From an uncultured Nitrosopumilales archaeon (GTDB lineage: Archaea; Thermoproteota; Nitrososphaeria; Nitrososphaerales; UBA57), in NCBI GenBank assembly GCA_964552125.1, contig CAZKFJ010000003.1, positions 1 through 62,482 of the forward strand: a DNA stretch of 62,482 nt. The letters run 5' to 3'. How positions within the stretch are numbered: the first letter of the stretch is position 1; the number at the start of each line of letters is the position of its first letter. Shown in pieces: positions 1-62,482 of this stretch. The translations under genes were made by a program, and so were the position numbers. Below the pieces are notes generated by a model. The model worked only from the letters and a program-made list of their open reading frames with translations. It was not told the DNA's origin and ran no database searches.

Positions 1-903
<903 letters not shown>

Positions 904-1088
904 CATTGGGAGTACAGTTTTAATTTCTAAAACAAGATAGCATATGATATCAGATTCAAATTAGATCGAATCGTCATTTTTTGTTTGCGAATCTGGAGGT
1001 CGTAATATCATAGCGTTAGCAATTCAATGCGTAACTCAACTACAACGCCGCCAAGCGAAACGCAGAAAATTATTTACGGTTATTAAGG

Positions 1089-1095
1089 ATATAAA
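1089..1095 (-). promoter_or_regulatory. Candidate TATA box (TTTATAT on the minus strand) for the rRNA operon
   Basis: This is the only clear TATA-like element in the ~200 nt between the tyrA stop (1105) and the 16S 5' end (~903). It would give a ~160-nt leader. Position-only argument. Confidence 0.2.
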
Positions 1096-1104
1096 GATTT
1101 GTAA

Positions 1105-2253
1105 TTACAGAGAATCAATACTATTTACGAGTTGGTATAAATCGTCATAAGATTTTTTGTTGGAAAAAATCTGTTTTTTTGCTTTTTTAATAATTTTTAT
1201 GAATTCGTCACTATCATGTTTAGAAATAATACGTTCAATAGAGTTGATATTAATCATAAAGTCTTCAAGTACGTCGGAAAATTGCTCGTTACTAATTTGC
1301 AAGGAAGAAATCACCTCAGGTGTGTCATGAAATATACCAGATGCAAGAAGATACTGTATTGTAAATGATGTTCCGGAAATATCTTTGAGGTTAGGGATTT
1401 TATTAAGAGACAGAACAAATGACAAATTGAGGAAGTATACAAGAGAAATAATATAGGCCATGGATTTATCATGTTGATTGGCATTACAGACGACTAATTT
1501 AGAATTAGGGAACAGTGATGAAAAGAGTTTTTTTTCAGATTGAATAGATTTTATTGGAACAAGAATGAATTTTTGAGGTTTGAATATATTTGCGCCTGGA
1601 CCGAATAGAGGATGGATACTCATTAACTGAGATTTATTTGAGAATTTTTTCATATTAGAAACTATTTGTTTTTTCATTGAAGAGATTTCCATAACGAGTT
1701 TAGTATTATCAGAATATTTTACAACCTGGTCAATAATTTCATTGGTTGTTTCAATAGGAACGCTGATTATTATAATATCAGAATGAAGTACACAGTCTCG
1801 AATTGATTTGAAGATTTTTGATTTTGAGTTTTTTTTCTTTTTTAATTTTCTGCTATAAAGTCCTACAGAATATCCGTTTTCAGAAAAATATTCGGTAAAC
1901 CATTTACCCATATTTCCGCTAGCCCCAATAATTCCAACGCTCTTCGTTTGTTTAATTCGGAATTGTTTCAAATGGTCCTGTTCTCTGGAAATTGTTTCTT
2001 CAATAATTAATTTTAAAAGCTTTTTACTAAAATTTTTATTAAGATTGAGGGATTCGGATTCTTTTTGAATAGACTTGAATAGTTTGCGTTCTTGGACAGG
2101 ATCAACCAATGGCATATTGAGATTGTTTTTTAAAACTGCGACTTCTCTGCCTAATTCAAGGCGTTTAGATAGTAAATCAAGAATTTCAACAGTAATTTTC
2201 TCAATTGAATCTCTTGATTTCTGAAGTTTTTTCTTATCGTCCAAGTTAATCAC
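1105..2253 (-). CDS. tyrA: Bifunctional chorismate mutase / prephenate dehydrogenase
   Basis: 382 aa. N-terminal helical chorismate-mutase-like domain (ILDLLSKRLELGREVAVLK...PLVDPVQERK), then a Rossmann GxGxxG (IIGASGNMGKW) and a prephenate dehydrogenase body. GTG start overlaps the aroC TAG by 1 nt. Confidence 0.8.
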   Translation of the reverse strand: MINLDDKKKLQKSRDSIEKITVEILDLLSKRLELGREVAVLKNNLNMPLVDPVQERKLFKSIQKESESLNLNKNFSKKLLKLIIEETISREQDHLKQFRIKQTKSVGIIGASGNMGKWFTEYFSENGYSVGLYSRKLKKKKNSKSKIFKSIRDCVLHSDIIIISVPIETTNEIIDQVVKYSDNTKLVMEISSMKKQIVSNMKKFSNKSQLMSIHPLFGPGANIFKPQKFILVPIKSIQSEKKLFSSLFPNSKLVVCNANQHDKSMAYIISLVYFLNLSFVLSLNKIPNLKDISGTSFTIQYLLASGIFHDTPEVISSLQISNEQFSDVLEDFMININSIERIISKHDSDEFIKIIKKAKKQIFSNKKSYDDLYQLVNSIDSL

Positions 2254-3347
2254 TATCTAATAATTGGATCAATTTTACCAGAACGTAAACCATGATCTGC
2301 AAGAACCAAGGCAGCAACACTTTCAACTATCGGAACTGCACGAGGTAATACACAGGGATCGTGTCTTCCTTTAACAACCAAAGTTTCAGATTTTTTAGAC
2401 TTTAGATTAAAGGAAGACTGCTTCTTCAAGATTGAAGAAGGAGGTTTAAATGCCAATCTAAATTCAATAGGCATGCCATTTGAAATACCACCCAATATAC
2501 CACCGGAATTATTTGTTCGGGTAGATACTTTTTTCCTAGAAACAGAATATTGGTCATTATTCTCTGAACCAAGGAGTTTAGCAGATTCAAATCCTTTTCC
2601 AAATTCCACGCCTTTTACAGCAGGAATAGAAAACATCGCCCTACTAATATCAGAATCTAGTGCAGAAAAAATCGGTTCTCCTAAACCAACAGGCGTATTG
2701 ATTATCTGGCATTCAATAATTCCTCCAAGACTATCGCCTGATTTTCGGGCTTTTAGTATTGCATTGGACATTTTTTTTGCAATTACTGGATCAGGACACC
2801 TAACATCAGTAGAATATCGATTTTTTTTAGCAGATTTAAAGTCAGATGAGGATTTAATCTTTCCTATTTCTTTAACATAAGCAACGATATCGGTATTGAA
2901 GCACGTTTTGAGTAGTTTTTTAGCTATTACGCCTCCCATCACAAAACTGGCAGTAAGACGAGCAGAAAAATGACCTCCACCACGATAATCATTGAATCCT
3001 CCGTATTTTTCCCAGGCAGTGAAATCAGCGTGTCCTGGACGGGGTGCTTTCATAATATTAGCATAATCTTCAGATCGAGTATCTTTATTTTTAATTGTCA
3101 TGCATATTGGAGATCCAGTTGTACGATCATTAAAAATTCCAGACAGTATTTCTACTTTATCTTGTTCCTTTCGTTGAGTTGTGAGTTTAGAAGTACCTGG
3201 TTTTCTTAAATCAAGTTCTTTTTGTATTTCTTTAGCAGTAATAGAAACGCCAGCAGGGCATCCGCTAATAACACATCCAATTGAATGTCCATGGCTTTCG
3301 CCAAAAACAGTAAGTGCAAATCTTTCACCCAAAGTACTCCAAGTCAT
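2253..3347 (-). CDS. aroC: Chorismate synthase
   Basis: 364 aa. The N-terminus GERFALTVFGESHGHSIGCVISGCPAG and the later GRHDPCV motif are chorismate synthase signatures. Confidence 0.93.
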   Translation of the reverse strand: MTWSTLGERFALTVFGESHGHSIGCVISGCPAGVSITAKEIQKELDLRKPGTSKLTTQRKEQDKVEILSGIFNDRTTGSPICMTIKNKDTRSEDYANIMKAPRPGHADFTAWEKYGGFNDYRGGGHFSARLTASFVMGGVIAKKLLKTCFNTDIVAYVKEIGKIKSSSDFKSAKKNRYSTDVRCPDPVIAKKMSNAILKARKSGDSLGGIIECQIINTPVGLGEPIFSALDSDISRAMFSIPAVKGVEFGKGFESAKLLGSENNDQYSVSRKKVSTRTNNSGGILGGISNGMPIEFRLAFKPPSSILKKQSSFNLKSKKSETLVVKGRHDPCVLPRAVPIVESVAALVLADHGLRSGKIDPIIR

Positions 3348-4627
3348 TAATTAATCACCATTTTTCCTGAAAGTGAGTTGATATCGTCTATGAAATCAGG
3401 GTAAGAAACGTCAATACTTTTTCGGCCAACTACTTCGATTCCTTCAGAATATAAACCAATTAGTGAGAATGCCATGAATAATCTATGGTCGTCATAAGAA
3501 TTAAGCCTACAGGATTTTATAGAAGTAGGAGAGTCTATAACAAGACTATTTTCAGATTCAACTATATTAGCGCCTGTTTTCTGTAATTCTTGAGAAATAA
3601 GTTTCATGCGATTAGATTCTTTATACTTAGTATGTTCGATTCCAGTAATTTTGACAGAATTTGAGCAGAATAATGATAAAACAGAAACAGCAGGAAGTAA
3701 ATCAGGACAAGAAGATAAGTCAAATTCACCGCCATTTAAACTGCCTTCAGACGATACAGTAAAAGAGGAATCTGTAGGATTGGTATTTACAGATGCTCCC
3801 ATTTGAGAAACAATATCAAGGATATTTTTATCAGCTTGAGGCATTTCTTGTCCATCCATAATTACTGTAACCGTACCACCAGAAATTATTGCCCCTGTAA
3901 AGAGAAATGCAGCGGCAGAAAAATCACTAGGAATATGAATTTTATTACAAGAATACCTGCCAGGCTGTACAGTGAATACGTTATCTTTTCGTGTAACAAG
4001 ACCTCCAAATTTATCAATCATATATAATGTAGAATCGATATATGGTCCAGAGACGATCGGTTCAATCAATTTGATATTTGTTTCTTGTTCAGCTTTTGAA
4101 CATGAAATCAACAAAGATGAGATGAATTGGGACGATATAGAACCAGATATTTCGGTGTTTCCGCCACGGATTCCTCCACCTTTAACAATTATTGGAGGAG
4201 TTCCATCATTTTCGATTGATTGGCAGGAAACTCCTAGATCATTTAAAGAATCAAGCAATGGTTGCATAGGTCTTTTTTGAATACTAGAATCGCCAGTGAC
4301 AGTAATCTCTCCGTCGGGTACTAAAGCAGAAATAGAAGTTAAGAAACGTAAAGTAGTTCCTGAATTTTCCACATTAAGTTTTCCAGGATTAGACAATTTA
4401 GAGGGTGGAATCAATTCTAGTGAGGATTCCAGATTAGTGATTTCGGATCCAAATCTCAAGCACGAGTCAAGGGAAGCATTTGTATCACGAGAAAGAAGAG
4501 GATTGACTATAATCGTAGGCGAGCTTGATAACAAAGAAAGGCAAAGGGCACGATGTGTGTAACTTTTACTATTAGGAGGTTTAATTGTGCCTGAAAGTTT
4601 AGAAGGTTTTATAGTAACACTATCCAT
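3347..4627 (-). CDS. aroA: 3-phosphoshikimate 1-carboxyvinyltransferase (EPSP synthase)
   Basis: The N-terminus from Met25 of the tracked ORF (MDSVTIKPSKLSGTIKPPNSKSYTHRAL) matches the EPSPS start. ATG 4627 lies just after the aroK stop (4632-4634). The tracked start at 4699 or the ATG at 4648 would overlap aroK. Confidence 0.9.
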   Translation of the reverse strand: MDSVTIKPSKLSGTIKPPNSKSYTHRALCLSLLSSSPTIIVNPLLSRDTNASLDSCLRFGSEITNLESSLELIPPSKLSNPGKLNVENSGTTLRFLTSISALVPDGEITVTGDSSIQKRPMQPLLDSLNDLGVSCQSIENDGTPPIIVKGGGIRGGNTEISGSISSQFISSLLISCSKAEQETNIKLIEPIVSGPYIDSTLYMIDKFGGLVTRKDNVFTVQPGRYSCNKIHIPSDFSAAAFLFTGAIISGGTVTVIMDGQEMPQADKNILDIVSQMGASVNTNPTDSSFTVSSEGSLNGGEFDLSSCPDLLPAVSVLSLFCSNSVKITGIEHTKYKESNRMKLISQELQKTGANIVESENSLVIDSPTSIKSCRLNSYDDHRLFMAFSLIGLYSEGIEVVGRKSIDVSYPDFIDDINSLSGKMVIN

Positions 4628-4631
4628 AAGA

Positions 4632-5480
4632 TCACAATCCTGTTTCATTGTTGATTTTGGCAGATATAATATCACCGTCAAGACTTTTCCATGAATCAAT
4701 TATAGATGATTTTGTATCAGAATTACAAATTGCTGCAACAGAGGGTCCAGTACCAGACAGTCCAGAAGCAAGAGCATTAGATTTAAGGGCAAGGATAGAA
4801 GCAAGGTCGGATTGTTTCAGTAGTTTTGAATATATCATACCGTTCAGAGACATGGCGTTAAGATAATTCCCGTCCAAGGCCATAGAAACAAGTGTATTAA
4901 TTGACGAGTCAAAATCATTAGAATTAGGTAGGTCTACATCTTTTGTATAGGTTTTATTCCTGGGAACATGAACCAAGACAGAATAATCATCGTCAATTTC
5001 TTTTCTTAATAATATTTTATTGGATAAATTATCAGTAACCACCAAACCACCTAAAAGACATGCAGAAGTATCGTCAAGGGCACCGGTTATTGTTACGCCT
5101 GCATTTTTAGAAGCTTGTACAGATAAATCAAGGACTTGTTTTTCATTAAAAGGGAGGTCAAATGCCTTTAAACAAGATAAGACAATCGCGGAAGCTGCAG
5201 CACTAGAACTTTTTAATCCTCTTCCTATAGGAATGTCTGAATTTACAGTAATTATAGCTCCTACAGATTCGGAAGAACTAGGTTTGACAAGTTTGAAGCA
5301 TTCTATAGCTAATGTTTTATCCTCTGACTTGTCATTGTTGATTACTATTTCGATATTATTTTCAGTTGTCAATAGCACCTCGGCAGTAGTTTCTAAAGAT
5401 ATGCCTAAAGCAGAACCTTTCCCAGTTGCTAAAGCATTGACTATTGATACAGCGCCATGAACGGTAGTTTTAGAGTTCAT
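4632..5480 (-). CDS. aroK: Archaeal (GHMP-kinase family) shikimate kinase
   Basis: GHMP motif PIGRGLKSSSAAASA. The sensible start MNSKTTVHGAVSIVNA at ATG 5480 sits directly after the aroE stop (5482-5484). The tracked 5588 start extends into aroE. Confidence 0.85.
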   Translation of the reverse strand: MNSKTTVHGAVSIVNALATGKGSALGISLETTAEVLLTTENNIEIVINNDKSEDKTLAIECFKLVKPSSSESVGAIITVNSDIPIGRGLKSSSAAASAIVLSCLKAFDLPFNEKQVLDLSVQASKNAGVTITGALDDTSACLLGGLVVTDNLSNKILLRKEIDDDYSVLVHVPRNKTYTKDVDLPNSNDFDSSINTLVSMALDGNYLNAMSLNGMIYSKLLKQSDLASILALKSNALASGLSGTGPSVAAICNSDTKSSIIDSWKSLDGDIISAKINNETGL

Positions 5481-5481
5481 T

Positions 5482-6327
5482 TCAAACACCCAACATCGAC
5501 AGGATTTTACCATCGATAGAATCATCATTAGGTAATATACCAGTCCAAATCTGAAACGATAGTTTTGCTTGAGACAATAGCATTTCATATCCGTATATTA
5601 AATCAGAATTAAGAGATTTCATTTGTTTGATAAAGTTAGTTTCTTTGGGAATGTATTCAAGATCGTAAGCAAGTTTTATTCCCAAATTAGAATGGAAATT
5701 AAGAATTGTATTGGTTTTATGAAGAGGAACGGTATTAATCATAATATCAATGTCAGATAAAGAATCTATAGTTTTTTGATTCAATTCATGGAAGGAAATT
5801 GGAATATCAGAATCGAGTTTTGAGACAAGTTGTCTAGCGTTTTCAATTGTGCGATTAAGAATAATTATCTCTTTGCAATTCGCATTAATTAGACCGTATA
5901 ATACAGCTTTCGAAGCTCCACCTGATCCAAGAATTACAGCTTTTTTATTGTTAAATCGTTGAATATTTTTACGTAGAGGTTTCATGAAGCCTTCGACATC
6001 AGTATTATAGCCAATCAATTTTTCATCATCATACAACACGGTATTAACTGCATTTACAGAATTAGCAAGAGGGTCAAGAGAATCCAAATATGGAATAATA
6101 TCTGTTTTATGTGGAATTGTTACATTAGCGCCGCGAAAATTCAATTTACGTAATGTGTCAAGTATAGTTTCAAGGTCGCTAGAATTGACATTAAAAGTAG
6201 TATAATAACCTTCGAGGTTGTTAGATTGGAAGAAGCTATTGTGAATAGTAGGGGATAAAGAATTTTTTATTCCATATCCAAGTAAACAGTACAGCATTTC
6301 AGTAGAATTGTTTCCCATAATAATCAC
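5482..6327 (-). CDS. aroE: Shikimate 5-dehydrogenase
   Basis: 281 aa. SLSPTIHN, NVTIPHK and GYNTD motifs plus an ILGSGGASKA Rossmann loop. Confidence 0.9.
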   Translation of the reverse strand: MIIMGNNSTEMLYCLLGYGIKNSLSPTIHNSFFQSNNLEGYYTTFNVNSSDLETILDTLRKLNFRGANVTIPHKTDIIPYLDSLDPLANSVNAVNTVLYDDEKLIGYNTDVEGFMKPLRKNIQRFNNKKAVILGSGGASKAVLYGLINANCKEIIILNRTIENARQLVSKLDSDIPISFHELNQKTIDSLSDIDIMINTVPLHKTNTILNFHSNLGIKLAYDLEYIPKETNFIKQMKSLNSDLIYGYEMLLSQAKLSFQIWTGILPNDDSIDGKILSMLGV

Positions 6328-6333
6328 AAGTTA

Positions 6334-7032
6334 TTAAGAAAAATTTGAATATATTTCCTTCAGATGCTTTATATTGATTTGCCCAGGAGCAGTTGCTTTA
6401 TTGCCATATGAACAGTATATGAAAGGCGCTCCAAGCATAGGGGACAAGATTCTAGATACTGAACCATTTTCACCCATACAAAAAGCCAATAATTGAAACT
6501 TTGACTTTTCAAATCTAGGATAGAGTTTGTAGACTTTATTGCAATCATTTAATGAATTAGCATAAGTGACAATTTTGATAATTTGTGTAGGCCTTGATAG
6601 ATTCTTTGAGATATTTTTAATCAGAACGGATAGAGAATTAGTAGAAGGAGTACTGTTGAAATTATGCCAGGATACGATCAAGTTTTTTTCATTTTTAAAT
6701 AATGTAGAATTTCTATTAAAAGTATCAGATTCGATGTCTTTGAATGAATGTTTTAAGTCAAGTAACTGGTTAAGAATCTGAAGTCGATCAGATTCAGAAA
6801 TTTTGGACAATCCGCCATGGTGTTTACTTCTAAAAGTAAGAACAAGTTTATTTTTATGAGTGTTGGACAACTCCTCAATAAAATTAATAGAAAATGAATT
6901 CAAGGAATCTAGTCGAATTTCAACTAAATGTGCTCCAGATAAGAATGCAGAATTAACGAATGATTTTAATTTAGAAGTATTAGGAGCGGCAATTGAAACG
7001 CAAAACTTAGGTTCTGATGTTCTATTTTTCAA
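6334..7032 (-). CDS. aroD: 3-dehydroquinate dehydratase, type I
   Basis: 232 aa with a type I DHQase-like layout (VEIRLD ... TFRS..HGG). Sits between aroB' and aroE. Confidence 0.8.
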   Translation of the reverse strand: MKNRTSEPKFCVSIAAPNTSKLKSFVNSAFLSGAHLVEIRLDSLNSFSINFIEELSNTHKNKLVLTFRSKHHGGLSKISESDRLQILNQLLDLKHSFKDIESDTFNRNSTLFKNEKNLIVSWHNFNSTPSTNSLSVLIKNISKNLSRPTQIIKIVTYANSLNDCNKVYKLYPRFEKSKFQLLAFCMGENGSVSRILSPMLGAPFIYCSYGNKATAPGQINIKHLKEIYSNFS

Positions 7033-8098
7033 GAATGTATTCCTCTACCTCCATGCCAAAATGTCTTCCCTTATTAGATTCAGTCTTAACAAGAATTTTG
7101 TCGCCAACTTTAAGTGAAGTTGTGGAGATAGGTTTGCCGTCGTCTTTTACGAATGCAATAGTTTCAGCATTTTGAATCAAGACACCGCCAACTTTATCAT
7201 CGGATTTAGCACGTACAAGGAATAATGGTCTACTTTCGATTTTTAGTCTTCCTACAATAGAAGTTCTAACAACTCCTTGATGTGATACAATCATTACTTC
7301 GGTACCACTTTCAAGTTCAGACAAATATTTTGTACGGTTATCGGGCAATAGTGTATAACACTGTACAGCGCCTGCATTCACACGAAACGGTCTAGGAGAA
7401 GTAAATCCAGAACCTGCAGATTCATTGTGCATAAGAAACATAAAGTTCGCTTGATTTCCTACCAATAATCCTTCACCTTGATTTAACATAGATGCAGTAT
7501 CGACACATGCTCTTTCGCCCATGCCAACTTCTTTGATTTCGATGATTTCCGCTACAGACAAATCAATTTTTGAGAGTTCGTTCAATTCTGAATTCAGTTT
7601 ATTAACATCATCAATGTTAGATGTTCTTAATAAAACACCGTCGACACCTAGTTCTAAAATTGTAAACATCATTTTGATTTCAGATGGATCGTTAATTACC
7701 GTAAATATTTTGGTTTTCATACCGTGTAATTCGGCGATAAGATTTTCTAGAGGGATTATCTTCCATTCGGTATTTTCTTCAAATTCAATTATAACAGATT
7801 CAGCGTTATTTTTTGCTGCATTTACTATCTCATCAAGATTTGAATCGTCGTTCAATGAAGCAAAGTAAGAAAATCTTTGATCGGGCTTTACTTTGTCCAG
7901 TGTTTCAGAATCTACTACTTGAACGTCTGATTTATCGGAAAAGGAGTATGTCTCAAATTTAGATAAAGTGTCAGAATCAGGCATATCGCGTACGAATACA
8001 GTCTTAATTCCAGATTCAAAGAGCAATTGACTAAAGTCATTTATTTCAGAGTCAGGTATTTTGGGTTCAACGATAATAGTTCTCAATTTATCAGTCAA
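7022..8098 (-). CDS. aroB': 3-dehydroquinate synthase II (archaeal, ADH-dependent)
   Basis: 358 aa. Size and sequence character fit the archaeal type II DHQ synthase family. Immediately follows the ADH synthase gene. Confidence 0.8.
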   Translation of the reverse strand: MTDKLRTIIVEPKIPDSEINDFSQLLFESGIKTVFVRDMPDSDTLSKFETYSFSDKSDVQVVDSETLDKVKPDQRFSYFASLNDDSNLDEIVNAAKNNAESVIIEFEENTEWKIIPLENLIAELHGMKTKIFTVINDPSEIKMMFTILELGVDGVLLRTSNIDDVNKLNSELNELSKIDLSVAEIIEIKEVGMGERACVDTASMLNQGEGLLVGNQANFMFLMHNESAGSGFTSPRPFRVNAGAVQCYTLLPDNRTKYLSELESGTEVMIVSHQGVVRTSIVGRLKIESRPLFLVRAKSDDKVGGVLIQNAETIAFVKDDGKPISTTSLKVGDKILVKTESNKGRHFGMEVEEYILEK

Positions 8099-8860
8099 TC
8101 AAATAACCTCCAGAGCAGATTCTACAGAACTATTATCAAAAATAATGTTTGATATTGCTTTTGTAATATTCTCAGGATTAGAATGTTGGAAGATATTTCG
8201 ACCCATAGATACGCCTATTGCACCAGCGTCAATTGCGCCTTTTACCATCTCAAGTAATTCTTTATCATTATTAGCCTGTGGACCTCCTGCAATTACTATT
8301 GGAACAGGGCATCCTTCAACAACACTACGAAAACTCTCGGAATCACCTGTATAAACAGTTTTAACGACGTCAGCGCCCAATTCTGCTCCAATTCGTGCAA
8401 CATGCGAAACAATTTTTGGGTCAAAAGGATTGGATATATTTTCTCCGCGAGGATACATCATTGCAAGTAATGGAATATTTAATTCGGAGCATTCATCAGC
8501 CACCAAGCCAAGATCTTCTAACATGTTTCGGTCATGGCTAGAGCCGATATTTATGTGGATAGAAACAGCGTCTGCGGCATTTCCAAGAGCTAATTCAGGA
8601 CTTCCTACAATTACTTTATCGTCTGGAAAAACAGAAAGACTTGTGCTTGCAGAGAGATGAACAATTTTACCAATATCGATTTTTGTATCAAGTATTTTAA
8701 AAATTCCTTTATGTGCAACGACGGCGGATGCGCCTCCTTTTTGAACTAAATCTACAGTTTTATTAATATCAATCAATCCAGGAACTGGGCCAATGGTTAG
8801 ACCATGATCTAGGGTAACTGCAAGGATTCTTCCATTACGATTAATATTATTCATCATCAA
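8099..8860 (-). CDS. aroA': 2-amino-3,7-dideoxy-D-threo-hept-6-ulosonate (ADH) synthase, DhnA-type class I aldolase
   Basis: 253 aa DhnA/FbaB-like aldolase (LDHGLTIGP, VVKTVYTG). First gene of the aro operon. Confidence 0.8.
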   Translation of the reverse strand: MMMNNINRNGRILAVTLDHGLTIGPVPGLIDINKTVDLVQKGGASAVVAHKGIFKILDTKIDIGKIVHLSASTSLSVFPDDKVIVGSPELALGNAADAVSIHINIGSSHDRNMLEDLGLVADECSELNIPLLAMMYPRGENISNPFDPKIVSHVARIGAELGADVVKTVYTGDSESFRSVVEGCPVPIVIAGGPQANNDKELLEMVKGAIDAGAIGVSMGRNIFQHSNPENITKAISNIIFDNSSVESALEVI

Positions 8861-9010
8861 TTACACACCAAAAATAAACTAGTAAATTAGAGTGCTAACT
8901 AAGGATATGAAAAAGACCAGTAACTGTAACTTGGACGTTGTATCATGTTAGACTCTGAATATCATGAGAGCGGTTGATATATAAATATCACTTTTACAGA
9001 TACACAAATA

Positions 9011-10408
9011 ATGGGATTAACATTATTTAATTCATTAGGAAAGACAAAAGAGCCATTTATACCTAAGAATGAGGACGAGGTAACGGTATATTGCTGTGGT
9101 CCGACAGTATACGATTATGCCCACATAGGAAACCTAAGAACATTTTTGTTCGAGGACGTATTGATAAGGTTTTTAGAATTAAAAGGTTACAAAGTAAAAT
9201 TTGTAATGAACATAACGGATGTTGACGATAAAACAATTAAAGCGGCAAAAAATAACAACACCACGTTAAAAGAATATACAAGTAGATTTACAAGTGAGTT
9301 TTTTAAAGACTTACAAAGTTTGAATATTAAAGAGGCGACAGAATATCCAAGAGCGACAGACTATATTGACGACATAGAGAGGCATATAATGAAATTACAG
9401 AATGAAGATTACTGCTATGAAAGAGATGGTTCATACTATTATTCAATAAACAGATTTTCCAGATATGGAAGTCTATCAGGGTTAGAAATCAGTAATCAAA
9501 AAAACAGATCAAGATTGAATGAAGACGAGTATACAAAAGATAATGCACAAGATTTTGCGCTATGGAAGGCGTGGGACAAGGATGACGGAGACGTGTATTG
9601 GGAAGGAAAATTGGGGAAAGGAAGGCCGGGATGGCATATTGAATGTTCAGTAATGTCTACAAAAATACTAGGGGAAGAAATCGACATTCATGCAGGAGGA
9701 GTTGATTTAATATTCCCTCATCATGAAAATGAAATTGCGCAAACCGAAGCAGTTACAAACAAAAAATTTGTCAAATATTGGATTCATTCTGAACATCTCA
9801 TAGTGGAAGGAAAGAAAATGTCAAAATCAGAGGGTAATTTCTTTACACTTAGAGATTTGATAGAGAAGGGTTATGATGCAAAGAGTATCAGATTTCTATT
9901 AATCTCTTCGCATTATAGGTCACAATTGAATTTTACGTTTGATGGGATAAATCAAGCAAAAGAGAATATAAACAGGATGCAGGAAGTTTATTCAAAAATA
10001 ATCGAATGTAAGACAAGAACTGGAATAGATGCAAACATATCTAGTATTACTAAGGAATCTAAGAGGGCGTTTGAAGAAGCATTGGATGATGACTTGGATA
10101 TGCCAGTTGCATTGGCTTCAATCTTCAAATTTGTCAGAGATATTAACAGGTATTTAGAAAATAATCAAGTTTCAGAAACAAACAAATCAGAAATTATAGA
10201 TTACTTTGAAACGATAGACAGGGTATTAGGAATATTGTCAAATAAGACAATAGAAGTTGATGAGGATGTCAAGTCACTTATAGAACAGAGAGATGAGGCG
10301 AGAATAAAGAAGGACTGGAAGAAATCAGATGAGATTAGAGATGAATTATTAATGAAAGGGTTCATCGTAGAAGATACCAAAGAAGGAACTAGAATAAAGC
10401 GCAATTAA
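9011..10408 (+). CDS. cysS: Cysteine--tRNA ligase
   Basis: 465 aa with class I HIGN (YAHIGNLRT) and KMSKS motifs. A TATA-like TATATAAATA lies ~27 nt upstream, suggesting a leaderless mRNA. Confidence 0.95.
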   Translation: MGLTLFNSLGKTKEPFIPKNEDEVTVYCCGPTVYDYAHIGNLRTFLFEDVLIRFLELKGYKVKFVMNITDVDDKTIKAAKNNNTTLKEYTSRFTSEFFKDLQSLNIKEATEYPRATDYIDDIERHIMKLQNEDYCYERDGSYYYSINRFSRYGSLSGLEISNQKNRSRLNEDEYTKDNAQDFALWKAWDKDDGDVYWEGKLGKGRPGWHIECSVMSTKILGEEIDIHAGGVDLIFPHHENEIAQTEAVTNKKFVKYWIHSEHLIVEGKKMSKSEGNFFTLRDLIEKGYDAKSIRFLLISSHYRSQLNFTFDGINQAKENINRMQEVYSKIIECKTRTGIDANISSITKESKRAFEEALDDDLDMPVALASIFKFVRDINRYLENNQVSETNKSEIIDYFETIDRVLGILSNKTIEVDEDVKSLIEQRDEARIKKDWKKSDEIRDELLMKGFIVEDTKEGTRIKRN

Positions 10409-10409
10409 C

Positions 10410-10715
10410 CTACTTGTATGGTTTCGAAATTACGGATTTATCAGATTTCATTCCGGGTTTTGACAGTTTGTAAGTCCTATCGGAAGAAATTACATTGACA
10501 GACATAGAAGCTTGAACATTATAATGTTTGGAACCGTCAGAATTACGATAATTTGTTGCAACGCCAGCTCGATCTATATTCACTCGAATTTTAATAATGG
10601 ATCCATCTTCTAATTGGAAGGTTACTTCGTCAGAACCATCGGCATTAGCTTCAAGCATTTTAAATTCAATTTCATCGGGTACGTCGTTATTAGAATTTTT
10701 ACTCATAATTAACAA
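10410..10715 (-). CDS. Hypothetical small acidic/basic protein
   Basis: 101-aa ORF with no recognisable motif. Convergent with cysS across a 1-nt spacer. Confidence 0.5.
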   Translation of the reverse strand: MLIMSKNSNNDVPDEIEFKMLEANADGSDEVTFQLEDGSIIKIRVNIDRAGVATNYRNSDGSKHYNVQASMSVNVISSDRTYKLSKPGMKSDKSVISKPYK

Positions 10716-10832
10716 TCAAAAAGATAATAATTAAATTTTTAATGCTTGATTTCCGTTTTTTTATAAACTAATTCTTAAATGAGTACATAATTAAAAGTAG
10801 AAATAAGACACTAGTAGAGAGAAATTAAGAGA

Positions 10833-12395
10833 ATGTTTGAAATTAAATCGACTGAATTAGCGGCAAGAATCGGTAAATTATATACAAAAAACGGGAATAT
10901 GGAGACTCCTGCACTTTTACCGGTATTACATCCTGTAAATCAGTTAATCGATACCAGTGTCATAAAAAGAATGGGATTTGAAGCCATAATGACAAATTCA
11001 TACATCACATGGCAAAGATATGGCGATGAAGCTGTAGACAAAAATATTCATAAAATTGTTGATTTTGAAGGCCCCATTATGACTGATTCGGGAGGTTATC
11101 AAGTATTAGAATACGGGAAAGTAGATGTTGGTGAAATAGAAATAGCTAGGTTCCAAGAGAATATTGATTCAGATTTCTGCAACATATTAGACAAGCCCAC
11201 CAGTTTAGCAGATAATTGGGAAACAGCTAGAAATAGTGTAACACAAACATTAGAAGCATGTGAAATCACTCTCAAGGACATAGAACATAAATCAATTTGG
11301 ATGGCTCCAATTCAAGGGGGGAAATTCCTAGATTTGGTTGAGTTTTCGTCTAAACAATTATCAAAGATGAATTTTGACATGTTTGCTTTAGGAAGTCCCA
11401 CAGAAATTATGGAAAATTATGATTATACACTTTTGGCAAAGATGATAATAACTGCAAAGAAAAACATACCTTCTGAGAAAGCTCTTCACCTGTTTGGACT
11501 AGGTCACCCTCTTCCATTGTCAATGGCAGTTGCTCTTGGTTGTGATACATTTGATTCTGCGTCCTACATACTTTATGCAAAACATGGTCGGTATTTTACT
11601 GAAAATGGAACACGAAACATAGATGAATTAGAATATCTTCCGTGCATTTGTGAAACATGTAATAAATATTCGGTAAGAGAGATGAGAAAGTTAGAACACA
11701 AGGAGAGAATCAGTGCCATTGGAACTCATAACTTGTGGCTATTATGGAAGGAAATAGTTTCGACCAGGCAAGCAATAAGAGAGGGAAGGTTATGGGAATA
11801 TGTAGGAATTCGTGCCAGATCTCATCCGAAAATGTGGGATGCATTTGTATATATTTCGAATAATATGGATGAGATATCAGAATTTCAAAAGAGGTTTAAA
11901 TCAAAAGGCATGTTTCTTGCATCTTTTCCCGATAATAGAAGGCCGGAATTAAGAAATTATCAAAAGAAGTTAGCAGATGTTTTTAGGAGATTTGAGAACC
12001 GCAAAATAATAATTATTCCAGTAACAAAAAACAAACCACTGCTTTATAATAATAAATTAAAAAATATAATAGAAAACAGTAAAAGCGATTATATAATTGG
12101 ATATATAATTCCGCCAATTGGATTTGTACCTTATCAAATAACAGATATTTATCCAATTTCCCACATGGAAAGTTCGTATGAAATAAAGAAAGACAAGATA
12201 GTGATTGATGAATTGATTACGACACTAGAAGAACAGTTTAGTATATTGAATCCAAAAGAAGTCATATACATGAAAGACAACAAACTCAATCAAAGAGTTG
12301 TAGATTTTATTGTAAGAGAAGTGAAGCCTAAAAGAATCATAGAGGGCGAATTAGATTTCATATATACAGAATTGGAAGAGATATTAAACAACTAA
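10833..12395 (+). CDS. tgtA: Archaeosine tRNA-guanine transglycosylase (ArcTGT)
   Basis: 520 aa. The TGT N-terminus (ARIGKLYTKNGNMETPALLPV, TDSGGYQ) and the zinc site CICETCNKY...H are present. Confidence 0.88.
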   Translation: MFEIKSTELAARIGKLYTKNGNMETPALLPVLHPVNQLIDTSVIKRMGFEAIMTNSYITWQRYGDEAVDKNIHKIVDFEGPIMTDSGGYQVLEYGKVDVGEIEIARFQENIDSDFCNILDKPTSLADNWETARNSVTQTLEACEITLKDIEHKSIWMAPIQGGKFLDLVEFSSKQLSKMNFDMFALGSPTEIMENYDYTLLAKMIITAKKNIPSEKALHLFGLGHPLPLSMAVALGCDTFDSASYILYAKHGRYFTENGTRNIDELEYLPCICETCNKYSVREMRKLEHKERISAIGTHNLWLLWKEIVSTRQAIREGRLWEYVGIRARSHPKMWDAFVYISNNMDEISEFQKRFKSKGMFLASFPDNRRPELRNYQKKLADVFRRFENRKIIIIPVTKNKPLLYNNKLKNIIENSKSDYIIGYIIPPIGFVPYQITDIYPISHMESSYEIKKDKIVIDELITTLEEQFSILNPKEVIYMKDNKLNQRVVDFIVREVKPKRIIEGELDFIYTELEEILNN

Positions 12396-13096
12396 GAATA
12401 GATATTAGACGGACCAGATTTATTATTGTCTACTAACTCAGGTTGATCGTTTTCAAGTTCAAGAGCTTGTTCTATAAGGGTATCAACTTCGACTTCTAAA
12501 TTAAAAATATTTGAAAGAATTTTTACAGCCTCAGATGCAGCGCGTGGATCTAAACGAATAGAAGTGGCAAAAGGTAACAATCCAAGAGTAGGGAAATTAC
12601 GAACCTCCATGAAATTAAGCATTTGAGCAACAGGGCCTATGATAATCCTTTCGTCCTCGAGAGGAGTAGAATCAGACAAAGATTTGGGAAGTTTGTAGGA
12701 AGAGGTTTTAACATATCGAAAATTCGAATCGTCTTTTTTGAGTTGAGCGTCAAGACCACCCAATAATATCAATTCTTTGAAATTCTTTTCTAGAATTATT
12801 TCGCATACATTACGAAGGAAAACAAGTTCATTACCTTGTAGTGGAGGAACTGCAACACGAAGAAATGCAACATTATCTTTTTTGTATATTTCAAATGGAG
12901 TTATAATCTTGCCCGAATTAATAGAAGAAATAGGAGACAAATAATCGGTTTCAAATACTCCAATACGTTTAGGTTTAAGAGTATTAATAAGATGGTTTAG
13001 AGCTAAGAATCCAGTAGATCCTATTCCGTGAAAGCCAGTAACCAATGACAAGCCATTTACATCTAGGTCTTCAGGTAACAATTTTGCAGAAATCAT
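12392..13096 (-). CDS. PAC2-family (proteasome assembly chaperone-like) protein
   Basis: 234 aa. N-terminal VTGFHGIGSTGFLALNHL resembles the COG1938/PAC2 family. Confidence 0.6.
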   Translation of the reverse strand: MISAKLLPEDLDVNGLSLVTGFHGIGSTGFLALNHLINTLKPKRIGVFETDYLSPISSINSGKIITPFEIYKKDNVAFLRVAVPPLQGNELVFLRNVCEIILEKNFKELILLGGLDAQLKKDDSNFRYVKTSSYKLPKSLSDSTPLEDERIIIGPVAQMLNFMEVRNFPTLGLLPFATSIRLDPRAASEAVKILSNIFNLEVEVDTLIEQALELENDQPELVDNNKSGPSNIYS

Positions 13097-13144
13097 TAAT
13101 GTTTATAGATGGATAGATGACTAAAATATCTTACTGATAATTAA

Positions 13145-14413
13145 ATGAAACTAACTACATTAGGTGCTTCGAGAGAAGTAGGTCGCTCTGCATTTTTGTT
13201 AGAAATCGATAATAAAAAACTAATACTGGATTATGGAGTACAGATAAGAGAGCCAATGAAATGGCCATTACATGTAAATCCAAAAGAAGTGGATGGAATA
13301 ATATTAAGTCATGCACATTTGGACCATAGTGGAGGAGTTCCGTCGTTTTATGTGTCAAATGAGATTAAGACTTATTGTACAAAACCAACTGCTCAAATCA
13401 GCAATCTTCTAATAGATGATTTTATCAATTTATCAAATGATGTTAGAAAGCAATATTTGCCTTATCAACATCAAGAATTGGAAAGAATGCAAGAGAATGT
13501 TGTAGAGATAGGCATGAACTCAGAATTCAACATAGGAGATGTAAAAATTAATTTCATAAATGCAGGTCATATGCCAGGAAGTGTAAGCATAATAATCGAA
13601 GGAGAAGGAAAAAGAGTAGTGTATACAGGAGATATAAATTCATCTGATCAGAATTTGGTCAAGGGCGCCGATACGAAATATGGAGAAGTGGATTTACTCA
13701 TAACTGAAGCAACATATGGGGTAAATGACCATCCAGACAGAGAAGAAGTAGAAGAAGAATTTGTAAGCTTTGCAAAGGACATTACGGAAAGAGGAGGAAC
13801 ATTATTAGTTCCTGCATTTGCAGTAGGTAGATCTCAAGAGATTGCATGTGTACTTGAGTCACATAATTTCTCATTACCTGTAGCAATGGATGGCATGGCA
13901 TTGAAAACAAATCAGATTTTATTAGAGAATTTAGAATTCCTAGGAGACTCGAGTTTATTCAAAAGCATGATAAATGGTTTGACGGAGGCGAAGAATTGGA
14001 AACAAAGAAAAGAATTAATGAATACGCCTGGAGTTATAATTGTTCCAGCTGGAATGATGGTAGGAGGTCTTTCATCTTACTACAAAGGAAACATCGCGAT
14101 GAATGAAAAGAATGCCATTTCATTAGTTTCGTATCAAGCAGAGGGTACTCCTGGAAGAACATTATTAGAAAAGAAAATGATAAGAGTGAATGGCAAATTA
14201 AAAAAGATAAAGGGAAAATTTGAACATTTTAATTTTTCATCCCATAGTGGAAGTAAACAATTATTCGAAATGATCGATGGAATTAAAGGAAGTCCAACAA
14301 TTGTAGCAGTGCATGCAGAAGAAGAACAAGCAACTAGTTTTGCAAAAAAAGTACAGAAAGATTATGGTTATGACGCAATAGCTCCAGAATTAGGAGATAA
14401 AATAATAATTTAA
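13145..14413 (+). CDS. Beta-CASP metallo-beta-lactamase ribonuclease (aCPSF2-like)
   Basis: 422 aa with the MBL motif SHAHLDHSGG followed by a beta-CASP-like body. Confidence 0.75.
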   Translation: MKLTTLGASREVGRSAFLLEIDNKKLILDYGVQIREPMKWPLHVNPKEVDGIILSHAHLDHSGGVPSFYVSNEIKTYCTKPTAQISNLLIDDFINLSNDVRKQYLPYQHQELERMQENVVEIGMNSEFNIGDVKINFINAGHMPGSVSIIIEGEGKRVVYTGDINSSDQNLVKGADTKYGEVDLLITEATYGVNDHPDREEVEEEFVSFAKDITERGGTLLVPAFAVGRSQEIACVLESHNFSLPVAMDGMALKTNQILLENLEFLGDSSLFKSMINGLTEAKNWKQRKELMNTPGVIIVPAGMMVGGLSSYYKGNIAMNEKNAISLVSYQAEGTPGRTLLEKKMIRVNGKLKKIKGKFEHFNFSSHSGSKQLFEMIDGIKGSPTIVAVHAEEEQATSFAKKVQKDYGYDAIAPELGDKIII

Positions 14414-14814
14414 TTTTCTGGATCGTCAGGTAACTCGGTTCCAAGATATTGATATGTGCCTATTTTAAGAACCTTCAAAGACAATAGAGCGCATTTTATT
14501 CTAGCAGGTCCCAATGAAGGAGTCCCTAGTTCTTCCAACAGTTCATCTTTGGTGAATTTAGATAATTCGTCGACTGTTTTGCCCACAAGCATATCGGTGA
14601 GTATAGATGCAGAAGATTGACTAATTGCACAGCCTTCGCCATCAAATTTTATGTCTGAAACAACGTTGTCCTCGAGTTTTATATCTATAGCAATCCTATC
14701 TCCACAGACAGGGTTATTGTCTTGTGCAGAAATTTCGGCACCATCAAGTTTACCTTTATTTCTCGGGTTTCGGTAGTGATCAAGAATAATTTCTTTGTAA
14801 ATATCTTCGCTCAT
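14410..14814 (-). CDS. sufU: SufU/IscU-type Fe-S cluster scaffold
   Basis: 134 aa. NPVCGD, GEGCAIS and RIKCALL provide the three conserved Cys of NifU-N/SufU proteins. Confidence 0.85.
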   Translation of the reverse strand: MSEDIYKEIILDHYRNPRNKGKLDGAEISAQDNNPVCGDRIAIDIKLEDNVVSDIKFDGEGCAISQSSASILTDMLVGKTVDELSKFTKDELLEELGTPSLGPARIKCALLSLKVLKIGTYQYLGTELPDDPEN

Positions 14815-16043
14815 TAAGTCAATACACTTCTTACTTTTTGTAAACCGTCGAATAATTTATCGATATCTGATTCATCGTTATACACATAAAAACTGGCCCT
14901 TGTAGTAGCTGGAACGCCTAATTTTTCCATAAGAGGCTGAGCGCAATGATGTCCTGCACGAACGGCTATAGATTCACCATCAAGAATTGATGCGATATCA
15001 TGAGGATGAAAATCAGAATATGAGAACGATATAACCCCGCCAGTGGAATTTTTGTTTTCAAAACCAAATATTTTGAATTCCTTCAAATCAGAAAATCGTT
15101 CAATAGCGTATGAATACAGTTCTTGTTCATGTTTATGGACATTAGACATACCAAGATTATTAAGATAGTCAACGGCTTTTCCTAAACCAATTGCTCCTAC
15201 AATATTTGGAGTTCCAGCTTCGAACTTCCAAGGTACATCATTCCATTGAGATTCAGTTAGACTGACATTTGAAATCATATCGCCTCCATAAAGAAAAGGT
15301 TCCATATTTTCAAGAATATCTTTCTTGGCATGAAGAACACCAATACCAGATGGTCCCAACATTTTATGTCCTGAAAAAACAAAGAAATCGCTATCTATAT
15401 TTTGAACATCAACAGACATATGTGGAACTGATTGGGCAGCGTCGACAAGAGTAGTAATTCCATAATCGTGTGCTTTAGAAATAATATCTTTAATCGGATT
15501 AATAGTTCCCAAAACATTTGATACATGAGTAAGAGAAAGGAATTTTGCATTATCTTTGAATAAGTCTTCAAGGTTGTCAAGGATTAACCCACCGTCAGGC
15601 TGAATTTTGATAAAATTAATCTTGAGTTTAAGTTTTTTAGCAATAATTTGCCAAGGTACAAGGTTACTATGATGTTCCATTTCAGTCAAGATTATCGAAT
15701 CGCCTTCTTTAAGATTGGCAGATATCCAAGCATTAGAGACCAGGTTTATAGCCTCAGTAGCATTACGTGTAAAAACAAGCTCACGTGGCGAATTAGCATT
15801 TATGAACTTTGCAATAGTATTACGAGCGTTTTCGTATAGTTCAGTCGCTTCTATACTGATAGAGTAAATTCCGCGATGAATATTTGAATTACAATTCTTA
15901 TAATAACTAGTAATTGAATCAATCACTTCGGTGGGTTTTTGAGTAGTGGCAGCACTATCAAGATAGACAAGATTCCTGCCATTAATTTGTCTTGAAAAGA
16001 TAGGAAAGTCCTTTTTTATATCGTGAAAATTAGACAAACCCAT
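14814..16043 (-). CDS. sufS: Cysteine desulfurase
   Basis: 409 aa. PLP-lysine motif SGHKMLGPSGIG and catalytic RAGHHCAQP. Confidence 0.92.
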   Translation of the reverse strand: MGLSNFHDIKKDFPIFSRQINGRNLVYLDSAATTQKPTEVIDSITSYYKNCNSNIHRGIYSISIEATELYENARNTIAKFINANSPRELVFTRNATEAINLVSNAWISANLKEGDSIILTEMEHHSNLVPWQIIAKKLKLKINFIKIQPDGGLILDNLEDLFKDNAKFLSLTHVSNVLGTINPIKDIISKAHDYGITTLVDAAQSVPHMSVDVQNIDSDFFVFSGHKMLGPSGIGVLHAKKDILENMEPFLYGGDMISNVSLTESQWNDVPWKFEAGTPNIVGAIGLGKAVDYLNNLGMSNVHKHEQELYSYAIERFSDLKEFKIFGFENKNSTGGVISFSYSDFHPHDIASILDGESIAVRAGHHCAQPLMEKLGVPATTRASFYVYNDESDIDKLFDGLQKVRSVLT

Positions 16044-16804
16044 TATAATGAATCACGAATCCAATCATAGCCTTTGTTTTCAAGTTCTTCAGCTAAAGAC
16101 ATTGAACCGGATTTGACAATTTTACCATCCATAAGTACATGAACGAATTCGGGTTTTACATATTTTAATATACGTTGATAATGAGTAATCAGAAGTATTC
16201 CAAGATCAGGGCCAGACATTTTATTGACTGCTTCGGAAACGATCTTTAATGCATCTATATCTAAGCCAGAATCAGTTTCGTCAAGAACGGCAAGTTTAGG
16301 TTGAAGGACCGCCATCTGAAGGATTTCGCTTTTCTTTTTTTCACCGCCAGAAAATCCTTCATTCAAGTAGCGTTTAACAAAGGATTCCTCTATACCGAGA
16401 ACTTCCATTTTCTCTCTAAGATATTTTCTAAAACCAATAATAGACAAAGGCTTACCATCGGGGGTTTTAGAAACGGAATTAAATGAGGATCTTAGGAAAT
16501 TAAAAACAGTAACGCCAGAAACTTCGTGTGGATATTGAAATGCCAAGAACAGGCCTTTTTTTGCCCTCTTATCTGGTGAAAGAGTGATTATGTCTTCTCC
16601 GTCAAGCAATATTTCTCCTTTTTCAACAACGTATTTTGGATGACCCATTAAAGTATTTGCCAATGTGCTTTTGCCTGATCCATTAGGACCCATTATAGCA
16701 TGATTCTCCCCTTTATTGACAGTAAGAGTTAGACCTTTGAGAATAGGTTTAGTCTCTACGGATACATGGAGGTTTTTAATTTCAAGAGTAGATTGCATAT
16801 TCAT
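16043..16804 (-). CDS. sufC: Fe-S cluster assembly ATPase SufC
   Basis: 253 aa. Walker A GPNGSGKST, ABC signature FSGGEKKK and Walker B LAVLDETDSGLD. Confidence 0.92.
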   Translation of the reverse strand: MNMQSTLEIKNLHVSVETKPILKGLTLTVNKGENHAIMGPNGSGKSTLANTLMGHPKYVVEKGEILLDGEDIITLSPDKRAKKGLFLAFQYPHEVSGVTVFNFLRSSFNSVSKTPDGKPLSIIGFRKYLREKMEVLGIEESFVKRYLNEGFSGGEKKKSEILQMAVLQPKLAVLDETDSGLDIDALKIVSEAVNKMSGPDLGILLITHYQRILKYVKPEFVHVLMDGKIVKSGSMSLAEELENKGYDWIRDSL

Positions 16805-16911
16805 TAACCTAAATTAAATCATATAAACATTATAACATGTGTTATTAATTTTCAATTGTGAAAATTTCAATCATTTAAATAATCATATAACGGCTTAATA
16901 ATTGGATAAAA

Positions 16912-17952
16912 TTGCAAGCGCAGTCAGACGTTTCAAATGCCGAAGAAATAGTAAAGAATGTAGGTAACACGCCGCTCGTCAGATTGAACAGATTATTTGA
17001 TTCAAAAGAAGTATATGCGAAGATTGAATGGTGTAACCCATCAGGTTCTGTAAAAGCAAGGCCTGCATCATGGATGTTAAATGAGGGGGAGAAAGAAGGA
17101 AACTTAGTAAGGGACAAGACTACAGTAATCGAACCAACGTCTGGAAATACAGGAGTGGCATTAAGTCATTTTGCAAAATCACTCGGTTATAAAATTGAAT
17201 TAGCAGTTCCAGAAAGAATGAGTGATGAAACAAAGGATATTCTAAGAACAAACGGTGCAAAACTTTTGGAAACAGAAGATGACTTATGTCCAAGAGTTGG
17301 ACCAGGAACAGATCAAGCAATAGCTTTGGCTTCAGCTTTAATAAAAAACCATCCAGGAGAGTATTATTCTCCTGATCAATATAACAATGACGCGAATTTT
17401 AGATCACATTATTATGGAACTGGTCCAGAAATCTGGAAAGCGACAGACGGAAAAGTAGGAGCGTTTATAACAGGAATTGGAACAGGTGGAACAATAACAG
17501 GAGTAGGGACATATCTAAAAGAAAAGAATCCAAATGTCAAAATAATTGCTGCAGAGCCACAAAAGAATCACAATATACAAGGTCTAAGAAACTTAGAAGA
17601 ATCAGAGAAACCAGAATTACTAAAAAGAAGGATGAAAGTGATTGATGAAAAGATAACAGTAACGGACAAAGAATCCTTCGAGATGATAAAACAATTAGCA
17701 GTGACAGAGAATTTATTCGCAGGGCCTTCAACAGGATCGGTTTTAGCAGCATTAGGCAAAACTATAGGAGAACTAGATGGAAAAATAGTATTGTTATTTG
17801 GAGATAACGCAGCAAAATACAAGAGCATATATAGTAAATTTGGAGTATATTCTGAAGAAGAATTTGAGAAGAAATTAAAGGAATCGAATAACAATTGCTT
17901 TACTTGTACATATTCGAACAATAACCCAGAAGATCTATGTAAATTAAGTTAA
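16912..17952 (+). CDS. PLP-dependent cysteine synthase family protein (O-acetyl/O-phosphoserine sulfhydrylase-like)
   Basis: 346 aa with NPSGSVKARPA (PLP Lys), EPTSGNTG and GIGTGGTITG. Has a Cys-containing C-terminal tail. The subfamily cannot be resolved by eye. Confidence 0.8.
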   Translation: MQAQSDVSNAEEIVKNVGNTPLVRLNRLFDSKEVYAKIEWCNPSGSVKARPASWMLNEGEKEGNLVRDKTTVIEPTSGNTGVALSHFAKSLGYKIELAVPERMSDETKDILRTNGAKLLETEDDLCPRVGPGTDQAIALASALIKNHPGEYYSPDQYNNDANFRSHYYGTGPEIWKATDGKVGAFITGIGTGGTITGVGTYLKEKNPNVKIIAAEPQKNHNIQGLRNLEESEKPELLKRRMKVIDEKITVTDKESFEMIKQLAVTENLFAGPSTGSVLAALGKTIGELDGKIVLLFGDNAAKYKSIYSKFGVYSEEEFEKKLKESNNNCFTCTYSNNNPEDLCKLS

Positions 17953-18986
17953 AGTACAGATTTACCGTTAACTTTTACGCCTGAACCAGCGAATATTTCA
18001 CCTATAACGTCGCTCTTTATCTTGTAGTCATCAAGAATAGAAACAACGTTGTTGTGTTGAGATTTTGGGCAAATAACAACAAAACCATACCCCATGTTAA
18101 ATGTTCGATGCATTTCTTTGTCAGAGATATTACCAGTCCTTTGAATTAAATCGAAGATTAATGGAGGTTCAGGTAAATCTATAGAGAAGCCAACAGAACC
18201 TATTCGTGGCAATTTAGTAAAAGCCCCACCAGTTATATGAGCAAGTCCATGAATTGGTTTTATATTATTCAAAATATCCATAATAGCCTTGGAATAGATT
18301 ATGGTTGGTTCAAGCAAAACATCCCCTAAGCGTTTTGATTTGTATATTTTTTTACGAAGAGAATATTTTTCCAACAAGACCTTGCGAGCAAGTGTAGCCC
18401 CATTAGAATGAATACCAGAACTTCTTAGGCCAATAATGATGTCGCCAGATTTAATTTTTCTATTAAGCATGTTGGTCTTTTTGTTTATTATACCAATAGC
18501 AGATGCAGCAAGGTCAAATGCCTTGTTTCCATATCCCTCGATTACATCAGGCATGATTGCAGTTTCTCCGCCAATTATAGGAGTATCAGATAATTTCGAG
18601 CCTTTAACTAATCCTTTAGTTATCTCTTTTACTAAAACAGGGTTGTTCTTTTTCAAAGCAATGTAATCAACAAGAGATATCGGTTCAGCTCCGACACAGA
18701 TAAGATCGTTTACATTCATTGCTACACAATCAATTCCAACAGTATCAAATTTTGAATATTGTTGAGCAATTAGAACTTTAGTTCCAACTCCGTCAGTATG
18801 CAAAGCAAGATAATCATTATTTCGAAGTTTTATAACGCCTGCATAATGACCCGAACCAGTAATTACTTCGCCTATTCGGCCATTTCGAAGAGAGAGAGTG
18901 GAACCAAGTAATTTGGTGATTTCAGAATGACTGGATTTGATACTACGTATATCGACTCCCGCTTTTTTGTAGGACCAAGTAGTCAT
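17949..18986 (-). CDS. purM: Phosphoribosylformylglycinamidine cyclo-ligase (AIR synthetase)
   Basis: 345 aa. PurM N-terminus YKKAGVDI and the DGVGTK motif. Confidence 0.92.
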   Translation of the reverse strand: MTTWSYKKAGVDIRSIKSSHSEITKLLGSTLSLRNGRIGEVITGSGHYAGVIKLRNNDYLALHTDGVGTKVLIAQQYSKFDTVGIDCVAMNVNDLICVGAEPISLVDYIALKKNNPVLVKEITKGLVKGSKLSDTPIIGGETAIMPDVIEGYGNKAFDLAASAIGIINKKTNMLNRKIKSGDIIIGLRSSGIHSNGATLARKVLLEKYSLRKKIYKSKRLGDVLLEPTIIYSKAIMDILNNIKPIHGLAHITGGAFTKLPRIGSVGFSIDLPEPPLIFDLIQRTGNISDKEMHRTFNMGYGFVVICPKSQHNNVVSILDDYKIKSDVIGEIFAGSGVKVNGKSVL

Positions 18987-18992
18987 TTTCGA

Positions 18993-19850
18993 TTATTTTG
19001 AGAAGTTATCATAAGCGGTTGCATATCTTTCCTGGATCAAATCTACGAGATCTTGAGGGAGTACAGGTGGAGGAGGCAAATCAGATTTATTTTTTCGTGC
19101 ATTATCAAGTTGTTTCTTATAGCCAGAATCAATGAGCCAGTCACGGAGAATCTGTTTGTCGTAACTCTCTTGAGTTTTTCCAACTTCGTATTTAGCTAGA
19201 GACCATAGCCTGAATTCATCAGGGCCAATTGAATCGGCAAGAAGTATATTTCCTGATTCGTCCTTACCAAATTCAAGTTTCAAATCCGCAATCAAAAATC
19301 CAGACTTGGATGCCATATCAAGTATTTTTTTATAGATTTCAATGGAAGTGTTTTTGAGATAATTTAATTCATCTTCTGAAACAATTTTTTGAGAGATAAT
19401 TTCTGATTCAGTAATTGGTTCGTCTTTAATATCGGATTTTGTTGTTGGGTCAAAAATAGGTTCTGGTAATTGAGTAGCTAAAACATTATCGCAATCAATT
19501 TCTATTTCACCATTGTTAACTCGATCAAATAGACCACCATAAAGATAACCACGTACAATACATTCAACTGGAATCATATCTAGTTTTTTAACAATCATTT
19601 TTGTAGAATCAACTGTGTCGATTAAATGATGAGGTACATTAAGATTATCAAAAAAGAATTTTGCAAAATCACGCAAATTTTCTCCTTTCTTTGGAATGTC
19701 AGTTGGAATAACTACATCAAAGGCAGATATACGATCTGAAAAGTCAAACATTATAGTATCAGGATTAGAAGGAGATTCATAGGCAGTTTTTACTTTACCT
19801 TGTTTAATTAAAGAATAGTCAGAATCTGAAGTGCTCATTGTATTTTCCAA
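18993..19850 (-). CDS. purC: SAICAR synthetase
   Basis: 285 aa with a GKVK..Y start, DRISAFD and ADLKLEFG motifs. Confidence 0.9.
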   Translation of the reverse strand: MENTMSTSDSDYSLIKQGKVKTAYESPSNPDTIMFDFSDRISAFDVVIPTDIPKKGENLRDFAKFFFDNLNVPHHLIDTVDSTKMIVKKLDMIPVECIVRGYLYGGLFDRVNNGEIEIDCDNVLATQLPEPIFDPTTKSDIKDEPITESEIISQKIVSEDELNYLKNTSIEIYKKILDMASKSGFLIADLKLEFGKDESGNILLADSIGPDEFRLWSLAKYEVGKTQESYDKQILRDWLIDSGYKKQLDNARKNKSDLPPPPVLPQDLVDLIQERYATAYDNFSK

Positions 19851-20284
19851 CTTTTGCGATATTCGACGAGTTTGTTATGAAGTGTTTCGTCATTTAGGCA
19901 TAATATAGCAATTGCCAATAAAGCTGCATTTTTACCATTGTTGATTCCAACAGCAGCAACTGGAATACCAGGTGGCATTTGTGCAATAGAAAGTAAGGAA
20001 TCAATTCCTCCTAATGCGGCTTTAACGGGAACGCCTATAACAGGTTTAGTTGTGAGAGCAGATAAAACTCCAGGAAGATGTGCAGAAAGACCTGCAACAC
20101 CAATAAATATATCAGCGTCAGAATTTGACACATATTCTTGCAATTCGTCATGATTCCTATGTGCAGAAATTACACGAATCTCATGATCAACGCCAAACTC
20201 AGTAAATAGTTTGCCAATTGAATCAGTGATATTTGAATCAGATTTACTGCCAGAAATTACAGCTACTTTGTTACTCATTTTCAA
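19835..20284 (-). CDS. purE: PurE (N5-CAIR mutase / AIR carboxylase)
   Basis: 149 aa. VAVISGSKSD and GLSAHLPGV motifs. Confidence 0.9.
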   Translation of the reverse strand: MKMSNKVAVISGSKSDSNITDSIGKLFTEFGVDHEIRVISAHRNHDELQEYVSNSDADIFIGVAGLSAHLPGVLSALTTKPVIGVPVKAALGGIDSLLSIAQMPPGIPVAAVGINNGKNAALLAIAILCLNDETLHNKLVEYRKSWKIQ

Positions 20285-21521
20285 TTAAACCTATGTCCCT
20301 TCTATAATACATATCTTTCCATGTAATACCATTTATTAATTTATATGCTTCATCGCGAGCAATTGAAAGAGTAGAGCCTCTACCAAGAATATTTAAAACA
20401 CGACCGCCTTTAGAATATAATTTATCATTTTTCTTTTCGGTTCCTGCGTGTAATATATTGTAATTATTTTTAATTATTATTTCAGAACCAGTCATAGGTT
20501 TTTCAGGATAACCAGGAGAAGATACAACAACGCATATAGTTGAATCCGGATATAACTCGTAATCAGTAACTTTATTCAGTTCACCTCTGCTAGAAAGATA
20601 CAAAATTTCGAGTAAATCATTTTTAATACGAGGAAGGAGTACTTGACATTCTGGATCGCCAAAACGTACATTGTATTCTAAAATTTTTGGTCCATTTTCA
20701 GTAAGCATTAATCCAACATATAATACACCACGATAAGTGCACCCCTCCTTATTCATTGAATCAATAGTTTTTTGAGCAAGAGACAAAATTTCTTTTTCTA
20801 AATTTTCATCAACATATTCAACAGGGCTATAAGAACCCATTCCACCAGTATTTGGGCCTTTATTTCCTTCAAAAATTGGTTTATAATCCTGGGCAAATCC
20901 TAAAGGCAATACAGTATTTCCATCTGAAATAATAAAGAAACTAGTTTCTCTGCCTTCCAGAAATTCTTCTATGACAATAGAACTTCCTGCAGGACCAAAT
21001 TTATCATTAATTAACATGTCATTAATGGCATCTATAGCCTGAGATTTTTCATCGGCAATTATAACGCCTTTTCCTGCGGCTAAACCATTTGCTTTAACAA
21101 CAATAGGCATAGTTTTAGAGTCAAGATATGAAATTGCTGAATTGGCGTCGGAAAAGGTTTCATAATCAGCACTAGGAATTTCATATTTTTTACATAAATC
21201 TTTCATGAAGATTTTTGAGCCTTCGAGTTCAGCGGCCTTGGAATCAGGTCCGAAAACATAAATATTTTCGTTTTGAAGTATGTCCGTTATTCCATTTGTT
21301 AAGGGAGCCTCAGGACCAACAATTACAAAATCAATCGAATTTTCTTTACAGGTATTAAGAAGAAAATCATTATCCATTATGTCTCCAGGTATACAAGTTG
21401 CAAGATTCTCGATGCCCGGATTACCAGGTACGCAATAAAGTTCTTCTAATAGATTTGAATTAGAGATAGAAAGACAGATAGCATGTTCTCGTCCACCACC
21501 GCCAATAACTAATACGTTCAG
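20271..21521 (-). CDS. purD: Phosphoribosylamine--glycine ligase; true N-terminus lies upstream of the tracked Met
   Basis: The tracked ORF (Met at 21377) lacks the N-domain. The same frame upstream reads FILNVLVIGGGGREHAICLS...VPGNPG, the conserved PurD start. No ATG/GTG/TTG exists there. The CTG at 21521-21519 aligns with Met1 of bacterial PurD. Confidence 0.8.
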   Translation of the reverse strand: MNVLVIGGGGREHAICLSISNSNLLEELYCVPGNPGIENLATCIPGDIMDNDFLLNTCKENSIDFVIVGPEAPLTNGITDILQNENIYVFGPDSKAAELEGSKIFMKDLCKKYEIPSADYETFSDANSAISYLDSKTMPIVVKANGLAAGKGVIIADEKSQAIDAINDMLINDKFGPAGSSIVIEEFLEGRETSFFIISDGNTVLPLGFAQDYKPIFEGNKGPNTGGMGSYSPVEYVDENLEKEILSLAQKTIDSMNKEGCTYRGVLYVGLMLTENGPKILEYNVRFGDPECQVLLPRIKNDLLEILYLSSRGELNKVTDYELYPDSTICVVVSSPGYPEKPMTGSEIIIKNNYNILHAGTEKKNDKLYSKGGRVLNILGRGSTLSIARDEAYKLINGITWKDMYYRRDIGLIENE

Positions 21522-21527
21522 GATAAA

Positions 21528-22943
21528 TCACTCCGAGGTTTCATTGCTAAGATTACGATTAAGGACGCCATATTCGCCGTCATGACAGGCCATACATAGT
21601 TGATTGGGTTTTTTTCCAATGCCAGCTGCGAGATTCTCAACGGTATTATAACCAACAAAATCTGCATTAACAGATTTGCCGACTTTTTTATTTATTGTAT
21701 CTATATCAGAATTTTTACCAGATGTATTATATGCAATTAATTCTTCATGAGTAGGAAAATCTATTCCTGCACGACATGGATGTCGAATAGGAGGATATGT
21801 AACAAGAATCTTGACGCTTTTTGCTCCAGAGTTACGAAGTGTTTTAACAATAGCCTTGGAACTAATTCCACGAACAATACTATCGTCGATAACGATTACA
21901 TCTTTGCCATCGACTGCACTTTTTACGGGCATTATCCAACGATTAATCTTTAGTCTTTCTTTATATTTTGGTTGAATGAAGCTCCTCTGGCTTCCACGTT
22001 TTGCATATCTATCTTTCATTAATCCTTCCACCATAGGAATACCAGATTTTTCTGAGAATCCAAGAGCAGCAGGTCGTGCAGAATCAGGCACAGGAACTAC
22101 AACATCGGCATTGATGTCATACATTTCAGCAAGCATTTGACCTAATTTACGTCTACTTTCATAAACACTAGTTTGATCAATAACTGAACTGGGATGGGCA
22201 AAATAAATATATTCAAATGAACAATGAGCAGTTCTCTCTCCCCTGGAAAATGAATGCGATTCCAGGCCTTTGTTTGAGATTTTAATGATTTCACCAGGAT
22301 TGACATCACGTGTTAATTCAGCGCCGAGCATTGAGAAAGCGCAGCTTTCTGACGAAATAAGATAAGTCTTTGATTTTTTATGCCATCCAATACACAATGG
22401 TCGAAAGCCTCTTGTATCTCTGAATGCATAGATTTCATTATCAGGAGTTAAGATGACAAAACAGTATGCGCCAACTAATTCATCGCACAAAAGTTCAATA
22501 GATTTGAACCAATCGAAATTATTCGTCTTAAGAATTGACAATAATCTTTTACCTACTATGGATGTATCATTTATTCGTCTAGGTTTTTTGCCAGTAAGTT
22601 TTGTATTAACTGAATTAAGATCACAAACAGTTCCATTATGTGCTATACAAAATTTCTTATTGATGGAAAAAGGCTGAGCGTTAGAAAGTGATGTGCCACC
22701 GGCAGTTGAATATCTAACGTGTCCAATTGCAATATTACTTTTCATTTGTTGAAGAACTAAGGCAGATTGATCTAAATTATCAGTAACAAGTCCATTTTGT
22801 TTGAAGGGGTTCATGGTAGGTGTTGCAATCCCCCAAGCTTCTTGACCACGATGTTGTAGGCCACGCAATCCAATTGTTACTAGAGGAATGACATCAGTTT
22901 TAGAAGTGGAAAAGGCAGCAAATAAACCGCATTTCTCTTTCAT
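21528..22943 (-). CDS. purF: Amidophosphoribosyltransferase
   Basis: 471 aa with the Ntn catalytic Cys (MKEKCGLFA), a PRPP loop (VIVIDDSIVRG) and C-terminal Cys ligands. Confidence 0.93.
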   Translation of the reverse strand: MKEKCGLFAAFSTSKTDVIPLVTIGLRGLQHRGQEAWGIATPTMNPFKQNGLVTDNLDQSALVLQQMKSNIAIGHVRYSTAGGTSLSNAQPFSINKKFCIAHNGTVCDLNSVNTKLTGKKPRRINDTSIVGKRLLSILKTNNFDWFKSIELLCDELVGAYCFVILTPDNEIYAFRDTRGFRPLCIGWHKKSKTYLISSESCAFSMLGAELTRDVNPGEIIKISNKGLESHSFSRGERTAHCSFEYIYFAHPSSVIDQTSVYESRRKLGQMLAEMYDINADVVVPVPDSARPAALGFSEKSGIPMVEGLMKDRYAKRGSQRSFIQPKYKERLKINRWIMPVKSAVDGKDVIVIDDSIVRGISSKAIVKTLRNSGAKSVKILVTYPPIRHPCRAGIDFPTHEELIAYNTSGKNSDIDTINKKVGKSVNADFVGYNTVENLAAGIGKKPNQLCMACHDGEYGVLNRNLSNETSE

Positions 22944-25150
22944 ATTTGACCATCCATAAGTTTATTTAAACTTGCATAGACGTAGGATCGCATGTAATCA
23001 AGATCACAAGAAAAGAGAGTGTCGTCTTTATTGAAGACTTGTAGTTCATGACCGCCAATTGACCCTATTATGGAGACTGGAATATCATGATTTCGAGAGA
23101 TATTTATCAGATTATTGAAATTCTCTTTTTTGATAGTTGCGAGAAAACGTGAATGGGATTCGGAAAACAACAATTCATCCCATCGTTTACAATTAGATGG
23201 AATAGAAGAAAGGTCAATAGAAGCACCCATATCGCTAACAGTACACATCTGAAGTAAAGAATGTATTAGGCCGCCTTTTGAGCAATCATTAACCGCTCCA
23301 AATAATCCGACTTTAATTCCATCACGAACAAGTTTTTGAGCGCGTTTTTCAAGTTCAAAATTCAATTTTGGGGCAGTGCCAAGTTGTTCAAATCCTAGAG
23401 AAGAATAATATTCAGATCCGCCAAGCTCGTCAAATGTTTCGCCAACCACAACAATAAGAGGTCGAGAAGAATTGAATTTTCTTGTACGAAGGTTATGTTC
23501 ACCTTTTATCAATCCTGCTACAGAAATCACAGGACTTGGTTTAATCGCTTCATGTGTTTTAGCATCCTCGTTATAGAAACTTACTTTTCCTCCTACGCAA
23601 GGGATTCCAATATAAGAACAGAAATCAGAAATTGATTTTATTGTTTCGTTAAAAGTCCAAAAGACATCAGAATTGCTAGGATTGCCGAATTGTAAATGAT
23701 CCAACATAGCAATAGGTTCTGCGCCAACTGAAATTACATTACGCATAGCTTCTGCAACGACACCGGCAGAACCGTTATACGGATCAAGATAACAATGAGA
23801 AGGATTTCCATCTACTGAAATAGCAATAAATTTATCTGGAGCAATTCGAATAACGGATGATCCAGACTCCCCAGGTTTTACAATAGTATTAGTACCAACT
23901 TCATGATCATATTGTTGGAAAACCCATGATTTATTTGCAAGATTTGGGGATGAAAGAACTTTCAATATTGTTTCTTTAACATCAGCAGGTAACTCGGGTT
24001 TAGATGTAGAGCGACTGTCAAGATATTTCGGCTTGGTCTTAGGCCAATGAATCAACGGAGCGTTGGCAATGAGTTTAGTAGGTAAATCAACTATTACTTG
24101 ATTGTCACTAGTAATAACAACATGTTTTGTATCAGTAACTTTCCCGATTACAGAATATTGTAAACTATATTTATCAAAACATTGTGAAATAGTGTCAAGG
24201 TTGTCTGGATTTATTATGAACAGCATTCTTTCTTGAGATTCAGAGATAAGAACTTCATAAGGCTCCATACCCGATTCACGTAAATGAATTTTTTCAAGAT
24301 CTACTTCAACACCAGTTTGGCCCATATCGCTCACCTCAGACAGGCAACAAGCCAAACCGCCTCCTCCTAAATCTTTTAGTCCAGAAACAAGACCAGTACT
24401 TAGAGCGTCCATCGTGCCTTCAATAATTAATTTCTTAATGAAGGGATCGGGAATTTGAACGGCAGAACGATCAGTAGGAGTGCCTTCTAAATCTTTTGAA
24501 GCAAATGAAGAACCATGAATTCCATCTCTACCAGTACTGTTGCCCAATAATACTAGAATGTCGCCTACATTTTTTGCTTCGGAGAAAATTAATTGTTTCT
24601 TTTTTCCTACGCCGATAGATACCACGTCAACTAAACAATTAGTATCATAACAATTATCAAAAGAAAGTTCGCCTCCAATAGTAGGAATGCCAACACAATT
24701 TCCATAATCTGCAATTCCACGAACAACATTCTGCAGTAACCAGCGATTATTAGGATTAGTTAAATTACCGAATCTTAATGAATCAAGAACGGCAATAGGA
24801 CGGGTTCCGATAGAAAGAATATCTCGCAATACACCGCCAACTCCAGTAGCTGCACCTCCATAGGGATCAATAGCAGATGGATGATTATGACTTTCAATAT
24901 GCATAGTCAATACCTGACCATTATCTACATCCAATACACCAGCTTCATATCCAGGGCCAAATAAAACACGTTTGCCTTTAGTAGGAAGAAGTTTGAGAAG
25001 GGATTTGGAGGATTTGTAACTGCAATGTTCTGACCATTGTGCATCAATCATTGAAAGTTCAATTTTATTAGGTTTACGATTAAGAGATTTTTCAATATAT
25101 GCCAATTCATTATCAGTAAGAGAATGATCTACAAATTCAGTTTTGCTCAT
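22940..25150 (-). CDS. purL: FGAM synthase II (large subunit)
   Basis: 736 aa with PurL motifs (SHNHPS, GGAATGVGG). The ATG overlaps the stop of the upstream small ORF (ATGA). Confidence 0.93.
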   Translation of the reverse strand: MSKTEFVDHSLTDNELAYIEKSLNRKPNKIELSMIDAQWSEHCSYKSSKSLLKLLPTKGKRVLFGPGYEAGVLDVDNGQVLTMHIESHNHPSAIDPYGGAATGVGGVLRDILSIGTRPIAVLDSLRFGNLTNPNNRWLLQNVVRGIADYGNCVGIPTIGGELSFDNCYDTNCLVDVVSIGVGKKKQLIFSEAKNVGDILVLLGNSTGRDGIHGSSFASKDLEGTPTDRSAVQIPDPFIKKLIIEGTMDALSTGLVSGLKDLGGGGLACCLSEVSDMGQTGVEVDLEKIHLRESGMEPYEVLISESQERMLFIINPDNLDTISQCFDKYSLQYSVIGKVTDTKHVVITSDNQVIVDLPTKLIANAPLIHWPKTKPKYLDSRSTSKPELPADVKETILKVLSSPNLANKSWVFQQYDHEVGTNTIVKPGESGSSVIRIAPDKFIAISVDGNPSHCYLDPYNGSAGVVAEAMRNVISVGAEPIAMLDHLQFGNPSNSDVFWTFNETIKSISDFCSYIGIPCVGGKVSFYNEDAKTHEAIKPSPVISVAGLIKGEHNLRTRKFNSSRPLIVVVGETFDELGGSEYYSSLGFEQLGTAPKLNFELEKRAQKLVRDGIKVGLFGAVNDCSKGGLIHSLLQMCTVSDMGASIDLSSIPSNCKRWDELLFSESHSRFLATIKKENFNNLINISRNHDIPVSIIGSIGGHELQVFNKDDTLFSCDLDYMRSYVYASLNKLMDGQI

Positions 25151-25323
25151 GCTTTAAACACCTCATTTTTTATATTCTTTAGTTCAAGAGCTATCTGTTC
25201 CAAAGCCTCTGCAATCCTTATTTCATTGTTGTTACAAGATTCACAGAAATGTTCATGACGATGAATTATATTCTTACTTACTGAATCAATTAACTTACAT
25301 GATTCGCATGAATGGTCACTCAT
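25147..25323 (-). CDS. Untracked 58-aa CxxC...CxxC zinc-ribbon-like protein between purQ and purL
   Basis: Hand translation gives MSDHSCESCKLIDSVSKNIIHRHEHFCESCNNNEIRIAEALEQIALELKNIKNEVFKA*. Its ATG overlaps the purQ TGA (ATGA) and its TGA overlaps the purL ATG (ATGA). It falls below the 60-aa ORF-track cutoff. Confidence 0.65.
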   Translation of the reverse strand: MSDHSCESCKLIDSVSKNIIHRHEHFCESCNNNEIRIAEALEQIALELKNIKNEVFKA

Positions 25324-26033
25324 TCTTTCAACATAACCTCGAGAGACAGTATCATTGAGCGAAATATTCCAATGCCGTCATCAGAAGAATACGGGCTTAA
25401 CAAAGAATCCGATGCTCGTTCAGGATGAGGCATCATTCCAAGAACATTGCCATCGGAATTAGAAACAGCTGCAATATTAGATATTGAACCATTAGGGTTA
25501 TTATCCATAGAAGTATTGCCTTCAGAGTCAGAATATCTTAAAACGATTTGGTTATTTCGTTCAAGTTCCTGAAGTTTTTCTTCGCTAACGTAGTATCTTC
25601 CTTCATTATGAGCAATTGGCATTCTAATAATTGAATTAGATTGAAAAGAATTAGTGAAGAGGTTATTAGTTTCAACTTTGAGGTCAACCCATTTACAAAT
25701 AAATTTAAGATTAGAATTTGTCAACAAAGCTCCAGGAAGCAAACCAGACTCTACTAAGATTTGAAAACCATTACAAATGCCAATGATTGGTTTTCCTTTT
25801 AGAGAGAGTTTTTTGAGTTGTTTAATTATTGGACTGTATGCAGCTATAACCCCTGCACGCAGACGATCGCCATAGGAAAACCCTCCAGGTAGAACTATTG
25901 CATCATATTTTTCTAGGTCAGTAGTTTTTTCGTGCCAAATTAAAGTAGGTTCTACGTTAAGAAGTTCATTAAACACTCGATATGTATCGATGTCACAATT
26001 AGTTCCAGGAAATTGAATTATAGCAGTATTCAA
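25320..26033 (-). CDS. purQ: FGAM synthase I (glutaminase subunit)
   Basis: 237 aa class I amidotransferase with GICNGFQ (catalytic Cys) and MMPHPER. Confidence 0.92.
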   Translation of the reverse strand: MNTAIIQFPGTNCDIDTYRVFNELLNVEPTLIWHEKTTDLEKYDAIVLPGGFSYGDRLRAGVIAAYSPIIKQLKKLSLKGKPIIGICNGFQILVESGLLPGALLTNSNLKFICKWVDLKVETNNLFTNSFQSNSIIRMPIAHNEGRYYVSEEKLQELERNNQIVLRYSDSEGNTSMDNNPNGSISNIAAVSNSDGNVLGMMPHPERASDSLLSPYSSDDGIGIFRSMILSLEVMLKE

Positions 26034-26034
26034 G

Positions 26035-26316
26035 TCATTCAGTTCCTCGAACAGTACAAGAGCTTACTAAAGGATTGTAAAGTCTAAGTTCGTCACAAAT
26101 AATAAGCGCCTTATTTTTAGCGTCTTCCAAATTTTCGGCTTTAATGATTAATTGTATGACTTTAGACACACTAACTGAAGTAACATAATCAAAATTATTG
26201 CGCAATAACAAATCTTGTAGAATAGTTTCTCCTTCCGGATTACGAAGTTCGGGTTTGGGTGAAATTAATAAGTCAATTTTAAACTCAGAGACCGTTGCCA
26301 CTTTACCCCAATACAA
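26035..26316 (-). CDS. purS: FGAM synthase PurS subunit
   Basis: 93 aa (the start may be a little downstream). PurS-like KPELRNPEGETI, located directly upstream of purQ. Confidence 0.8.
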   Translation of the reverse strand: MYWGKVATVSEFKIDLLISPKPELRNPEGETILQDLLLRNNFDYVTSVSVSKVIQLIIKAENLEDAKNKALIICDELRLYNPLVSSCTVRGTE

Positions 26317-26356
26317 ATTGGGAATTAATATAATATATGTCTAATGGCAGAAACAA

Positions 26357-27196
26357 TCAAATTGTTAAAGAATAAATTTTTTGAATGTTATCTTTATCGC
26401 TAAAATTTTCATCTATTGGAGTTTCAAGAATTAATGGAAGATTTTTAATCAACGAATGTGTCACAATCTCCCGGAAACCATCTTCTCCTATGTATCCGTG
26501 GCCAATGTGCTGATGGCGATCCAATCCATTGCCTAATTCGCCTTTAGAATCATTCAAATGAACAACTTTCAAATGCTTTAGGCCTATAATTTTATCAAAA
26601 GTTTTGATAGTATCAAGGGCAGATTTACGTGAAGATAAATCATACCCTGCAGCAAAAGCATGGCATGTATCAAAACAAAATCCAATACGAGAGTTATCGT
26701 TAACATTGTCAAAAATATATTTTAATTCTTCAAATTTGGAGCCAACGTTATTTTTTGTTCCGGCTGTGTTTTCCAGGATTATCATAGTTTCATTAGAAGT
26801 ATTAGATAATGCAGTATTACAAGCCTTAACAACTCGTTCTAGTCCTTTTTCTAGACCCGTACCAAGATGACTTCCAATATGAGTAACGACATATTTGATT
26901 CCAAGTTGGTTACAACGATCTAGTTCTGAGCTCAGAGTCTTAATAGACATGGCATGAACGTCATCTTTAGGAGATGACAGATTAGGAAGATAAGGCATAT
27001 GACATACTGCAGCAGATATATTTTCAGATATTATTTTATTCTTGAAAGTTAAGATATCAGATTCTTTCAAATCAGAATATTTCCAACCTCGGGGATTACG
27101 AGTAAATATTTGAAATGCATTTAGATTAAGAGATCTAGCTCGATCTATTGATAAATCTATAGAACCTGCAATAGATACATGGACGCCGAGTTTCAT
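26357..27196 (-). CDS. nfo: Endonuclease IV (AP endonuclease)
   Basis: 279 aa TIM-barrel protein with an Nfo-like N-terminus MKLGVHVSIAGS and the metal-ligand context HLNDSK...DRHQHIG. Confidence 0.88.
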   Translation of the reverse strand: MKLGVHVSIAGSIDLSIDRARSLNLNAFQIFTRNPRGWKYSDLKESDILTFKNKIISENISAAVCHMPYLPNLSSPKDDVHAMSIKTLSSELDRCNQLGIKYVVTHIGSHLGTGLEKGLERVVKACNTALSNTSNETMIILENTAGTKNNVGSKFEELKYIFDNVNDNSRIGFCFDTCHAFAAGYDLSSRKSALDTIKTFDKIIGLKHLKVVHLNDSKGELGNGLDRHQHIGHGYIGEDGFREIVTHSLIKNLPLILETPIDENFSDKDNIQKIYSLTI

Positions 27197-27206
27197 TTAT
27201 ATTGTT

Positions 27207-27494
27207 TTATAATTTCATACCAAAACTTTCGGCGAAATCTGCGAAATCAGAATGAGAACGTAAATATTCAATTCCTTTGTGGCTTAAAACGTATCTTTGA
27301 TTATTGTCAACGGTAATTTGCTCAACAAGTCCAGAATCAACAAGACGTGTAACAATTTTTGTAGCGCGTCCATATGAGAGATTTGCTTTTTGAATTATTC
27401 TAGTAATGCCTAAACCGGATTGTCCTTCACTACCATCATTAATCGATGATAAGACATCCGCCACGATTTTAACTTGAGATCTATATACTGACAT
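27207..27494 (-). CDS. Small winged-helix DNA-binding protein (COG3432-like)
   Basis: 95 aa. The pattern ...ITRIIQKANLSYGRATKIVTRLVDSGLVE... is typical of small archaeal wHTH regulators. Overlaps the upstream membrane-protein gene by 14 nt. Confidence 0.65.
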   Translation of the reverse strand: MSVYRSQVKIVADVLSSINDGSEGQSGLGITRIIQKANLSYGRATKIVTRLVDSGLVEQITVDNNQRYVLSHKGIEYLRSHSDFADFAESFGMKL

Positions 27495-28188
27495 TACTTT
27501 CTTCTCCTTTGTATGTATTGAAACTACTTACTGGGGTATAAAGCATTACGAATCCAATTAATTTGACTAAAATAGAAGAAATCATTAACGGGCTTAGACC
27601 TGAATAAAAGAGAGCAAGCCATCTAATAAATTCACCGGCAGATAATGCAGCAAAACCAAGAAACATATACAGAATTGGGCGCTTTTTTGATTCAAGATAA
27701 GATAAAAGAGTCTCAAATGAGCCATAAAGTAGGAAAACAAATGAAATTGACTTTAGAATGGATAAGACAGAAACAGTTGTGAGAAAGCCGTATGCAACAG
27801 AAACTGCCGAAGCTTTTTGATAAGACTTTATTCCATGACCCAGAGCAAGAATGAAGTAACCCAATAGCTCAAAAGATGCGGCAATGATGAAGAATAAGGA
27901 TGTAAGAGCGATTGATATGCCAAGAAATTCTATTCGAAAACTAAATATCAGGTCAGATTGAAAAGTTAGCTCATAGAATACAGGAAATATATAGGTAAAG
28001 GCAGTTAAGAAGAATCCAATAGTCAGAGCAATGAAAGAAATTGTAAGTCTAAGTAATGTAGGGCTACGTGTATTTCTGTAACCTTCTCGTGAGATTCGCA
28101 TTACACGATAACCAATAAAGGATCCAATAAGATAAAGCAAACCTTCGATTAATTTATACTCCGAAAAGAGAAAGTATGACCCAAGCAC
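27481..28188 (-). CDS. Polytopic membrane protein, unknown function
   Basis: 235 aa with about 7 hydrophobic segments and no recognisable motif. Confidence 0.55.
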   Translation of the reverse strand: MLGSYFLFSEYKLIEGLLYLIGSFIGYRVMRISREGYRNTRSPTLLRLTISFIALTIGFFLTAFTYIFPVFYELTFQSDLIFSFRIEFLGISIALTSLFFIIAASFELLGYFILALGHGIKSYQKASAVSVAYGFLTTVSVLSILKSISFVFLLYGSFETLLSYLESKKRPILYMFLGFAALSAGEFIRWLALFYSGLSPLMISSILVKLIGFVMLYTPVSSFNTYKGEESNVSI

Positions 28189-28224
28189 AATAAGTAATAG
28201 GTAAGACGATTTATATATTTTAAA

Positions 28225-28470
28225 TCAACGAAATGAAGAATAAACAACGAATGCAAATAGACTAAGAATAATCAGCAATGGAGAAGTGATAAACGTGAAA
28301 TTATTGCTTTTATAAGCATAAATTATAAACCAAGGGATATTTTCTGGGGTAAAGAGGTTAAATCTTTTAACAATCTCGGGAAGTAAGACCAATAATAACC
28401 CAATTAATAAGAAAAAGTAACCAAGATTAGAAATGTTTCCAAAACTACTCAATAATCTATAACTAAACAT
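28225..28470 (-). CDS. Small membrane protein, unknown function
   Basis: 81 aa with 2-3 hydrophobic segments. Confidence 0.4.
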   Translation of the reverse strand: MFSYRLLSSFGNISNLGYFFLLIGLLLVLLPEIVKRFNLFTPENIPWFIIYAYKSNNFTFITSPLLIILSLFAFVVYSSFR

Positions 28471-28631
28471 TAATGAAATATATAATCTTTTGTGGACAAT
28501 TTACTGTTTTATATATAACAATAATACTTATCTATGAAGTTAAATCCTACATTTCTGTGAGTCAAAGAAGGGAAAACAACTGTTAAACAAGAAGTATATT
28601 ATAACAAGAGACAGTAACAGGGGGAAAAATT

Positions 28632-28937
28632 ATGGACGTATGTAATAAGTGTGGATTGCCAATGGACCTGTGTGTTTGTCAAGAGCTAGAAAAAGAAGAT
28701 TCAAGGATTATTGTACGATTAGAGATGAGAAGGTTTAGAAAGCCAACTACAATAATTGAAGGGCTGGCTTCAAAGAGTACAGACGTTTCAGAGATTGCAA
28801 AGAAATTAAAGAATACTTTAGCTTGTGGAGGTTCTGGAAAAGGCAAGCTAGTAATACTTCAGGGAGATCATAGAGATGTATTAAAAGCACATTTAGTAAA
28901 TCTAGGTTTTAGTGAGACTTCCATAGAGGTACAATAA
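28632..28937 (+). CDS. Translation initiation factor SUI1 (aIF-1)
   Basis: 101 aa with an N-terminal Cys knuckle (CNKCGLP..CVC) and a SUI1 core (RKPTTIIEGL ... LKNTLACGGS). Confidence 0.9.
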   Translation: MDVCNKCGLPMDLCVCQELEKEDSRIIVRLEMRRFRKPTTIIEGLASKSTDVSEIAKKLKNTLACGGSGKGKLVILQGDHRDVLKAHLVNLGFSETSIEVQ

Positions 28938-28943
28938 AAAAAG

Positions 28944-29153
28944 ATGTTTCAAAAGATAAAAGAAATCATAGATGAATTAATTCAAATAAATAAGTTAAAA
29001 ACACAAAATAATGTAAAAAATTCAAAAGTAAAGATATGTCCTTCCTGTACATCAAAATTAGAACCATTAAATGAGCAATTAGAATGGTTAATGCCACAAA
29101 AATATCTCTGTAAGAAATGTAACTATTTAGGAACAGCTTACTTTGAGCAATAA
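28944..29153 (+). CDS. Small zinc-ribbon protein, unknown function
   Basis: 69 aa with CPSC ... CKKC. Lies 6 nt after the SUI1 gene. Confidence 0.5.
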   Translation: MFQKIKEIIDELIQINKLKTQNNVKNSKVKICPSCTSKLEPLNEQLEWLMPQKYLCKKCNYLGTAYFEQ

Positions 29154-29182
29154 TTTAATAGAGGACTAAACATATTATCGAC

Positions 29183-29617
29183 ATGGCAAGACCAACCTGG
29201 GACGTGTATTTTATGGGAATTGCCCAACAAGTATCAAAACGATCAACTTGTGATAGAAAAAATGTTGGGGCAGTAATAGTTAGGGACAAAGTCATATTGT
29301 CAACAGGATATAATGGAAGTATACGAAGAGTAAAACACTGTGACGAGATAGGTCATCTTATGGAAAATGGTCATTGTGTAAGGACCGTACATGCAGAAGT
29401 GAATGCAGTAGCGCAGTCAGCTATGAACGGAACCGAAATAAAGAATTCTAGTATTTATCTTACAGCAAGTCCATGTTGGCCATGTTTCAAGGTAATTGTC
29501 AACAGTGGAATTAAGAAAATATATTTTGGAGAGTTTTACAGAGATGAGAAGATATTCAAATTTGCTCAAGAATCAGGTATAGAATTAATAGATATGAGTA
29601 AGAAAAATGAAGAATAA
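29183..29617 (+). CDS. dCMP (deoxycytidylate) deaminase
   Basis: 144 aa with zinc motifs HAEVNA and PCWPC of the CDA fold, and a ComEB/dCMP-deaminase-like N-terminus. Confidence 0.88.
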   Translation: MARPTWDVYFMGIAQQVSKRSTCDRKNVGAVIVRDKVILSTGYNGSIRRVKHCDEIGHLMENGHCVRTVHAEVNAVAQSAMNGTEIKNSSIYLTASPCWPCFKVIVNSGIKKIYFGEFYRDEKIFKFAQESGIELIDMSKKNEE

Positions 29618-29618
29618 T

Positions 29619-30548
29619 CTAAATTTGTAATGCAGATTTCAAGCCCTTATAGCGATTACGAATTGTAACTTCAGTTACGCCAGCAGCTTCTGCCACATCC
29701 TTCTGTGTTTTACTTTCTCCTTCCATTACACAGGCAACATATAATGCAGCTGCGGCAAGACCCATTGGGTCTTTACCAGCTGAAGTTCTAGTAGCTTCAG
29801 CTTTGTGTAGAATTATTAAAGCGCTTCTTTTAGTTTTTTCAGATAAACCAGCCTTACTAGCAATTCTAGAAACACATTTTGTAGGATCTACAACAGGCAT
29901 TCTCAAATCCATTTCACGGAGTAATAATCGGTAGCATCTTGCAATGTCTTTTTTCTTGATATTACATGCAGCGGCAACATCTTTCAATGTCCTAGGTGTT
30001 TCGGTATCACGACAAGCAGCATAAAGTGAAGCAGCAATAAGTGCAGAAATTGAACGACCTCGTACAAGACCTTTTTCAAGAGCTTTACGATAAATATAGG
30101 CCGCTTTTTCAATAACGGCGTCGCTAAGATTTAATTTGTCAGCTAATCGATCTAATTCACTGAATGCTTGTCTAAGATTACGATCAACAGGTTCATGAAC
30201 TTGACTTCGTCCATCCCAAGTACGCAATCTTTCAATTGCAGCTTTCATGGATGCAGGTAATGATCGACCAGCCGCATCACGGTCTTCAGCGCCAATAACA
30301 GTAGCTAATCCCATATCATGCATAGCGAGTGAAGATGGAACACCAGTTCGTGCTCGATCGTCTTTTTCTTCTTTAGAAAATGCTCTCCATTCAGGGCCTT
30401 CTTCTTCAATTTTATCTACAATAACATAACCACAGTTGCTACAATTCATTTCACCGCCAGATGAGTCTACGACAATTGGGCCTTTGCCACAACGCGTACA
30501 GCGATCTATTTTTGTGCTTTTCGGTAACGAACCTAATTCTTCTTTCAT
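29619..30548 (-). CDS. tfb: Transcription initiation factor IIB (TFB)
   Basis: 309 aa with an N-terminal Zn ribbon (CTRCGKG...CSNCG) and two cyclin repeats. Noticeably higher GC and codon bias than its neighbours. Confidence 0.95.
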   Translation of the reverse strand: MKEELGSLPKSTKIDRCTRCGKGPIVVDSSGGEMNCSNCGYVIVDKIEEEGPEWRAFSKEEKDDRARTGVPSSLAMHDMGLATVIGAEDRDAAGRSLPASMKAAIERLRTWDGRSQVHEPVDRNLRQAFSELDRLADKLNLSDAVIEKAAYIYRKALEKGLVRGRSISALIAASLYAACRDTETPRTLKDVAAACNIKKKDIARCYRLLLREMDLRMPVVDPTKCVSRIASKAGLSEKTKRSALIILHKAEATRTSAGKDPMGLAAAALYVACVMEGESKTQKDVAEAAGVTEVTIRNRYKGLKSALQI

Positions 30549-30717
30549 ATAATTTCACATTTTTTTTGTTTTTAATATTTAAGCATTTTTATACTTAATA
30601 CTTCCGGTTAGATGTAGATGTGATATTTAAACTTTAGTATATATACCGATTATGGTAACATAACATAATCAATAATAATAATATATTTAGAAGAATAGAT
30701 TATACGTTACACGTAAA

Positions 30718-32169
30718 GTGGATAGAAAATTGGTAAAAATTGGAATAACAGAAAAAAAAGATGAGAATTTTTCAGAGTGGTATACACAAACAGTGTTAAA
30801 GGCTGAATTAATAGATTATTCGCAGGTAAAGGGATTCATAATTTTAAGAGAATATGGTTTCTCAATTTGGGAAAACATACAAGCGATTTTAGATAAGGAA
30901 TTTAAAAAAGATGGTACAAAAAATGCTTATTTTCCATTGTTAATTCCTGAATCATTATTAAATAGAGAAGCAGATCATTTCAAAGGTTTTACACCAGAAG
31001 TATTTTGGGTGACAAAAACTGGAGACAGCGATATAGAGAATAAGTTAGCCATAAGGCCAACGTCTGAAACGATAGCATATGAATCATATGCAAAATGGAT
31101 AAAGAGTTGGAGAGATTTACCTTTAAAATTAAATTTTTGGAATTCAGTATTAAGAGCAGAAATAAAGGATACAAAACCATTCATAAGAACTTCAGAATTT
31201 CTATGGCAAGAAGGGCACACTGTGCATGAAACAGAAGAAGATGCAACGCAGCAAGTTGAATTTATGCTAAGATTATATAAAAAATTCGTGAATGAATACT
31301 TAGCATTACCAATACTTACTGGTAAAAAAAGTGATAAGGAGAAATTCGTTGGAGCAGATTACACACTAACATTAGAAGGAATTATGCCCGATGGAAAAGC
31401 ATTGCAAATGGGTACATCGCATCATTTAGGACAGAACTTTTCGAAGCCATTTGAAATAAGTTTTCTAGGAAAAGATGAAGAACAGCATTTTGCATGGCAG
31501 ACTTCTTGGGGAGTATCCTGGAGATTAATGGGAGCTTTGATAATGACCCATGGGGATGATAAAGGATTAATTCTACCGCCAAAGATAGCCCCAATACAAA
31601 TAGTTATTATTCCAATCTATTATGATGATGTGAAAAAGAATGAAATATTAGCCGTAATTGAGGATATTGTAGCAAAATTAGATTCAAAGAACATTAGAAG
31701 TTATGTAGATTCGAGTGATCAGCACACGCCTGGATGGAAATTCAATCAATGGGAAATGAAGGGAGTTCCTATAAGAATGGAAATAGGGCCAAAGGATTTA
31801 GAAAAGAATTCACTGGTAATTGTGAAAAGAAATTCTCGTGAGAAGAAGAATATCAGTATTAATGAGAATCCGGTGGACCAGATTGTGAAAGAATTAGATG
31901 CAATGCAGGATGAATTATTTGAGATTGCAAAGAGTAAACACGACAATATGATATCTATAAGTACCGACTACAAAGAATTATGTGAAAAACTAAACAAAGA
32001 AAGAGGTTTTGTAAAAGTAGATTGGTGTGGAAATAGAAATTGCGAAGACAAGGTAAAAGATGAGACTGGAGCTGATATAAGATTGATTGAAGACGAGAAT
32101 GTGGATTCAATTTGTATAGTCTGTGGAAAGAATTCAACTGATTCAGTTTATTTTGCAAAGTCGTATTAG
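30718..32169 (+). CDS. proS: Proline--tRNA ligase (archaeal/eukaryal type)
   Basis: 483 aa with a GTG start, class II motifs and a C-terminal Zn-binding domain (CGNRNC...CIVCG). Confidence 0.92.
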   Translation: MDRKLVKIGITEKKDENFSEWYTQTVLKAELIDYSQVKGFIILREYGFSIWENIQAILDKEFKKDGTKNAYFPLLIPESLLNREADHFKGFTPEVFWVTKTGDSDIENKLAIRPTSETIAYESYAKWIKSWRDLPLKLNFWNSVLRAEIKDTKPFIRTSEFLWQEGHTVHETEEDATQQVEFMLRLYKKFVNEYLALPILTGKKSDKEKFVGADYTLTLEGIMPDGKALQMGTSHHLGQNFSKPFEISFLGKDEEQHFAWQTSWGVSWRLMGALIMTHGDDKGLILPPKIAPIQIVIIPIYYDDVKKNEILAVIEDIVAKLDSKNIRSYVDSSDQHTPGWKFNQWEMKGVPIRMEIGPKDLEKNSLVIVKRNSREKKNISINENPVDQIVKELDAMQDELFEIAKSKHDNMISISTDYKELCEKLNKERGFVKVDWCGNRNCEDKVKDETGADIRLIEDENVDSICIVCGKNSTDSVYFAKSY

Positions 32170-32208
32170 CGTAGTTATTTATTCTAATATAACGAGGAAT
32201 GAATAGTC

Positions 32209-33009
32209 ATGGATTTATCTCAGATAATTATTATTAGCATAATACAAGGAATAATTGAATGGTTACCAATTTCAAGTCAAGGAAATATTATAATTTTGAT
32301 GTCGGAAGTATTTGATTATAATATAGAAAATGCATTAAAATTATCAATAATTTTACATTTAGGCACATTAATATCGGCATGCATTTACTTTAGAAATGAA
32401 ATATTTCAGATCATAGTAAATTTAAAAGATTATAAATTTGGATACAGTACGGAAACTAATTCACTTACTACATTCATAATTTTATCGACAGTATCGTCCA
32501 GTATAGTAGGATTAGTTATATTTTCGAGTCTGCTTGATATATCAGGAAATTTTCTATTCACGCTAATAATTGGGCTCGGATTAATTATAACAGGAATAAT
32601 TCAAAAAACAATTAAATCCGATTTAAAAAATGAAAGAAATCTAGATAGCAAAGTGGCCTTAGCAACAGGAATTTTACAAGGATTTGCAGTAATCCCTGGA
32701 ATTTCAAGGTCTGGAATAACAACTTCCTACTTGCTATTCAGAAGATTTAGTCCAAGCACGTCATTAAGGTTGTCATTTATTATGAGTATACCAGCCGTAC
32801 TTTTAGCGAATTTATTCGTAATATTTGTAGAAGGGATTCAAGATTTACAATTCATAGAATTAATTATTGCAGTTGCGTTTTCATGTGTCTCGGGTTTAAT
32901 TTCAATAAGTAGTTTTATAAAAATTGCACAAAGAATTAGATTTTGGATATTTTCAATAGTTGTGGGAGGGTTGTTGCTAATACCATATATATTAAATTTG
33001 ATAAGTTAG
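32209..33009 (+). CDS. uppP: Undecaprenyl-diphosphatase (BacA/UppP family)
   Basis: 266 aa polytopic protein with EWLPISSQG and PGISRSG motifs. Confidence 0.88.
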   Translation: MDLSQIIIISIIQGIIEWLPISSQGNIIILMSEVFDYNIENALKLSIILHLGTLISACIYFRNEIFQIIVNLKDYKFGYSTETNSLTTFIILSTVSSSIVGLVIFSSLLDISGNFLFTLIIGLGLIITGIIQKTIKSDLKNERNLDSKVALATGILQGFAVIPGISRSGITTSYLLFRRFSPSTSLRLSFIMSIPAVLLANLFVIFVEGIQDLQFIELIIAVAFSCVSGLISISSFIKIAQRIRFWIFSIVVGGLLLIPYILNLIS

Positions 33010-33055
33010 ATTTTGATTTAACGGAAAAACATAGAATTATAAAGTAATTTTATAA

Positions 33056-33334
33056 TTGATTCATATGAGTGAAGCACCGGAAATAAAACACAAAGTTCCA
33101 GTAAAAGACTATCCAGAAGGTACTAAACCAAAAAGAGTTCCCAAGGAAGTTACAGAAACATTAAAAGGAGTAGTAAGCACAAAAAAAATTGGTAAATTAA
33201 AAAAACAATATGTAGAATGTCCAGTATTAAAGGAAGATAGAAATTTTGTAGAATGTTTTGCATGTAAATCACACATAAGACGAGTTATGGGTGAAGTAGA
33301 CTGTGCTGGCGGATCTACAGAATTCCAAACATAA
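33056..33334 (+). CDS. Hypothetical lysine-rich protein with a 4-Cys cluster
   Basis: 92 aa with no recognisable family. Cys pattern C-x12-CxxC-x14-C. Confidence 0.45.
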   Translation: MIHMSEAPEIKHKVPVKDYPEGTKPKRVPKEVTETLKGVVSTKKIGKLKKQYVECPVLKEDRNFVECFACKSHIRRVMGEVDCAGGSTEFQT

Positions 33335-33344
33335 GAAGAAAACA

Positions 33345-34463
33345 CTACATACTTTTTGCTTGTTCTAATTTTTCAGGTAGATATTTATCAACAATAGTAG
33401 TTAAGCCATATTTGCTAAAAGCTTCTAATTCACATTTAGCTTTAATTTCATTAAATACATCGAGTTCTTTACTCCAGACGCCTTTTTGGTATCGTGGATC
33501 ACGTTTCAATTCAGAAACTCTTTTAAAATCCATTTCAGTCATAGGAATCGTAGGCAATTTATATTTGGCAATATCAGAGGCCCAAATACCTAACCATTTA
33601 GCAGAAGGTACAGTAAGATCACGTAGATGTGCAGCCCCAGCAGAACCAGATACGATAACCATTGCAATATGCTCACCGTAGACGTCGCCGTCAGTCATAA
33701 TGTATACAGGAAGATTAAGTTCTTCGTGTAAACGTTTCAGCATATATCGTGTAGTACGAGGAGCTTGTCCAGCAGTATCGATGATTATAGCTTTGTATTT
33801 AGAATGAACTTTCTCTTCAACAAACCTGTTAAAGAGGCCTCCTTTTTCTATAGCAATAATCATTTCGGCAGATGTGTCGACAAAATCAGCTGTACTAAGA
33901 CTAGGTCCAATTAAATAACCATCAGGATGTGAAGAGAGATTCAATCTATTTCCCTCATAACCAGGAACAGTATATTCAATATCTAGGTCTCCAAATATTG
34001 CAGAGCGCTCTTCAGGATAAATATTCAGTCTTTCTCTTGCAGTAGATATGACGGATTCAAGGTCAGTAATGATTGCGTCAGATTCAGGTTGATCTTCATA
34101 ATCGACAGCGTAAGCTTGTGATGAGTAATAGACATCTCGAAGGGTAGATGATTTTTTATTAGACATCAATTCATTGGCAAAAAATGCAAGCCAAGTCATT
34201 TGAGTAAATGGACGAATATGTTTAATATTTGACGCAGTGCGTGATACTGTTCTAGAACCAAGAATATACTGCTTAGTTTTTTTGTCGTAGACTATATTAC
34301 TCACCGATCTAACAGGAAAATGGATTGTAGGAAATTTCTGAGAGTTCAAATCAGAATAAATTTTTTCTCCAAGTTGTTTTAATTGAGATTTAATTTGGAC
34401 TTTCTGTTCTTCTATGTCATTCTGACGTTTGGAGGATTTAGTTTGTTTTTTAGATTTAGGCAT
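33345..34463 (-). CDS. top6A: DNA topoisomerase VI subunit A
   Basis: 372 aa. Spo11-like catalytic Tyr context TLRDVYYSS and Toprim MTDGDVYGEHI. Confidence 0.93.
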   Translation of the reverse strand: MPKSKKQTKSSKRQNDIEEQKVQIKSQLKQLGEKIYSDLNSQKFPTIHFPVRSVSNIVYDKKTKQYILGSRTVSRTASNIKHIRPFTQMTWLAFFANELMSNKKSSTLRDVYYSSQAYAVDYEDQPESDAIITDLESVISTARERLNIYPEERSAIFGDLDIEYTVPGYEGNRLNLSSHPDGYLIGPSLSTADFVDTSAEMIIAIEKGGLFNRFVEEKVHSKYKAIIIDTAGQAPRTTRYMLKRLHEELNLPVYIMTDGDVYGEHIAMVIVSGSAGAAHLRDLTVPSAKWLGIWASDIAKYKLPTIPMTEMDFKRVSELKRDPRYQKGVWSKELDVFNEIKAKCELEAFSKYGLTTIVDKYLPEKLEQAKSM

Positions 34464-36013
34464 TAATTATCGGCCTCTGATTCTTCAAGATATGTTTTAA
34501 GCATGGGCTGGAAATTAGGTAAGGTTTTTTTCCCAGACAAGTCTTTTGAAAATTCCGCGATTAATGGAAGGTATTTTGAATATATATCTCGTCTTCGTTT
34601 TACTGCGTCTTGAGACGATTTGCGAGACAAATGTAATCGAAGCTGTCGAAGAACTTCACGAACTGCATTTTTTAATTCACGTTCAATTTCTGGTCTGTCT
34701 GCAAGGAATTCTTTCCCAGCTGTTTTAAACGGTACTTTAGTTGAACATACATGAGTAATTAATGCCAAAGGGGCATTATCTGGAATTTTATAGGCTCGTT
34801 TTTTGTCTATTGCGAGATCCTTCACGACTTGCCAGGCAATATCGCTGCCTTCGTCGTAAAGTAGAGGGATTCTATTAGCATATCGAAATAATTTCACACC
34901 ACCGCCACCAACATTTCCACCATATGCAAGTCCAACTTCTACGATGAATGGGAAACCAGAATATGCAGAAGGAGGTCTTATGGCAATTGTAGAAAATTCA
35001 GGTGAAAGCTCACTCATTATGCCCGCATTCAATATATCGCGACCAAGAGGAGACAAACAATGAGAATCAGGAGGCAAAAAGGATTCATAGCTATGCATTT
35101 CATCGACCATTTTTACTATACTTTCATATGCAAGATCTTTGGGGCTTCCTGAAGGGTCTATACCTGCAGATTTAAAGAAATTAGTAGAAGTAGTGGCGCC
35201 GACTCGATGGAAATTATTAGTAAGTAATTTATGAAGGGTTTTATCTTTAGTATCTTCAATTAAACGTCTCATCCCCTCAAAGTCAAATCCATGTGGATGA
35301 GGTTGAGTCTCCACAGGAGGTTTTGGTAAGGAAGTCGTACTTCTCGGATAATAAAGTAATCTTCCTTGTGCGTCAACAAAAGATATCTCAGCATAAGGAG
35401 TAACTAATGCAGATTCTAGGAAATAATCATGGACTTTGGCAGAAGCGCGAAATGAATCACCGGTAAGTAATAATTCAACAGTAGTTCCGGTAGTTCCTTT
35501 TCCTTCAATGATTTCTTTTTTAATAATAACGGGTTCATTTTTCTGAATGTCAATTCTTAAAGTAAATTTATGAGTTTTTTTTCCATCAATCGAAGTGTAA
35601 ATAATTACAGGTTTACTAGTTGTAATTTGTCCGTATAAGACGGCCATAGTTCCCCCCATACCAAACATACCGCGAGCTTGTCGGAGTTTGTACTTGCTGC
35701 CATAGAATACACGACCAAATGCATCAGGAGCTTTTTCAGGGTCTATTCCAGGTCCATTATCACTAACTTTAAGTTGGTAAGTACGAGGTTCAGAAGCAGT
35801 CAATTGATCAATTACAGGAGTCATTCGAACGTAGATATTAGGAAGGATTTCCGCAGATTCACATGCATCAAGAGAGTTTTCTACTAATTCACGAGTAGCT
35901 GTATAAAGCGCTTTAGCAGGATTACTAAAACCAGCTAAATCTCTATTACGATAAAAGAATTCACTAGGCGAAATGCCAGAGAATGTAGTTTTAGTTTTCG
36001 ACAACAGGTCCAT
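34463..36013 (-). CDS. top6B: DNA topoisomerase VI subunit B
   Basis: 516 aa. GHKL ATPase motifs ELVENSLDA, SDNGPGI and GMFGMGG. Confidence 0.93.
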   Translation of the reverse strand: MDLLSKTKTTFSGISPSEFFYRNRDLAGFSNPAKALYTATRELVENSLDACESAEILPNIYVRMTPVIDQLTASEPRTYQLKVSDNGPGIDPEKAPDAFGRVFYGSKYKLRQARGMFGMGGTMAVLYGQITTSKPVIIYTSIDGKKTHKFTLRIDIQKNEPVIIKKEIIEGKGTTGTTVELLLTGDSFRASAKVHDYFLESALVTPYAEISFVDAQGRLLYYPRSTTSLPKPPVETQPHPHGFDFEGMRRLIEDTKDKTLHKLLTNNFHRVGATTSTNFFKSAGIDPSGSPKDLAYESIVKMVDEMHSYESFLPPDSHCLSPLGRDILNAGIMSELSPEFSTIAIRPPSAYSGFPFIVEVGLAYGGNVGGGGVKLFRYANRIPLLYDEGSDIAWQVVKDLAIDKKRAYKIPDNAPLALITHVCSTKVPFKTAGKEFLADRPEIERELKNAVREVLRQLRLHLSRKSSQDAVKRRRDIYSKYLPLIAEFSKDLSGKKTLPNFQPMLKTYLEESEADN

Positions 36014-36560
36014 CTTCCCACAATTGCATTCTGTCTAATTTAGCTTGTGTTCGACTTTTTTGTAACAAATCATAAGCAGTTTTATGTTGGGCTCCTGAAA
36101 TGAGTAGATTTAATGCATTCTCAACTAACTTAATTTGTTCGTATGAACCAATTATAGAAATAGAATGTCCATATACGGAAATATTTGTATTAGAGATTTC
36201 CTCCATGACCTTTCTAGCTTTGCCGTTTTGGCCAATTACACGAGACTTAATTCGAGATATAGAATGCGACGATTTTTTGAAATACTGAGTAAGATCAATT
36301 ATGGAGAGGAATTTATCGTCGTCGAGAAGATTAGAAGCAGTAATTTTTGAGAAGCCATGAGCAAGAGATTTAACTAATTCGACGGCAAGAAGAGGATTAG
36401 AGATTTCATTATCGCTAGATATGTGAACTTCGCCACTACGACTATCTATATCGAGACTGACGTTACATTTTTGTTCAATCCAAAGTTTTGTTTTTCCTGA
36501 TTTTCCGACAATAGATCCAATGCGATCAATAGGTACACGAATTGTTTTATCAAACATCAT
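35991..36560 (-). CDS. KH-domain RNA-binding protein (Dim2/Pno1-like)
   Basis: 189 aa with two KH GxxG loops (IVGKSGKT, VIGQNGKA). Sits in the conserved aIF-1A/Rio/KH neighbourhood. Confidence 0.8.
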   Translation of the reverse strand: MMFDKTIRVPIDRIGSIVGKSGKTKLWIEQKCNVSLDIDSRSGEVHISSDNEISNPLLAVELVKSLAHGFSKITASNLLDDDKFLSIIDLTQYFKKSSHSISRIKSRVIGQNGKARKVMEEISNTNISVYGHSISIIGSYEQIKLVENALNLLISGAQHKTAYDLLQKSRTQAKLDRMQLWEDGPVVEN

Positions 36561-37341
36561 TTTCAGTAACCTCCGTAAAAATGGATTTAGCGTCAGGAGT
36601 AGTAATACCGCGTTTAGAAAAGAATTTACAAATATTGGTCAAATCTCTTAATAAGAAATCATTAGACATAGGATGTGAAACATCAACTGCAGAACCAAAA
36701 TCAAATAATATCAAGTCTTTAGAATTTTTAAATACATTATATTCAGACAAGTCTGAATGAACGAGATGTGATTGCACATATAATTTAGTAATCAAGGTAA
36801 GAAGCTCTTCGAAATCTGATTCTTCAACCTCAGTTTCTGAAAGAGTGGGAAAGGGAGCTCCGTCAATTCCTTGAAAATCCATAACCAGAACATTATGTTT
36901 TACAGCAATAGGTTTAGGAACAGGAAGATTAATAGAATACGCTTTTGAGAGATTTTTGAATTCTTTCCTAGCCCATAATTCAATTAGTTTATGTCCATTT
37001 GTATTGATATTTTTAAAACGATGGTCTCCTTCGATATATTGCAGTCTTTTACGGAATTCAGATGCGACGGTAAGATAAATTTTGATGGCAACGTCGTTTC
37101 CTTCAGGAGTAACACCCCAAAATATATTCGATTCTTTGCCAGAATTAACGATTCCATTCAGATAGGAAAGTGTGCCATTATTAAAAAGAGAATATAGTGT
37201 AAGAAGAGTTGGTTTATTAAAAACATCTTGAAAAACTTGATAATCTTCAGAACGTTTTTTCACTGAGCGATTTAATTTTTCAGAATTACTTACTTTGTTT
37301 AATGCTTTTTTAATTGCGCGATTATCAATTTGAGATGACAT
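36550..37341 (-). CDS. rio1: RIO-type serine/threonine protein kinase
   Basis: 263 aa with RIO motifs (GKESNIF, VHSDLSEYN, FDFGSAV). Confidence 0.88.
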   Translation of the reverse strand: MSSQIDNRAIKKALNKVSNSEKLNRSVKKRSEDYQVFQDVFNKPTLLTLYSLFNNGTLSYLNGIVNSGKESNIFWGVTPEGNDVAIKIYLTVASEFRKRLQYIEGDHRFKNINTNGHKLIELWARKEFKNLSKAYSINLPVPKPIAVKHNVLVMDFQGIDGAPFPTLSETEVEESDFEELLTLITKLYVQSHLVHSDLSEYNVFKNSKDLILFDFGSAVDVSHPMSNDFLLRDLTNICKFFSKRGITTPDAKSIFTEVTENDV

Positions 37342-37344
37342 ATT

Positions 37345-37656
37345 CTACAAGTCCTTTGGAAGATGTCCTTGTGATTGTAACCATTCAACTTGACCCACAG
37401 TATATCTCCAAAGTATGTCCCCTCGTTCATCTGTTTTAAAATCCCAAGGTGCGATTATAACAACGTCATTATCACGAATCCAGACTCTACGCTTTAGTTT
37501 TCCACGTATTCGCCCAATACGAATCTTATCGTCTGCGCATTTAATCTGAATAAGTTCACTTCCCAGATGTTTAACAACTCTGCCGAACATTTCGCCTTCT
37601 TGAGGCAAAACAATATCTTTGAGAGACTTTTCGTTTAGAACTTTTCGCTTACCCAT
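37345..37656 (-). CDS. eif1a: Translation initiation factor aIF-1A
   Basis: 103 aa S1-like OB fold (GEMFGRVVKHLG..., IRGKLKRRVWIR). Confidence 0.92.
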   Translation of the reverse strand: MGKRKVLNEKSLKDIVLPQEGEMFGRVVKHLGSELIQIKCADDKIRIGRIRGKLKRRVWIRDNDVVIIAPWDFKTDERGDILWRYTVGQVEWLQSQGHLPKDL

Positions 37657-37693
37657 TATATCACCATACTATTGGAAAAATTAGTAATAAACC

Positions 37694-38005
37694 CTATTGT
37701 AGAAATTTATAAATTAGGGCAAAGGATACGCCCTCGATTTTTTTTATTGACTCAATAGACACGAATTCTAAATTAATCGCCAAGTCTACAATATCATTTC
37801 CAACAAGATTTAGAGTATCGGATTTTTTTAACAGTTCAATAGCCTGATTTTCGTCAATAATGTCGCCTCCAAAGTAATCTTCAGAGATTTCAATTTCATA
37901 GTCTCCTTCAGATATGGTTTTTCCAATGTTTCCAGTATCGCAGATATTTACAATATGAATATTGGCATCAGTAATTGAACGAAAATGAAAGGATTTAGAG
38001 GCCAT
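37694..38005 (-). CDS. DUF424-like small protein
   Basis: About 103 aa from ATG 38005, which lies 2 nt after the aIF-2beta stop. The tracked 38050 start overlaps that gene. Family assignment is from memory of the aIF-2beta neighbourhood. Confidence 0.5.
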   Translation of the reverse strand: MASKSFHFRSITDANIHIVNICDTGNIGKTISEGDYEIEISEDYFGGDIIDENQAIELLKKSDTLNLVGNDIVDLAINLEFVSIESIKKIEGVSFALIYKFLQ

Positions 38006-38007
38006 AA

Positions 38008-38445
38008 TTATCGAGAACCTGCAGTGGTTTTTGCTCCACAGGCTTCGCAATTGATAAAATATAGACGTTTGACTTTTTCTAAAGATGTATCATAACTATC
38101 ACACACGGTACAAACTACGTATTGGCGAATATAGCGTTTGAGTATAAAATCAAAAGAATCAGGGGTTTTCCTGCCGATAAAGATAGCTCGATCGCCATCG
38201 AGAGATGCAGAAGTAGCAAGTTCTTTGGATAGAAACATCATAAAATGTTCCATAGTGCGTCTTAACAATTTAGGGTAAACACCGAAATTTCTAAAGAATG
38301 TTTTTTGGCCAATCCAAAAAGTTTCGGCTTTGGGGATTTCGATTCTATCTGTTTTCTTTACCTCGACTTTAGACAGTTGATCTCCAATACGGGTTAAAAG
38401 TTCATTATAAGAATCGTCTTTCATCAACATAGAAAATAAAAACAA
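38008..38445 (-). CDS. Translation initiation factor aIF-2 beta subunit
   Basis: 145 aa (Met6 or Met8 at 38430/38424 may be the true start). C-terminal zinc knuckle CTVCDS...CEACGA. Confidence 0.88.
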   Translation of the reverse strand: MFLFSMLMKDDSYNELLTRIGDQLSKVEVKKTDRIEIPKAETFWIGQKTFFRNFGVYPKLLRRTMEHFMMFLSKELATSASLDGDRAIFIGRKTPDSFDFILKRYIRQYVVCTVCDSYDTSLEKVKRLYFINCEACGAKTTAGSR

Positions 38446-38508
38446 AAGATATAATTGTTTCCAGTGGAAGGCGAATAATTATAAGGAAACAATTCCGACA
38501 TACGAATA

Positions 38509-39015
38509 ATGAATCTAAGAGACGTAATAAGAGATTACCCTGATTATCCGAAAAAAGGAATAATATTCAAGGACATGTGGCCGGCAATAGAAAACCCAGA
38601 TGCGTTTGAACAGATTTTAGCTGAATTTGAAAAAGAATTCAAGGGGAAGATAGATACAGTAATAGGAATAGAATCAAGAGGATTTATATTTGGAGCGGCA
38701 TTAGCGAATAGATTAAAGATAAGTTTCATACCTGTAAGAAAAAAAGGAAAACTTCCTGGAGAAACGATTTCAAGAGATTTTGAATTGGAATATGGAAGTG
38801 CGTCGGTTGAGATTAAAAATGAATCATTAAAAGGTAAAAATATTCTAATAATAGATGATTTATTGGCAACTGGGGGAACAGTGGAAGCTGCAGCAAAGAT
38901 GATTGAAGAATTGGAAGGAGGAATAGTCGGTTTGGGATTTTTAATTGAATTGGATTTCCTGAAAGCAAGAGAGATTTTATCCAAGTATAAGGTATTTTCA
39001 ATATTGAGGTATTAA
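38509..39015 (+). CDS. apt: Adenine phosphoribosyltransferase
   Basis: 168 aa with the PRPP loop ILIIDDLLATGGT and an APRT-like N-terminus. Confidence 0.9.
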   Translation: MNLRDVIRDYPDYPKKGIIFKDMWPAIENPDAFEQILAEFEKEFKGKIDTVIGIESRGFIFGAALANRLKISFIPVRKKGKLPGETISRDFELEYGSASVEIKNESLKGKNILIIDDLLATGGTVEAAAKMIEELEGGIVGLGFLIELDFLKAREILSKYKVFSILRY

Positions 39016-39019
39016 TGAG

Positions 39020-39802
39020 ATGAAGGCAGAAATAGCAATAATTGGCGGAACAGGGATATACGATACTGAAATTATTTCAAATAACCAAACAGTGGATTTA
39101 GAAACTCCATATGGTAAAACTTCCGATTCGTTAACGGTAGGTGAATTTAATGGTAAAAAAATAGTATTTCTTCCAAGGCATGGAAAAAAACACAGTGTGC
39201 CACCACATAAAATAAACTTTCGTGCAAACATATGGGCGTTAAAGGAAATAGGAGTAAAAAGAATAATTGCGCCTTGTGCAGTTGGAAGTCTAAGGGAAAA
39301 CATGGAACCTGGTCACATTGCCATACCTGATCAATTTATCGACAGAACTAAAGACAGAGAGAGTACATTTTATGATAAAGGTACAGTTGCACACATATCA
39401 ACGGCAGATCCATTTTGTCCTGAATTAAGAGATTTGGCAATTTCAGCAGGTAAGAAATTAGACTATGGTATTCATGAAAAAGCAACGCAAGTTTGTATAG
39501 AGGGTCCTAGGTTTTCGACAAGAGCAGAATCAAATATGTTCAGAAACTGGGGGGCAGATACAATAAACATGACGCTATTCCCAGAATGTGTTTTGGCAAG
39601 AGAGTCACAAATTTGTTATGTAGCAATCGCAACAATAACAGATTACGATAATTTGGGTGGAACGGCAGTCTCACATCACGAAGTACTAAAAACACTAGAA
39701 AAGAATGTAGAAAAAACAAGTAGCATTATTCAGAATATTATTCCGCAGATAAATGATGACAGAGATTGTTTATGTGCAAATGCATTGGATGGAGCAATTT
39801 AA
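39020..39802 (+). CDS. mtnP: S-methyl-5'-thioadenosine phosphorylase
   Basis: 260 aa PNP/MTAP family protein (IAIIGGTG, FLPRHG..H..PPH.INFRANI). Confidence 0.88.
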   Translation: MKAEIAIIGGTGIYDTEIISNNQTVDLETPYGKTSDSLTVGEFNGKKIVFLPRHGKKHSVPPHKINFRANIWALKEIGVKRIIAPCAVGSLRENMEPGHIAIPDQFIDRTKDRESTFYDKGTVAHISTADPFCPELRDLAISAGKKLDYGIHEKATQVCIEGPRFSTRAESNMFRNWGADTINMTLFPECVLARESQICYVAIATITDYDNLGGTAVSHHEVLKTLEKNVEKTSSIIQNIIPQINDDRDCLCANALDGAI

Positions 39803-39848
39803 ATAAAAAGAAGATAATATTTCGATAGGAGAAAAGTGAGAATAACAA

Positions 39849-41090
39849 ATGAGTAAGATTACAGACAAAAGTTTAACGGAAAAAGGTAGAAAGTCATATC
39901 AATGGGCTCGGGATAATATGCCAGCTCTTGTTACAACGATCGATAAAACTGCTGAAGAATTTTCGTTCAAAGGAACAAAAATAGCAGTGTGTTTACACGT
40001 AACAAAGGAAACTTCAGTATTAGTAATGGGATTAAAGGAATTAGGCGCAGATGTATATCTGTCAGGTGCAAATCCATTATCAACTCAAGACGATATTGCG
40101 GCTTATTTAGACTCGGAAGGAGTAAATGTTTTTGCCTGGAGGGGCCAGAATGATAAAGAGTATCAAGAGTGTATAGATGCCACACTAGATGCAGAACCAG
40201 AAATCATAATGGATGACGGATCTGATGCACACATAACATTACATCAAAATCAGAAATATGAGAAGAACAATGTCATTGGAGGAACAGAAGAGACTACCAC
40301 AGGAGTAGTCAGACTGGAAGCATTAGAAAAAAGTGGGAAATTAAGATATCCAATAATAGCAGTAAATAATGCATATACGAAACATCTATTCGATAATCGA
40401 TACGGAACAGGTCAAAGTACTTTTGACGGAATTTTAAGGTCTACTGCATTGTTAATGGCAGGTAAGAAAATAACAGTTTGTGGCTATGGATGGGTCGGAA
40501 GAGGAATAGCAGCAAGAGCAAAGGGTCTTGGAGCAATTGTTTCAGTTTCTGAGATAGATCCGATTAGAGCAATAGAAGCAGTAATGGATGGATTCGATGT
40601 AAAGCCAATAAATGAATTAGCAAAAGAATCAGACATATTTGTTACAGCGACAGGTCAAAAACATGTTATTGATAAAAATAGCATAAGAAATTTGAAAGAT
40701 GGGGCAATACTAGCAAATGCCGGACATTTCGATTTAGAAATAGATGTAGCATTTTTACAAGATGTGGCAAAAAATGTGAAAACAATAAGGGATAATCTAG
40801 AAGAATACGAATTAGACAACGGAACAAAAATAGTTCTTGTGGCAAAAGGAAGAATTGCAAACCTAGTAGCCGCAGAAGGTCATCCGCCAGAAGTAATGTC
40901 AATGTCATTTTCGAACCAGCTTTTAGGAGCGGTCAAGATTAAGTTGGATCATGAAAAATTGAAGGGATTGATAGACATGCCTAAAGAAATAGATTACAAA
41001 GTAGCAAAACACGCATTAGAAGGAATGAAAATAAATATTGATACACAAACGCAAGAACAAAAAGATTATGGCGAATCTTATGTCATATAA
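39849..41090 (+). CDS. ahcY: Adenosylhomocysteinase
   Basis: 413 aa archaeal-size SAH hydrolase (DDGSD, EETTTGV, NAD loop GYGWVGRG). Confidence 0.93.
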   Translation: MSKITDKSLTEKGRKSYQWARDNMPALVTTIDKTAEEFSFKGTKIAVCLHVTKETSVLVMGLKELGADVYLSGANPLSTQDDIAAYLDSEGVNVFAWRGQNDKEYQECIDATLDAEPEIIMDDGSDAHITLHQNQKYEKNNVIGGTEETTTGVVRLEALEKSGKLRYPIIAVNNAYTKHLFDNRYGTGQSTFDGILRSTALLMAGKKITVCGYGWVGRGIAARAKGLGAIVSVSEIDPIRAIEAVMDGFDVKPINELAKESDIFVTATGQKHVIDKNSIRNLKDGAILANAGHFDLEIDVAFLQDVAKNVKTIRDNLEEYELDNGTKIVLVAKGRIANLVAAEGHPPEVMSMSFSNQLLGAVKIKLDHEKLKGLIDMPKEIDYKVAKHALEGMKINIDTQTQEQKDYGESYVI

Positions 41091-42302
41091 TTATGGCAAA
41101 TAAGGCAAAAGAAACATAGATAAAATTAAAAAGAGAATAGAGAAAGACACAAGTCTACTTACATAATCGATTCTATGTGGAGAAATTTTATTTTTCGTAA
41201 TAGATTTCAATCCACGTTTAAAGGCTTGACCTCCATCCAACGGACCTAGGGGCAGAGCATTGAATATGCCGAGATTAAAATTAATGAACCAGACCCAAAA
41301 AAGAAGATTTGTCAAAACAGTGTACTGATTTCCTAAACTAGATGTGTAGAAGTTTTGCATAGAAGAAGAAAAGGGAACAGAGTAACTATCGCTAGATGGG
41401 AAGGAGAAATATACCAAGATATTAGGAGAAAGAGAAAGTCCGTTTTGATACCTAGATAATGATTCATCAATATCGACAGAAGGCCTCATTATTCCAATAA
41501 AAGCTTCTTCAGGGTTATCGGGACGGCCAGACAGGACAATTTCATAATCAGATGTAACGGATTGTCGTTGAATTGTCAGGACAATACTATCTCCAGGACT
41601 AAGTGAATCAAAATTCTGTGAAAAAGAATCAGAGTCAGTTACTGGAATATTGTTAAGATGTGTTACAATATCTCCTGGAAGTAATCCAGCTATGTTAGCA
41701 GGTGAATCTACGACGATTTGACTGACAGGTATTCCATCGGCAACAGGTTCCATGGTATTGACAACGCCAACTAAAAGAAGTAATGAAATAAGTCCTACAA
41801 CAATATTGCTTCCAGCGCCTGCAGCAATAATACGACCGGATTTCGTGAAAGATGTAGAATCTAATTTGGTGTCGTCAACTTCGACGAAAGCTCCAATTGG
41901 TAAGAAAAGGAACAACATAACACCAGAAGAACGAACTGGAACATCGACAGCTCGGGCAATTACCCCGTGTGAAAGCTCATGAATAACGATTCCAATGAAA
42001 ATAGCGATCCAACCATAAATTATTGGAAGGTATGGGTTGATTCCAGGGATTAAAAGAGCGCCCTGAGGACCTGTTTCACGAGCGATTTCTCGGACTTCGG
42101 GAAAAGAAAGGTACAAAGATGCAGTTAACAGCAATATCGAGATAGCTAAAAGAGAGAATATAGGCATAAGAAAAAGAGATATCCAGCTCAGAACAGATAT
42201 AAAACGGAATTTAGATAATTTTTCTAGTAGACTTTGTCCTCTTGAAGTTTTTATTATAACCAAGGGAAAGCGTAAATCAAAATTAGAATCTTTATCCTCC
42301 AT
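41091..42302 (-). CDS. Site-2 (M50) membrane metalloprotease with PDZ domain
   Basis: 403 aa with the HELSHG zinc motif inside a TM helix, a PDZ-like LLPGDIVTHLNNIPV and a distal NALPLGPLDGG motif. Confidence 0.85.
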   Translation of the reverse strand: MEDKDSNFDLRFPLVIIKTSRGQSLLEKLSKFRFISVLSWISLFLMPIFSLLAISILLLTASLYLSFPEVREIARETGPQGALLIPGINPYLPIIYGWIAIFIGIVIHELSHGVIARAVDVPVRSSGVMLFLFLPIGAFVEVDDTKLDSTSFTKSGRIIAAGAGSNIVVGLISLLLLVGVVNTMEPVADGIPVSQIVVDSPANIAGLLPGDIVTHLNNIPVTDSDSFSQNFDSLSPGDSIVLTIQRQSVTSDYEIVLSGRPDNPEEAFIGIMRPSVDIDESLSRYQNGLSLSPNILVYFSFPSSDSYSVPFSSSMQNFYTSSLGNQYTVLTNLLFWVWFINFNLGIFNALPLGPLDGGQAFKRGLKSITKNKISPHRIDYVSRLVSFSILFLILSMFLLPYLP

Positions 42303-42404
42303 AGAATAGTGAATAATTTGAAAGGTATAAAGATTAATTGAAAAATAAATATTTTACCAGCAGAAGAATAATCAATAAATATTTGAAGGAATTATAATTA
42401 CTTA

Positions 42405-42704
42405 TTGAAAATACCTGTAAGACGTTGGGATGGAGAATCAAGAAAATGGCTTGATGAATTGGACGGAGTAATAAAAGCTCCAGCGAAGATGAATAAAACC
42501 ACCGGAATGCAAGAATTTGACCCTAAAACAGCAACAATTTGCGTCATGTGTGATAAAATAATAACAAAACAACAGCTTGATGGAGGAAGAAGAACATACT
42601 GGAATGAAGGAATAAGTAATGGAAGATTGATTAAAGCAGGATGGATACATCAAGAATGTTTAGGGTTTAATTCAGGCGTATATGAGAAGGCGTATATGCC
42701 TTAA
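42405..42704 (+). CDS. Hypothetical protein with CxxC...HxxC putative metal site
   Basis: 99 aa with a TTG start, CVMCDK ... HQEC. No recognisable family. Confidence 0.45.
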   Translation: MKIPVRRWDGESRKWLDELDGVIKAPAKMNKTTGMQEFDPKTATICVMCDKIITKQQLDGGRRTYWNEGISNGRLIKAGWIHQECLGFNSGVYEKAYMP

Positions 42705-43019
42705 TTAATTACTTTCATTAATTTTATCATTAATTTGTTGTGACATAGAATGTCCTGAAACAATTACTTTAACATCTCCAATTTTATCCATTTTCTCTAC
42801 ACTTTTCTTAATATCCATAGATATCTGTAAAGCAAAAACAGGAGGGCAGTACGGAGTTGTCGCATGGTATTTGACTTCAACAGAATTATCTTCGGAAATA
42901 TTAACCTCGTCAATCAATCCATTTCCTTCGCCCATTTCAAGAATGGGGACATTTATTTCTGGATCAACAACTTCAGACATAGCTTCTAAAACATCGTCTT
43001 CAGAGAAAGATGTGGACAT
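42705..43019 (-). CDS. DUF59 (SufT/MIP18-like) Fe-S assembly protein
   Basis: 104 aa. VLEAMSEVVDPEINVPILEMG and the conserved TTPYCP motif. Confidence 0.8.
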   Translation of the reverse strand: MSTSFSEDDVLEAMSEVVDPEINVPILEMGEGNGLIDEVNISEDNSVEVKYHATTPYCPPVFALQISMDIKKSVEKMDKIGDVKVIVSGHSMSQQINDKINESN

Positions 43020-43034
43020 ATGAGACGGGCCTGA

Positions 43035-43541
<507 letters not shown>

Positions 43542-43584
43542 TTATTTTATATTAGTAGATATTTTTTCGGATTAATAATGTAAA

Positions 43585-44739
43585 TCAGCAAGGAGGGATT
43601 TTTTCCAGTGCTTTAGAGATATCGGATTCGGGAACTGTAAGAGAGAACCTTACATAATTATCTCCGGCATTTCCAAAACCTGAACCAGGTGTAACAACTA
43701 TTCCTTGATCTAATAATTTCATTGCAAAACTTTCGCAAGTTTCATCGACCTTCATCCATAAATAGAATGTGCCAGAAGGCATTTTTACATCATAGCCAAG
43801 TTTTGACAGACCGTTACAAAGTAAAGACATTCGATTTTCATATGTTTTGATGTTATCAAGAATTTCTTGAGGAGGGAGTCCATTAGAATAACTCTCAAGT
43901 GCAACCTTAGCTGCGTGTTGAATGAATTTAGGTGAACCAGAATCAATTTGATTCTTGATTTTTTTAAGGCCGTCGATAAGAGTCTTATTTCCTACAGCAA
44001 ATCCAATTCGGTATCCAGTCATATTGAACGTCTTTGACAAAGAATGAAACTCAATGCTGTTTTGTCTTGCATTTTCACATTGTAATATAGAAGGGGCAGA
44101 ATATCCTCCATAGGTTATTTCTGAATATGCGTTGTCATAAACAATAATAGATTTTTTATCATTGCAAATATTCACGATATTATCAAGTTCGGATTGTTGA
44201 ATAATTGCTCCAGTGGGATTATTAGGATAATTCAAGTATATGCCAGAAAAATTAGTCTCTTGTAATTGATCACTTTGAGGGATATAATTTGATTCGGCAG
44301 ATAAATTAAGAATTGCAGGATTGAAATCATTCAAAATAGTTCCGCCATGTTCATAAAGAGGGTATCCAGGATTTGGTACGGCAATGGTTTCACCCGAATT
44401 TAAAAATGCGCGAAATACGTGAGCAAGGCCTTCTTTAGAACCAATCAATGCGCAGATTTCTTCATCAGGATTAAGAGATACGTTAAAACGTTTTTCAAAC
44501 CAAACAGAAATACTATCACGAAAGGGTTTTTCACCTGCGCTCGAGGAATAATTATGATTTCCTGGAATTGAAAGACCTTCAATTAAGGCATTATTAATGA
44601 AATTAGGTGTTTTTAGGTCAGGGTCTCCTATACCAAAACTGATAAGATCAACGCCTTCTTGGCGTTTTTGAGAAATTAAAGCCTCAAGCTTAGCAAAAGG
44701 ATATGGAGGAAGTGAATCAAGGATATTGGAGTGTTTCAT
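43585..44739 (-). CDS. dapL: Class I/II aminotransferase, probable LL-diaminopimelate aminotransferase
   Basis: 384 aa with FGIGDPD, a PLP-lysine context SLSKTFNMTGYR. Last gene of the dapA-dapB-lysA run. Specificity is inferred from context. Confidence 0.6.
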   Translation of the reverse strand: MKHSNILDSLPPYPFAKLEALISQKRQEGVDLISFGIGDPDLKTPNFINNALIEGLSIPGNHNYSSSAGEKPFRDSISVWFEKRFNVSLNPDEEICALIGSKEGLAHVFRAFLNSGETIAVPNPGYPLYEHGGTILNDFNPAILNLSAESNYIPQSDQLQETNFSGIYLNYPNNPTGAIIQQSELDNIVNICNDKKSIIVYDNAYSEITYGGYSAPSILQCENARQNSIEFHSLSKTFNMTGYRIGFAVGNKTLIDGLKKIKNQIDSGSPKFIQHAAKVALESYSNGLPPQEILDNIKTYENRMSLLCNGLSKLGYDVKMPSGTFYLWMKVDETCESFAMKLLDQGIVVTPGSGFGNAGDNYVRFSLTVPESDISKALEKIPPC

Positions 44740-46019
44740 TTAAACCACGTAACAACTTTTTGACCCTTAATTAAATCATTTATAGTTTCTCTTTGTCGAA
44801 TTATTTTACAATTCTTTTTGTTAATCATTACTTCAGCAGCTCTAGGCCGAGTATTGTAATGAGAACTCATTGAGAAGCCATAAGCTCCAACATTCAATAT
44901 AGCTAACAGATCACCTTCTTTTACACTACCAAGTTTTCTATTTTTAGCAAGAATATCCGTATTTTCACATATTTGTCCGCAAATATTTACTGGCTTCTTT
45001 TGACGAGAATTTAGTCTACTAGCATTCAGGACATGGTGATATGCATCGTACAAAGCAGGTCTTAGCAACGTATTCATACCTGCGTCAACGCCAATATAAT
45101 TTACAGGGCCGGATTTTATTGAATGAACGCTCGTTAATAATATAGTAGAATCAGCTACTAGATATCTTCCAGGTTCAACAAACAACCAAGGATGATTGAG
45201 GATTTTAGAGGATTTTTTGCCGTTAAAAATTTTACCAATGTCGGAACCAACTTTGTTAATATCGAGTGGTTTTTCTGGAGGTTTGTAAGGAATTCCAAAA
45301 CCGCCGCCAATATTCACGAAATCAAGAGGAATTTTGCATTCTTCAACTATTTCAACAGCAATATCAATCAATTTGTTTGTAGCTTTTTTGAAGTAAGAAG
45401 CGTCAAGAATTGATGAGCCAGTCATCATATGTATGCCGAATTTCTTTACGCCTGCTTTTTTAGCCATAGTATAAGATCGAATAGCGTCTTTTTTACTCAT
45501 ACCAAATTTAGTATTTTTTCCTCCAAATACGAGTCTACTATCCGAACCGCTTCCAATACCAGGATTAATACGAAGAGAAATAAAATCAGGAGTGCCTATT
45601 TTAAGCAGTCTCGGTAAAATAGAAGAACTATCGATATTAATTATAATTTTTTGTTTTAATGCAAAAGAAAGTTGATCGTCAGAATTGTAATTTCCAGTAT
45701 ATAGAATATCTTTACTGGAAAAACCCATTTTTTTAGCCAGAGAGATTTCTTCTGGGCAGGAACAATCTGCGCCACTGCCTAAAGAATTGAATAATTTAAG
45801 AACAGAAAGATTATTGTTGGCCTTTACTGCATAATTAATTTTAAATTTATCATAGTGAGAAGAGAAAGCTGAATGCAGGTTGTTGTAATTAGAAATCATT
45901 CTTTCCGAGTCAGTAACAAACAAGGGAGTGCCGAATTCCTTAGCAAGTTTAGAAGTGCTAACGTTTGCAAAGAACAGTTTGCCGTTTAAATTTTTTAAGG
46001 GAGTTTCGATTTTCCACAT
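44736..46019 (-). CDS. lysA: Diaminopimelate decarboxylase
   Basis: 427 aa with the PLP Lys in YAVKAN, plus GGGFGIPY and EPGRY motifs. Confidence 0.92.
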   Translation of the reverse strand: MWKIETPLKNLNGKLFFANVSTSKLAKEFGTPLFVTDSERMISNYNNLHSAFSSHYDKFKINYAVKANNNLSVLKLFNSLGSGADCSCPEEISLAKKMGFSSKDILYTGNYNSDDQLSFALKQKIIINIDSSSILPRLLKIGTPDFISLRINPGIGSGSDSRLVFGGKNTKFGMSKKDAIRSYTMAKKAGVKKFGIHMMTGSSILDASYFKKATNKLIDIAVEIVEECKIPLDFVNIGGGFGIPYKPPEKPLDINKVGSDIGKIFNGKKSSKILNHPWLFVEPGRYLVADSTILLTSVHSIKSGPVNYIGVDAGMNTLLRPALYDAYHHVLNASRLNSRQKKPVNICGQICENTDILAKNRKLGSVKEGDLLAILNVGAYGFSMSSHYNTRPRAAEVMINKKNCKIIRQRETINDLIKGQKVVTWFK

Positions 46020-46029
46020 ATTTGTATCA

Positions 46030-46836
46030 CTAACGCGATATTACATCTTGCATACTATAAATTTGGGGGTCAGAAATATTATTAATCCAAGATGCGGCAG
46101 ATAATGCGCCTCTTGCAAATGCCAAACGAGAGAATGCAATATGTTCGAATCTGAGAATTTCATATTGGCCTGCAATACTAACTTCGTGGATTCCGGGGGT
46201 CCCGCCTAATCGTTCAGAGGTGACTTCCAATTCAGATTTTTTGCGTTTTCCATGTTTACTGCGATCAAAAACAAGATCTTCGTATCCTTTAGATTCAGAA
46301 ATGATTTTAGCGATTGATAGTGCAGTGCCGCTTGGAGAATCAATTTTTTGAGAATGATGTTTTTCATTTATACTAATTTCGAATTCGTCAGAGAGTTTCC
46401 CCACTAATTCAGAAATATAGAAGAGAAAATTCATGCCAATAGAGAAATTTGAGGTTATGATAGAAGGAATTTTTTGATCGAGGATTGAAACTAATTGAGA
46501 ATATTGTTTGTCAGAAAAACCCGTTGTGCCAATTATAACTTTTTTATTATTTTGAACGTAAACAGGTGCATTGGCAAGTTCAGAATCAGGAATTGTAGCA
46601 GATATAGCAACGTCTGCGTTTGAAATAGCAGAAGATAGATTGGAAGAGCTAGTAATTTTAATATCGGAATCAATTATACCAAGATCTTTTAATGATTTAT
46701 CAAGGAAATTACTACTTGAATGTTCTACAGCTCCAACTATCTCAAAATTATCGACACTTTCCTGGATGATGGATTTACCTAGTCTTCCACAAGCGCCGAC
46801 GATGCAGAGTTTAGTACGAGTCATAATATAACCCAT
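46030..46836 (-). CDS. dapB: 4-hydroxy-tetrahydrodipicolinate reductase
   Basis: 268 aa (Met5 at 46824 is also possible) with the NAD loop VGACGRLG and signature EKHHSQKIDSPSGTA. Confidence 0.9.
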   Translation of the reverse strand: MGYIMTRTKLCIVGACGRLGKSIIQESVDNFEIVGAVEHSSSNFLDKSLKDLGIIDSDIKITSSSNLSSAISNADVAISATIPDSELANAPVYVQNNKKVIIGTTGFSDKQYSQLVSILDQKIPSIITSNFSIGMNFLFYISELVGKLSDEFEISINEKHHSQKIDSPSGTALSIAKIISESKGYEDLVFDRSKHGKRKKSELEVTSERLGGTPGIHEVSIAGQYEILRFEHIAFSRLAFARGALSAASWINNISDPQIYSMQDVISR

Positions 46837-47842
46837 TTATGTATTTATCAGAGTATAATCTTTCCTGAAAATCGATGTCAAAAAATCCTTCGACAGGCTT
46901 GAATAGATCACTATTTTCATAAACCAACTTAGATTGTTCAAGTATAAAATCCAAAGCTTTACGAGTAACTAATCCAAGAGGTTGTCGGGAGGGGCCAGAA
47001 GGCAGACCAAGGATTCGCATAAGTGTTTTTGTAGGTACAGGATTACGTGATTTTACAATTACATTGCCAAAATCAGTAGATTCAGTTGTTTGAACTCCAA
47101 CTAATTTGAACAGAGGAGAAGTATTTTTCTCTAGATCGACATAATCAGGATTATTTTCGATAGTTTTTAGAACCAATTCAGTAATTGCGGCAGGAACTAA
47201 ATTTGATGCCACCGATATTACGCCAGTAGATTTTATAGCAGGGTTTTGGATTAATTTCACAGTTTTATCATCGTCTCCAGACAGAATACAAAAATCTTTG
47301 CCGCATAATTTTCTAGTAAGTTTGGCATTATCAAAATCTCCAGTTGCTTCTTTAACAGTATTGATATTTGGATAGTTTTTATAAGAAAGAGAAAGGTCTT
47401 GTGGCAATAATTGAGTTCCAGTACGTCCAGGGATAATATATGGAATAACTGTTACAGAAGGGAATTTGTTTGCAATAACTTCCAGATATTCTTTACGAAT
47501 TTCTAGAGAACTAGGTCCATTATAATAAGGATCAATAAGTAAAATATTTTTTATGCCTAGATCATAGGCAAATTGAGTAACTTTTAGACATTCATCGGTA
47601 TTATTGCTTCCAGTTCCAGCGATTATAGTAGTGCGTTCTCCTGCAACGTCATAGACAGTTTTAATTATATTCTCGTGTTCAGACCAAGATAACGTTGGAC
47701 TTTCTCCAGTAGTTCCTGCAACAAGAATGCCAGAAACACCCTGTGATATTTGGAATTCAACAAGTTTAGTAAGGCCTTCATAATCAACTTTATAATCATC
47801 GGTAAATGGAGTTATGAGAGCAGTATAACATCCTTTGAACAA
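46811..47842 (-). CDS. dapA: 4-hydroxy-tetrahydrodipicolinate synthase, with ~50-aa C-terminal extension
   Basis: 343 aa with GTTGES, YNGPS and the active-site Lys in VKEATGD. Confidence 0.9.
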   Translation of the reverse strand: MFKGCYTALITPFTDDYKVDYEGLTKLVEFQISQGVSGILVAGTTGESPTLSWSEHENIIKTVYDVAGERTTIIAGTGSNNTDECLKVTQFAYDLGIKNILLIDPYYNGPSSLEIRKEYLEVIANKFPSVTVIPYIIPGRTGTQLLPQDLSLSYKNYPNINTVKEATGDFDNAKLTRKLCGKDFCILSGDDDKTVKLIQNPAIKSTGVISVASNLVPAAITELVLKTIENNPDYVDLEKNTSPLFKLVGVQTTESTDFGNVIVKSRNPVPTKTLMRILGLPSGPSRQPLGLVTRKALDFILEQSKLVYENSDLFKPVEGFFDIDFQERLYSDKYINGLYYDSY

Positions 47843-47950
47843 TTTTTTATCATTGATATTAAGTAATACTGCGAGTTAAGTACTGCGGAAACATGCGTAA
47901 GATAAATATAACAAATAAACCTAAAAACAAGACTAACAATAAAATTAAAG

Positions 47951-48052
47951 GGGCCCGTAACTCAGCTTGGTAGAAGGAATTCGCCAAAAGTGACCGACTC
48001 ATATAATTACGGAGATATCGGTTTGTCGTGGGATCGAAGCCCACCGGGCCCA
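47951..48052 (+). tRNA. tRNA-Met/Ile2 (anticodon CAT) with two introns (D-arm and 37/38)
   Basis: Hand fold: acceptor GGGCCCG/CGGGCCC. The D-stem ACTC/GAGT forms only after removing ~47975-47989 (15 nt). The anticodon stem ACCGA/TCGGT with loop CTCATAA forms after removing ~48004-48016 (13 nt). T-arm GTGGG-ATCGAAG-CCCAC. Mature length is 74 nt. G1:C72 means it is not an initiator. Confidence 0.8.
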
Positions 48053-48182
48053 CATATAAAATTGATATTTATTTAGAGATTGTCAAGTGATTTAAGGAAA
48101 ATAAAGTTCTCAAAAGAGAATGATGAGAAAATAAAAGAAATTGATATAAAGAATTGTATCGTTCGTATTTTGAGTGTCGTTA

Positions 48183-48270
48183 GCCGTCGTAGCTCAGCGT
48201 GGTAGAGCAGTTGACTGTTAATCAACTGGTCGCAGGTTCAAGATTATATATGAAAATCCTGTCGACGGCG
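48183..48270 (+). tRNA. tRNA-Asn (anticodon GTT) with a 14-nt intron in the T-loop
   Basis: Acceptor GCCGTCG/CGACGGC, D-arm GCTC-AGCGTGGTA-GAGC, anticodon arm GTTGA-CTGTTAA-TCAAC. The T-stem GCAGG/CCTGT closes a 7-nt TTCAAAT loop only if ~48242-48255 (GATTATATATGAAA) is removed. Confidence 0.85.
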
Positions 48271-48284
48271 CTCAATTATTTTGT

Positions 48285-49370
48285 TTATAAGATGTATTTT
48301 TGTGAGAAATTCTTATACGATTGTCTTAAATCATTTTTAGTAATTGTTGATTTAAATCCGAAATTAGATAGTTCATCAACAGTTCCAGATTCTTTTAAAT
48401 CACGAGAATATTGTATTCCTCTAACAAGGTCTAATAATAAACCGCCAGCATTTGGTCCATCAGTACTCCTCAAGTATATATCAAATCGAACCTTTGAACC
48501 AAGGAATGAATCTCCTTCAATCCAGAAGTAATTGGTACGAGAATTGCCCATAAAATCAACGTAATCAGTAGTTCCAGAAACAGTCTGGACATCATATGGC
48601 AATTCAGATTCAATAGTATTTGATTTAACGTTTCGTTTCAAAGCACGTAAATCTTCGTCAACAGTATTATTAGTTTCAATTCCTCCGCCAACATCGAGCT
48701 GGTAACTCTTATTGATTCTTATTCCTCGTTCATGCATAAGATTCATAATTCCCTTGTGAAAAGCAGTACCGCCGAATTGGCTCATAAGATCATCTCCTAT
48801 AACTATCAGTTTTTTATCATTAAAGATTTTTACAAATTGTGGATTAGTTGCAATGCTTGTTGGTGAGGCATTGATAAAATTAGAACCAACACTGCAAGCT
48901 ATTTCAGCGTACTTTTCAGAGCTTTTATGCAAACCAGATGAGATAAGATTAATCACAACGTCGGGATTCTTATTTTTTAGAGAATTTCGAAAATCATCTT
49001 CCAGAAAAGGATCAAAGCCCTTGTCTTTAGACCATTCAATAGAAGATTGAAGGTTTTCATTCATGCTAGCGTCAGAAAGAAGTCCAGGTTCGACAGTAAT
49101 TCCAGAGCTATCCAAATCAACGAATTTTTCTAATTTATTTGAAGGTGAAAATATACTTTCGTGAAGATCAATGCCTCCTAGTTTGTTTTTTTCTATTTCA
49201 TAAGCTCCGACCAATTCAATATCAGATATTTTATAATTACCTACTAAGGGATGCCAAAGTCCATTTTCAGCAGTTTGCTGATTGGTTTTTTCTAGGTTTT
49301 TATAATAAGCAATACCTTGAACAAATGCACTGGCTGAATTCCCTACGCCAAGAATTACAGTACGAATCAT
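48285..49370 (-). CDS. myo-inositol-1-phosphate synthase family protein
   Basis: 361 aa with a Rossmann N-terminus VILGVGNSASAFVQG, archaeal MIPS-like size and motifs (GDDLMSQ.GGT, SYQLDVGG). Confidence 0.7.
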   Translation of the reverse strand: MIRTVILGVGNSASAFVQGIAYYKNLEKTNQQTAENGLWHPLVGNYKISDIELVGAYEIEKNKLGGIDLHESIFSPSNKLEKFVDLDSSGITVEPGLLSDASMNENLQSSIEWSKDKGFDPFLEDDFRNSLKNKNPDVVINLISSGLHKSSEKYAEIACSVGSNFINASPTSIATNPQFVKIFNDKKLIVIGDDLMSQFGGTAFHKGIMNLMHERGIRINKSYQLDVGGGIETNNTVDEDLRALKRNVKSNTIESELPYDVQTVSGTTDYVDFMGNSRTNYFWIEGDSFLGSKVRFDIYLRSTDGPNAGGLLLDLVRGIQYSRDLKESGTVDELSNFGFKSTITKNDLRQSYKNFSQKYIL

Positions 49371-49577
49371 TTAATCACGAATAACCGAAATGAGTCCAAA
49401 AATTCCTGACAATATAAGTATCAAAGATATAAAATAATAGATTGGAACAATCTGAGGGGCAAGGGATTGAGTTGACGAAGTATAACTAACAGATAATATA
49501 CCTAAGATAATTAGTATTACGCCAATTGCACGAAACATAAGATCCGAATCTAATTTTCTATTAGCAACGATTGACAT
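49371..49577 (-). CDS. Small two-TM membrane protein
   Basis: 68-aa ORF with two hydrophobic helices. Its stop abuts the ATG of the downstream gene (zero spacer). Confidence 0.45.
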   Translation of the reverse strand: MSIVANRKLDSDLMFRAIGVILIILGILSVSYTSSTQSLAPQIVPIYYFISLILILSGIFGLISVIRD

Positions 49578-49621
49578 AGTGTATATTCACAAAAGCAAGG
49601 TATTTAGTCTTTCTACAAAAA

Positions 49622-49740
49622 TGGTGCCGGGGGTGGGATTTGAACCCACGAACACCTAAGTGACGGGATGTCATATACTTGGCTCTCGAAAGAGAGCGAT
49701 CTTAAGTCCAGCGCCTTTGACCTGGCTCGGCAACCCCGGC
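49622..49740 (-). tRNA. tRNA-Leu (anticodon TAA) with a ~31-nt intron and genomically encoded CCA
   Basis: Reverse-complement fold: acceptor GCCGGGG/CCCCGGC, class II D-arm, anticodon loop CTTAAGA, long variable arm TCACTTAGGTGTTC, T-arm GTGGG-TTCAAAT-CCCAC, then A-CCA. The intron (~49670-49700) contains a perfect 6-bp hairpin GCTCTC-TTTC-GAGAGC. Its boundary is ambiguous within an ATC repeat. Confidence 0.8.
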
Positions 49741-49823
49741 TTTATTTATTATTGATTTGGGTAGTTTATAATAAATTAAAAAGATTCACAATATAATAAA
49801 ATAAGAGGTGGGAATAAGAGATT

Positions 49824-51242
49824 ATGATGGTATCAAGAAAGATATTGTTGTTATTGATATTGCCCGTTATTTTGGGGCTTATAGTAGGAAGTCAGATAAC
49901 AAACGATGTAGATAATGAACAAGGAGAGTTAATTCAAGATAGTTGTAATCTTAGAACTGAAAATAACAACAAGTATATCAAAGAATACGTTATTCCAACT
50001 AGATGTTCCGCTCCGGTAGCAATAACAATTGATAATGAAGGTTTAGTGTGGTTTATTGAGAACAACCATAGTAAATTAGTCTCTTTTAATCCAAATCAAG
50101 AGTCATTTATTGAATATCAGATTTCAGATATTTATTTAGACGTACAATCTTGGAGCATGGTTGCAGTAGATAACGAAATATGGTTTACAGATCATCGAAA
50201 CAATTTAATATGGAAATATATGAAGTCGGAAAATAGATTTGAATATTATAGATTATTAACAGAAAATTCATATCCTGTTCAGATATTAAATAATAAAAAT
50301 CAAATGATTGTATCAGAAATATTTGGGAAGAAAATCGCAATACTAGAAATTGATAAATTAAGAACAAATACAACGAAGGGGGTAAACGAAATTTCTCCTG
50401 AGATTGATCTAGACGTATTAGGAGGAATTGCGATAGATGACGAAGGTAGAATATGGTATACTATGCTTACATGGCCGATTGAGGGGCATTTGGGAAATTA
50501 TAAAGATGGAGAATTTATTTCGTATAAATTACCGAAAGAAATATCATCTCCAGTTGGAATTTCAATTAAAGAGAATCAAATATGGATAAATGATCATGGT
50601 TCCAGTCAATTTGTCTTATTTAATCTTGAAAATAATACTTTTACAAACTATGTAACATCTTCAAGTAAATCAGACTTTACAACAACATTACCATATTGGA
50701 ATAAGTTTGACAATGATGGAAATATCTGGATGAATATTCACCAATCGAACACTATAGCAAAAATTGATGTGGAAAAAAAGATATTGATTGAATATGAAAT
50801 ACCAACAAGAAATTTTGATTGGGGAGGAATATCCAACCCGCTTCAATTCGATATAGATAATCAAGGAAATATCTGGTTTACAGAATGGACGGAAAACAAG
50901 ATTGCAATGCTGGATACTAGAAAACCATTGGAATTCAGTATTGAATCGTCGACTAGAGAGATAGTAATTGACAATAATAAAGTGGGAGAAATGATACTAA
51001 TGATAGAACCCAAGAAACAATTAGATGTAGAAATAAAAATTACCGGGACATTTAGCAAGAATGGTTCGATAAAAAATGTTTCAATAACATTCGAACAGAT
51101 AGAAAATGAGTTCGATGTGAAAAAAGAAATTCCAATCTTGATAAAATCAGAGAATTTAGACAAGGGAACGTATACAATAATGGTAAGTGTTGAGAGCGAG
51201 GAGATTACTCAATCAATTCCAATAAAATTAGTTATGAAATAA
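49824..51242 (+). CDS. Secreted/anchored beta-propeller protein (streptogramin-lyase/Vgb-like repeats) with C-terminal Ig-like region
   Basis: 472 aa with an N-terminal TM/signal segment and about 6 repeats ending in (E/D)G.(I/V)W(F/Y/I/M)(T/I/N)(E/D/M): GLVWFIE, NEIWFTD, GRIWYTM, NQIWIND, GNIWMNI, GNIWFTE. Confidence 0.7.
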   Translation: MMVSRKILLLLILPVILGLIVGSQITNDVDNEQGELIQDSCNLRTENNNKYIKEYVIPTRCSAPVAITIDNEGLVWFIENNHSKLVSFNPNQESFIEYQISDIYLDVQSWSMVAVDNEIWFTDHRNNLIWKYMKSENRFEYYRLLTENSYPVQILNNKNQMIVSEIFGKKIAILEIDKLRTNTTKGVNEISPEIDLDVLGGIAIDDEGRIWYTMLTWPIEGHLGNYKDGEFISYKLPKEISSPVGISIKENQIWINDHGSSQFVLFNLENNTFTNYVTSSSKSDFTTTLPYWNKFDNDGNIWMNIHQSNTIAKIDVEKKILIEYEIPTRNFDWGGISNPLQFDIDNQGNIWFTEWTENKIAMLDTRKPLEFSIESSTREIVIDNNKVGEMILMIEPKKQLDVEIKITGTFSKNGSIKNVSITFEQIENEFDVKKEIPILIKSENLDKGTYTIMVSVESEEITQSIPIKLVMK

Positions 51243-51247
51243 TTGTA

Positions 51248-51323
51248 TGGGGCGAGGGAGATTTGAACTCCCGATCACTTGCTCCCAAAGCAAACATCTT
51301 AGACCAGACTAGACAACCGCCCC
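51248..51323 (-). tRNA. tRNA-Pro (anticodon TGG), intron-less
   Basis: Reverse-complement fold: acceptor GGGGCGG/TCGCCCC, D-stem GTCT/AGAT, anticodon arm TTTGC-TTTGGGA-GCAAG, T-arm GGGAG-TTCAAAT-CTCCC. 76 nt. Confidence 0.9.
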
Positions 51324-51425
51324 AATAACGTATAATTATCAATGTAGAAAAGTATATCGAGATTTGGTAGAATTAGGTCAAAATATGTTAAGCTTTAAAT
51401 GTATATTTTATTTATATAGTATATC

Positions 51426-53498
51426 TTGTCAACAATGCCTTACAAAACATCAAAGAGAGTAAGGACAATTTATTCAGTTATTGCATCGTCAAATCGTCTA
51501 GATATTTTAAGAATATTGAATTCCAAGGGGCCTTTAAGTTATTCAGAATTAAAAACATTGGCAGGGTTCAAATCGAAAAAAGAATCTGGAAAATTCGCAT
51601 ATCATTTAAGAAAATTAGTTAAACAAATGCTAGTTACATTAAACAGATCAGAAAGGAGGTACAATGTAACAAACCTAGGAAGACTAATTCTAAATTTAAC
51701 AAGGCAAATAGAAGAACAAAGTGTAATAGAGAGTGGAAAGATCTACGTTAGAACATCGAAAGAAATGATGGAGGAGTTCAAGCCAGACAAAATTTTACAA
51801 GCATTGGTTAAAGAGGCAGGAATGCCGGTGGATTTAGCGCAAAAGATGACGAGTGAAGCTGAGGCCAGATTATATAAATTTCAAACAAGCTACCTCACGG
51901 CTCCACTAATAAGAGAAATAGTTAATGCATTATTAATTGAACACGGATATGAAGAGTATAGGCACAAATTAACAAGAATAGGCCTTCCAATTCATGATGT
52001 TACTCAGATGTTAAAACAAAGTACAAGAAGTGATAATGGAGTATCGTCATTAGTTACACAAACATCTAAAGAAGTATTTTCGGAATATCTGTTACTAAAT
52101 CAATTATCAAGAGATGTAACTGATGCGCATCTATCAGGAGATATACATATTTCTAATTTAGGAGTATGGGGTCTAAAACCAGATACAGTTTTTGTGAATC
52201 TAAGTTCATTGCCGAGTCAAGGAATAAAGGTAAAAGGAAAATTACTTAGTTCTGTAAAGATCAACAAAGCAGAGAGTTTTTCAGATAGTATTTCGAATAT
52301 GGTGTTACTTACAACAGAATTGAGTAAAGAAATAAACACAGAGATAGCATACAATAATTTTATAGATTACATAACTGGTTTTGTAGACAATAAGACTTCT
52401 AGCTCAAAAAACAGTTTAGTACAAATGTTCAAAATGATTTCTCAAGTAGTATCAGATGATACTAGTCCATTTGTATCAATGAATCTAAATGTTCAAAAGA
52501 ATTCTAAAATTGACGATAAACAACTGACAAAACTACATAAATTGATTCTAGAAAGTTATGAAGAATATATACAATCAATAGCCATCCCAAAGATAACATT
52601 AATATTACCATTAACTAATTCACAAAATACAGAAATAAGTAAAAAGGTATTTACAATCATAAAGAAAGGCGGTTACATTGCAATAAATGCCGATACAAAG
52701 AATAATTTCTCCTATACAGGAATTAATAAATCAATGGTTAAGAATTCTGCAGGGGGAAATATTATTCTTCATGCAGTTTCAATTAATCTTCCTAGATTGG
52801 CATATGAATCAAATAAAGACGATACATATTTTAGAGCAAAAGTGAATTTGATTTTAAAGACTGCGATATCGGCATTGTCCACCAGGAGAGAGATAATCGA
52901 TGACATGACAGGTAAAGGGCTATTGCCATTGCTGAATATAAATACTGGAATAATTTCTAGTCAAAAGATTCCACTTATAATTAATTTTACAGGATTAGAT
53001 GAAGCAATAGACGGTCTTTTAGGCACGAAATCAACCTCAAAAGAAAGGGGAAAGTTAGCGGGAAAGATCATAGATACAGCTATGGAAGAGATTACAAATT
53101 CAGGTAAGAGATTAAGCGAGGAATTTGGACTATCGTCGATTGTAGATGACTCTGCAGAGAGGTTTACAAATATCGATATAGAGAAATTTGGAAAGGCCAG
53201 AGTAATCAAGGAATATCAACAATCTAGAATACTGGATCTAGATGAGCAAGAGAAGATTGATGAGATGAATAGCTATATTAGTAAATTCAAAGGGGGTTAT
53301 TCATTATACATAGATACATCGAATTCGACAATTAAGAATTTTCAAGAAATGACTAATAAAATATCAAAAAAAGTTGGCTTTTTCAAATATCATTGTAAGT
53401 TAAGAGTTTGTATTTCTTGCGCGTATAAAAACGTCTACAATACAGAAAAATGTAGTAATTGCAATTCAACGTCATTACAAGAATATCCGGTAAATTAA
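51426..53498 (+). CDS. wHTH + ATP-cone + class III RNR (NrdD)-like protein lacking a glycyl-radical C-terminus
   Basis: 690 aa (TTG at 51426; ATG at 51435 sits ~22 nt after a TTTATATA box and may be the leaderless start). ArsR-like wHTH, ATP-cone-like segment, NrdD-like AHLSGDIHISNLG and SINLPRLAYES, and a C-terminal CxxC-x10-CxxC followed by 11 Gly-free residues and the stop. Confidence 0.7.
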   Translation: MSTMPYKTSKRVRTIYSVIASSNRLDILRILNSKGPLSYSELKTLAGFKSKKESGKFAYHLRKLVKQMLVTLNRSERRYNVTNLGRLILNLTRQIEEQSVIESGKIYVRTSKEMMEEFKPDKILQALVKEAGMPVDLAQKMTSEAEARLYKFQTSYLTAPLIREIVNALLIEHGYEEYRHKLTRIGLPIHDVTQMLKQSTRSDNGVSSLVTQTSKEVFSEYLLLNQLSRDVTDAHLSGDIHISNLGVWGLKPDTVFVNLSSLPSQGIKVKGKLLSSVKINKAESFSDSISNMVLLTTELSKEINTEIAYNNFIDYITGFVDNKTSSSKNSLVQMFKMISQVVSDDTSPFVSMNLNVQKNSKIDDKQLTKLHKLILESYEEYIQSIAIPKITLILPLTNSQNTEISKKVFTIIKKGGYIAINADTKNNFSYTGINKSMVKNSAGGNIILHAVSINLPRLAYESNKDDTYFRAKVNLILKTAISALSTRREIIDDMTGKGLLPLLNINTGIISSQKIPLIINFTGLDEAIDGLLGTKSTSKERGKLAGKIIDTAMEEITNSGKRLSEEFGLSSIVDDSAERFTNIDIEKFGKARVIKEYQQSRILDLDEQEKIDEMNSYISKFKGGYSLYIDTSNSTIKNFQEMTNKISKKVGFFKYHCKLRVCISCAYKNVYNTEKCSNCNSTSLQEYPVN

Positions 53499-53637
53499 AT
53501 TATTTTTATAATCAACAAGTCATAAACAATTGACAGGGTTATTCTATATTAACAAAAAACAAAGCCCAGAATAAACAGATTGAATCGATTAACAGGTATT
53601 TTCATGTATAAACCAATTATGTTTTTTTGCAAGAGTG

Positions 53638-53658
53638 AAATCTTTTGTCAAAAGATTT
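53638..53658. promoter_or_regulatory. Perfect 10+10 bp inverted repeat AAATCTTTTG-T-CAAAAGATTT
   Basis: Read directly from the sequence; every position 53638-53647 pairs with 53658-53649. Followed by a T-rich tract. It could be an operator or a hairpin terminator for the upstream gene. Confidence 0.5.
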
Positions 53659-53812
53659 TATTATGTTATGTCTTATACAAATTTGTCTATAGAGTGATGT
53701 GAATAGAACTGTTTTTAATTGTAGTAAAAAAGATATACAAAATGTTAATTTAATCGGCAATCACTCAACATATGTGGATTTGCCGGTTAATGCGATAAAC
53801 GCTCATATACTG

Positions 53813-53826
53813 GTTCTACATAGAAC
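53813..53826. promoter_or_regulatory. Palindrome GTTCTA-CA-TAGAAC 26-39 nt upstream of the nrdJ ATG
   Basis: Read directly from the sequence. The half-site ATAGAAC recurs at 53703-53709. A GAGGT Shine-Dalgarno-like element follows at ~53837-53841. Confidence 0.4.
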
Positions 53827-53851
53827 AGTGTCCTAGTGAGGTTTTGAGTTT

Positions 53852-56254
53852 ATGGAAATTAATAATGTTTTATCCGAAAATGTAATGAAGGTATTAAAAG
53901 CAAGATACCTGTTAAAATTCGAAGATGGAAGGCAAGAAAAACCAGATGAATTATTTTTAAGAGTTGCCGGAGCAATAGCGAGCGCAGATGAAGAATACCA
54001 GGATTTTAACAGCAAAGAATCAAAAGAAATATTTTATAAAATGATGAAAAACTTCGAATTTTTGCCTAATTCTCCCACTTTGATGAATGCAGGAGCCCCA
54101 TTAGGTCAATTATCAGCCTGTTTTGTATTACCTATTGAAGATGAAACAAGCTCAATAATGGATGCGGTAAAGACTCAAGCAATAGTCCAAAAAACAGGAG
54201 GAGGAACAGGTTTTTCATTCTCAAAATTAAGGCCAGAAGGGGATCAAGTAGGATCAACTGGATCTGTAGCGTCAGGACCTGTATCATTTATGCAATTATT
54301 TGACAAATGCACGCAAGTAATTAAGCAGGGAGGAAAAAGACGAGGAGCAAACATGGGAATAGTGAATATCGAACATCCTGATGTTGTAGAATTTATTGAA
54401 ATGAAAAGGAACAACATGAAATTAGCAGAAGAAGCAAAGATTATGAAAGAATTCAATGTATCAGTAGCAATCACTGATGACTTTATGAGTAGATTAGAAA
54501 AAGAAGACTATCATAAATTTATTAATCCAAGAACTGGAGAAGAAGTTTTAAAATGTAATAAATGTAGGAAAAATGTTTTCCCTGGACAAAATGAATCTAG
54601 GTGTAATTTATGTGGAGGAGAAGGCGAAAGAATAAGAGCTAGAGAATTATGGGAAAAAATTATCGATTGTGCATGGGAGTGTGCAGATCCGGGATTAATT
54701 TTCATAGATAAAATAAATAATAGTAATTCAAACCCTGTAAGAGAACATTTCAAAATTGAATCAACAAATCCGTGTGGGGAAGTGCCATTACTGCCAAATG
54801 AAAGTTGTAACTTAGGTTCCATAAATGTAGCGAAATTTACAAATAATGAGAATAACGACATGGATTGGGACAGACTTAGAGAATGTACAAGAAATGCAAT
54901 ACATTTTCTTGACAACGTAGTTACAAAGAATCAATATCCAACAAAAGAAATTGAAGAATTATCGCGTAATATGAGAAGATTAGGACTAGGTGTTATGGGA
55001 TTAGCAGACTTGTTAAGTAAATTAAAAATTAAATACGGGTCGGATGAATCATTCAGGTTTTCAAGAAAATTAATGAAGTTTATTTCAGATGTTGCTTGGA
55101 AGATGTCTGAAGAATTAGCAGAGAATAGAGGTACATTTCCTTATTGGGATAAAAGTGATTTCGCGAAGATTGGAAGAAAGGTCAGGAATGTAAATTGTAC
55201 AATAATTGCCCCTACAGGTTCAATTGGAACGATAGCAAATTGTTCTCCAGGAATAGAACCTCATTTTGCTTTAGTTTTTGTAAGGCACTCGAGAATCAAA
55301 GAAAGAAGTGAAGAATTTGAGGAACTTCATTATTTGAATGAATCATTTGCAATAGCACTAGAGGATCATAACATCAATCTGGATAAAGAAAAAATAAATG
55401 AAATTTCTGCAAACGGAGGAAGTATTCAAGACATATCCTGGATTCCAAGCGAGGTAAAGGAGATGTTTCCAATTGCCGCAGATTTATCTGGAGATCAACA
55501 TGTGCGCATGCAATCTGCTTTTCAAGAATTCGTTGATGATGGAGTAAGTAAAACAATTAACCTTGCAAACGAAGCTACTAAAGAAGATGTAAATAATTCT
55601 TATAGATTAGCATACAACACACATTGTAAAGGAATAACAGTATATCGCGATGGTTGTCTAGATGTTCAAGTATTAGAAACAGACAAGACGAAGAATTTAC
55701 GAGGAGATAATAAAAACAAAGAATCAGCACATGTTTTACCAGGAGGGTATAAACGTCCTGAGTATTTAGTAGGTAGAACGTATAGATTTACGTACACAAA
55801 CAGCGGATTATTTATTACAATAAATAGAGATCAAGAAGGAAGACCAAGAGAGGTATTCATTGAAAGGGGTAAATCAGGTGATGAAGAGAAAGCAGCATAT
55901 GAAGGAATGGGAAGATTAATCTCAATAGCGTTGCAATCCGATGTCGATGTGAAGTCAATAATTAAGACAATGCGAGGAATACAAACAAAGAATGTATCAT
56001 GGCATCAAACAAAAGGCAACAGTATACCAATTAGGTCAGTTCCAGATGCAGTTGCTCATGCATTAGCTGATTCCATGCACACAGAACCAGAAGCAATAAT
56101 CCCAGAAACAGAAGAAATAAAGAACGAAGTATTAGAAATAACAGGATCTAGTTCAAATAACAAGAGTAAATGTACTGCATGTGGAGAAATGAGTTTGATT
56201 TACGCAGAAGGTTGTAGTAAATGTTTGTCTTGTTCCTATTCCAGTTGCGGTTAG
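53852..56254 (+). CDS. nrdJ: Adenosylcobalamin-dependent (class II) ribonucleotide reductase
   Basis: 800 aa with the catalytic finger-loop STNPCGEVPL..ESCNLGS and a C-terminal Cys-rich zinc finger (CTACGE...CSKCLSC). Has an additional internal CxxC-x12-CxxC (54554-54613). No intein-sized insertion. Confidence 0.92.
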   Translation: MEINNVLSENVMKVLKARYLLKFEDGRQEKPDELFLRVAGAIASADEEYQDFNSKESKEIFYKMMKNFEFLPNSPTLMNAGAPLGQLSACFVLPIEDETSSIMDAVKTQAIVQKTGGGTGFSFSKLRPEGDQVGSTGSVASGPVSFMQLFDKCTQVIKQGGKRRGANMGIVNIEHPDVVEFIEMKRNNMKLAEEAKIMKEFNVSVAITDDFMSRLEKEDYHKFINPRTGEEVLKCNKCRKNVFPGQNESRCNLCGGEGERIRARELWEKIIDCAWECADPGLIFIDKINNSNSNPVREHFKIESTNPCGEVPLLPNESCNLGSINVAKFTNNENNDMDWDRLRECTRNAIHFLDNVVTKNQYPTKEIEELSRNMRRLGLGVMGLADLLSKLKIKYGSDESFRFSRKLMKFISDVAWKMSEELAENRGTFPYWDKSDFAKIGRKVRNVNCTIIAPTGSIGTIANCSPGIEPHFALVFVRHSRIKERSEEFEELHYLNESFAIALEDHNINLDKEKINEISANGGSIQDISWIPSEVKEMFPIAADLSGDQHVRMQSAFQEFVDDGVSKTINLANEATKEDVNNSYRLAYNTHCKGITVYRDGCLDVQVLETDKTKNLRGDNKNKESAHVLPGGYKRPEYLVGRTYRFTYTNSGLFITINRDQEGRPREVFIERGKSGDEEKAAYEGMGRLISIALQSDVDVKSIIKTMRGIQTKNVSWHQTKGNSIPIRSVPDAVAHALADSMHTEPEAIIPETEEIKNEVLEITGSSSNNKSKCTACGEMSLIYAEGCSKCLSCSYSSCG

Positions 56255-57186
56255 AAAGACGAATTTTCTGTGAAAATAAGGTGTAACAAAGTTGAACGAA
56301 TTAATTTTCCAGAGCTTACTTGATTAAAGTATTTTGCATAAACAGTATTATCAATTTCACTAGGAATTTCGTCAGATCTAGGCATAGGATGAAGTAAAAT
56401 AAGGTTTTCTTTCGCTTTGGCAAGTAAATTGTTATCAATTTTATAAGATCCCTTTACTCTTTCATACTCTTGTAAATCAGGAAAACGTTCTTTTTGAATT
56501 CTAGTGGTATAAATCACATCCAAATCAGAAATAATGTCTTGAAGGTTTTCATGAACAGAAATATTTAGTTTACTTTTAAGTTCAATTAATGGATCAGGTC
56601 GAAGTTGAAGAGGTTTAGGGGATACAAGATGAATATTAGGTTTATAATTAGACAGAGCGTATAAAAGAGAATAAACTGTTCTGCCGTATTTTAAATCTCC
56701 GAAAATTGCAATATTTAAGTTGTCGACTTTACCGCATTCGTTTAAAATGGTATAAACATCCAACATAGCTTGGGTAGGATGTTCTTCGCTACCACTACCG
56801 GCATTGATAATTGGATTGGTGCATATTTCTGAAGCATATCTAGAAACTCCTTCGCTAGCATGTCTTAGAATTATAGCGTCAACGTATTGGTCCATTGTAA
56901 GTAAACTGTCACTAAGATTTTCGCCTTTCTGAGTAGATGAGTCGGAAGGATTACCAAAACTAATTGACTTTCCGCCCAAAGAATTCATTGCAGATTCAAA
57001 ACTTAAACGAGTACGAGTACTTGGTTCAAAAAACATAAGTCCAATCGACTTAGTACTCAGAGAGTCGTTAGGAAGAGATGTTTTAATTTTATCAGCGACT
57101 TGAAATAAATAGTCTAAGTCAGGACGTTGAAAATCCTTGATCGAAACAATATCACGGTTATAAAATGGATTTTTCAATCTTTTCAT
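56251..57186 (-). CDS. pyrB: Aspartate carbamoyltransferase catalytic subunit
   Basis: Motifs FFEPSTRTR, EHPTQ and LHPMPR. The sensible start MKRLKNPFYNRDIVSIKDF is at ATG 57186 (the tracked start is 57225). Confidence 0.92.
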   Translation of the reverse strand: MKRLKNPFYNRDIVSIKDFQRPDLDYLFQVADKIKTSLPNDSLSTKSIGLMFFEPSTRTRLSFESAMNSLGGKSISFGNPSDSSTQKGENLSDSLLTMDQYVDAIILRHASEGVSRYASEICTNPIINAGSGSEEHPTQAMLDVYTILNECGKVDNLNIAIFGDLKYGRTVYSLLYALSNYKPNIHLVSPKPLQLRPDPLIELKSKLNISVHENLQDIISDLDVIYTTRIQKERFPDLQEYERVKGSYKIDNNLLAKAKENLILLHPMPRSDEIPSEIDNTVYAKYFNQVSSGKLIRSTLLHLIFTENSSF

Positions 57187-57238
57187 TAGTTTATACACAC
57201 ATAAATATAAACGTTGCAAAAACAAGAATTAATAGAAA
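57187..57238. promoter_or_regulatory. 52-nt divergent pyrB/pyrI promoter region
   Basis: A single central A/T-rich element (ATAAATATAAA, ~57210-57220) lies ~20-30 nt from both ATGs. This is consistent with two back-to-back leaderless promoters. Confidence 0.4.
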
Positions 57239-57700
57239 ATGTCAGAAACGCACGATCTTAGAATAAATAGGATAAAACACGGAACGGTCTTAGATCATAT
57301 TGTGGCTGGAAGAGCATTCAATGTGTTATCTGCATTGGACATTAATGGGACGGACGGGAATCAAGTTTCTGTTGCAATGAATGTTTCCAGTAAACAGTAT
57401 AAGAAGAAAGATATAATTAAAATTGAAAACAGGATATTGGCAGTAGAAGAGACGAATCGTTTAGCATTAATTACACCGCATTCTACAATCAACATAATTG
57501 AAAATTACGAAATAAGAGAAAAAAGAAATGTAGAACTACCCGAAAAGTTCACAGGAGTGTTCAAATGTACAAATCCGACATGTATTTCAAATTCAGATGA
57601 GCCGATTGTTTCAGAATTAGTGGTCAATAGTCAAGATCCTCCAAGTTTAAAATGTAAATACTGTACAAGAATCTCATTAACAGAAGAAATACTGAAATAA
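57239..57700 (+). CDS. pyrI: Aspartate carbamoyltransferase regulatory subunit
   Basis: 153 aa. N-terminus RINRIKHGTVLDHI and a C-terminal zinc domain CTNPTCIS...CKYC. Confidence 0.92.
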   Translation: MSETHDLRINRIKHGTVLDHIVAGRAFNVLSALDINGTDGNQVSVAMNVSSKQYKKKDIIKIENRILAVEETNRLALITPHSTINIIENYEIREKRNVELPEKFTGVFKCTNPTCISNSDEPIVSELVVNSQDPPSLKCKYCTRISLTEEILK

Positions 57701-57716
57701 TAAATTAGAATCAAAA

Positions 57717-57929
57717 TTGATAACGAATAATATAATAAAGAAAGGATTTAGAGTTATACCGACAATACTCGTGTCATTTTTTTTGTTGGCAGGAGCATTA
57801 TCTGGCATATATTTTTATGAAAATATTGATAGTCCTATAGCAATAATTATTCCATTCATATTACCAATTATAGGACTAATAATAGCAGTTCTGCTAATAA
57901 CGAAATTAGCTAAAATAATTAATTACTAA
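57717..57929 (+). CDS. Small two-TM membrane protein
   Basis: 70-aa ORF with a TTG start and two hydrophobic helices. Confidence 0.4.
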   Translation: MITNNIIKKGFRVIPTILVSFFLLAGALSGIYFYENIDSPIAIIIPFILPIIGLIIAVLLITKLAKIINY

Positions 57930-57934
57930 TTATT

Positions 57935-58252
57935 TTAACTTCCGAGAATTAACAGAGCAACAACGATTCCGTAGATAGCGACCGCTTCTGCAAGTGCAGT
58001 AATGATTAAACCTTGTGTTTTAAGATTTTCATTTTCTGCGGCAGCAGCTAAACCAGCTGAACCTGCTCTTCCAATTGCCATACCAGCACCTAATGCGGCT
58101 CCAGCAAATGCAATACCTGCACCAAGGAATTTCATTCCTTCGGCGGATGCATCACTTCCTTCTTCTTGCGCATATGCGAATGGTACAAATTGGAGGAATA
58201 CTGTTGCGATTATTGTCAATATTAGAAACGAGATTTTGTAGTTCATTTTCAT
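57935..58252 (-). CDS. atpK: A-type ATP synthase proteolipid (subunit K/c) with N-terminal signal-like extension
   Basis: Gly/Ala-rich hairpin GAGIAFAGAALGAGMAIGRAG ... ALAEAVAIYG (ion-binding Glu). ATG 58252 is preceded by AGGTG. The tracked GTG at 58258 is also possible. An internal Met42 (MKFLGAG) is an alternative start. Confidence 0.85.
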   Translation of the reverse strand: MKMNYKISFLILTIIATVFLQFVPFAYAQEEGSDASAEGMKFLGAGIAFAGAALGAGMAIGRAGSAGLAAAAENENLKTQGLIITALAEAVAIYGIVVALLILGS

Positions 58253-58271
58253 TAACACCTAATGTTCATAA

Positions 58272-58397
58272 TTACTTTTTCAATTCTTTATAAGCCTTGT
58301 CTTTTGCAGAAATAATTTCTTTTTTTAGTTCATCAACATCTGATTCGTATTTCTTTTTTATTTTTTCGTTTAATTTTTTATATTCTTTATTATCCAT
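58272..58397 (-). CDS. Untracked 41-aa Lys/Glu-rich helical ORF between atpD and atpK
   Basis: Hand translation gives MDNKEYKKLNEKIKKKYESDVDELKKEIISAKDKAYKELKK*. It starts 5 nt after the atpD stop and ends ~19 nt before the atpK ATG. Its composition resembles stalk subunits H/G. Confidence 0.35.
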   Translation of the reverse strand: MDNKEYKKLNEKIKKKYESDVDELKKEIISAKDKAYKELKK

Positions 58398-58402
58398 TAG
58401 TT

Positions 58403-59035
58403 TCACCTCTTTCGTTCAAGTACTTTTTTAACATGTTTTAATCTTGAAAAGTCTTCTCTTTCACGTTCTTCAAGTATAGAAGAGATATATTTAATAGATT
58501 CATTATAGCCAGGCATTATTACATAATCCAATGCATTCAATAATCTTTGAGTTTTTTCTAGAGATCGTGCCAATTCAAGGATTGAATTTTCATATTCTGC
58601 AGCGCGTAAGATTCGAGGCAAGGCAAGTCTCATCATTTGAGTTGCATCGTCTAATTTGGAATCTGAATCAGCAAATCCATAATTCAAACCAATTTCTTTT
58701 TCACTTATAGAAATAGTAGGAATTCTAACGTCTACCACGACCTTAACATCTACGTCGACATCAATATGCGATGGAGATGTAAGTGCAATGGATTCAAGTT
58801 TGGAGGAACCTATAGACATGTAAGCATTAAATAATGATCTATATGCATTAGACAAAGGTTCGGACATCTCGTTTCTTGCTTTACCCGCTTCGTCAATCAT
58901 TTCGTCGATATTTTTAAGAAGAACGTCTCGCTTGTCTTCTAAAATTTTGTAAACAGATTTAGCGACTACTAGACTTCGCTTAACTTTGATAAGTTCGATT
59001 TTTGTTGGTGGTGGACGTTTATTAGAACTAGACAT
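58403..59035 (-). CDS. atpD: A-type ATP synthase subunit D
   Basis: 210 aa coiled-coil central-stalk protein with the N-terminus PTKIELIKVKRSL typical of V/A-type subunit D. Confidence 0.9.
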   Translation of the reverse strand: MSSSNKRPPPTKIELIKVKRSLVVAKSVYKILEDKRDVLLKNIDEMIDEAGKARNEMSEPLSNAYRSLFNAYMSIGSSKLESIALTSPSHIDVDVDVKVVVDVRIPTISISEKEIGLNYGFADSDSKLDDATQMMRLALPRILRAAEYENSILELARSLEKTQRLLNALDYVIMPGYNESIKYISSILEEREREDFSRLKHVKKVLERKR

Positions 59036-59037
59036 GC

Positions 59038-60432
59038 TTACTTTACCTTCAGATATGAATCAATTTCATCTTGTTTGACTTTAGTTAATTCATCAACAGG
59101 CAATGTACTAAACAAATCCCACGCTATTCCAAGGGTATCATCAAGAGTACGATTTTCATCAAATCCTTGTTTTAGGAATCTACTTTCAAACAAGTCTCCA
59201 AATTCTAAATACTTGATATCATTTGGTGCAAGGCCAGCTTTTCCTACAATCTCAGCTAGAGCTCTCAATTCCAATGCACGAGAATATGCACTATACAATT
59301 GACTACTAACATTTTGATGGTCATTACGTGTTTTGCCTTCTCCTACACCTTCTTTCATAAGACGGCTCAAACAAGACAATATACTCACAGGTGGATAAAT
59401 TTCCTTTCGATGTAAATCACGCCCTAAAACGATTTGACCTTCTGTAATATATCCAGTTAGATCAGGAATAGGATGAGTGATATCATCAGAAGGCATAGAA
59501 AGAATTGGAATCTGGGTAAGACTTCCATTTGATCCTTTAATTTTACCTGCACGTTCGTAGATAGTTGCAAGGTCAGTGTATAGATATCCAGGATATCCTT
59601 TTCTTCCTGGAACCTCTTCACGAGCGGCACTAATTTCTCTTAACGCTTCAGCATAATTTGTCATATCGCTAATTATTACAAGAACATGTGTATTCTTTTC
59701 AAATGCCAGATATTCAGCAGCAGTAAGTGCTACACGAGGAGTAATAATTCTTTCAATAGCAGGATCATCTGCAAGATTAATATAAAGTATACTTCTTTTC
59801 AATGCGCCACTTTCTTCCAAAGATTTTCTAAAGAATGCTGCTTCGCTATTTTGAACACCGAGTGCGGCAAAAACTACGGCAAATTCTTCGCCTTTTCCTG
59901 GAACAGTAGCTTGACGAGCTATTTGAGCAGCTAAAAGATTGTGTGGAAGCCCTGCGCCTGAGAATATAGGTAATTTTTGACCTCGAACAAGAGTATTAAG
60001 GCCGTCAATAGATGAGACTCCAGTTTGAATAAAGTCCTCTGGAAAATCACGACGTTCAGGATTTATAGACTCGCCATTGATGTCAAGAAACTTTTCTCCT
60101 ACAGGGTCAGGAAGACCGTCAATAGGTCTGCCAAGACCATCAAATACGCGACCTAATAATTGATCAGAAACTGGAATTTCCATAGTTTTTCCTAAAAAGC
60201 GAGTTTTTGTTTCAGAAACAGATAGACCGGTTGTTCCCTCGAATACTTGTACAACTGCAGTTCCACCGCCAATTTCAAGAACACGACCTAAACGTTTTGA
60301 ACCAGCTGGAGTAGTAATTTCTACTAATTCATCAAATGCAGAATTTGTTACGCCATCAATAACTAACAATGGACCTCTAATCTCAGCAATATTAGTATAT
60401 TCTAATCCCGAAGATCTATTTTGTGTCGACAA
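59038..60432 (-). CDS. atpB: A-type ATP synthase subunit B
   Basis: 464 aa non-catalytic subunit ([14 protein letters not shown]..., [13 protein letters not shown]). Confidence 0.95.
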
Positions 60433-62206
60433 CGGCAGTTACCTCCTTATTGGCTAATTCTTTAAATGATGAATACATAGATTTTGACAATTCATCCATT
60501 TTACCTAAATCGTCATCAGGGATTTCGTATTTGGAACGAATAATTGATGATACAACAGGAAGAGCTCGAATTGTTTCAAGTTGTGCACCATTCTTCAAAG
60601 CTTTTTGAGACTCCTTGTAGAAGTCAGTATATAATCTCATCATTTTAACTTGTTTCTCAGGACTACAATATCGATCTACTTTGTCAAAAGCCATCTGTTG
60701 TAAGAATCCTTCTTTAATCATACGCGCTACATCAAGAATTAACTTTTCTTCATCAGGTAGAGCTTCAGGACCTAATAGACGAACAATTTCTTTGAGTACA
60801 TCTTCACGTTGTAAGATAGTATATGTTTCTAATCTTAATTTAGGACGATCTGCATCGACATTATCGACCCACCATTTATCTATAGATTCAGAATACCCAG
60901 AATAGCTAGTCATCCAGTTAATAGAAGGATAGTGTCTAGAATAAGCGAGTTTAGTATCAAGAGCCCAAAAGGTTTTGATACATCGCATAGTATGGGTAGA
61001 AACAGGTTCTGTAAAGTCTCCGCCTGGAGGAGAAACAGCGCCGATAACAGTAACAGATCCATCACGATCGGGTGAACCAAGGCATTTTACACGACCTGCA
61101 CGTTCATAAAACTCTGCTAATCTTGATGCAAGATAAGACGGATAGCCTTCTTCAGCAGGCATTTCTTCTAACCTGCCACTGAGTTCACGAAGAGCTTCAG
61201 CCCATCTACTTGTGGAGTCAGCAACCAAGACAGTATCATAACCCATATCACGATAATATTCAGCCATAGTAATACCAGTATAGATACTTGCTTCACGAGC
61301 AGCTACAGGCATATTACTTGTATTAGCAACTAAAACAGTTCGTTCCATCAAGGATTTTCCAGTTTTTGGATCTTTTAATTCAGGGAACTTAATCAAAACT
61401 TCAGTCATTTCATTTCCTCTTTCTCCGCAACCAATATGGAAAACTACATTTGCGTCAGACCAAGAAGCTACTTGATGTAATGTAACAGTTTTTCCTGTTC
61501 CAAAACCACCAGGTATTGCACCAGTTCCTCCTTTAGTAATTGGAAAGAATGTATCAAGTACACGTTGTCCAGTTACAAGAGGTAATTCTGGATCATAACG
61601 TTTTGTAAATGGTCTAGATTGTCTAACAGGCCAATCATGATGCATTGTAAATTCAGATTTATTACCTTTGCCTTCAGCAATTGCAATTATGTGATCTTTA
61701 TCATAACTTCCTTCTTTAACAACTTCAGTAATTTTACCTGAAGGTGCAGTAGGAGGAGCAAGAATCTTATGATCGATTAAAGCAGTTTCTTTAACAGTAC
61801 CGAGAATACTACCTGCATGAACAGTATCACCAACTTTAACTTCTGGAATAAAATTCCATTTCTTTTTAGGAATTGGAGCAACATGAATACCTCGAGTAAT
61901 AAATGAACCTGCTTTTGCAGCAATTTTATCCAAGGGTCTTTGAAGACCGTCATAAATAGTTCCCATCATTCCAGGACCGAGAGTTACAGATAATGGAGTT
62001 CCAGTACCAACTACAGGTTCTCCAGGGGTTAAACCACTAGTAGATTCATAAACTTGTATAAAGGCTGTATCTCCAGTAAGCCTAATAATTTCTCCAACGA
62101 TTTTGTCTTTACCGACTTCTACAGTTTCGTACATTTGTGCACTTGACATTCCATCAGCTTTAACCGCAGGACCACTAATCCAAATAATTTTACCCTTAGC
62201 TTGCAT
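60416..62206 (-). CDS. atpA: A-type ATP synthase catalytic subunit A
   Basis: 596 aa with the P-loop GGFGTGKT and no intein insertion. First gene after a divergent intergenic region. Confidence 0.95.
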
Positions 62207-62335
62207 CTACACCAACTATGTTTTTTCATGATTTAGAGTTTAAAAACAATTCGATTTTTAGAAATATGTTAATCATAATATTAAAATTTTAAGAATTGTC
62301 TTTCGAAATTCTTAAATTGATTATATAATTAATAT

Positions 62336-62482
62336 ATGACAATGGATTCAAAAATTTTTGCAGTAATAATTATTGCAGTTATTGGAATTGGAGCAGTTTT
62401 GTTTATGTTGCCGGGAGATAATAACGAATTAACAGTAATTGAACCCGAACCAGTGATAGAAGAAGTCATAGTTGAGCCTGAA
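62336..62482 (+). CDS. N-terminal fragment of a membrane-anchored acidic protein (runs off the window)
   Basis: ATG at 62336. MTMDSKIFAVIIIAVIGIGAVLFMLPG is followed by a Glu/Pro/Val-rich tract. Open to the window end. Confidence 0.5.
   Translation, partial: MTMDSKIFAVIIIAVIGIGAVLFMLPGDNNELTVIEPEPVIEEVIVEPE

Follow-up and report, generated by a model that had tools for sequence, protein, structure and literature searches.

An apparently inactivated anaerobic ribonucleotide reductase with a winged helix is probably an archaeal switch for DNA-precursor supply

What is the role of a protein that is built like an anaerobic ribonucleotide reductase (RNR) and is encoded next to the gene of a different, working RNR? 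This question is raised by a 690-aa product of the window, the whole 62,482-nt stretch of archaeal DNA that was analyzed. Control of RNR expression is well understood in bacteria, in which NrdR acts, and in eukaryotes; to our knowledge, no general regulator of RNR has been described from archaea. NrdR is a bacterial RNR-specific transcriptional repressor of about 150 aa, composed of a Zn ribbon and an ATP-cone. The initial annotation of the locus regarded the 690-aa protein as a candidate archaeal analogue of NrdR, and its remark that archaea generally lack NrdR agrees with the rarity of NrdR in this domain (PMC9110341). Because the protein has lost the catalytic residues of a reductase, has gained a putative DNA-binding head and adjoins a working RNR gene, it is probably an archaeal switch for DNA-precursor supply. 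The gene and its parts are as follows.

51426..53498, + strand: gene for the winged-helix (wHTH), ATP-cone, dead-NrdD and Zn-ribbon protein, 690 aa (ORF listing, Pfam)
51468..51725, + strand: ArsR/SmtB-like wHTH, residues ~15-100 (Pfam, AF2, Foldseek)
51585-51626, + strand: predicted recognition helix SGKFAYHLRKLVKQ, within the ArsR/SmtB-like wHTH
51741..51995, + strand: ATP-cone and linker, residues ~106-190 (Pfam, alignment, Foldseek)
52035..53390, + strand: alpha/beta barrel of a catalytically dead NrdD (class III RNR), residues ~204-655
52173..52199, + strand: former beta-A strand site LKPDTVFVN (alignments with seven genuine NrdDs)
52704..52733, + strand: former finger (Cys-radical) loop NFSYTGINKS (alignments)
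52779..52811, + strand: core motif SINLPRLAYES, kept (alignments)
53400..53474, + strand: Cys4 zinc ribbon, remnant of the NrdD glycyl-radical domain (C662, C665, C676, C679)

The ORF starts with TTG, and an alternative ATG is situated three codons on, at 51435, where the database entry P0001 (687 aa, 100% identical) begins; an orthologue with 68% identity (L007) has ATG at the position of the TTG. From the N-terminus, the domains are the wHTH, the ATP-cone, the NrdD-fold barrel and the Cys4 zinc ribbon. All four had been proposed initially from the bare sequence and are confirmed, and each of the motifs quoted at that time was found at the place given.

The N-terminal domain matches DUF7347 (residues 15-89, 42 bits, cut-off 27.6) and HTH_20 (residues 20-71, 28.7 bits, cut-off 27) in Pfam. 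It is modelled by AF2 with a pLDDT of 87-97 and is similar in Foldseek to SmtB, CzrA, ArsR, NolR, CadC and HlyU (TM 0.65-0.75, rmsd 2-3 A), so that its initial description as an ArsR-like winged helix holds. It shares with the ArsR/SmtB family both the fold and the signature of the recognition helix (..S/G-x-F-x-Y-H-L-R-x-L..), and from Thaumarchaeota to Asgard archaea G55, F57, Y59 and H60 do not vary. ArsR/SmtB repressors such as SmtB and CzrA are dimers that bind dyad operators. Unlike in these repressors, the wHTH is here joined to about 590 further residues, and dimerization presumably occurs through the NrdD barrel, whereas ArsR uses its alpha1 and alpha5 helices. No metal site of the ArsR type was identified in the domain, which contains no Cys, and the score of the protein against the NCBIfam ArsR/SmtB metalloregulator model NF033788 is 22 bits, below the cut-off of 55.

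The ATP-cone (PF03477, residues 106-178) scores 33.9 bits in Pfam against a gathering score of 25.8, and its model matches the cones of NrdR (7p37, 9fvr, 9fxk) and of P. aeruginosa NrdA in Foldseek; what had been noted as an ATP-cone-like segment is well founded on both counts. In an alignment that included the cones of E. coli NrdD, archaeal NrdD and Nitrosopumilus NrdJ, the beta-hairpin reads VRTSKEMMEEF, with T-S in place of the canonical K-R. Lys7 and Arg8 of P. copri NrdD are phosphate contacts in solved cones (PMC11226230). The C-terminal helix of the cone is YEEYRHKLTRIG, and its counterparts of Tyr83, Arg87 and Arg91 are kept and invariant, though the K-R pair of the hairpin is gone. 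The invariant residues of the cone region are V108, R109, E116, F118, I123, E130, R163, E164, E176, R179 and R184, and eight charged residues of the cone are invariant across phyla. The family cone is 41% identical to that of a genuine NrdD encoded beside a family member in an anaerobic lineage (locus L090). The cone may bind a nucleotide.

The remainder of the protein matches Pfam NRDD (residues 204-683, E = 1e-40). The AF2 model of the whole protein has a pLDDT of 86 and a pTM of 0.75, and its best 36 matches in the PDB by Foldseek belong without exception to NrdD (highest TM to the target 0.69); the Pfam match, the model and the Foldseek matches identify a 10-stranded alpha/beta barrel of the RNR/glycyl-radical type. 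The protein thus has the fold of NrdD, the same order of ATP-cone, barrel and Zn ribbon, and the core motifs aHLsGdIhi, iNLPRlAyes and GLLP; N454, P456 and R457 of the NLPR motif are invariant both in the family and in genuine NrdDs. The nearest NrdDs are archaeal ATP-cone types with a double-Cys finger loop. The 690-aa protein differs from NrdD in its extra N-terminal wHTH, in the loop-2/specificity-site region, which together with the finger loop falls in unconserved columns of the family alignment, and in the absence of the beta-A Cys, the finger-loop Cys, the glycyl-radical motif and a nearby NrdG partner.

The beta-A active-site Cys (C175 in E. coli, C79 in T4) is replaced by Thr, and all ~100 family representatives aligned have T, E, D, N, V or A at this position. 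The position of the thiyl-radical Cys (C384 in E. coli), which is Cys in 7/7 genuine NrdDs, is occupied by Ile, and the Cys is replaced in essentially all family representatives aligned, the exceptions being P0165 and P0171. The thiyl-radical motif of the finger loop is MGCR/MCCR (PMC9669993). All five Cys residues of the protein are within residues 657-679 and residues 1-656 have none; therefore the initial statement that no Cys precedes the NLPR motif is true in the strongest sense. The C-terminal CxxC-x10-CxxC ribbon has the spacing C662-x2-C665-x10-C676-x2-C679, as first described, and these residues correspond in the alignment to the ribbon Cys of genuine NrdDs and do not vary among the family sequences labelled A1; in the Aigarchaeota forms the ribbon is wholly lost. 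Past the ribbon, the glycyl-radical motif (RxxGY) is absent, as had been noted, since the ORF ends after 11 residues (NSTSLQEYPVN) that include no Gly. The aligned full-length short-form representatives all end at most ~15 residues past the ribbon, and some long forms (P0211, P0175, P0170) hold a Gly at the radical position. A frameshift, named beforehand as the finding that would speak against an inactive protein, cannot restore the tail, because all three downstream frames are full of stops.

The activase NrdG was searched for in the 62-kb window by tblastn with the E. coli and T4-like proteins (best E = 0.7), and open frames of 80 aa or more contain no CxxxCxxC motif there, in agreement with the initial remark that the window has no radical-SAM activase ORF; in 80 related loci, no NrdG was found within 6 kb of the family gene. 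Against the NCBIfam NrdD equivalog TIGR02487, the protein scores 107 bits, far from the cut-off of 326. The profile search and structural superposition suggested at the outset found an intact NrdD fold from which the catalytic Cys and Gly are missing. Because both catalytic Cys residues, the glycyl tail and the activase (in the window and the 80 loci) are absent, the protein, judged by its sequence, cannot be a reductase.

Relatives were found in no fewer than 597 species genomes, among them those of the globally abundant ammonia-oxidizing Thaumarchaeota, and the family ranges over Thaumarchaeota, Aigarchaeota, Bathyarchaeota and Asgard archaea. Across hundreds of species, the ORF is unbroken and has a uniform length. 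Between Thaumarchaeota and Asgard archaea, conservation holds over the N-terminal 190 residues; the barrel is the least conserved part (21-30% identity), compared with 53-61% for the cone. dN/dS of the whole gene is ~0.05 against an orthologue with 96% identity, and that of the barrel is 0.075, while dN of the wHTH and cone is ~0 at a dS of 0.33 (comparison with L004). Because of the dN/dS of ~0.05 and the dN of ~0 in the wHTH and cone, the gene is not a decaying relic.

The genes that follow in the window are listed below.

53852..56254, + strand: nrdJ, class II adenosylcobalamin RNR, 800 aa, no ATP-cone (TIGR02504, 696 bits)
56251-57225, - strand: pyrB, aspartate carbamoyltransferase (ORF listing)
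57239-57700, + strand: pyrI, aspartate carbamoyltransferase (ORF listing)

The TIGR02504 score establishes the neighbor as the B12-dependent class II RNR that the initial annotation had recognized. The association of the two genes, for which a synteny check had been advised, is strict: the family gene is directly upstream of nrdJ and on the same strand in 74/74 thaumarchaeal species loci with enough sequence. The same order occurs in Bathyarchaeota, and a Nitrososphaera-like lineage has the family gene with nrdJ not adjacent. In the anaerobic lineage of L090, the order is family gene, genuine nrdD, a thioredoxin-like gene and pyrB. The genuine NrdD there scores 485 bits and has the RPFCQ, QCCR and RITGYY motifs; the long-form paralogue next to it is 31% identical to it over 721 aa and, as the single long form scored against the curated NrdD cut-off, passes with 341 bits (NCBIfam cut-off 326), yet lacks the catalytic residues. 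pyrB adjoins family members in L084, L090, L093, L094 and L096. In Aigarchaeota it is divergent from the family gene, with a spacer of 73 nt in L096, and in L084 the family gene is flanked by pur genes and pyr genes. No nucleotide-metabolism neighbor was seen in 4/11 contexts sampled beyond the 80-locus scan (L084-L097). Because the family extends beyond Thaumarchaeota and nrdJ, and pyrB is the second recurrent neighbor, the regulon may be wider nucleotide metabolism, and pyrBI possibly belong to the same regulon.

If the protein is a regulator, its sites might be found in front of nrdJ and of the family gene itself. The following elements were recognized there.

51376..51437, + strand: putative promoter region of the family gene, with blocks conserved in the L004-L007 alignment
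51376-51384, + strand: conserved block GGTCAAAAT in this region
51393-51401, + strand: TATA-like CTTTAAATG in this region
51425-51437, + strand: conserved block cTTGTCAAcaATG, overlapping the start codon of the family gene
53499..53851, + strand: intergenic region upstream of nrdJ, 353 nt, with candidate operators
53519-53534, + strand: candidate dyad GTCAt-N6-TTGAC in the nrdJ upstream region
53638-53658, + strand: 21-nt palindrome AAATCTTTTGTCAAAAGATTT, candidate operator in the nrdJ upstream region
53802-53813, + strand: conserved block CTCATATACTGG, candidate operator near the nrdJ start
53826-53836, + strand: conserved block CAGTGTCCTAG, candidate operator near the nrdJ start

The blocks upstream of nrdJ are kept as far as the orthologue locus with 68% identity, and no Rfam family or terminator was found in the 353-nt region. 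TTGTCAA is the top enriched 7-mer upstream of nrdJ (29/74 loci, 3.3 expected from shuffles). Upstream of nrdJ, perfect GTCAA/TTGAC dyads have a density of 0.73 per kb, compared with 0.042 in the remaining non-coding DNA and 0.009 in coding sequence, an enrichment of ~17 times over the remaining non-coding DNA for a motif that was defined and counted on the same, phylogenetically related loci; independent long-form loci give it weak support. The 5-mer GTCAA/TTGAC is overrepresented at the two promoters, with 5.4 and 9.3 per kb compared with 2.2; the 5.4 per kb is the value upstream of the regulator gene in non-Nitrosopumilaceae loci (39/46 loci). In Nitrosopumilaceae, it is instead a different 5-mer, TGATC, that is overrepresented at the two promoters (13.8 and 9.1 per kb, compared with 3.6), and the recognition helix is almost identical between these clades. 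Within the window taken by itself, the dyad does not reach significance (2 matches, 2.39 expected), and the window copy has one mismatch; TTGTCAA occurs 27 times across the 62 kb. The window dyad is ~320 nt 5' of the nrdJ start, a long way for the site of an archaeal repressor if the transcript does not have a long leader. No candidate element was seen at the pyrB/pyrI promoter of the window. The winged helix and the enrichment at the two promoters are consistent with sequence-specific DNA binding by the protein.

Several other explanations have to be weighed. A working class III (anaerobic) RNR, with an unusual radical site or a C-terminus hidden by a sequencing frameshift, has a negligible probability: relatives carry the name 'anaerobic ribonucleoside-triphosphate reductase' in databases, the long-form paralogue of L090 exceeds the NrdD cut-off and the Gly of the radical position is kept in P0211, P0175 and P0170, but the beta-A and finger-loop Cys are replaced family-wide, the downstream frames are closed, the window protein scores 107 bits, and the family member of L090 coexists with a genuine NrdD next door. 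The missing Cys and tail, together with the lack of an activase in the window and near the gene in the 80 loci, refute this reading at the sequence level. An inert relic, namely a degenerating nrdD pseudogene that became joined to an HTH gene accidentally, is just as improbable. It would account for the loss of all catalytic residues and, in some lineages, of the C-terminal domains too; it is refuted by the purifying selection, which extends to the barrel, by the uniform ORF in hundreds of species with its confident AF2 model, and by a gene order kept over deep divergence.

It is also conceivable, though rather improbable, that the dead NrdD is a protein-level partner of the working RNR, for example supplying a cone in trans or serving as an assembly or chaperone subunit, with the wHTH used for protein contacts. 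The strict pairing with nrdJ, the purifying selection on the barrel and the lack of a cone in the NrdJ of the window would fit such a role, and ATP-cones can act from another subunit, NrdB (PMC5794259). However, the family is unchanged where NrdJ bears a canonical cone (Nitrosopumilus), it is found paired with RNRs of two structurally distinct classes and also occurs by pyrB alone or with no RNR nearby, its best-conserved part is the ArsR/SmtB-type recognition helix and wing, and both promoters are enriched in a short DNA element. A less improbable, but still unlikely, alternative is a transcription factor with another signal or regulon, such as a general regulator of pyrimidine, purine or dNTP metabolism or of replication, in which the effector would be sensed by the relic barrel, as an NTP or dNTP bound in the former active or specificity site, or by the Cys4 ribbon, as a redox or metal signal, and the cone would be a structural linker. 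The recurrence of pyrB and pyrI as neighbors, including the divergent regulator-target layouts of Aigarchaeota, the lost K-R pair, the invariant Asn-Leu-Pro-Arg core motif and the fact that ArsR/SmtB relatives typically sense metal or redox all argue for it. A sensory barrel is, however, difficult to reconcile with the unconserved specificity site and finger loop and with the low identity of the barrel relative to the cone, and a sensory ribbon with its disappearance from Aigarchaeota; the pyrB/pyrI promoter of the window is without the candidate element, and the eight invariant charged residues argue against a cone that only links.

The explanation that we favor, with somewhat better than even confidence, is that the 690-aa protein is a transcription factor built on a duplicated and inactivated class III RNR alpha subunit, and an NrdR-like analogue. 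The computational tests able to refute the NrdR-analogue reading all came out for it. The barrel of genuine NrdD forms an alpha2 dimer. A dimeric NrdD-derived barrel would hold two winged helices, which would bind GTCAA/TTGAC-type dyads upstream of nrdJ and at the gene's own promoter; ATP or dATP on the cone would alter how the protein oligomerizes or how its DNA-binding heads are arranged, so that transcription of RNR, and maybe of pyrBI likewise, would follow the supply of dNTPs. DNA binding, the ligand, the direction of control and the breadth of the regulon are what we infer at this point. In a wider form, to which we give slightly less than an even chance, the dead RNR with its winged helix would be the master transcriptional regulator of dNTP, and perhaps pyrimidine, synthesis in TACK and Asgard archaea, its cone reading dATP/ATP and its barrel setting the operator geometry. 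Comparisons suggest that the protein may have arisen by duplication of an archaeal NrdD that already had an N-terminal ATP-cone; the copy would have gained an N-terminal ArsR/SmtB-type winged helix and then lost both active-site Cys, and in Thaumarchaeota the entire glycyl-radical tail too.

The scheme would follow the logic of bacterial NrdR, reached with other parts. The protein resembles NrdR in its ATP-cone, its RNR-adjacent gene, its presumed action on RNR genes and the candidate palindromic sites that precede both the RNR gene and its own. It differs in that it would contact DNA through the N-terminal ArsR-like winged helix and not through a Zn ribbon, its own ribbon being C-terminal and NrdD-derived, in being four times larger, with a whole dead RNR barrel, and in having a cone without the canonical K-R; the NCBIfam NrdR model is not among its matches at E <= 1. 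The likeness is convergent and homology is confined to the cone. The term NrdR analogue, as first applied, is therefore apt for the probable mode of action, but the protein is not a member of the NrdR family.

Regulators and pseudo-enzyme sensors derived from enzymes include PyrR, BirA, PutA and NadR. As in these, the scaffold of a pathway enzyme would be reused for sensing or oligomerization in a regulator of the same pathway; the known examples differ in being mostly still active enzymes or in having other folds. No case of an RNR or glycyl-radical enzyme barrel reused as a regulator was found in the literature, and no earlier description of the wHTH/dead-NrdD family was found in the searchable literature. 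If the proposal is correct, this would be the first transcription factor on such a scaffold and an independently invented counterpart of NrdR, and it would explain how the single B12-dependent RNR of aerobic ammonia-oxidizing archaea is controlled. The apparent recycling of a radical-enzyme catalytic subunit and its allosteric cone to regulate their own pathway bears on the evolution of pseudo-enzymes and of allostery. The family provides a concrete candidate for an archaeal RNR regulator together with candidate target DNA, which makes an open question testable. Numerous family members are labelled as anaerobic reductases; because of these labels, and because the L090 paralogue passes the NrdD cut-off, metabolic reconstructions can attribute anaerobic dNTP synthesis to aerobic archaea by mistake.

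The protein encoded at 51426-53498 is almost certainly a non-catalytic paralogue of NrdD, the class III ribonucleotide reductase (RNR), with a DNA-binding-type head. The initial annotation had read from this open reading frame a winged helix, an ATP-cone and an NrdD body next to a B12-dependent RNR, and profile searches agree on every one of these elements.

Features of the gene, its product and its surroundings
51426-53498 (+), open reading frame of the window protein, 690 aa, TTG start
residues 15-89, DUF7347 / HTH_20 (Pfam, over the gathering scores)
residues 106-178, ATP-cone (Pfam, over the gathering score)
residues 204-683, NRDD (Pfam, E = 1e-40)
53852-56254 (+), next gene, class II adenosylcobalamin RNR, nrdJ (TIGR02504, 696 bits)
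1-903 (-), 5' part of an archaeal 16S rRNA gene, truncated by the window start (Rfam)

The NCBIfam equivalog models for NrdD match the window protein weakly (107 bits vs a cut-off of 326). An in-frame ATG lies three codons past the TTG and is the start of an identical database entry, P0001; the TTG position is an ATG in the locus of a 68%-identical orthologue (L007). The window has a G+C content of ~33%, and a scan of species-representative genomes places the nearest relative of the gene, at 96% identity, in a Nitrososphaerales MAG from Station ALOHA.

Structure prediction, which had been suggested for comparison with NrdD, recovered the NrdD fold. The AlphaFold2 model (35-sequence alignment) has a mean pLDDT of 86 and a pTM of 0.75, and the best 36 Foldseek matches of the whole model in the PDB are class III RNRs only (T. 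maritima, S. thermophilus, P. copri and T4; TM <=0.69). A second model, restricted to residues 1-202 (pLDDT 83), matches the ArsR/SmtB repressors SmtB, CzrA, ArsR, NolR, CadC and HlyU (TM 0.65-0.75, rmsd 2-3 A) and also the ATP-cones of NrdR and P. aeruginosa NrdA. Comparison with the 96%-identical orthologue (dS 0.33) gave a dN/dS of 0.05 for the whole gene and 0.075 for the barrel, with a dN of 0 for the winged helix and for the cone. The N-terminal module is also the best-conserved part across the family: relative to the window protein, short forms are 61% identical in the cone and 30% in the barrel, and long forms 53% and 21%. From Thaumarchaeota to Asgard, no variation is seen at four residues of the recognition helix (G55, F57, Y59, H60) or at eleven residues of the cone. 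The fold is thus intact, and the gene is under strong selection.

The window protein was compared in MAFFT alignments with NrdDs from E. coli, a T4-like phage and Felixounavirus and with an archaeal NrdD that adjoins a family member in another genome (locus L090). The motifs RPFCQ, QCCR and SRITGYY are all present in this archaeal NrdD, whose TIGR02487 score is 485 bits.

Radical-chemistry positions in the MAFFT alignments
beta-A Cys position: Cys in genuine NrdDs, Thr in the window protein
finger-loop Cys position: Cys in genuine NrdDs, Ile (SYTGINK) in the window protein
radical Gly position: Gly in genuine NrdDs, absent from the window protein

The window protein does keep the core motif Asn-Leu-Pro-Arg and all four cysteines of the ribbon. 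All five cysteines of the protein lie within residues 657-679, so the thiyl cysteine reported missing at the outset is indeed absent. The same holds for the glycyl-radical motif: the chain ends 11 residues past the fourth ribbon cysteine, and a frameshift masking a glycyl-radical tail is ruled out, all three frames past the stop codon being closed. As had also been claimed, the 62-kb window holds no activase detectable by tblastn with two NrdG proteins or by a scan for CxxxCxxC; nor was NrdG found in 80 related loci, covered out to 6 kb from the gene. Judged from its residues, the window protein is predicted to be incapable of acting as a reductase, and at the sequence level both an active reductase and an inert relic are excluded.

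Relatives are numerous. A word-indexed search returned thousands, and among the 120 matches listed, nearly all have 687-703 aa and the same domains; the few shorter ones are mostly on short contigs. An exhaustive search of 50%-identity representatives gave 186 at E <= 1e-30, and at least 597 species-representative genomes have a relative, the best 80 all being Nitrososphaeria. Three sub-architectures were distinguished: short forms that end right past the ribbon (Thaumarchaeota, window protein included), long forms of ~740-780 aa with a tail that is homologous to the glycyl-radical domain and in which the Gly is usually missing (Bathyarchaeota and Thorarchaeota), and ribbon-less forms of ~565-585 aa (Aigarchaeota). 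A member from Promethearchaeota exists as well. A 653-aa member without a zinc ribbon is encoded on a 2.7-Mb contig of a GC-rich Nitrososphaera-like lineage (L095, 5001-6962); no nrdJ adjoins it, and upstream it has the same thiolase and OB-fold genes as Nitrosopumilus.

In databases, members appear as 'helix-turn-helix domain-containing protein', 'ArsR family transcriptional regulator' or 'DUF7347 domain-containing protein', and many as 'anaerobic ribonucleoside-triphosphate reductase'. The last name is wrong and constitutes a systematic annotation error, which could mislead metabolic reconstructions. The long-form dead paralogue in L090 (6001-8301) scores 341 bits, over the NCBIfam equivalog cut-off for NrdD.

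The check on synteny with nrdJ proposed in the initial annotation found nrdJ directly downstream on the same strand in 74 of the 80 best loci, that is, in all 74 that are informative, the contigs of the other six being too short to tell. Gaps appear larger in Nitrosopumilus because NrdJ there carries its own canonical ATP-cone (IRKRNGSVVAFNKDKI; L079, 8247-10895). NrdJ of the window has no ATP-cone; it has an internal CxxC...CxxC insert (CNKCRK...CNLCGG), a TSCPD domain and a Cys-rich C-terminal tail. nrdJ also directly follows a Bathyarchaeota long form. In L090, the long form is followed by the genuine nrdD, a thioredoxin-like gene, and pyrB and pyrI (aspartate carbamoyltransferase genes), and in L084 the family gene is flanked by purL/F/E/M and pyrB/pyrI. 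Of three Aigarchaeota-type loci, two have the family gene and pyrB in divergent orientation (73 nt apart in L096), and in a Promethearchaeota locus the gene abuts pyrB. pyrB thus recurs beside members from Aigarchaeota, Promethearchaeota and others (L084, L090, L093, L094, L096), even where no RNR gene adjoins. In the window, pyrB and pyrI come after nrdJ (56251-57700); nrdJ and pyrB are convergent with a 4-nt overlap, and pyrB and pyrI are divergent. Four sampled loci, one of them from the Nitrososphaera-like lineage, have no nucleotide-metabolism neighbour. The family therefore tracks the RNR class of its host, whichever is used, together with pyrimidine synthesis genes. That the protein works as a partner of RNR at the protein level is improbable, since it follows either RNR class and pyrimidine genes as well; such pairings argue for regulation of the pathway over a specific protein partner.

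The cone of the window protein shares its subtype with the cone of the archaeal NrdD in L090 (41% identity). The canonical cone hairpin, as found in NrdD of E. coli and NrdJ of Nitrosopumilus, is V-x-K-R-D/N-G; the L090 NrdD has V-R-K-S-K-G at this place, and the family has V-R-T-S-K/R-x. The family cone has therefore lost the Lys-Arg pair that contacts phosphate in solved cones, such as Lys7/Arg8 of P. copri NrdD (PMC11226230). However, the C-helix equivalents of Tyr83, Arg87 and Arg91 are retained and invariant (Y178, R179, R184), and nucleotide binding by the family cone would thus be plausible, if not assertable.

Candidate operators emerged when the region upstream of nrdJ in the window was aligned with four orthologous loci. 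Two islands are kept down to 68% protein identity, AAGTCA[T/G]AAA[C/T]AATTGAC at 53517-53535 and TCTTGTCAA inside a 21-nt palindrome at 53638-53658, and close to the nrdJ start there are two more. Ahead of the window-protein gene, the alignment shows conservation of GGTCAAAAT, of a TATA-like CTTTAAATG and, at the start codon, of cTTGTCAA (51425-51432). In an unbiased k-mer count, TTGTCAA/TTGACAA came out on top, found in 29 of 74 nrdJ upstream regions vs 3.3 expected from shuffles. Dyads were defined as perfect GTCAA/TTGAC pairs with a spacer of 4-8 nt. Because the counts come from related loci, and from the very data that served to define the motif, the following enrichment is to be read with caution.

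Candidate elements per kb (related loci; motif defined on the same data)
Perfect dyads: nrdJ upstream regions 0.73; other non-coding DNA of the same loci 0.042; coding DNA 0.009
GTCAA/TTGAC, 46 non-Nitrosopumilaceae loci: own upstream 5.4; nrdJ upstream 9.3; other non-coding 2.2
TGATC/GATCA, 35 Nitrosopumilaceae-type loci: own upstream 13.8; nrdJ upstream 9.1; other non-coding 3.6

An autoregulated factor is expected to have the same element at both promoters and to show it changing at both together between clades. The predicted recognition helix barely differs between the GTCAA and TGATC clades. In Nitrosopumilaceae loci L047-L083, tandem aaaa(c)TGATC repeats lie upstream of the regulator gene (e.g., L079, 5740-5900), and GATCA-N13-15-TGATC palindromes lie upstream of nrdJ (e.g., L079, 8041-8246), both in place of the GTCAA/TTGAC element of other clades. 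The one-mismatch dyad of the window (GTCAt-N6-TTGAC, 53519-53534), which lies ~320 nt ahead of the nrdJ start, is at chance level when the window is counted by itself, and TTGTCAA is common in this AT-rich DNA (27 occurrences), so it is only enrichment and conservation across species that argue for an operator. The independent long-form loci have single half-sites only, one of which (TTTTTTGTCAAAAAAtttaaata in L087) lies right before a TATA box. The candidate element is absent from the pyrB/pyrI promoter of the window and from the divergent pyrB-regulator promoter of Aigarchaeota.

Taken together, the protein may well be a transcription factor through which adenine nucleotides control the genes for RNR and nucleotide metabolism, a reading we favor with moderate confidence. 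Less likely is a transcription factor that answers to a different signal or governs a broader regulon. For the favored factor controlling nucleotide metabolism, the ancestor would be a duplicated archaeal NrdD with an ATP-cone, which may have gained an N-terminal winged helix and lost its radical chemistry. The cone would be the likely nucleotide sensor. Genuine NrdDs are alpha2 dimers, and a profile alignment maps the NrdD specificity site and loop 2 to unconserved, low-confidence columns of the family; hence the barrel was probably retained as a dimerisation scaffold.

The earlier description of the protein as an NrdR analogue is supported. A mode of action like that of NrdR, the bacterial RNR repressor, is proposed, and the ATP-cone, the sole shared part, matches NrdR cones; however, the protein does not belong to the NrdR family, as it has no match to the NrdR model and lacks the N-terminal Zn ribbon. 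No description of the winged helix/cone/dead-NrdD architecture was found in the searchable, largely non-subscription literature on RNRdb, RNR phylogeny, ATP-cones and NrdR. As a candidate regulator, it would stand beside two known kinds, ATP-cone RNR regulators and enzyme-derived regulators, and should be of substantial interest to specialists in RNR and archaeal regulation.

Some further features of the region were noted. As for a riboswitch or similar RNA upstream of nrdJ, Rfam searches (gathering and E <= 1) of 51150-53950 returned only the tRNA, and no terminator-like hairpin was found in the long intergenic region upstream of nrdJ. A 33-codon reading frame (MYKPIMFFCKSEIFCQKILLCYVLYKFVYRVM, then stop) at 53604-53705 (+) spans the palindrome and is probably not a gene, because it has a stop codon in L005. 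Directly upstream of the window-protein gene is a tRNA-Pro (anticodon TGG; 51247-51324, -), which is found at the corresponding position in loci L004-L006 (85-96% identical) and is missing from the matching stretch of L007. A 116-nt tRNA match at 49625-49740 (-), with 39.5 bits from Rfam and none from ARAGORN, is probably an intron-containing archaeal tRNA, and a borderline tRNA-like match (29.5 bits vs a cut-off of 29) lies at 48183-48238 (+).
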